Virus record (IMG/VR): IMGVR_UViG_3300028886_001624
Span: 115,816 to 135,815 of that record
Origin: an uncultured virus (IMG/VR IMGVR_UViG_3300028886_001624)
Lineage: Duplodnaviria > Heunggongvirae > Uroviricota > Caudoviricetes
Strand: one strand, 5' to 3'
DNA length: 20,000 bases
The translations under genes were made by a program, and so were the position numbers. This document shows positions 1 through 20,000 of this stretch, in pieces. The notes under the pieces were generated by a model. That model saw nothing but the letters and a program-made list of their open reading frames with translations. It was not told where the DNA came from and ran no database searches. The stretch's first letter is position 1, and each line of letters starts with the position of its first letter.

Positions 1-111
1 TATGCCCTTCTTAATAATTACTCATGGGATTGGGTTACAGATGGCATCTATTACAAGAAGATGTACGAAACTGGAATCGACATCGATTTTGACAAGTTAA
101 TAGAAGAATAA
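1..111 (+). CDS. 3' end of a hypothetical protein (partial, runs off window)
   Basis: Frame 1 open from base 1 (YALLNNYSWDWVTDGIYYKKMYETGIDIDFDKLIEE) to TAA at 109-111, co-oriented with downstream genes. Confidence 0.7.
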   Translation, partial: YALLNNYSWDWVTDGIYYKKMYETGIDIDFDKLIEE

Positions 112-137
112 ACAATTATTAAATAAAAAGTAAACAA

Positions 138-488
138 ATGAACAAAGAATTATTAACGGTCGAGTTTCGTTATCACGTCATTCCAAAATCAGAATATGAT
201 TCCGACTTTGAGTCAAAAGAAGTTACGATTGGAGTGTATGAAACGCTCGATGAGGCTATAAAAGAAGGAAACAATGTCCTTAAAAAATTATCTTCAAGAT
301 TTAAGTTTCGTGAATCATTTGGCACTCATAATGGCGTGTTTGGTTCTCCCACACGACTTGTTTGTGACTGCTTCAATGGCTATCCGCAAGTGTTCTGCAA
401 AATAACGCAACTAAAATATGACAATATAAATAATGTTGCGAACGTGGCTTTTGACAATGAGGAAAAATATCGTAAATGGTGTGTATAA
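138..488 (+). CDS. hypothetical phage protein (116 aa)
   Basis: ATG after A-rich leader, tight packing with neighbours. Confidence 0.8.
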   Translation: MNKELLTVEFRYHVIPKSEYDSDFESKEVTIGVYETLDEAIKEGNNVLKKLSSRFKFRESFGTHNGVFGSPTRLVCDCFNGYPQVFCKITQLKYDNINNVANVAFDNEEKYRKWCV

Positions 489-503
489 GTTAAAAACAAA
501 ATT

Positions 504-710
504 ATGATTGCAAGAATTACATTCCGAAGCGAAGTTTACGTTGAAGGCGATAATATCGAAGATATTGCAAGGAAATGGGAAGGTATGGAACTTTACTCCG
601 CTGAAGCAAACAAGGGAATGGTATCACTATCCCCGGCCGAGTTTGTTGAACTTGACAAAGTAGAAGATGAAAATTATAACGACATCACAGATGAATTTAA
701 GAGAAAATAA
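504..710 (+). CDS. small acidic hypothetical protein (68 aa)
   Basis: A-rich leader AAAAACAAAATT-ATG; followed directly by a terminator. Confidence 0.8.
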   Translation: MIARITFRSEVYVEGDNIEDIARKWEGMELYSAEANKGMVSLSPAEFVELDKVEDENYNDITDEFKRK

Positions 711-712
711 GT

Positions 713-741
713 GGTGGGGGAGAAATCCTCCACCTTTTTAT
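713..741 (+). terminator. intrinsic terminator
   Basis: GGTGGGGG-AGAAAT-CCTCCACC followed by TTTTTAT right after the stop at 710. Confidence 0.8.
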
Positions 742-743
742 TT

Positions 744-826
744 AAAATAATTTGATTTTTATTTCGTCATTTCAAAACTTTTGGGTACTTTTGCAATGTC
801 AAACAAATAAAAACAATAAGATTATG
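744..826 (+). promoter_or_regulatory. repeated promoter/RBS cassette, copy 1
   Basis: TTCG(763-766)-N19-TACTTTTG(786-793) matches the Bacteroidota -33/-7 layout; followed by CAATGTCAAACAAATAAAAACAATAAGATT-ATG. Confidence 0.85.
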
Positions 827-1159
827 GAAGAAATAATTAAACTTCAAGAAGAAATTGACAAGAAGCAATGTAAGGTTAGAAAAGGCTGTATTGAATACCT
901 TAAAAGAGCCACCGAAAAAGTTGGTGGAACAATCTGCATGGATGATGAGGAAGACGTAGTTATGGTAGCCTATGATGGTGGACGTCACCCGGAATATGAC
1001 AGCAATTTGTATTCAGCGGTAGAAAGCGTTTTTCTCAAAGATGGTAAACTCTACCTTAGCATAGAGGACTGCGATGAGTATGAGATTGACCGCGTAAGTA
1101 GCGATGAAGTCTATGCCGTTGCCTTGTTCGTTTACGGCATGCTTAACGAAAATGCCTAA
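824..1159 (+). CDS. acidic hypothetical protein (111 aa; true start 824 rather than 752)
   Basis: ATG at 824 ends the conserved cassette; the upstream extension is cassette DNA. Confidence 0.8.
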   Translation: MEEIIKLQEEIDKKQCKVRKGCIEYLKRATEKVGGTICMDDEEDVVMVAYDGGRHPEYDSNLYSAVESVFLKDGKLYLSIEDCDEYEIDRVSSDEVYAVALFVYGMLNENA

Positions 1160-1165
1160 TAGAAA

Positions 1166-1198
1166 TACTTTTGCAATGTCAAACAAATAAAGATTATG
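1166..1198 (+). promoter_or_regulatory. 5'-truncated copy of the promoter/RBS cassette
   Basis: TACTTTTGCAATGTCAAACAAATAAAGATT-ATG; lacks the upstream half. Confidence 0.75.
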
Positions 1199-1855
1199 AA
1201 AACAAAAAATGATTCAAGGACAAAGAGAAGGGTTGTCGAAACCTACAAGGGATTTGACATCATAAAGGTAATTGTTGAGTATTTTCATAAATCCTTCTAC
1301 GGCTATGAGTATGATGATGATTGGGTAGATAGAAGGACTGTTTACTTTGACTTCTGCAAGGAAGGAGAGGGCAAGAAGTCAAGCCAAGCATATTCGGTAT
1401 ATGCAAAGAACATTTCAGATTGCAAGGAATGTATTGACAAGTTCATCGAGGATGATTCCTTGTACTTCACAGATGAGGAAGTAAGGAAGTATGTAACAAA
1501 GCCGAACCATGATTGCGGTTGGGCTTATGGGTACGACTCATTGATGAAACTCATGAAGCAGCACCAAAAGGCTGATAAGCGAATGAAACGGCTTATTGAG
1601 GATAGGCTATCCGATGCTAACTTTCATTCCGAGGCTGGTTTCCTCTCGCAAGAAGATTATGTAGGTTTCACTGATTTGGTAAGAAAAACCTACAAGTTCT
1701 GTGAGAAGTTTGAAATCTATACTGAAACAATGGGAAAGAGGATTGACAATCCCAAAGGGCTTGAAGAAGGCTTGAAGATGGTTATCAATGACTTTCTTAA
1801 AAAACGAGGCATAGAAGATACGGACGTTAAGGTCAATTTTGTGGAAAATTGGTGA
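1196..1855 (+). CDS. hypothetical phage protein (219 aa)
   Basis: Long ORF between cassette and terminator. Confidence 0.85.
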   Translation: MKTKNDSRTKRRVVETYKGFDIIKVIVEYFHKSFYGYEYDDDWVDRRTVYFDFCKEGEGKKSSQAYSVYAKNISDCKECIDKFIEDDSLYFTDEEVRKYVTKPNHDCGWAYGYDSLMKLMKQHQKADKRMKRLIEDRLSDANFHSEAGFLSQEDYVGFTDLVRKTYKFCEKFEIYTETMGKRIDNPKGLEEGLKMVINDFLKKRGIEDTDVKVNFVENW

Positions 1856-1885
1856 GTGGAGCAATCCACCACCATTTTTTTTTTT
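1850..1885 (+). terminator. intrinsic terminator
   Basis: TGGTGAGTGGA-GCAA-TCCACCACCA (GNRA loop, one bulge) plus a long T run. Confidence 0.85.
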
Positions 1886-1886
1886 G

Positions 1887-1971
1887 AAAATAATTCTATT
1901 TTTATTTCGTCAATTCAAAAAGTTTTGGTACTTTTACATTGTCAAACAAATAAAAACAAATAAAGATTATG
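1887..1971 (+). promoter_or_regulatory. repeated promoter/RBS cassette (-7 box variant TACTTTTA)
   Basis: AAAATAATTCTATTTTTATTTCG...CAAAAAGTTTTGGTACTTTTACATTGTCAAACAAATAAAAACAAATAAAGATT-ATG. Confidence 0.8.
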
Positions 1972-2283
1972 AAAAGAACAACTAACATTAGGATTGAATC
2001 ATTCGACCTATCACGAGAGCAGCATGATATGGCGGTTGAAATGGTCGTGAATGACAAGCGCAAGGTAGCCTCTTACACCTTGGAAGAGGTGGATGGCGAA
2101 ATGGCTAATGTATGGATTTCCGAAGCCCATTCCGAGGGCAATACAGATTATGCGGAGTTCCTTCGCAAAGCCATTGCTGAGAACGCAGAACTTTACACCC
2201 TCACAGACCATTTAGGTGGGTTTGCACAGCCTATCGGTGAGGTGGCAGCATTTCAGAAGCAGTATTTCACAATTGATATTTAA
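1969..2283 (+). CDS. hypothetical protein (104 aa)
   Basis: ATG at end of cassette. Confidence 0.8.
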   Translation: MKRTTNIRIESFDLSREQHDMAVEMVVNDKRKVASYTLEEVDGEMANVWISEAHSEGNTDYAEFLRKAIAENAELYTLTDHLGGFAQPIGEVAAFQKQYFTIDI

Positions 2284-2289
2284 TGGCAT

Positions 2290-2457
2290 ATGTTTACTCT
2301 ATTCACATTACTTTTAATCATTTATTGGTTATCCATATCGATAATTGAAGACGGTTTTGAATACACTTGCAAGGAGTATCTTAAAGGGTTAATTATGATG
2401 CTATTGTTTGCTATGGCCGTTGATGGGTTCTTCATAGTAATATCACATCTGTTATAA
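2290..2457 (+). CDS. small two-TM membrane protein (55 aa; not in ORF track)
   Basis: MFTLFTLLLIIYWLSISIIEDGFEYTCKEYLKGLIMMLLFAMAVDGFFIVISHLL*; exactly fills the gap between 2283 and 2460. Confidence 0.7.
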   Translation: MFTLFTLLLIIYWLSISIIEDGFEYTCKEYLKGLIMMLLFAMAVDGFFIVISHLL

Positions 2458-2459
2458 TC

Positions 2460-2897
2460 ATGGAAAAGAAAGCATTTTATAATAAGTTGTCCGGCACTCG
2501 CTATGAGATAGTGGATAGCGCATGGATAGACAAAGATACATTCGTCATTGTCTTTCAAGATATGAAAGACATAGATGGTGACACGTTCCATTTCGAGGCT
2601 GAATACCATAAGGACGAACAAAAGGTGACATTCTGCTTGGTATATGAGAATCAAGTGTTAAGCGGAGAGGACTGCATCCCAACCTCAATAAAGAGAGAGA
2701 TTGAGGAATATATGCTAAAGCAATTAGATGTGGTCAAGGGGATGCTTATAAAGCATAATATTACGCTTGAATTGTCGCTTGACATTGACGAAAACTTGAC
2801 AATGGATGAATTAAGGGCATATCTTAATACCTTGGACATAGATGTGAAGGGTTATGGTGACAAAGTGAATTGCATAGGAGTTAAACGAATAAATTAG
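2460..2897 (+). CDS. hypothetical protein (145 aa)
   Basis: ORF coupled to the preceding small gene. Confidence 0.8.
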   Translation: MEKKAFYNKLSGTRYEIVDSAWIDKDTFVIVFQDMKDIDGDTFHFEAEYHKDEQKVTFCLVYENQVLSGEDCIPTSIKREIEEYMLKQLDVVKGMLIKHNITLELSLDIDENLTMDELRAYLNTLDIDVKGYGDKVNCIGVKRIN

Positions 2898-2920
2898 GCG
2901 GATTTTATGATGATTGAAGC

Positions 2921-3007
2921 AAAAATAATTCTGTTTTTGTTTCGGTAATCCAAAAAGTTTGGGTACTTTTGCATTGTCAAACAATTTAAAAACAAATAAA
3001 GATTATG
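2921..3007 (+). promoter_or_regulatory. repeated promoter/RBS cassette
   Basis: TTTCG...CCAAAAAGTTTGGG-TACTTTTG(2964-2971)CATTGTCAAACAATTTAAAAACAAATAAAGATT-ATG. Confidence 0.85.
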
Positions 3008-3709
3008 GAATACAAAGACATTGCACCCGTTGTTAAACATGATTATGCAAAGCCATATAGGGTCAAGTACGCAAACGGAAAGACAGCCATTGTGCGCCTT
3101 TGGCTTGCATCTAACGGATTGGTAGCCAAGTTGGCTAAAGGGAGAAAGGTACACGGCTATGTGCTTGGTTATTACGACTACAAGGATTGGGTGTCGTTGA
3201 AGGCAGTGGAGAAGAAGCCGACAAGCACGTTCACCCTCATGAAGAAAAGGGCAACAGATGCCTTGAAGTATCTCACACAGAGCGGAATGTGGCCTTCAAT
3301 TAAGAAGGAGATAGAACATTTCCTTTCCGATGATGCCATCATACAAGCCGTAGCCGATGCCATTGACAAGGATTCATACGAGTCTTTCTACAAGGAATGC
3401 TACGAGAACGGGAAATTCCCATGGTGTCACACCACACAAGTGTTCGAATCCTTTGCCGCCAAAAGATGTTGGCAGTCTATCCCATATCAAAGGTGGGAAA
3501 GGGAAAGGATGAACCAAAGAATAAGTAATGCCATTGAGGATAGGCAAGACTTCAGTTACCGTTGGACTAACGGCTATGACAATACAATAGAGATTAGCGG
3601 TGGCGAAGAACTAAGGGGATGGCTATCATGTGAATACAGAGGCTGCGGAAACGGACATTACTACCTTCTATTTGATGCTACCCATGCCATCTTCTACGAG
3701 GACGATTGA
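3005..3709 (+). CDS. hypothetical phage protein (234 aa) with C-terminal EYRGCGNGHYYL motif
   Basis: Long ORF after cassette; Gly/Cys/aromatic-rich C-terminal motif looks conserved; function unknown. Confidence 0.85.
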   Translation: MEYKDIAPVVKHDYAKPYRVKYANGKTAIVRLWLASNGLVAKLAKGRKVHGYVLGYYDYKDWVSLKAVEKKPTSTFTLMKKRATDALKYLTQSGMWPSIKKEIEHFLSDDAIIQAVADAIDKDSYESFYKECYENGKFPWCHTTQVFESFAAKRCWQSIPYQRWERERMNQRISNAIEDRQDFSYRWTNGYDNTIEISGGEELRGWLSCEYRGCGNGHYYLLFDATHAIFYEDD

Positions 3710-3741
3710 AAAGTAATTAAAAATAGATTAATAATAAAAAG

Positions 3742-4014
3742 ATGAACAAAGATATTGAAAGAATAAAGGGTATTGTGCTCTCGAAAGGGAGCACAGACCC
3801 AAAAGGCGGCAGGGTGCTCAAACTAGAGGCCGGAAAGGTTACGGTACTATCGAGGGCCAAAGAAAGACTTTATCCCGTGGCCCTGCGCGTATACCAAGAA
3901 GAATTGCAAGTGGTTTTCGTTAATAAGAGAAAGAGATTCTTTTCCTATCCATTGCTATCACTGCAAAGTGATGCTCCTAAGTTATTCGAAAAGGTCATAT
4001 CCGTCTTTTGTTAA
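3742..4014 (+). CDS. basic hypothetical protein (90 aa)
   Basis: A-rich leader, co-oriented. Confidence 0.75.
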   Translation: MNKDIERIKGIVLSKGSTDPKGGRVLKLEAGKVTVLSRAKERLYPVALRVYQEELQVVFVNKRKRFFSYPLLSLQSDAPKLFEKVISVFC

Positions 4015-4039
4015 CAAATGTTAAAATGTTGGCAAATAT

Positions 4040-4077
4040 TTTGGATTGTCAAATATTTTATATATCTTTGCAATGTC
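4040..4077 (+). promoter_or_regulatory. Bacteroidota-type promoter driving the tandem ncRNA locus
   Basis: TTTG...TATCTTTG(4063-4070); 21 nt AATATTTTATATATCTTTGCA is identical to the tRNA-Pro promoter at 5188-5208. Confidence 0.8.
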
Positions 4078-4172
4078 TTGAAAAGGACGATAAAACATAA
4101 TTAAAGAACTCGGTTGCGGTGGACAACACGCCAAACTATAGTTAAGAGTTAGGGCATTTAAAAACCACCTTT

Positions 4173-4297
4173 TGGGAAGTACTAGAGGAGAACCATCTTG
4201 CAATCCTGCAAGGGTGGATGTAGACAAATAGGTATCAAGTTTGTGCTTGATATGTCGCCTACGGGCGGCTTCGGCGGTGCAAATCCGTCCTTCCCAA
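4173..4297 (+). ncRNA. tRNA-like structured RNA, copy 1 (125 nt)
   Basis: Acceptor-like TGGGAAG/CTTCCCA+A, TA linker, CTA/TAG stem enclosing an extra hairpin, 8-9 bp arm, UACG-capped variable arm, T-arm GGCGG-TGCAAAT-CCGTC. Confidence 0.8.
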
Positions 4298-4354
4298 CAA
4301 ATTTCTTGCGGTGGACAAGGACGGAATTAATCCGAAAAAAAACCACCTATCTTT

Positions 4355-4470
4355 TGGAAGATACCGGAGGAGAACTATCCGCAAGGGTAGATGTAGACAA
4401 ACGGGTATCAAGTATGTGCTTGATATGTCGCTTACGAGCGGCTTCGGCGGTGCAAATCCGCCTCTTCCAA
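4355..4470 (+). ncRNA. tRNA-like structured RNA, copy 2 (116 nt)
   Basis: TGGAAGA/TCTTCCA+A, TA, CCG/CGG, CTATCC-GCAA-GGGTAG, GTATCAAGT-ATGT-GCTTGATAT, GTCGCT-TACG-AGCGGC, GGCGG-TGCAAAT-CCGCC. Confidence 0.8.
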
Positions 4471-4489
4471 CACTTTTGTTTGACGCGAT

Positions 4490-4538
4490 GAGGGTTCGGC
4501 TTTTCTAAATCTTTACGGCCGAACCCTCTATTTTTATT
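4490..4538 (+). terminator. intrinsic terminator closing the ncRNA locus
   Basis: GAGGGTTCGGC...GCCGAACCCTC 11-bp stem followed by TATTTTTATT. Confidence 0.7.
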
Positions 4539-4567
4539 CAACCCCAATTGAAACATATATCACACCA

Positions 4568-4601
4568 TAAAAAAGAAGTGTGTCATAAAACACACTTCTT
4601 T
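4568..4601. terminator. probable bidirectional terminator
   Basis: AAAGAAGTGTGT-CATAAA-ACACACTTCTTT with an A run upstream; lies downstream of the minus gene ending at 4645. Confidence 0.7.
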
Positions 4602-4644
4602 CGCTTTCTGACGGCCTTTAACCATTGGGGCAATACTTTCCCGG

Positions 4645-4842
4645 TCACTTAATTCCAAGCCTCTTACATAACGCTTCAAGCATTCTATCCTTGATGCTTG
4701 CCACCTTCCAATTCTTTTCGTCCTTTCCGATTAAGATGTCTTTGACAATGAAGGACTTTAATTCTTGTTTTGTTTTAAACCCGCATTTGCGGCAGAACGA
4801 AGCACATTCCTCAATGAACTTGTTAAACTTCTCGTCATCCAT
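4645..4842 (-). CDS. small hypothetical protein (65 aa, MDDEKFNKF...; CxxxCxxC)
   Basis: Start at 4842 lies downstream of the minus-strand -7 box TATATTTG (4873-4880); terminator follows. Confidence 0.7.
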   Translation of the reverse strand: MDDEKFNKFIEECASFCRKCGFKTKQELKSFIVKDILIGKDEKNWKVASIKDRMLEALCKRLGIK

Positions 4843-4867
4843 ACACAGAAAAATATTTTTGGTTACA

Positions 4868-4950
4868 CAATGCAAATATATCAAAAATATTTCGGTATTC
4901 CAAACTTTTGGGGTACTTTTGTGATGTCAAATAAAATAATAACGATTATG
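4868..4950. promoter_or_regulatory. back-to-back divergent promoters
   Basis: Minus TATATTTG at 4873-4880 and plus cassette TTTCG...CCAAACTTTTGGGG-TACTTTTG (4914-4921). Confidence 0.75.
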
Positions 4951-5181
4951 GCAATAGATATTTCGAAACTACCATTGACTCAGTTAAGGAGTTTAAGGAA
5001 TTGCTGCTATAACTTGGTTATACGCAATCTAAGACAATGTCCGGAGGGCGATGAGAAATATAGGAAGATAAGAATACTCTTGTCACAATTCTATCTTGGT
5101 ATCGTTGCACAGAATGAGTTGCTTCAAGAATGTGTCGAACTCGGATGGATTAATGAAAAAAACATCACCCATTTCTTGTGA
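4948..5181 (+). CDS. hypothetical protein (77 aa, MAIDISKLP...; true start 4948)
   Basis: ATG at the end of a cassette-like leader (AACGATT-ATG). Confidence 0.7.
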   Translation: MAIDISKLPLTQLRSLRNCCYNLVIRNLRQCPEGDEKYRKIRILLSQFYLGIVAQNELLQECVELGWINEKNITHFL

Positions 5182-5187
5182 TTAAAG

Positions 5188-5212
5188 AATATTTTATATA
5201 TCTTTGCATTGT
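5188..5212 (+). promoter_or_regulatory. promoter of tRNA-Pro
   Basis: TATCTTTG at 5199-5206, 12 nt before the tRNA 5' end. Confidence 0.8.
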
Positions 5213-5218
5213 GACAAT

Positions 5219-5292
5219 CGGGGTGTAGCGCAGTTGGTTAGCGTGCTTGTTTTGGGAACAAGTGGTCGTGTGTTCGAGTCACACTACCCCGA
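5219..5292 (+). tRNA. trnP: tRNA-Pro (anticodon UGG), CCA not encoded
   Basis: CGGGGTG/TACCCCG acceptor, GCGC-AGTTGGTTA-GCGT D-arm, CTTGT-TTTGGGA-ACAAG anticodon arm, GTGTG-TTCGAGT-CACAC T-arm. Confidence 0.97.
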
Positions 5293-5330
5293 CATCTGCT
5301 TGAATCTATACTTGTATTTTCTACTACCAA

Positions 5331-5368
5331 ATTCCAACCGGCTGTGAAGTTAGTTGGAATTTTATTTT
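5331..5368 (+). terminator. terminator after tRNA
   Basis: AATTCCAACCGGCT-GTGA-AGTTAGTTGGAATT followed by TTATTTT. Confidence 0.75.
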
Positions 5369-5380
5369 ACCCATTTCCCA

Positions 5381-5578
5381 TATAGACTTAATTAAGTACA
5401 TAGAGGGGCGTACCACACCCATTCACCATTGTATCATTATTTATTATAGATTAATAATAATTTTCCCTTACAGATATTGCATATAAAAATTGTGCACCAC
5501 ACTTAAATTCATATGTGGTACACAATCCGTATAGTCCATTCCATATTACCTATGGACTTAATTAAGTACATAGAGGGG
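5381..5578. repeat. 28-bp direct repeat pair with palindromic core (5381-5408, 5551-5578); third degenerate copy at 6115-6134
   Basis: TAT(A/G)GACTTAATTAAGTACATAGAGGGG; core ACTTAATTAAGT is a perfect palindrome. Confidence 0.9.
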
Positions 5579-5641
5579 ACTTTGGAATGACGGATTCCAT
5601 TATATCCTCCGTCCATCATCACTTAATCACAATTTGACCCT

Positions 5642-5848
5642 CTAGCGACAATATGTGTCTATCCTTGTGTCATAGTGCTCATATCTAATCTTTTCACCCA
5701 ACAACCTAGCAACCTTCTTGCACTCCAATACATCTTCCCATTTGCATCCCATTGTTGTCCGGTAGCAGAATCCATCACGAAGCCAATCCACTGAATAGAT
5801 TTTAGTTTTTCTGACTATCTTTTTTTCATTTCCAATTATTTTTTTCAT
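5642..5848 (-). CDS. small basic hypothetical protein (68 aa)
   Basis: ORF downstream of the minus-strand cassette; TAG stop. Confidence 0.7.
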   Translation of the reverse strand: MKKIIGNEKKIVRKTKIYSVDWLRDGFCYRTTMGCKWEDVLECKKVARLLGEKIRYEHYDTRIDTYCR

Positions 5849-5934
5849 AGTTCGCTATGTTATTATATGATTATCTATTAATTTATTCATATATATTATC
5901 ATTATATTATGTATGCAACTAACTTCTAAGTCCA

Positions 5935-6015
5935 TCATGTGGAGCGTCCATCCTTTGCCGGAGGCAATTCCCCGGAATCCTTACACCATCCACATATTTC
6001 TATATTTTTCTTCAT
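5935..6015 (-). CDS. 26-aa ORF or gene remnant (MKKNIEICGWCKDSGELPPAKDGRST)
   Basis: First ATG after the minus-strand cassette promoter; very short. Confidence 0.35.
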   Translation of the reverse strand: MKKNIEICGWCKDSGELPPAKDGRST

Positions 6016-6029
6016 ATTCCTATCTAATT

Positions 6030-6086
6030 TCATTACAAAAGTACCCAAAAGTTTTGGAATATCGAAATAAAAATCAATTTATTTTT
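6030..6086 (-). promoter_or_regulatory. repeated promoter cassette, inverted copy
   Basis: Reverse complement AAAAATAAATTGATTTTTATTTCGATATTCCAAAACTTTTGGGTACTTTTGTAATG; -7 box at 6036-6043. Confidence 0.85.
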
Positions 6087-6141
6087 CCTCCCCCACAAAT
6101 GATAGTATTAATTCTATAGACTTAATAAAGTACAAGATAAT

Positions 6142-6176
6142 AAAAAAGGGACAACCTTCCGGCTATCCCTTTTTTT
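6142..6176. terminator. terminator for the 6178-6804 gene
   Basis: AAAAAAGGGA...TCCCTTTTTTT hairpin directly after the stop codon. Confidence 0.75.
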
Positions 6177-6177
6177 C

Positions 6178-6804
6178 TCAATAGGCTGCGACTGCTGCGA
6201 CTGCTGCGGTGGCTAACACTTCTGCCGGACGGATTGAGAATCCGGCTTGTGTGATGCTTGTCACATTAGAGAGTGTGAGAAGATTAAATTCCTCACTATT
6301 CTTTCCCTTTTCCAAACCTATCTCCTTCTGTGTGGACGATAACTTGTCCTTGTCCTTCTTTCCGGCCTTCCATGCCGTAATTTGCTCCTTTAAGGCCGGG
6401 TCGGTAACTTGTATTCCATCGAGGAACAGATAGGTATCAATATCACAAGCCTCTCTTTTCTCGTTACGCTGCAACTTCAAGTAAATTTTACTCTCTGTGC
6501 TTTTGTCCGTTGAGAAGAATTCGGGGTAAAGGCTGCAAGGTTTGTGCCAGTTGTCCTTCAATTTGGCTTCCACCTTTTCTCCGGTGGCTCTCTCGGCTGC
6601 ACCCTCAATGCAAGCCTTATAGTCCATCCCGAGGCCGTAGCCATGATAAACACTCTTTTGGGTCACTCTACCTAAATACGGGTTTCTGTTATTACCCCGT
6701 CCTTTGTTCATGGAGTAATCTTTTTCAAGAATGACTACGGTACCGGCTCCCTTCTTAATGTTTTGAGCGATAACGCTCATAACATAAATTTCAATTTCTT
6801 TCAT
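6178..6804 (-). CDS. hypothetical phage protein (208 aa; NPYLGRV motif, Ala-rich C-terminus)
   Basis: Long ORF with its own promoter and terminator. Confidence 0.85.
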   Translation of the reverse strand: MKEIEIYVMSVIAQNIKKGAGTVVILEKDYSMNKGRGNNRNPYLGRVTQKSVYHGYGLGMDYKACIEGAAERATGEKVEAKLKDNWHKPCSLYPEFFSTDKSTESKIYLKLQRNEKREACDIDTYLFLDGIQVTDPALKEQITAWKAGKKDKDKLSSTQKEIGLEKGKNSEEFNLLTLSNVTSITQAGFSIRPAEVLATAAVAAVAAY

Positions 6805-6859
6805 AACATTGAATGTTTAGTGTAACAATAATTTAAAGAACTCCTTTGTCTTATTAAGA

Positions 6860-6896
6860 CAATGCAAAATTACCCCAAAAAACCGATATAACAAAC
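6860..6896 (-). promoter_or_regulatory. canonical Bacteroidota promoter
   Basis: Minus strand TTTG(6892-6895)-N19-TAATTTTG(6865-6872). Confidence 0.8.
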
Positions 6897-7100
6897 ATTT
6901 TCGGTAATTTTGAAGCCTTATTTGCAAAAAAACGAAAAAAAATGCCTTGAAACGCTATGAACGTGCATGCAAAAAAAGCGATTTATTGTGCAATAAGAAA
7001 TTTAACTTTTTATTATATAGGAGAATATCCTGCCATATATACATTATTATATTATAGGGAATTTTCAAATTATTTTCATTTTATGTTGTCAAACATATTT

Positions 7101-7140
7101 TTTTTGTTGTGTATTTCAAAAAATCGCCGTACCTTTGCAG
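7101..7140 (+). promoter_or_regulatory. promoter of sigma factor gene
   Basis: TTG-N20-TACCTTTG (7130-7137). Confidence 0.75.
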
Positions 7141-7186
7141 CAGATTTAGAAAGAAATATAGTCAAACAAGTTAAACAACATTTAGT

Positions 7187-7870
7187 ATGAAAAAGATTTT
7201 CTTCAAAGAAAATTCTTCTGTCCATAGGACGGAAAATTTAGAGAGATTCTGTGTGGAAATGCGCAGAGTAACGAGAGTAACCAACAACCGCAACAGTGAG
7301 GAAGAATTTAGTAACTTGCTTGCCGAGGCACAGGAAGGTAATACCGCTTCTCGGAACAAGTTAGTAGAAAAGCATCTTCGTCTTGCCTATAGTGTGGCTG
7401 CACATTATAACGGCATGGCAGAATTTGAAGATTTACTTCAAACGGCATCTATCGGCTTAATAAAGGCCATAGAAAACTATCGTAGCACTGATGGCTTATT
7501 TAGTTCCTACGCAGTTATGACTATGCGTAGGGAAATTACGCACGAACTAACCGCAAACGGCCGGAAGTTTGGGCATGAAGTAAAGAGCATTGACGAGCCG
7601 TTAGAAGGTGCAGAAGGCGCAGGAAACGAGCGTTTCAGTGACCTTTGCGCCGGAACATCACATGCAGACGATATTGTCAGCGCAGACGAAAGAACAAGAG
7701 AGATTAAGAAGTATATATCTTTCTTGACAGAGCCGGAGGCAAAAATTATCTTAGGTGAATTTTTGCAGGACGAAACCGATTTTACTATGAGTTTAAAACT
7801 CGGTGTATGTGTTGAAAGAATACAACAGATAAAGCGCAGTGCTCTGAAAAAATTAAGAGAACTGATGTAA
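7187..7870 (+). CDS. RNA polymerase sigma-70 family factor (phage-encoded)
   Basis: Region 2: RNKLVEKHLRLAYSVA...EDLLQTASIGLIKAIENY...FSSYAV; region 3 SIDEPL; region 4 ERIQQIKRSALKKLR. Confidence 0.92.
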   Translation: MKKIFFKENSSVHRTENLERFCVEMRRVTRVTNNRNSEEEFSNLLAEAQEGNTASRNKLVEKHLRLAYSVAAHYNGMAEFEDLLQTASIGLIKAIENYRSTDGLFSSYAVMTMRREITHELTANGRKFGHEVKSIDEPLEGAEGAGNERFSDLCAGTSHADDIVSADERTREIKKYISFLTEPEAKIILGEFLQDETDFTMSLKLGVCVERIQQIKRSALKKLRELM

Positions 7871-7885
7871 GATTAAGAATATAGA

Positions 7886-7916
7886 AGGCGGAGCGCAGTA
7901 TTCCCTCCGCCTTTTT
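7886..7916 (+). terminator. intrinsic terminator
   Basis: AAGGCGGAG...CTCCGCCTT followed by TT after the sigma gene. Confidence 0.85.
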
Positions 7917-7968
7917 CTATTTCTTTACTTTTTAAAAAAATAGTCACCTACCTATTACGTTTTTAAAA

Positions 7969-7984
7969 TGTTCCACATGGAACA
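7969..7984. promoter_or_regulatory. parS-like 16-bp palindrome
   Basis: TGTTCCACATGGAACA versus the universal parS consensus TGTTTCACGTGAAACA and its variant TGTTCCACGTGGAACA (1 mismatch). Confidence 0.55.
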
Positions 7985-8074
7985 TTCCCCACACCCCCCC
8001 CTATATACCCCCCACCTATGTAACCCCCGCCCCCCTACGGGATTTTTAGTACCCAAAAAGGTGGAACAGTTTCC

Positions 8075-8408
8075 TAAATATTTTCCTGGAAAAAATTCTG
8101 ATGTTTTAAAAAAGAGACATGTGTTAAAAAATTTTGAAAAAAAATTCTAATGATTTAAAAATGATGCACATTAAATATTTCCTGGAAAAAATTCTGATGG
8201 TTTAAGAAAAGACATATGTTAAAAAAAAATTGGAAAAAAAAATTAGTATATTTTATTATGGGCTAAGTCTCTAAAAAAAATTTTGGAGAAAAAATTTTGA
8301 TGATTTAAAAAAGAGACATGTGTTAAAAAAAATTCCGGAAAAAATTTTTCTAATGTTTTACGGAGACCTCTTAAAAAAAATTTTGGAAAAAAATTTTAAC
8401 GTTTTAAA
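8075..8408. repeat. array of seven ~49-bp A/T-tract repeats
   Basis: Core AAAAA-TT(TT/CC)-GG-AAAAAA-TT with first G at 8088, 8136, 8184, 8232, 8285, 8337, 8385; GACAT(G/A)TGTT every second unit. Confidence 0.85.
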
Positions 8409-8431
8409 ATACAGTTGCCTTTACTTATCTA

Positions 8432-8890
8432 TTATTTTATTGAACTGAGTGTGTCGAATATTTTCCTTAAGGGTGACTCGTTGACCCTTATGGAACTTAG
8501 TGTGCCAAATATTTCCCTTAAGCGTGGTTCGTTGACCTTTTGTGTTTCGTCGTTAAGGTTAACCGTCAAATGGTTTAGGAAGTTGGTCGCCCAAGTGTCA
8601 CTAACGTTACGCCAAAATCCGGAACCTTCCGGTGTGTTTGCCCACTCAAAGGCGGTTATAAAGATGCTCTGCTTAAAGGACACCGTGGAATTAATTTCCT
8701 TGAAGTGACATAACATTAACTTCAAGTTACTAGTTTTGTTCTTCCACCTACTTCTTCCAACAACACACAACGCGCTATATTTTCTGAACGAGTGGTAACA
8801 CTTGTTGTGCTTGAGGAAAAGTACGAACAAGAAAAGAAATTCTTGTCTGTTTATGACGTAGGTTGACAAATCTTTTAGTTTATCTTTCAC
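8432..8890 (-). CDS. paralog family A protein (FLK..CY.SF ... FxWxxTPEGxxFW)
   Basis: AFEWANTPEGSGFW motif shared with 4 neighbours; C-terminal 17-aa duplication. Confidence 0.85.
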   Translation of the reverse strand: MKDKLKDLSTYVINRQEFLFLFVLFLKHNKCYHSFRKYSALCVVGRSRWKNKTSNLKLMLCHFKEINSTVSFKQSIFITAFEWANTPEGSGFWRNVSDTWATNFLNHLTVNLNDETQKVNEPRLREIFGTLSSIRVNESPLRKIFDTLSSIK

Positions 8891-9320
8891 GGTGCTTGTT
8901 TAAGTCTACGATGTTTTTTAGTATGGACTCATGGAAACAATCTCTTGTCAAACGCTTGTAGAGTTCAAACTCGGTTTCTGTCAGCGTCCTAACTATTACG
9001 TCCTTGAGGAGTGTTCCGTTGTTGAGGTATAGTGTAAGACAAGTTTCCATCGGACAAGGGGCGTAGTTGTCATACTTAGATGACAAGTAAAGCGTATAAA
9101 TGCCTAGAACAACACTTTTCTTATCGTCGTACTTTGTCACCGTCTTCACGTAATAACACTCGTTGCTCGTTGCGAAGAGAAGCGGGCGTCCCTTGTACTC
9201 GTTGATTTCATGAGTGAACGTAAGCCGCTTGTTAAAGACGTAACCGCCGTCATCCAAGTTAAAGTTAACTTGGAAATAAACCACGTCGTTTGTGTAAAAT
9301 TTATGAGCCATTTTTATCAT
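8880..9320 (-). CDS. paralog family B protein (YVFNK...YKGRPLLF...RTLTETEFELY)
   Basis: Motifs shared with 9332-9694 and 10312-10740. Confidence 0.85.
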   Translation of the reverse strand: MIKMAHKFYTNDVVYFQVNFNLDDGGYVFNKRLTFTHEINEYKGRPLLFATSNECYYVKTVTKYDDKKSVVLGIYTLYLSSKYDNYAPCPMETCLTLYLNNGTLLKDVIVRTLTETEFELYKRLTRDCFHESILKNIVDLNKHRER

Positions 9321-9331
9321 TTTATTATTAT

Positions 9332-9694
9332 TTACTTAAGGGTACCGTACGGAACGAGCCGTGAGAATCCACATCTGTACTTGAGTGTGAGTCTCCGGTA
9401 GAGTTCAAACTCTGTTTCTGTTAAGGTTCTAATAACCATTTCATTGCAGTTGACGTGCAGCACGGTTTCCCTTGGCGTGAGGCTTGTGGAACAGTTGTTC
9501 AAGAGGGAAGAAAACATAACCGTGTACATTCCACGGACCGTACCGCGTTCAACGTCACACTCTGTTATGGTCTTGACGTAACCTCCGTCATCTTCTATGA
9601 AGAGAAGTGGTCGCCCCTTGTACTTGTTAACGTCATAAAGATTTATTTCTTTATTGAAGACGTAATCGATATTTTCTTCAAATTTTGAAATCAT
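9332..9694 (-). CDS. paralog family B protein
   Basis: DYVFNK, YKGRPLLF, YVKTIT, RTLTETEFELYRRLT. Confidence 0.85.
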   Translation of the reverse strand: MISKFEENIDYVFNKEINLYDVNKYKGRPLLFIEDDGGYVKTITECDVERGTVRGMYTVMFSSLLNNCSTSLTPRETVLHVNCNEMVIRTLTETEFELYRRLTLKYRCGFSRLVPYGTLK

Positions 9695-9761
9695 TTTTTT
9701 TCTTTATTTATTTTATCTTGGTATGAAACTCTTCAGTTCTTCAAAAGAGTGCAGCGTTTTG

Positions 9762-10277
9762 TTAAAATGGTAGTCCATGTGTGGGTGTGTTTGTTAAACC
9801 GCTAGTCCACCTAGTGTGGCGGTGTGGTGGCTTAGTGTGTTTTAAGATTTTTTTGTCAACTGAGGCGGCAACCTCTGTTATTTCTTTGGGTAGCGGTGTT
9901 CGGGGTTCCGGCCATTCCATGAGATAGTTGACGTTTGACTCTTCCAATCCTCTTGCGGACAAGTTTTCTATGAGTTTATTCATTCTAAGAGACAAGACAT
10001 CGTTGAATTTGCAGTGCAAGTTGTGCCAAAACTTATAACCTTGTGGAGTGTGGTCCCAAACAAAGGAGTCGAAAATTATTCTCTCAAATCTTAAGAAATG
10101 TCTAGTGCTGATAATTATCCAAAAGAAGGCAAATATTTTCGGTTTGTGACCGTGTCTAGCACCAAAACAGTAAAAACTCGGATTATTTGTGAAACACCGG
10201 TAGACATTATCCTTGTACGCCTTGTAGGCGTTGTTCATTTTCAAGAAATCTATGAAAAACTTTTGATTTTGGGTCAT
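9762..10277 (-). CDS. paralog family A protein
   Basis: FLKMNNAYKAY...SFVWDHTPQGYKFWHNLH. Confidence 0.8.
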   Translation of the reverse strand: MTQNQKFFIDFLKMNNAYKAYKDNVYRCFTNNPSFYCFGARHGHKPKIFAFFWIIISTRHFLRFERIIFDSFVWDHTPQGYKFWHNLHCKFNDVLSLRMNKLIENLSARGLEESNVNYLMEWPEPRTPLPKEITEVAASVDKKILKHTKPPHRHTRWTSGLTNTPTHGLPF

Positions 10278-10311
10278 TTTTGTTTATTTTTTTATTTATT
10301 ATTATTGTTGT

Positions 10312-10740
10312 TCAAAAAACTCCTTTGGAATACATGCTAGAAGATTTTATTCTTGCGATTCTTGAGTTCAACTTGTTTAAAACATCCAAGTATCTTAACT
10401 TCTTGGTCATTCTGTTATAGAGTTCAAACTCGGTTTCTGTCAGCGTCCTTACGGTAAACATTTCTTTTGTTGTGTCAATCGAAAACACGGTTGTGCCAAA
10501 GTTAATGTCCATTATCACGCGCTCATCGCTAGTTTTATCAAAATTTGGTTTGTGAAGCCAAACGGTAACGGTAAACTTTCCCCTAATCTCCAAGAACTTA
10601 TTGTTTACGTTATTTATGCCGGTGACGTGTTTTATATAACAACTTCCTTTTGAGAAGGTGGGCAGACAACAGACCGGTTTTCCTACGTACTGTTTCAATT
10701 CTTCAATGGTTCCTAAGTATTTGTTAAAGACGTAATCCAT
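10312..10740 (-). CDS. paralog family B protein
   Basis: DYVFNK, YVGKPV, YIKHVT, RTLTETEFELYNRMT. Confidence 0.85.
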   Translation of the reverse strand: MDYVFNKYLGTIEELKQYVGKPVCCLPTFSKGSCYIKHVTGINNVNNKFLEIRGKFTVTVWLHKPNFDKTSDERVIMDINFGTTVFSIDTTKEMFTVRTLTETEFELYNRMTKKLRYLDVLNKLNSRIARIKSSSMYSKGVF

Positions 10741-10763
10741 TTGGGTGGTTTTTATTATTTGAT

Positions 10764-11165
10764 TTATTTATCTGTTTCCGTGTTGAATATTTTATTGAAC
10801 AGTTCTTTCATGAGTTCACGTCTCACTTCCGGTGTGTTGCTGTCGGTGACGTTTAAAAGGTGTGCCATGTTGGACCATAATTGACTTATGAGAGACCAAA
10901 AGACAAAACCTTCCTTGGTGTTGTCCCAAACGAAAGCCCTCCTAACTAGTGCGTCCTTGTTGTGGTTGTTCGGGTAGGTAAATAATTTTTCAGAGTTCCT
11001 TTTGTCTGAGAAATATTTTTTTAACCCACCTTTGGAGGCTGCGTGGTCTGACACGTTCTTTCTTAGGTTTTCAAAGAAGGAAGAATAACCTCCTACCTTC
11101 TTCAGAAACAGCCCTAGCAAGAAAATCACCTCTTGGTTGTTTATGTCGTATTTTTGTTGTGCCAT
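10764..11165 (-). CDS. paralog family A protein
   Basis: INNQEVIFLLGLFLKK...AFVWDNTKEGFVFW. Confidence 0.85.
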   Translation of the reverse strand: MAQQKYDINNQEVIFLLGLFLKKVGGYSSFFENLRKNVSDHAASKGGLKKYFSDKRNSEKLFTYPNNHNKDALVRRAFVWDNTKEGFVFWSLISQLWSNMAHLLNVTDSNTPEVRRELMKELFNKIFNTETDK

Positions 11166-11188
11166 AATATCTTTTTCTTTTTAATTTA

Positions 11189-11566
11189 TTAATGTCCCCT
11201 TATTATAAGAGAGTTGCAGATTTCCTCTATGAGAGGATGTCTGACACGTTGTAACGGCTCGTCAACTATGTTGAGGTGGTCTGAGATTGTCCTCCACTCG
11301 GCACTCCTTATGGCCCAAAACATGTGTCCTTCAGCGGTGTCTCCCCACGTGAACGAGGTCATTATAATGTTACACTTACAGTAACACATTGAATCAGAGT
11401 TGTACGGTATTAAACTCAGTATGGTCTTTAGTGGTATCGGCTTCCCGGCGAAGTAGTTTTTAATTACGGAATATTTTATGAACGACCGGTAGCACCTATG
11501 GTGCTTTAGGTAAAACGTAAAAATAAAAAACAGTTCTTGGCCGTTTATGTTGTATTTATCTCCCAT
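11189..11566 (-). CDS. paralog family A protein
   Basis: INGQELFFIFTFYLKHHRCYRSF...SFTWGDTAEGHMFW. Confidence 0.85.
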   Translation of the reverse strand: MGDKYNINGQELFFIFTFYLKHHRCYRSFIKYSVIKNYFAGKPIPLKTILSLIPYNSDSMCYCKCNIIMTSFTWGDTAEGHMFWAIRSAEWRTISDHLNIVDEPLQRVRHPLIEEICNSLIIRGH

Positions 11567-11567
11567 T

Positions 11568-11972
11568 CTATCGACTTATTAATATTTTGAACACGTGTTC
11601 CATCCAAGGTTGGTCAACCCCTTGTCTTTCTTCGTCATCCACAAACAAACGGTCTAGGAACTTACGTTCCCAATCATTGTGCAAGTTCCACCAAAAGTCC
11701 GGACCCTCCGGAGTCTCTTGCCAATTGAAGGCTCTCATGAAAACATTTGAGCGTATGTAAGTCGTAGAATTTAATGAGTTAAGTTCGGTGAAATTGATGA
11801 ACAATCCTTTGAGTTTGTTAAATCCTTCGTGGCACTTTACGACATATTTCGCCGCGTGTTCCTTAAACGAGTGGTAACACTTGTGGTATTTTAGGAAATA
11901 CGTGAAGAGCATTGTTAATTCCTCCCGGCTGACCGTGAAATATCCGGTATCATCAATTTTTATTTTTGCCAT
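11568..11972 (-). CDS. paralog family A protein (134 aa; true start MAKIKIDD at 11972)
   Basis: YFLKYHKCYHSF...AFNWQETPEGPDFW; start lies just downstream of the promoter at 12005-12035. Confidence 0.85.
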   Translation of the reverse strand: MAKIKIDDTGYFTVSREELTMLFTYFLKYHKCYHSFKEHAAKYVVKCHEGFNKLKGLFINFTELNSLNSTTYIRSNVFMRAFNWQETPEGPDFWWNLHNDWERKFLDRLFVDDEERQGVDQPWMEHVFKILISR

Positions 11973-12000
11973 CTTTTTCTCCTTTATTAAGCATATGGTT

Positions 12001-12035
12001 AATGCAAAGATATATAAAAAATGTGAGAAAACAAA
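12001..12035 (-). promoter_or_regulatory. Bacteroidota promoter for the paralog operon
   Basis: Minus TTTG(12032-12035)-N19-TATCTTTG(12005-12012). Confidence 0.8.
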
Positions 12036-12098
12036 CAATGGTATATTTATATTAAGATTTTTTAAAGGTTTTAGAGATTTTTTATAAGAGAGAAAAAA

Positions 12099-13328
12099 AT
12101 GGGAAAAATGGTTAATGTTTTTATGACACCAAGACAGTTTGGAGTGATTGAGGAAGCAAATTGGAACTTCCACAGAGGGTCGGTTGACAACTTGAGGCCG
12201 TATGTGAGCGACAACAAGTATCACATGGGAGGAAGGGAAACCGGGCATTTCGGCAGCGGGACGTATTTCTCCACGTACAAGAACTCTAGCGGCTTGGACA
12301 AGTATCGCTCTGAGGGCGGTGACCGTAGGTTTGTGTCGGTCGGTGACGGCGTGTACCGCGTTGACCTAGATATTTATAAGAATCTGTACAAGGTTAGGAG
12401 CAAGAGACAAGGTGACGTTCTCTATACCTTGCTTAAAAACGTTAACCGTCTTGGAAACAGAATTGCCTACTTGGGAGAGTTTAGGCGCGGGTTGGCTTCG
12501 TATGACAATGCCGACTTGTACCAAGTTATAAGGGCAAACGCTAAGGGGCTTGGACTCAAGTGTCCCTCATACTATGAACTCACTAGGATGGCGCAGCGGT
12601 TGGGGATGGACCAAAATGACGTTAGGTCGCTGTCAACCGTGTTCATGGAGTTCAACGGCTACAACGGAGTGGACGTGAGCGGTGTGGAGTATTACGACAA
12701 CACGAAGCACGGGTCTGTAATTTATGACATGTCCAAGATTGGCGGTGAGGTCGAGGAGGTTATGCCGAAATCGTTATATACGGGGTATAAGGATTCACCG
12801 TATGACAACTCAGTCGTTAGGGACGGTATCACGGACAAGAGGATTGAGTCGCTGAAAGGTGAAAATGCGTTTTGGGTGAAAGACCTTGACGGAATGCCGG
12901 TAAGCGAGGCCATGAGGCTGCTTAAGAACTATACGGACAGCGGGAACGCATTGGACTCCTATGAGTTCGATTCACTGAATGATGACTTGGCAAGCCGGTA
13001 CCTTAGACTCTTGTTTGTCAAGGACCCGAACTATGACTATTGGGGGGAAACGATTATTGACCGGATTTTGGAAGGACGGTACGGAAAGGGGTACTTGGAA
13101 CGGATTGAAAAACTTGGAGCATACTATTGGGTAAACTACTTGTCGAAGAAGAGTTCCGGACTCATTGCCTTTCTCAAAAGGTTCGGCATGGAATTGGATT
13201 GGAGCCTTGATGCGGAAGAGGAGAATAGGATGAAGAAGGGATATTTGGACAAGTTGACAAGGTATTTGCAGAGGGACTTGACGGAAGACGAAAGGGAGTA
13301 CATTGACAAAAGATACTACAGCATCTGA
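12099..13328 (+). CDS. 409-aa protein with putative ADP-ribosyltransferase-like N-terminal domain
   Basis: FHRG...GHFGSGTYFST...GYNGVD...SVIYD resembles the HG/G.G.YF/GYDG pattern of PARP-like or ART-PolyVal folds; not confirmed. Confidence 0.6.
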   Translation: MGKMVNVFMTPRQFGVIEEANWNFHRGSVDNLRPYVSDNKYHMGGRETGHFGSGTYFSTYKNSSGLDKYRSEGGDRRFVSVGDGVYRVDLDIYKNLYKVRSKRQGDVLYTLLKNVNRLGNRIAYLGEFRRGLASYDNADLYQVIRANAKGLGLKCPSYYELTRMAQRLGMDQNDVRSLSTVFMEFNGYNGVDVSGVEYYDNTKHGSVIYDMSKIGGEVEEVMPKSLYTGYKDSPYDNSVVRDGITDKRIESLKGENAFWVKDLDGMPVSEAMRLLKNYTDSGNALDSYEFDSLNDDLASRYLRLLFVKDPNYDYWGETIIDRILEGRYGKGYLERIEKLGAYYWVNYLSKKSSGLIAFLKRFGMELDWSLDAEEENRMKKGYLDKLTRYLQRDLTEDEREYIDKRYYSI

Positions 13329-13711
13329 ATCCATTCAGTGTAGTTTTCTCCATTGGTTTTGAGTGAAAATCTTTTCTTTAGAGTTTTGTAGTTCTTGTTA
13401 AGAAAATCACGCCATTCCACGTAAATCAAGTACGGGTAGTCTCTTTTCTTGGTTAGGTGAGAAAATAGTTGGTTGGAGTTTTTGTCCATGTTATAGACCA
13501 TTAAGCCTATAACATAGTTTAGATTACAAATCGTTGGATTCTCCATGGCTCTTTCGAGGGTGCTGATAACAATGTGTAGGTTATTTGACGATACTATTTT
13601 ACTGTCTATATTGGAATAGCACGATAGGAACATCGGTCCAAGCAGCCTCCTTTCCTTTAGGAAGTGCAAGAGAATCTTCTTTGCGACATTCTGATTATCT
13701 TTTTGTTCCAT
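13316..13711 (-). CDS. hypothetical protein (131 aa), possibly a distant family A member
   Basis: ILLHFLKERR N-terminus and EWRDFL resemble family A but TxEG is absent; own promoter at 13741-13772. Confidence 0.75.
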   Translation of the reverse strand: MEQKDNQNVAKKILLHFLKERRLLGPMFLSCYSNIDSKIVSSNNLHIVISTLERAMENPTICNLNYVIGLMVYNMDKNSNQLFSHLTKKRDYPYLIYVEWRDFLNKNYKTLKKRFSLKTNGENYTEWIQML

Positions 13712-13736
13712 TTTTTCTTATTATAGTCTTATGATT

Positions 13737-13772
13737 AATGCAAAGATATATAAAAAATCTGAGAAAAACAAA
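13737..13772 (-). promoter_or_regulatory. Bacteroidota promoter
   Basis: Minus TTTG-N20-TATCTTTG (13741-13748); closely similar to 12001-12035. Confidence 0.8.
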
Positions 13773-13813
13773 ATATCGGTGATATTTATCTTTTGAGAAG
13801 AAGTTTTTTAAAT

Positions 13814-14218
13814 ATGGGAGTATTCGATAACATAGCCAAATCAATTGACGATAAGTCTTCAATGAGGGTTGACAGCGTGACACTGTTGGCTTCTGCCATC
13901 ATGGGTGTAATATTGGGCTTGGTGATATGCTTTGTGCTGATATATGACGTGACATACGACGGGGAGGTCAACACGGAACTTGATGACTTGGGCATATTCT
14001 TGCTGTGCTCCGGTGCCTACATACTTGGGTCCGGTGTACCGAAGGCTTATGTCGACTCTAGGCTGAAGACGCGCTCTTGGGTTGAGGCCGAGAAGATGAG
14101 GGCCGAAGCGGAGGAGGACGTTGAGGACGTTAGGTTCGAGAGGGAAAGAAGGAGAAGGCAGATGATGGATGTCGAGAAGGCTGAGGAACCTTGCGGTGAA
14201 AATGAGGATGATGCCTAA
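13814..14218 (+). CDS. two-TM membrane protein, holin-like (start MGVFDN at 13814)
   Basis: Hydrophobic segments VTLLASAIMGVILGLVICFVLIY and LGIFLLCSGAYILGSGV plus a highly charged C-tail. Confidence 0.6.
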   Translation: MGVFDNIAKSIDDKSSMRVDSVTLLASAIMGVILGLVICFVLIYDVTYDGEVNTELDDLGIFLLCSGAYILGSGVPKAYVDSRLKTRSWVEAEKMRAEAEEDVEDVRFERERRRRQMMDVEKAEEPCGENEDDA

Positions 14219-14266
14219 ATTTTTTCTAAGTGTGTGATATTTATTGCTATAAAATAAATTATTATT

Positions 14267-15364
14267 ATGAATAAAACGATTCTTAATTATATTAACAAGT
14301 GTGAGGGATGGAAGAGAAACATAAAGGGACTCCATTGGAATTCAAAGAATCTCTCACAACATAAGTTATGTGATGATATTGCTGATGCAATATCTGAATT
14401 CGAGGACTTGGTTTCCGAGATTGAACAATCTATCAGTGGTAAGTTGAATACAAATGCGTTTTCACCCACAAAGAGCAAGGAGACATCCTTGAAGGCATTT
14501 GTTGAGGGTGTCATTTCCGATAGTCAGAGATTCTTGAAGAAACTCGATAAGATGGGAAAGGAGTATGTGGGTATCAAGAGCGAGTGTGAGACGTTCATAG
14601 GTACAATGCAGAGAAATCTCTATCTTGTTAACTTCACGCTCAAGGAAGACCTCAAGAGAAGGCTTAGGAACGAGTTGAATGAGTCTAAGAAGGGGGGAAT
14701 AAGGGTGTCCGAGGCCGAACTGAAGGGAATCTTGCATGAAAGTGTTGCAAAGGCTTTGCGGAATATCATGGAAATGAACGAACTGTATTCTGATTGGTAT
14801 GACGAGGAGGACTATTCCGGTAACATTGGTGAAGAGGGAATGGTTAGGTCGTATGATATTGGTGGGTATTACGTTGACCAAGCCGAGGAGGATGCCATGG
14901 AGAATGGATACGGTGACGATGTTGCGGGTTATCTTGAATATTGGTTCGGCGAGATTCAGCCGGACTGTCCTTGGTATTGGCAGAAGGTCGGAAGCGGATA
15001 CGGATATAACGGAAAAACGCTTTTCTCAAACGACGGAATCGTATGCAAGGACATATTCGGGCAGATAATGGTTGATGAGTATCCGATTGGTGACGCTAGG
15101 AGGGGACAGAGAGCCGAGAGCAAGGAGGCCATGAAACTGACCGAATCCGAATTGGGGGAAATAATTCAAGATGCCGTGATTAGCCTAGTAAGGGAAAAAA
15201 TAGAAATCGACCCGGAGAACAAGGGAAAGTTTACTAAGACGCAGAAAAAGACCGGTAAGTCAACTGAGGAACTGTGTCACTCCAAAAATCCTCTGACTAG
15301 GAAAAGAGCAAACTTCGCAAAGATGGCCAAGCGAAATTGGAAACCTCTTAATAAGAAAAATTAA
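14267..15364 (+). CDS. mosaic 365-aa protein with N-terminal Dps/ferritin-like helical domain, two (L/V)(T/S)ExEL..I motifs and a basic C-terminal module
   Basis: LHW...HKLCDDIADAISEFEDLVSE ferritin-like pattern; VSEAELKGILHE and LTESELGEIIQD; C-terminal ENKGKFT...RKRANFAKMA. Confidence 0.7.
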   Translation: MNKTILNYINKCEGWKRNIKGLHWNSKNLSQHKLCDDIADAISEFEDLVSEIEQSISGKLNTNAFSPTKSKETSLKAFVEGVISDSQRFLKKLDKMGKEYVGIKSECETFIGTMQRNLYLVNFTLKEDLKRRLRNELNESKKGGIRVSEAELKGILHESVAKALRNIMEMNELYSDWYDEEDYSGNIGEEGMVRSYDIGGYYVDQAEEDAMENGYGDDVAGYLEYWFGEIQPDCPWYWQKVGSGYGYNGKTLFSNDGIVCKDIFGQIMVDEYPIGDARRGQRAESKEAMKLTESELGEIIQDAVISLVREKIEIDPENKGKFTKTQKKTGKSTEELCHSKNPLTRKRANFAKMAKRNWKPLNKKN

Positions 15365-15547
15365 AAACAAATAAGAGTTGAGGTGATTCCTCAACTCTTT
15401 CTTTTTATCGTTTCTATTGTATTTCTTTCTGTTCTTGTGAACTTTTGTGACAGATACGAAGTGTCCTCCGCCGTTCCTTTCGAAAGAATCGGCCCTTGAA
15501 ATGAATCTGATGATGTCAGATTGTTTGTTTGACTTTGGAATTTTCAT
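15260..15547 (-). CDS. ArfA/BrfA-like basic protein, probably expressed from a non-stop mRNA
   Basis: Start overlaps the upstream stop (ATGA); FVSVTKVHKNRKKYNRNDKKK; terminator inside the ORF. Confidence 0.6.
   Translation of the reverse strand: MKIPKSNKQSDIIRFISRADSFERNGGGHFVSVTKVHKNRKKYNRNDKKKELRNHLNSYLFLIFLIKRFPISLGHLCEVCSFPSQRIFGVTQFLS
15364..15406. terminator. bidirectional intrinsic terminator
   Basis: AAGAGTTGAGG-TGATT-CCTCAACTCTT (15373-15399), T-rich tails on both strands. Confidence 0.85.
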
Positions 15548-16293
15548 ACTCTTTCTAGTTTTCCGTCAGTTATCAAGAATGGTGCCCTGCAATCGATGCA
15601 AGCCCATTTATCCGTTATTACCGGCGAGTCGACCAATTGTGTGTGGCCGAATATCTGATAATCATATCCGTCCACAATTGAATCCTCGTTTATAACATAA
15701 TTATCTATTCCGGACTTTTCCAAGTCAAGTTTTTCTCTGATGTCTGACCATAATATCGAGCCGGTGTCATATCCTATGTATGTCCGGTATTTTGAAATGT
15801 CGGACAATGATGTTACACCGTCCCTAGACGTGATTAACCTATTTAGGTTATCGGCATTTAGTTCACCTATTATGGCTTTATTCCTTTCGTACCAAGAACG
15901 CATTACACCGGCGTGGGTGAAGAGATATTTCCTATTGTCTATGGTTTCCTCATGTGCCAACTTGAAGAGATTTCTGTTTGTTGTGTATATATCCCTATAG
16001 GTATATGCATTGCTAGAGGAATATCTAGTTGACCTTGGGAATGAGTCAAATATATAATGAAGGCAATGGTTGCCCAACAATAGGACAACCTTGTCTGCAT
16101 TATCGAGTTTGAACTTTACTATTTCCTTAAAATTATTAAGTTCATCCTTCCTTGATATACCCTCGTCCTCATATCTGTCGACGTAGTCACCTAGGAATAT
16201 AATCTTGCCTACATCGTTTCCGTGTGCCGCAACACCGTCCTTCCAAAACGTCCTTCCGTGGATGTCCGGAATTACCATCAGTCCTCTACCCAT
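15544..16293 (-). CDS. calcineurin-like metallophosphoesterase
   Basis: DIHG, GDYVDR, GNH, HAG, FGHT motifs. Confidence 0.92.
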   Translation of the reverse strand: MGRGLMVIPDIHGRTFWKDGVAAHGNDVGKIIFLGDYVDRYEDEGISRKDELNNFKEIVKFKLDNADKVVLLLGNHCLHYIFDSFPRSTRYSSSNAYTYRDIYTTNRNLFKLAHEETIDNRKYLFTHAGVMRSWYERNKAIIGELNADNLNRLITSRDGVTSLSDISKYRTYIGYDTGSILWSDIREKLDLEKSGIDNYVINEDSIVDGYDYQIFGHTQLVDSPVITDKWACIDCRAPFLITDGKLERV

Positions 16294-16925
16294 ATCTTCA
16301 AGTTATCGTTTCTTTCAATCTGTTCCTTTATTCTAGCGTCCAATTCATGCCAAGATATTGGCGTGAAATCGTTGAAGTCCACACCAACGTCATACTGTGT
16401 AGGGAAGAGCATGTTGAAGCACCGCTCACAGTCACGACCGGTATTCCTATGACGGACATTGGACAAATGAACGTGTCCGTGCAGTTGATATACAAGCGCG
16501 TTTTTGTCTCTGAAAGTTCCACTGTAGCACAAGAACGGGAAGTGGTTGAGATAGACTTTCCTGCCCTCTATTTCTATTAGCATCTGATGGGATGAGAATT
16601 CAAAGAGACGGTTATATTGCTCTTCCGTCTGAGGACCGTTCTTTCTGTCGTGGTTGCCCCTAATGAAAATTGTCTTGCCGTTTAGTCGCTCGAGAACATC
16701 CTTGTATGGCTTGAATCCTCCCCAAGCGAAATCACCCAAGTTAAAGACAATACCGTCTTCCGGAACCTTGTTGTTGTAGTTCTCAATCAAGGCTTCGTTC
16801 ATTTCTTGCACATCCTTAAACGGCCTCTTGCAGAATTTAAGGATATTCTCATGGTTGAAATGTAAGTCGGACGTGAAGAATATCTTTGAACCGTCTTCGT
16901 ATTTAAAATTTACTCTCGTTGACAT
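16278..16925 (-). CDS. calcineurin-like metallophosphoesterase (SDLHFNH type)
   Basis: SDLHFNH, LGDF, GNHD, HFP, HGHVH, DVGVD motifs. Confidence 0.92.
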   Translation of the reverse strand: MSTRVNFKYEDGSKIFFTSDLHFNHENILKFCKRPFKDVQEMNEALIENYNNKVPEDGIVFNLGDFAWGGFKPYKDVLERLNGKTIFIRGNHDRKNGPQTEEQYNRLFEFSSHQMLIEIEGRKVYLNHFPFLCYSGTFRDKNALVYQLHGHVHLSNVRHRNTGRDCERCFNMLFPTQYDVGVDFNDFTPISWHELDARIKEQIERNDNLKIWVED

Positions 16926-16936
16926 AATTTATTTTT

Positions 16937-17803
16937 TTAAATGTATTTTTTCAAATCTTCAATAACCAATGGATTTTCCACCAATTCCAATGTGTCATCC
17001 TTGTATTTTATGAAAACACTCTTGTCTTGGTTCATCCTAATTGATTCAATTTTGTCTTTCGATATATCCATTGGGATATATGTGAACAACGACGGATGCA
17101 AAAGCAAGACATCTTGCATCGACAATGGCTTGAAGGTGTTATCAGAACTAGATTCCAAAATACGGTTAAACTCAATTTCCCTTATTTTGCAAGACTTGGA
17201 ATAATTTCTGACAAACGTCTCCCACTTGAATAAGAGTTCTTGCAATGAAGAATCGTTCACGATAACTTTGTTCCCGCAATCATGCCAAGATATTGATGTT
17301 TCGGATTCATGATTGGAAATGTTATCCAATGTGGTTCTTGTGACGAACCAACAATCGCCGCCGATTGATTCAATCATTTTCTTTTCATTCTGAAACCTCA
17401 CATCGTCAAACACATAATCCGTGTTGAAATCCAACATTTCGTAAATCTTATTGACGTGCCAATCACTATTGTAGGACCGGATATAATCGGTACCTATAAA
17501 TTGCAGCATTTCCCTAACGGTATGTAGGGTTCTGCCATTGCACAATCCAAGTGTTATGTCTATGGGTATATCCGTTTTATCTGACAGTATTTTACAAATA
17601 TTCTCGTCAACCGTGAAATCTATCGCGGAATTGTCATTCTTAATCCTATTGAGTTCATCAACCGATATTTTTAGAATATCCGCACATAACTGTTTTAACG
17701 GTAAGGCAAAATATAGTTTCTTATAGCCGTATTTCTCACATACCTTGGCCAATTCACTTTTTCCGGCCCGGCATCTTCCGCAAAATGAAATTATCTTGGA
17801 CAT
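16937..17803 (-). CDS. deoxynucleoside monophosphate kinase (T4 gp1/T5 dnk-like)
   Basis: N-terminal P-loop GRCRAGKS, FALPLK, REMLQFIGTD, DDVRFQNE, HESE. Confidence 0.85.
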   Translation of the reverse strand: MSKIISFCGRCRAGKSELAKVCEKYGYKKLYFALPLKQLCADILKISVDELNRIKNDNSAIDFTVDENICKILSDKTDIPIDITLGLCNGRTLHTVREMLQFIGTDYIRSYNSDWHVNKIYEMLDFNTDYVFDDVRFQNEKKMIESIGGDCWFVTRTTLDNISNHESETSISWHDCGNKVIVNDSSLQELLFKWETFVRNYSKSCKIREIEFNRILESSSDNTFKPLSMQDVLLLHPSLFTYIPMDISKDKIESIRMNQDKSVFIKYKDDTLELVENPLVIEDLKKYI

Positions 17804-17811
17804 TTATATCC

Positions 17812-18093
17812 TTATTTTAAGGCATCATTTATTATGTTAATAAAATTGTTCTCCGGGACGTTTCCGACAATTTTGGTTACGACTTCATCATTATCATCCA
17901 ATAATATGATGGTTGGAACAGACCTAACTTGGTACTTCTCAGCCATTTCTCCGCCTTCATCTTCATCCACGTCCAATTCCTTGAATTCAATGTCTTTATA
18001 TTCCTCATTTTCCTGCACCTTTTCGAATGTCTTTGAAAATGCCTTGCATGGGCCACACCACTGCGCCCCCAATTTAATAATCTTCTTAAGCAT
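17812..18093 (-). CDS. trxA: thioredoxin
   Basis: WCGPC active site, LDVD, VRSVPT cis-Pro loop. Confidence 0.95.
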   Translation of the reverse strand: MLKKIIKLGAQWCGPCKAFSKTFEKVQENEEYKDIEFKELDVDEDEGGEMAEKYQVRSVPTIILLDDNDEVVTKIVGNVPENNFINIINDALK

Positions 18094-18109
18094 AATTTTT
18101 AATTTTTTT

Positions 18110-19903
18110 TTATAATTTTATTTTTTTGTGTTTTTTAAGAACATCAGAGAATGAGTTTATGCTCCTTTTTCCTCTTGTTGCCTCCATTTGAACACTTTTA
18201 TTTGTAAGTTTATTCTTATCTATCTTTTTTGCCTTGCTTATAATTTGTTTTGCGTTGTCTTTATTAAGTATTAACTTGGTCGGCTTTCTAAGAATCAAAT
18301 TAACCTTCCTCTCAATATTTTTGAGTATGGACAAATTAAGAGTGTTTGAAAAGTCAAAATCCTTAAACAACGACTCATCAACAAATCCTAGCACGTTCTT
18401 CGGTCTTGTGTATGCCACATACATAAGATTATATTCTTGGCGTATCTCCCAATCCTTTGATGCCGACTTGCTAGGCATTAGGGAGTCGCACAGAATAAAG
18501 ACACGGTCTGCTTCAAGTCCTTTTGCCTTATGTATTGTAGATAGGGCGATACCTTCACTTTTACTTGATGACTTGAATATTTTGTCAATCCTTTCAATGA
18601 CTTCATCAGCGCTTGTCATACCCTCAGACAGAATCTCGATTGCCTTTATAATATCTATCTTATTCTGTATCTGAGAATTTTTCATCGCCGTGATTTCATC
18701 AATTCCATATTTGCTCATTATCTTGTTTCTTGTCGTGAACAAGTCTTCATATAATCTTACAAACACGCCATCGTTATTGCAATCGACATTAAGAAGTGGT
18801 TGTGCGGTTGACCTAATTAGGGACTTAAGGTTGGAGCCAATGTCCTTTCCCCTTATATAAGCCTTTTTGTCTAACTTCAACAATAAATTGTAGGCTTGTA
18901 CGAGTGGCGCATTGTTTCTGCACAATACCATGTCACCCTCCTTTATGTCCTCAAGTCTGACATTCGGTATAATAGTGCCGTCACGGCCGTCATCATTTGA
19001 TTCAATTGACGGTACAATCTTTTTTGCAAAATCAACTATCTTTGAGGCACATCTGTATGATATGCTCAACGGGAGACATATTGTGTTCTCCATCGACTTC
19101 AATGCCTTGAAGGATTCATAGTCAGACCCTGCAAATCCGTATATGGCTTGTTTTTCGTCACCGACACTAATCATCCTAGTGTTTTCATTGAAACATCTGA
19201 GAACCAATTCCCTTTCGGCCACGTTCATATCTTGGCACTCATCAACGAATATATAGTCATATGTTTCATATACCGGCTTCAAGTCCAATACATTCGGTAA
19301 CCAAATCATATCAATGAAATCAATATTATCGAGGTCATTCTTGCCCAATTCCATAGCCTTGATGGCAAATTCCTTTTCATCTGCCATTGTATCTATTTCA
19401 TATCTTTCTTCTATGAAATCCAAGTCACTGACTTTATGACATAGATAATGCCTACCGTAGTTGACATATTTTATTATATTGTCAATATATTTAAAATACC
19501 TCTTACCTCTTAAGACATATGTGTTGATTGATGATAATTCTGAAACATTGTCCTTAATCAGTGTCTGATACTTAAAGTCTTGGATTGATAACATTTTCTG
19601 CGGGAAATTATTCTTTAAGAAAGAATATCCTAGGCTGTGAAGTGTCGACACATTAACGTTATCAAATTCCTTTGTTCTTTTTTTTAGTTCTGTTACTATA
19701 TCTTTATTAAATGCGGACAAGAGTATTCTTTTTGTCCTTGGAATATATTCGAGGCTTTTTATAATCGTTGTGGTTTTTCCGGCACCGGCACAAGCCTCAA
19801 TGACCAAATTTCCGTTACCATTCTGTATGTAATCAAATATGGCTTCTTGATACTTGCTAGGTGTATATTCTTTTTTTACTTCTATTTTTTTCTTTCTTCC
19901 CAT
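18110..19903 (-). CDS. SF1 UvrD/Rep-like DNA helicase
   Basis: Walker A ACAGAGKT, AFN, TLHS, VDECQD, VGDEKQAIYGF, SYRC, STIHKAKGLE, NLMYVAYTR. Confidence 0.95.
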   Translation of the reverse strand: MGRKKKIEVKKEYTPSKYQEAIFDYIQNGNGNLVIEACAGAGKTTTIIKSLEYIPRTKRILLSAFNKDIVTELKKRTKEFDNVNVSTLHSLGYSFLKNNFPQKMLSIQDFKYQTLIKDNVSELSSINTYVLRGKRYFKYIDNIIKYVNYGRHYLCHKVSDLDFIEERYEIDTMADEKEFAIKAMELGKNDLDNIDFIDMIWLPNVLDLKPVYETYDYIFVDECQDMNVAERELVLRCFNENTRMISVGDEKQAIYGFAGSDYESFKALKSMENTICLPLSISYRCASKIVDFAKKIVPSIESNDDGRDGTIIPNVRLEDIKEGDMVLCRNNAPLVQAYNLLLKLDKKAYIRGKDIGSNLKSLIRSTAQPLLNVDCNNDGVFVRLYEDLFTTRNKIMSKYGIDEITAMKNSQIQNKIDIIKAIEILSEGMTSADEVIERIDKIFKSSSKSEGIALSTIHKAKGLEADRVFILCDSLMPSKSASKDWEIRQEYNLMYVAYTRPKNVLGFVDESLFKDFDFSNTLNLSILKNIERKVNLILRKPTKLILNKDNAKQIISKAKKIDKNKLTNKSVQMEATRGKRSINSFSDVLKKHKKIKL

Positions 19904-19920
19904 TATATTTTTGGTTTATT

Positions 19921-19957
19921 TAATGCAAAGATATATAAAAAATATGAAAATAACAAG
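19921..19957 (-). promoter_or_regulatory. promoter for the helicase-to-ArfA-like operon
   Basis: Minus TTG...TTTTTATATATCTTTGCATTA; -7 box at 19926-19933. Confidence 0.8.
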
Positions 19958-20000
19958 ATATTTATAAAGAAAATAACTTATATTAAAATCTTTAAAAATA

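What the first reader, a model, noticed from the sequence alone, without database searches (positions are those of the whole stretch)
4173..4470. Tandem pair of tRNA-mimic RNAs with an expanded D-arm and no anticodon loop
Seen: two ORF-less paralogous units (4173-4297, 4355-4470) fold into the same enlarged cloverleaf. Elements are a 7-bp acceptor stem plus discriminator A, a U8-A9 linker, a 3-bp D-like stem enclosing GAGGAGAA-[hairpin]-AUGUAGACAAA, an 8-9 bp arm capped by only 4 nt in the anticodon position, a UACG-capped variable arm, and a 5-bp T-arm with loop UGCAAAU. Stem differences between copies preserve pairing: TGGGAAG/CTTCCCA vs TGGAAGA/TCTTCCA, CTA/TAG vs CCG/CGG, GTCGCC/GGCGGC vs GTCGCT/AGCGGC, CCAT/GTGG vs CTAT/GTAG. 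The junction sequences are invariant. The locus has a promoter sharing 21 nt with the tRNA-Pro promoter and its own terminator. Inference: a phage tRNA-shaped ncRNA that cannot decode, probably matured by RNase P/Z and CCA-adding enzyme. Possible roles are a decoy for tRNA-targeting defence toxins (anticodon nucleases, acceptor-end modifiers), a ribosome/EF-Tu/synthetase ligand, or an RNP scaffold. I do not recognise it as a named RNA family.
Basis: partly seen in the sequence, partly recalled or inferred. Interest (0 to 1): 0.92.

Follow-up and report, generated by a model that had tools for sequence, protein, structure and literature searches.

The report
Anticodon-less tyrosine-tRNA mimics in jumbo phage
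Two neighbouring genes in a giant virus of gut bacteria make RNAs shaped like tyrosine transfer RNA but with the decoding loop sealed shut; they belong to an undescribed family that may serve the virus in the known fight over tyrosine tRNA.

Summary
Units 4173-4298 and 4355-4471 are 90% identical paralogues that fold as described. ARAGORN and Rfam do not recognise them.

They belong to a family of at least 47 distinct sequences in 26 other viral contigs, in arrays of up to five beside tRNA, tmRNA and GOLLD genes. Of 34 base pairs, 26 show compensatory change.

New here: the family descends from tRNA-Tyr(GUA).
- A model built from the units aligns end to end with phage tRNA-Tyr.
- In two of four Bacteroidales genomes its only hit is host tRNA-Tyr.
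- The anticodon loop is replaced by a longer stem with a 4-5 nt loop. Most members carry a GNRA hairpin inserted in the D-loop. The D/T-loop elbow contact co-varies.
- Complete relatives (295-412 kb) encode a tyrosyl-tRNA synthetase (5 of 5) but none of four other synthetase cores tested.

Function is inferred: most likely a non-decoding tRNA-Tyr mimic that counters tRNA-Tyr-cleaving immunity. The main rival is a role with the phage synthetase.

The scan had noted a look-alike window in another genome, but for a different feature.

The parts
4052..4076 (+). Promoter-like box with a Bacteroidota-type TAnnTTTG motif (4063-4070), shared with the tRNA-Pro promoter
   Evidence: Matches 5188-5212 at 24 of 25 bases. 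A similar box precedes tRNA-Gln in the same genome. RNA-library contigs from three studies all begin at 4085, which is only a weak hint of a 5' end.
4112..4172 (+). Leader A, a candidate H-type pseudoknot. Stem 1 is 4113-4116 with 4124-4127. The loop GGUGG (4118-4122) pairs with CCACC (4165-4169). UUU then precedes the unit.
   Evidence: Conserved in front of 22 units that do not directly follow another tRNA or unit. In 21 distinct rows, 95.7% of cells are paired. The outer stem-1 pair occurs as CG 9, GC 7 and UA 5. One stem-2 pair occurs as GC 19, AU 1 and UA 1.
4173..4298 (+). Unit A, a tRNA-Tyr-derived mimic. Acceptor stem 4173-4179 with 4290-4296, then A73 at 4297 and C74 at 4298. D-stem 4182-4184 with 4229-4231. 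D-loop insert hairpin 4193-4217. Anticodon-position arm 4232-4253 (9 bp plus UUGU). Variable arm 4254-4269. T-arm 4273-4289.
   Evidence: Fold. Model R1 scores it 106.8 bits. Covariation.
4305..4354 (+). Leader B, the same candidate pseudoknot. Stem 1 is 4305-4308 with 4316-4319. GGUGG (4310-4314) pairs with CCACC (4343-4347).
4355..4471 (+). Unit B, a tRNA-Tyr-derived mimic. Acceptor stem 4355-4361 with 4463-4469, then A73 at 4470 and C74 at 4471. The D-loop insert hairpin has a GCAA loop.
   Evidence: Fold. Model R1 scores it 116.3 bits. Its insert hairpin is identical to that of units in L122, L152, L155, L170, L174 and L178.
4490..4538 (+). Terminator-like hairpin (12 bp, 15-nt loop, 4490-4528) followed by a U-rich tail
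   Evidence: Fold of 4060-4540. The consensus scan did not flag it because of the loop length.

Best explanation
Shown:
- The two units are members of an undescribed family of phage RNAs that descend from tRNA-Tyr(GUA).
- They keep the acceptor stem, A73-C74, U8, the 3-bp D-stem, the long variable arm, the T-arm and the D-loop/T-loop elbow contact.
- The 7-nt anticodon loop is replaced by an extended 7-9 bp stem closed by 4-5 nt.
- In most members a GNRA-capped hairpin with invariant flanks is inserted in the D-loop.

Inferred:
- They are transcribed from a tRNA-type promoter and cut out by RNase P and RNase Z like their tRNA neighbours.
- They receive CCA, and the phage has its own CCA-adding enzyme.
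- They accumulate as stable L-shaped RNAs that cannot decode.

Proposed function (inferred, about 35-40%):
- They act as non-decoding stand-ins for tRNA-Tyr that bind proteins which recognise the tRNA-Tyr body.
- The most likely such proteins are host immune nucleases of the Septu/PtuAB or retron-Eco7 kind, which shut down infection by cutting tRNA-Tyr.
- The units would therefore titrate or block these nucleases without disturbing translation.
- They would form one arm of a phage tRNA-Tyr toolkit, alongside the phage's own tRNA-Tyr genes with altered identity (U1-A72) and its own tyrosyl-tRNA synthetase.
For: Structure and family:
- 47 distinct units score at least 94 bits in 26 viral contigs plus the window.
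- 26 of 34 pairs show compensatory change.

tRNA-Tyr descent:
- In 4 of 7 relatives (G001, G002, G004, G007), model R1's best real-tRNA hit is phage tRNA-Tyr(GUA) (42.5-46.3 bits, full length).
- In 2 of 4 Bacteroidales genomes searched whole, the only hit is host tRNA-Tyr(GUA) (45.1 and 42.8 bits).
- The tRNA-Tyr D-loop GAG|UAGACAAA reappears in the units split by the insert.
- Insert-free and short-insert intermediates exist in G006-G008.
- The elbow contact is kept. D-loop position 18 and T-loop position 55 switch together, A with G or G with U/C, in 12 of 12 rows of A5. The raw tally is 45 A/G and 12 G/U among 59 parsed sequences.

tRNA-like processing context:
- Spacers are 4-6 nt, and UU lies upstream in 46 of 47 units.
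- CAAC ends all 47, and a full encoded CCA follows in 3 of 47.
- The window's genome has a CCA-adding enzyme gene.

Expression:
- Contigs from 4 RNA libraries of 4 studies cover the locus.

Tyr toolkit:
- A tyrS equivalog (380 bits) is present in 5 of 5 complete relatives.
- Four other aaRS core families are found in 0 of 5 each.
- Three further TyrRS-bearing genomes (G006-G008), picked by their TyrRS, all hold units.

Literature:
- Septu and retron-Eco7 cleave the tRNA-Tyr variable loop. T6 escapes by tandem amplification of its tRNA-Tyr gene. The authors suggest it acts as a 'decoy or supplement' (PMC13096335, passages).
Against: - No binding or inhibition was tested, and no tRNA-Tyr nuclease was sought in Bacteroidales hosts.
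- In the one published test, changing the anticodon of a T5-like phage tRNA-Tyr abolished rescue from retron-Eco7. The authors concluded that decoding function is needed (PMC11555353, passages). A simple decoy was therefore insufficient there.
- A decoy must compete with a large tRNA pool unless it binds much more tightly.
- The invariant D-loop insert has no assigned role in this model.
- TyrRS could not be shown in the window's own record, which is only 45% complete.
- The TyrRS co-occurrence lies within one phage lineage, so it is not independent evidence.
- The RNA evidence comes from assembled contigs. These cannot show ends, strand or added CCA, and DNA carry-over cannot be excluded.
Confidence: 0.38

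Rival explanations
1. The units are ligands or substrates of the phage tyrosyl-tRNA synthetase. They would be tyrosylated on an added CCA end but barred from the ribosome. They could then serve as a non-ribosomal tyrosine carrier, or form a TyrRS-RNA particle that regulates or retargets the enzyme.
For: - TyrRS is the only one of five aaRS core families found, and it is in 5 of 5 complete relatives.
- The units keep A73 and C74 and the same first two acceptor pairs (U1-A72, G2-C71) as the phage tRNA-Tyr, in 47 of 47.
- The older subfamily (G006/G007) and 6 of 45 parsed units keep G-U-A inside a 5-nt loop, GGUAA. That loop is two substitutions from the tRNA-Tyr anticodon loop.
- Recalled, not from any call: tyrosine-accepting viral TLSs are charged without an anticodon mimic, and a fungal TyrRS binds group I introns.
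Against: - 36 of 45 units have a UCGU loop with no GUA.
- Recalled: anticodon bases are major identity elements for bacterial TyrRS.
- No transferase that would use such a carrier was looked for.
- T-stems vary freely, so no tuned EF-Tu affinity is evident.
Confidence: 0.25
2. The units are tRNA-shaped processing signals, or punctuation. Their job would be to recruit RNase P and RNase Z to release or stabilise neighbouring RNAs such as the leader RNA or GOLLD.
For: - One unit type (UGGUAAG) directly precedes a GOLLD-like RNA in L126. The flanks suggest the same in L131, L147, L176 and L179.
- A conserved leader would be released by 5' cleavage.
Against: - Arrays of 4-5 units lie back to back with 4-6 nt spacers and nothing between them to release.
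- The insert sequences and the elbow contact are invariant, which is more constraint than a cleavage signal needs.
Confidence: 0.12
3. The units modulate the ribosome or a translation factor. For example, they could occupy tRNA sites or bind EF-Tu, IF3 or YqeY-type tRNA-binding proteins encoded by the phage.
For: - The L-shape and acceptor end are kept.
- The window's genome encodes IF3 and a YqeY-domain protein.
- YqeY is present in 5 of 5 relatives.
Against: - There is no specific link beyond co-occurrence within one lineage.
- An insert at the elbow would be expected to hinder ribosome contacts (inference).
Confidence: 0.1
4. The units are decaying tRNA-Tyr pseudogenes with no function.
For: They descend from a tRNA and cannot decode.
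Against: - All helices are maintained by compensatory changes, including the new 9-bp arm (7 of 9 pairs).
- The junction sequences are invariant in 44 of 44 sequences.
- Unit types are conserved across phages whose helicases are only 40-61% identical.
- The locus is present in RNA libraries.
Confidence: 0.03

Closest known systems
Phage-encoded tRNA-Tyr used against Septu/retron-Eco7 (T5, T6)
   Same: - A phage tRNA-Tyr lineage.
- High dosage through strong promoters or tandem gene repeats.
- The same tRNA species that known defences cut (PMC11555353 and PMC13096335, passages).
   Different: - Those are decoding tRNAs, and rescue needed the anticodon.
- The units here have no anticodon loop, most carry a D-loop insert, and their hosts are Bacteroidota.
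Canonical bacterial class II tRNA-Tyr (Rfam RF00005 tRNA)
   Same: - 7-bp acceptor stem, A73, U8, and a 3-bp D-stem.
- Long variable arm, 5-bp T-stem with 7-nt T-loop, and the elbow contact.
- Full-length alignment to the family model.
   Different: - No 7-nt anticodon loop.
- A hairpin of 10-40 nt inserted in the D-loop.
- No RF00005 hit at E<=10 and no ARAGORN call.
Tyrosine-accepting tRNA-like structures of plus-strand RNA viruses (TLS-Tyr)
   Same: Viral tRNA-Tyr mimicry without a working anticodon. This comparison is recalled. Papers PMC10870377 and PMC7749636 were seen only in a search listing.
   Different: - Those lie at the 3' end of an RNA genome, with different topology and eukaryotic hosts.
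- The units here are free-standing genes in tRNA arrays of a DNA phage and descend from a real tRNA.
tRNA-like processing elements (mascRNA of MALAT1, herpesvirus TMERs)
   Same: tRNA-shaped RNAs that do not decode and are cut by tRNA-processing enzymes (recalled; the general point appears in PMC4810234, passages).
   Different: - Those are eukaryotic or herpesviral and unrelated in sequence.
- They have no link to a synthetase or to tRNA-Tyr.
Bacterial Y-RNA-like YrlA tRNA mimics
   Same: A bacterial or phage ncRNA with a tRNA-like module (recalled).
   Different: - Recalled: YrlA's tRNA-like module is a circular permutation, joined to a Ro-binding stem and placed beside rsr.
- There is no Rfam hit here and no such stem.
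RNA anti-CRISPRs (solitary repeat mimics)
   Same: A phage non-coding RNA that copies a host RNA to occupy an immune protein (recalled). The resemblance is in how it would work, and only if the decoy model is right.
   Different: The RNA mimicked and the immune system targeted are both different. Nothing of this was tested here.

Membership tests
tRNA (Rfam RF00005 / ARAGORN definition) | Score at or above the family threshold, or a call by a tRNA finder | tested here: not met
   - There is no RF00005 match to either unit at gathering score or at E<=10.
- ARAGORN calls only tRNA-Pro in the window.
- ARAGORN does call the insert-free relatives in G008, as 'tRNA-???' and tRNA-Thr.
tRNA (Rfam RF00005 / ARAGORN definition) | Anticodon arm with a 7-nt loop | tested here: not met
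   Loops of the arm in 45 parsed units are UCGU 36, GGUAA 6 and other 3. Only one of these is longer than 5 nt (an 8-nt loop), and none is a 7-nt loop.
tRNA (Rfam RF00005 / ARAGORN definition) | Acceptor stem, T-arm and D/T-loop elbow | tested here: met
   - The 7-bp acceptor stem is 100% paired.
- 4 of 5 T-arm pairs co-vary.
- Positions 18 and 55 switch together.
tRNA-Tyr lineage (by descent) | Closest real tRNAs are tRNA-Tyr(GUA) | tested here: met
   - Phage tRNA-Tyr is the best real-tRNA hit in G001, G002, G004 and G007.
- Host tRNA-Tyr is the only hit in 2 of 4 Bacteroidales genomes.
- In G003 and G006 the best real tRNA was tRNA-Met(CAU). In G005 the best was not identified.
tRNA-Tyr lineage (by descent) | Class II features: long variable arm, 3-bp D-stem, A73 | tested here: met
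   The variable arm is 5 bp plus a tetraloop, the D-stem is 3 bp, and A73 is present in 47 of 47 units.
tRNA-Tyr lineage (by descent) | GUA anticodon and tyrosine acceptance | not testable with these tools
   - GUA survives only inside GGUAA loops: 6 of 45 units, and 4 of 5 units in G006/G007.
- Charging needs an experiment.
Viral 3'-terminal tRNA-like structures (TLS) | Located at the 3' end of an RNA virus genome, with a pseudoknotted acceptor arm | tested here: not met
   These are internal genes of a DNA phage. The acceptor is an ordinary 7-bp stem formed by the 5' and 3' ends.
YrlA / Y RNA | Match to the Rfam model | tested here: not met
   No match to any Rfam family other than chance-level hits.
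tRNA-mimic immune decoy (works-like class, not a curated family) | Binds or blocks a tRNA-directed defence nuclease | not testable with these tools
   The only support is the context and literature cited.

The most novel reading that the evidence does not exclude
The phage runs a private tyrosine system. Its own TyrRS would charge these anticodon-less tRNA-Tyr mimics, whose elbow insert keeps them off the ribosome. That would create a pool of Tyr-RNA, or a TyrRS-RNA particle, used for something other than decoding. Possible uses are a non-ribosomal tyrosine transfer or an RNA-protein inhibitor of host immunity.
Probability: 0.2. Interest if true: 0.92.

Novelty: new variant of a known kind. 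Interest (0 to 1): 0.8.

Why it matters
- Phage tRNAs are now known to be weapons against tRNA-cutting immunity, and tRNA-Tyr is a proven target. A conserved, multi-copy tRNA-Tyr derivative that has given up decoding would be the first natural example of a DNA virus evolving a dedicated tRNA-shaped non-coding effector.
- The family comes with a graded series of intermediates: true tRNA-Tyr, then a sealed loop, then an added D-loop hairpin. This shows how such an effector arises from a tRNA.
- It also ties together three puzzling features of jumbo phages: a lone TyrRS gene, odd tRNAs with a rewired elbow (A18 with G55), and ncRNA islands holding tmRNA and GOLLD.
- It offers a natural scaffold for engineering non-decoding tRNA bodies.
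- It warns that tRNA finders miss this class.

Tried and rejected
Searches that found nothing:
- Rfam at gathering score and at E<=10 gave only chance-level hits on the units.
- ARAGORN gave nothing.
- blastn of the locus, and of a relative's array, against 50,697 GenBank phage records gave no match.

Pattern scans:
- The first pattern, with GGAGGAGAA, found 0 loci because most copies read AGAGGAGAA.
- The 19-base pattern gave 61 viral loci. Of these, 30 hold real units and 31 are chance hits.
- The same pattern in genome contigs gave 114 stretches. Eighty were fetched and none is a real unit; the best partial score is 17 bits. The other 34 were not examined.
- Extra motif hits in the window's genome, at 51941 and 26662, lie in coding sequence.

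Ideas dropped:
- A tRNA-Gln origin was suggested by the acceptor stem of the genome's tRNA-Gln. It was dropped when the model pointed to tRNA-Tyr.
- I considered that the units copy the host variable arm better than the phage tRNA-Tyr does. This is not supported: the host arm is 3 bp and the units' arm is 5 bp.
- I considered loop-E or kink-turn readings of the invariant junction, and a preQ1-like reading of the leader. There is no Rfam support, and neither can be tested here.

Uninformative results:
- YqeY co-occurs in 5 of 5 relatives, but all are one lineage.
- Neighbour proteins: only a 68-aa ORF (5642-5848) recurs near units, in 6 loci, and it matches no family.

Literature:
- Supplements of PMC10690425 (10,006 candidate viral RNAs) had no occurrence of the motif or of two contig names. 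Three files were not searched, so the family may be among its unnamed candidates.
- The Jug-phage paper PMC12880540 has no mention of tRNA, tmRNA or synthetase in its main text.

RNA contigs:
- They gave no cover over 3600-4047, 4432-4559 or tRNA-Pro. This proves nothing.
- G009 and the fragment G010 have TyrRS relatives but no unit.

Full report
**1. The observation**

The window is the last 20 kb of a 135.8-kb viral record that is about 45% complete. The record has 38% G+C and tRNA-type promoters carrying a TAnnTTTG box. The name and host range of that box are recalled, not from any call.

Units 4173-4298 and 4355-4471 are 90% identical. They fold into the same enlarged cloverleaf, with z-scores of about -4. 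ARAGORN finds only tRNA-Pro at 5219-5293. Rfam 15 finds nothing on the units at gathering score or at E<=10.

The promoter box 4052-4076 repeats at 24 of 25 bases in front of tRNA-Pro. A 12-bp hairpin with a U-rich tail follows unit B. Only these two copies occur in the 135.8-kb record.

**2. A family, not a pair**

A 19-base pattern taken from the two invariant junction strands found 61 loci in IMG/VR. Thirty of them hold real units and the rest are chance matches in coding-like sequence.

A covariance model (R1) built from 44 distinct units finds 60 full-length matches (94-134 bits) and one truncated match. These are 47 distinct sequences in 26 contigs plus the window.

On the 44-sequence alignment:
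- 96% of cells pair.
- 26 of 34 pairs change on both sides.
- The covariation score is 0.547, against 0.178 for shuffles (0 of 500 reach it) and at most 0.097 for slid partners.

Eighty fetched pattern matches from prokaryote genomes held no real unit. GenBank phages gave no blastn match.

**3. Context**

Units lie singly or in arrays of up to five, 4-6 nt apart. They are often directly behind a tRNA-Met(CAU) gene and near tRNA-Ile and tmRNA genes.

- Of 47 distinct units, 46 are preceded by UU.
- All 47 begin with UG and have UA at positions 8-9.
- All 47 end with CAAC (A72, A73, C74). In three, the next two bases complete CCA.
- Real tRNA genes of these phages also end in A73-C74.

In L126 a GOLLD-like RNA starts right after one unit type. 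It scores 70 bits, below the gathering score of 150, with E 8e-18.

Five complete relatives of 295-412 kb carry two or three strong units each, at two or three loci. The window's helicase is 61% identical to theirs.

Metatranscriptome contigs from four studies of bovine gut or rumen cover the locus. One is 100% identical over 4085-4345. Contigs from three studies start at 4085. These are contigs, so they cannot show ends, strand or added CCA, and DNA carry-over cannot be excluded.

**4. Descent from tRNA-Tyr**

R1 also aligns, full length, with real tRNAs.

- The best is phage tRNA-Tyr(GUA), at 46.3, 42.5, 42.5 and 46.1 bits in G004, G001, G002 and G007.
- Next come long-armed tRNA-Met(CAU) genes, at 27-35 bits. 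These were the best real tRNA in G003 and G006.
- As an independent test, four Bacteroidales MAGs were searched whole. Two gave exactly one hit each, and both are the host tRNA-Tyr(GUA), at 45.1 and 42.8 bits.
- The other two MAGs gave none. Only 150 of about 1,300 candidates were scored in each.

The alignment shows what is shared and what differs. The phage tRNA-Tyr and the units share:
- U1-A72, G2-C71 and A73-C74
- the 3-bp D-stem
- the stretch CUUCG before the T-stem
- the T-loop

The tRNA-Tyr D-loop GAG|UAGACAAA is split in the units by GAGAAC, a hairpin, and GAUG.

**5. Intermediates**

Genomes chosen only because they encode a related TyrRS hold divergent units in tandem, scoring 55-72 bits.

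- G008 units have no D-loop insert but already have a 9-bp arm closed by 4 nt. ARAGORN calls them 'tRNA-???' or tRNA-Thr.
- G006 and G007 units have a short GCAA-capped insert and a GGUAA or GGUGA loop.
- GGUAA is two substitutions from the tRNA-Tyr loop CUGUAAA. This is my reading.

In the window's subfamily:
- The arm loop is UCGU in 36 of 45 units, GGUAA in 6, and other in 3.
- The insert hairpin is capped by GNRA in 38 of 45.
- The variable arm is capped by UUCG in 26 of 45.

**6. The elbow is kept**

D-loop position 18 and T-loop position 55 switch together. A pairs with G in the window's subfamily and in some real tRNA-Tyr and tRNA-Met genes. G pairs with U (once C) elsewhere. This holds in 12 of 12 rows.

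A script over 70 distinct sequences parsed 59 of them: 45 A/G, 12 G/U, 1 G/G and 1 G/C. One G/U row (L309) is a mis-parse and, read by eye, is A with U, so it is an exception. The G/G row was not checked.

One unit inside the A/G subfamily has switched both positions back. This supports a tRNA-like L-shape.

**7. The tyrosine link**

All five complete relatives encode a full-length tyrosyl-tRNA synthetase. It scores 380 and 331 bits on the tyrS equivalog against a cut-off of 113.8, and its best solved relative is 6n0w.

Four other aaRS core families (Pfam tRNA-synt_1, 1c, 2 and 2b) are found in 0 of 5 genomes each. The cores for Arg, Cys, Met, Ala and Phe were not tested.

The sampling was not blind. 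G001-G005 were picked for their units, and G006-G010 for their TyrRS. Of the latter:
- The three genomes that are at least 95% complete, with TyrRS at least 68% identical, have units.
- The 572-kb G009 (41% identical) has none.
- The fragment G010 has none.

TyrRS also recurs in unrelated enterobacterial jumbo phages. The window's own fragment shows no TyrRS or tRNA-Tyr. It does encode a CCA-adding enzyme, IF3 and a YqeY-domain protein.

**8. The leader**

Units that do not directly follow another tRNA are preceded by NUUG-YGGUGGA-CAAN, then an A-rich linker of variable length, then CCACC-UUU.

A pseudoknot reading pairs 95.7% of cells. One pair in each stem changes on both sides. Most pairs never vary, so support is moderate. 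Its role is unknown.

**9. Function**

Nothing here tests function. What the literature shows:
- Septu and retron-Eco7 stop phages by cutting tRNA-Tyr in its variable loop.
- T5 answers with a resistant, highly expressed tRNA-Tyr.
- T6 answers by tandem amplification of its tRNA-Tyr gene (PMC13096335 and PMC11555353, passages).

A lineage that carries its own tRNA-Tyr with an altered first pair, its own TyrRS, and multi-copy tRNA-Tyr bodies with sealed loops fits a conflict centred on tRNA-Tyr. I rank a non-decoding mimic that occupies tRNA-Tyr-directed nucleases first, at about 0.38.

Against this ranking, an anticodon mutant of a T5-like tRNA-Tyr failed to rescue. In addition, the invariant insert has no role in this model.

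The chief rival, at about 0.25, is that the units are ligands or substrates of the phage TyrRS. Processing signals, ribosome or factor modulators, and pseudogenes rank lower.

**10. Novelty**

Four full-text searches and Rfam found no description. The survey of 10,006 candidate viral RNAs may include the family unnamed, and three of its supplementary files could not be searched.

The scan had noted a look-alike window in another genome (e1-5709640), but for terminator-like hairpins and not for this RNA.

Noticed in passing
window 5219-5293, promoter 5188-5212: tRNA-Pro(UGG) is driven by a near-identical copy (24 of 25 bases) of the promoter box of the mimic locus. A terminator-like hairpin lies at 5338-5357.
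   Followed up: partly
L126:2719-3198 (and flanks of L131, L147, L176, L179): A GOLLD-like RNA scores 70 bits (below the gathering score of 150, E 8e-18). It has an embedded tRNA (2790-2862) and starts just after a UGGUAAG-type unit. Jumbo Bacteroidales phages thus carry tmRNA, GOLLD and tRNA-mimic islands.
   Followed up: partly
L126:3211-3331; also L179:430-550, L131:2604-2729, L176:429-549, L134:221-344, L135:506-629, L143:34-168: A second kind of oversized tRNA-like gene, 121-135 nt. The acceptor, D-arm and T-arm match RF00005 (34-41 bits), but about 50-60 nt replace the anticodon region. ARAGORN does not call them.
   Followed up: partly
L308:115-198, L310:78-160, L140:1695-1776, L147:1926-2007: Real phage tRNA-Tyr(GUA) and tRNA-Met(CAU) genes have T-loop UGCAAAU (G at position 55) paired with A instead of G at D-loop position 18. 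This is a rewired elbow. Several of the tRNA-Met genes are 82-88 nt with long variable arms and an A1xA72 mismatch.
   Followed up: partly
G001:C1:93972-94868 and equivalents in G002-G008: TyrRS is the only one of five aaRS core families found in these jumbo phages. TyrRS is also annotated in unrelated 350-380 kb enterobacterial jumbo phages.
   Followed up: partly
G000 outside the window: L301:8230-9702, L299:6313-6840, L301:18576-18863, L300:6659-7858, L301:17492-18328: The phage fragment encodes a CCA-adding enzyme, an IF3 homologue, a 95-aa YqeY-domain protein, a TnpB (IS605 OrfB) and a PARG-like protein. It also encodes three sigma-factor genes outside the window and many BspA-type LRR proteins.
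   Followed up: no
window 5642-5848 (-): A 68-aa ORF with no family match recurs 0.5-0.9 kb from single units in L148, L159, L166, L170, L174 and L178 (40-70% identity). This marks the window locus as syntenic with single-copy loci.
   Followed up: partly
window 15544-16925 (-): Two adjacent metallophosphoesterase genes. One has a weak PHROG match to an RNA ligase family. They lie next to dNMP kinase, thioredoxin and UvrD-type helicase genes. A possible RNA-repair link was not examined.
   Followed up: no

Follow-up and report, generated by a model that had tools for sequence, protein, structure and literature searches.

The last gene of a minus-strand operon in a rumen jumbo phage is, as far as comparative sequence analysis can tell, a real and conserved gene for a small basic protein, and it carries a conserved, covarying transcription terminator inside its own reading frame. 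Termination within the frame would yield an mRNA that lacks a stop codon, and a protein made from a stop-less mRNA would be gated by tmRNA; production of a protein of about 61 residues in this stop-less, tmRNA-gated manner is likely. The protein is probably, by analogy, a counterpart of ArfA and BrfA, two factors that rescue ribosomes, and an actual rescue activity is conceivable at somewhat less than an even chance.

The window, the 20,000-nucleotide stretch of DNA analyzed here, makes up the final 20 kb of an IMG/VR virus record that spans 135.8 kb and is rated 45% complete; a 366-kb contig also carries the identical small protein. The virus record contains nine tRNA genes and zero tmRNA genes, and its genes start without Shine-Dalgarno sequences behind A-rich leaders, a pattern typical of Bacteroidota. 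Relatives of the small gene came from rumen metagenomes and bovine runs. Ahead of the small gene, the minus operon encodes a UvrD-type helicase, a thioredoxin, a dNMP-kinase-like protein, and two metallophosphoesterases. The 95-aa open reading frame of the small basic protein (15260..15547, minus strand) begins with an ATG at 15547 and contains no in-frame stop upstream of the TGA at 15262-15260. This ATG shares bases with the TGA of the upstream gene in an ATGA overlap. The upstream gene (15544..16293, minus strand) encodes a PPP-type metallophosphoesterase of 249 aa that matches Pfam Metallophos (E=1.3e-8) and phrog_246, a NinI-like Ser/Thr phosphatase, and it travels with the small gene. 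Codons 1 to 61 of the small gene (15365..15547, minus strand) form a conserved coding core, and a transcript that stops in the T-tract described below would be expected to yield just this part as its product. Codons 62 to 95 and the stop (15260..15364, minus strand) form an unconserved hydrophobic tail that lies antisense to the 3' end of a convergent gene and that the functional product probably lacks. The convergent gene (14267..15364, plus strand), which shares the terminator with the small gene, encodes a protein of 365 aa with weak N-terminal matches to DUF5856 and to the Dps-like phrog_858. A sequence-only reading of this DNA had described a basic small peptide as the last gene of the minus operon, an 11-bp hairpin with a U-tract at about codons 50 to 60 ahead of any stop, and a hydrophobic tail that runs about 105 nt into the convergent gene. 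These features were all recovered, with the hairpin at codons 50 to 59, the T-tract at codons 59 to 62, and a tail of 34 codons that overlaps the convergent gene by 105 nt.

The hairpin (15373..15399, on both strands) has an 11-bp stem and a 5-nt loop and reads AAGAGTTGAGG-AATCA-CCTCAACTCTT on the minus strand (15399-15373), with G-C pairs at 5 of the 11 stem positions. It is followed on the minus strand by the T-tract ATTTGTTTTT (15363..15372), which is read in frame as Y-L-F-L, and on the plus strand by the T-tract TCTTTTTATC (15400..15409), which would terminate the convergent gene; flanked by both tracts, the hairpin reads as a two-way intrinsic terminator. The two strands gave fold energies of -22.9 kcal/mol (z = -3.9) and -22.8 kcal/mol (z = -5.6), and none of 200 shuffles folded as well. 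The feature is more than chance. Relatives carry it as well, with base changes that are compensatory. Four runs yielded small shares in the form of contigs only, sparse ones in two metatranscriptome runs; one RNA run covers 14925-15124 and 15177-15337, and no run covers the core. The stop codon of the convergent gene lies 8 nt before the hairpin, which also serves that gene, and this arrangement speaks for a reading in which the small gene encodes an ordinary small basic protein, the two-way terminator merely overlaps its 3' end, read-through suffices for its expression, the variable tail is tolerated, and the lack of a stop is without significance for regulation. That reading seems improbable in view of the family-wide pattern set out below.

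The family of the small gene is uncatalogued by the searches made here: neither the full open reading frame nor residues 1 to 61 matched any Pfam, NCBIfam, or PHROG entry past threshold, the cellular family members matched nothing in the family libraries above chance, and no published description of the family was found in the literature. GenBank phages gave neither a DNA match nor a tblastn match to the small gene. A viral scan with a single protein as the query found no loci, and an alignment query then did find them; in the same way, one alignment (A3) retrieved no loci in the genome scan and another alignment did. With phmmer, residues 1 to 61 retrieved 47 library cluster representatives at E<=1e-3, and in all but one of these, only the first ~60 residues could be aligned. 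The one exception, a repetitive protein of 674 aa (P0008), was a spurious match and is not a family member. The true representatives range from 46 to 116 aa and share the consensus MKxSKxTKSNxxxKIxxMISRxEQxERNGGGxFVAxNRxxKNKKKYNRKxxKKELRxxLxS, beyond which the tails are unalignable, unrelated sequences of varied lengths. The sequence-only reading had predicted that homologues would keep only the first ~55 aa together with an in-frame terminator, and this signature was found, with about 60 aa kept and unrelated tails. Judging from a median dN/dS of 0.066 (70 pairs, 44-codon core), the core is under strong purifying selection.

An AF2 model built from the family alignment has a helix at residues 9 to 24, an extended stretch at residues 25 to 44, and a second helix at residues 45 to 60 (pLDDT 79.8, pTM 0.39). 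Foldseek found no match to this model in the PDB, and a wide VIA-align search reached a best Z of 2.9, with common two-helix arrangements only. The ribosome-bound proteins Lso2 and CCDC124 appeared in this search at Z values of 2.5 to 2.6, which are not meaningful. A HicA-like toxin, suggested by the GGGH motif, was dropped as a candidate because Pfam gave no match and a fold of that kind is absent from the model. The GGQ within NGGGQF was likewise considered as a catalytic motif and rejected because it is not conserved, being GGH in the window and DGK, QGK, or GGR elsewhere.

The in-frame position of the terminator is a recurring property of the family. A hairpin followed by a T-tract was present in frame at 18 of 20 viral loci, the window included. 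At the viral loci, the hairpin starts 10 to 23 nt past an invariant Tyr codon, and the stop codon follows 17 to 281 nt past the stem. The two viral exceptions (L018 and L019) have a hairpin that lacks a T-tract, and the stop falls within its 3' arm. The same in-frame design was seen at 27 of 27 metagenome loci. A scan of all loci with the family hidden Markov model (HMM) gave 210 loci with a family open reading frame, which correspond to 177 distinct DNA versions. The terminator lies inside the frame in 101 of these versions, and in 10 versions a stop lies before or inside a terminator; the other 66 versions have an ordinary stop and no such terminator. With 76 of 177 versions not of the in-frame type, among them all of the Dysgonomonas isolates, and ending instead at an ordinary stop, tmRNA gating would not be universal in the family, and that a normal stop suffices in these versions is a further point for an ordinary small protein.

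At least 54 hairpin classes are represented among the 101 in-frame versions, and the residues encoded at the hairpin site vary class by class, for example KKELRNxLNSYFF, KEGKKIDFDTLFF, KAxDKxLPFF, and RDSKVDLESLYFF, with the T-tract read as YFF, FLF, or LFF at the equivalent place in relatives. Because the hairpin classes code for quite different residues at one position, selection appears to act on the RNA of the terminator segment and not on the peptide. When the two alternative frames of the hairpin-plus-T segments are read, stops turn up in 27 of 54 classes for one frame and in 42 of 54 for the other, a comparison to be read with the proviso that an open frame belongs to the definition of the in-frame type, so that the fair comparison is between 101 open and 10 closed versions that bear a terminator. 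That the frame nevertheless stays open through so many hairpin classes argues against a terminator that overlaps an ordinary gene by accident, as do the tails, which are unconserved and run for 2 to 91 codons (median, 9) from the end of the stem to the stop, set beside the purifying selection on the core. Product length points the same way. The stem ends at a median of 16 codons past the Tyr codon (range, 14 to 20), and the stop-bearing relatives end at a median of 14 codons past it, so that a product ended by the terminator would match a conventional one in size.

Within the phage group, the hairpin itself is preserved by covariation. Across 30 distinct versions, 99.1% of the cells in the alignment of the stem are paired; compensatory changes on both sides occur at 6 of the 11 stem pairs, in 42 cells; and the covariation score was reached by none of 500 shuffles. 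When the register of the hairpin was slid, only 29 to 59% of the cells were paired.

The sequence-only reading had called the gene ArfA/BrfA-like. The part of that proposal that concerns design stands, in that the gene has the brfA type of organization with a terminator in frame, and the part that concerns likeness to ArfA is not borne out by any detectable homology. As laid out in the BrfA study (PMC6881298), brfA is 71 codons long, and a typical rho-independent terminator lies within its coding region; the protein made from it, of about 62 aa, receives the tmRNA tag and builds up in the absence of SmpB, and it is an RF2-dependent rescue factor whose basic C terminus sits in the mRNA channel. 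BrfA (YqkK) of Bacillus subtilis and the family described here thus have in common that the proteins are small and basic and that a rho-independent terminator precedes the stop within the coding region, and their products would be of similar length (about 62 and about 61 aa). On the ribosome, BrfA is described in the same study as having a helix at residues 4 to 17, a short strand at residues 35 to 38, a helix at residues 40 to 47, and a basic tail at residues 48 to 55 (PMC6881298), and in a loose comparison, BrfA and the family model both start with a helix, are extended in the middle, and have a basic rear part. The two differ in that the profile searches of the PDB sequences revealed no similarity in sequence; in their hosts, which are Bacillus for BrfA and Bacteroidales and their phages for the family; and in that about 43% of the small-gene family has a normal stop.

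The likenesses to ArfA (YhdL, PF03889) of Escherichia coli are also of arrangement. The arfA mRNA is stop-less, and that of the small gene would be so to judge from its sequence; both genes code for an unconserved hydrophobic tail past the truncation point; both overlap a convergent neighbor (mscL in the case of arfA); and both encode a basic K-x-K-x-x-Y-x-R-K stretch. RNase III cleaves the E. coli arfA mRNA within a hairpin, whereas the small gene has an intrinsic terminator in place of such a cut, and the small-gene family, unlike ArfA, features a helix at its N terminus and an ERNGGGxFV insertion.

The resemblance of F..RVEKNKK..Y.RK to ArfA, to which the sequence-only reading had drawn attention, did not translate into detectable homology. 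The PF03889 model matched neither the open reading frame, nor the core, nor any of 48 family members at E<=1 or E<=10, and it found nothing at E<=1 over the phage record, with the E. coli arfA control found at 4.8e-25. In hhalign comparisons of the family with either E. coli ArfA or a set of 14 ArfA sequences that are all 80% or more identical, the probability was 0.14 to 0.46% (E, 0.13 to 0.42) over 11 to 12 columns, which is not significant. The sole aligned stretch pairs HKsKKxYdRK of the family with KKGKGSYxRKGK of ArfA, which we take to be the channel-binding part of ArfA. Profile searches of the PDB sequences, a set that includes ArfA chains and presumably the BrfA chain, gave chance rows only at E<=10. 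The likeness of the basic motifs, being not significant, is a resemblance and not evidence of homology.

A divergent but true ArfA homologue, perhaps by way of the phage mini-protein family DUF7230 and not an independent invention, would account for the selection of the same 11 to 12 ArfA columns in both profile comparisons. It would also fit the weak matches of DUF7230 (PF23876) to 4 of 48 family members over KDKSKYxRKDKKK (E, 0.008 to 0.03), which fall on the same basic motif; the DUF7230 cluster listed in the Atlas; and the weak PHROG matches in 14 of 65 members (phrog_20887 in 9, phrog_2701 in 4, and phrog_18092 in 1). Every one of these scores is below threshold, however: the best DUF7230 match (E 0.0084, 16.7 bits) does not reach the curated cutoff of 27 bits, the PF23876 model had no match over the phage record and none at the family loci in five positive genomes, and a Lys-rich composition is able to yield such matches. 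The DUF7230 proteins are uncharacterized mini-proteins, and their model spans 42 positions, compared with the ~60-aa core of the small-gene family. A true homologue of ArfA, by this route or another, is accordingly quite unlikely.

An independent analogue of the known rescue factors would work as follows. Transcription of the minus operon would end at the in-frame intrinsic terminator to give an mRNA without a stop codon, and ribosomes would reach the 3' end of this mRNA and stall. As long as the host has spare tmRNA-SmpB capacity, the peptide would be tagged and degraded; once trans-translation is saturated, as may happen through phage takeover or through RNA cleavage by host defenses, untagged peptide would be expected, by analogy, to build up. 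The peptide may then bind ribosomes with an empty mRNA channel, most likely through its Lys/Arg-rich rear half, and may recruit a release factor and so free the stalled ribosomes, which would make it a functional analogue of ArfA and BrfA that has no detectable homology to them. In this scheme, the small protein may also sense host trans-translation. Taken as a whole, from stop-less mRNA through tmRNA gating to rescue by release-factor recruitment, the explanation falls slightly short of an even chance.

The proposal of the sequence-only reading that this is a phage gene needs to be widened, as the family is also a chromosomal one in Bacteroidales and the gene is not phage specific. A second genome scan returned 63 loci in Bacteroidales metagenome-assembled genomes (MAGs) and isolates, one of which (L082, a large Caldilinea protein) was false and was left out of the counts. 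Carriers include several Dysgonomonas species, Paludibacter, Alistipes, Muribaculaceae, Mangrovibacterium, and rumen Prevotellaceae, as well as the whole-chromosome MAGs of Microbacter and Paludibacteraceae. An HMM search detected exactly one copy in each of 35 among 401 sampled Bacteroidales species genomes, and in one genus, all eight of eight genomes had the small gene. The terminator lies inside the frame in 23 of the 35 positive genomes, including L198, whose contig ends 7 nt past the stem with no stop seen; 11 have an ordinary stop, usually after an acidic end, and 1 is ambiguous. The chromosomal neighbors are housekeeping genes, including proB, rplU, and those encoding thioredoxin, peroxiredoxin, D-Ala-D-Ala carboxypeptidase, Tex, and D-Tyr-tRNA deacylase. 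The phage version is one branch of this chromosomal family, and the nearest cellular relatives of the phage protein are rumen MAG proteins with normal stops.

To our knowledge, back-up rescue factors that depend on a release factor (RF) are confined to a few narrow lineages, represented by ArfA, ArfT, and BrfA, and we know of none in Bacteroidales, a dominant order of the gut and the rumen. The literature searched likewise yielded no phage-encoded or Bacteroidota rescue factor of the ArfA/BrfA kind. The BrfA study notes that ArfA and BrfA are unrelated but convergent and that more unidentified rescue systems are to be expected (PMC6881298), and a survey of rescue pathways extends to more than 15,000 genomes (PMC11633108). 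A further article offers ideas on phage ribosome rescue that include Pth2 and IF3, and the term "ArfA" does not occur in it (PMC7824862). According to a 2025 preprint, tmRNA-SmpB is dispensable, for reasons left unexplained, in Parabacteroides merdae, and no homologue of arfA or arfB was found there (10.1101/2025.10.10.681549), which points to a need for back-up rescue in Bacteroidales. Among the proteins listed by a protein search made here, there was none from P. merdae. If the proposed function is correct, the family could supply the back-up, so far missing, by which some Bacteroidales manage without tmRNA, and the copy in the phage would be the first such factor known to us to be encoded by a virus. 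A conserved family with the diagnostic stop-less design is a concrete candidate for knockout and assay.

The genes around the small gene supply the main rival to a rescue function. At 55 family loci, the flanks retrieved contain a homologue of the metallophosphoesterase; these loci include nearly all of the rumen phage and metagenome loci with a family open reading frame and nine rumen MAG loci. In three other rumen MAG loci (L051, L058, and L068), Ser/Thr kinases lie directly upstream instead. Together with the failure to detect homology to known rescue factors, these neighborhoods raise the possibility of a gene that is stop-less and tmRNA gated and whose protein has a role different from RF-dependent rescue. 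The adjacent PPP-type phosphatase or Ser/Thr kinases could have it as a regulator, partner, or substrate; it could otherwise silence ribosomes, bind nucleic acids, or serve the phage as a sensor of translation stress in the host. The linkage may in particular leave room for a function in phospho-signaling or RNA-end chemistry. This alternative is nonetheless judged unlikely, if less so than those discussed above. The phosphatase and kinase linkage is confined to the rumen clade, the loci in Dysgonomonas, Paludibacter, Alistipes, and Mangrovibacterium having neither gene; the only proteins that we know to be gated by stop-less mRNA and tmRNA are rescue factors; and the basic rear half of the protein fits binding in the mRNA channel.

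The phosphatase linkage fits a two-gene block that moves between rumen hosts and their phages. On the rescue interpretation, the family could represent a fourth, independently evolved class of RF-dependent rescue factors, native to Bacteroidales and gated by terminator and tmRNA, that was captured together with the phosphoesterase by rumen jumbo phages, in which it would keep ribosomes turning over while host RNA is being cut, whether in the course of takeover or by antiphage ribonucleases; this broader proposal is tentative, and we place it below an even chance. In the phage, the small gene adjoins the phosphoesterase gene as it does in rumen Bacteroidales genomes. The rumen phage, metagenome, and MAG loci have the phosphoesterase gene immediately upstream of the small gene, L108 has it downstream, and the neighbor encoded at L050 is 35% identical to the 249-aa phosphoesterase of the window (E=8e-35).

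The small gene of the phage is adjoined on the minus strand by a gene encoding a PPP-type metallophosphoesterase similar to NinI and the lambda phosphatase (15544-16293). A gene for a PPP-type metallophosphoesterase also adjoins the small gene at L050:2188-2949 and at 54 other loci; the pairing is seen in rumen phages and at nine loci in MAGs of rumen Bacteroidales. This arrangement suggests that the phosphoesterase gene and the small gene form a two-gene block that has been transferred between host and phage. At locus L049, only the last ~20 residues of the small gene (YNRNDKKKELRNNLNSYFL) and the terminator are left directly 3' of the phosphoesterase gene (2501-2560), in what looks like a small-gene remnant that has retained its terminator.

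Other genes were also seen upstream of the small gene. At three rumen MAG loci (L051:103-2940, L058, and L068), Ser/Thr protein kinase genes, singly or as a pair, replace the phosphatase directly upstream. The small gene of L068 is shortened at its N terminus and is a second copy, sharing its contig with L057. The phage operon includes a thioredoxin gene (17812-18093, minus strand), and Paludibacter-type chromosomes have a thioredoxin gene close upstream of the small gene (L093:1530-1835, L086:1589-1894, and L074:2449-2910), a resemblance that may be coincidence.

Like the small gene, E. coli K-12 arfA (L021:1932-2150) is convergent with its neighbor, in this case mscL, which it overlaps by 4 nt. 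The 3' end of arfA is covered by an annotated arfA-derived small RNA.

In two distant viral relatives (L018:2860-3084 and L019:2893-3084), the small-gene product ends in KYNRADGKKVLRNYF, and a hairpin lacking a T-tract holds the stop codon in its 3' arm; a sigma-70-like TTGACA...TATAAT follows. Another member, L203 (G322:C1:854754-855551), combines a phage-type N terminus (MKKSKRTKSDDPVKILRMISRDEELERRDGKF) with an in-frame terminator within a 3.29-Mb chromosome; it may represent either a prophage or a copy from the phage-like branch that belongs to the host.

Elsewhere in the window, a 409-amino-acid plus-strand open reading frame (12099-13328), for which there was no family match, is antisense to several minus-strand open reading frames (11568-13711); probably only one strand is coding here. 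The whole virus record contains no tmRNA gene and nine tRNA genes, and the window carries a tRNA-Pro(UGG) (5219-5293, plus strand) and a gene for a phage sigma-70-family factor (7187-7870, plus strand; Sigma70_r2, phrog_351).
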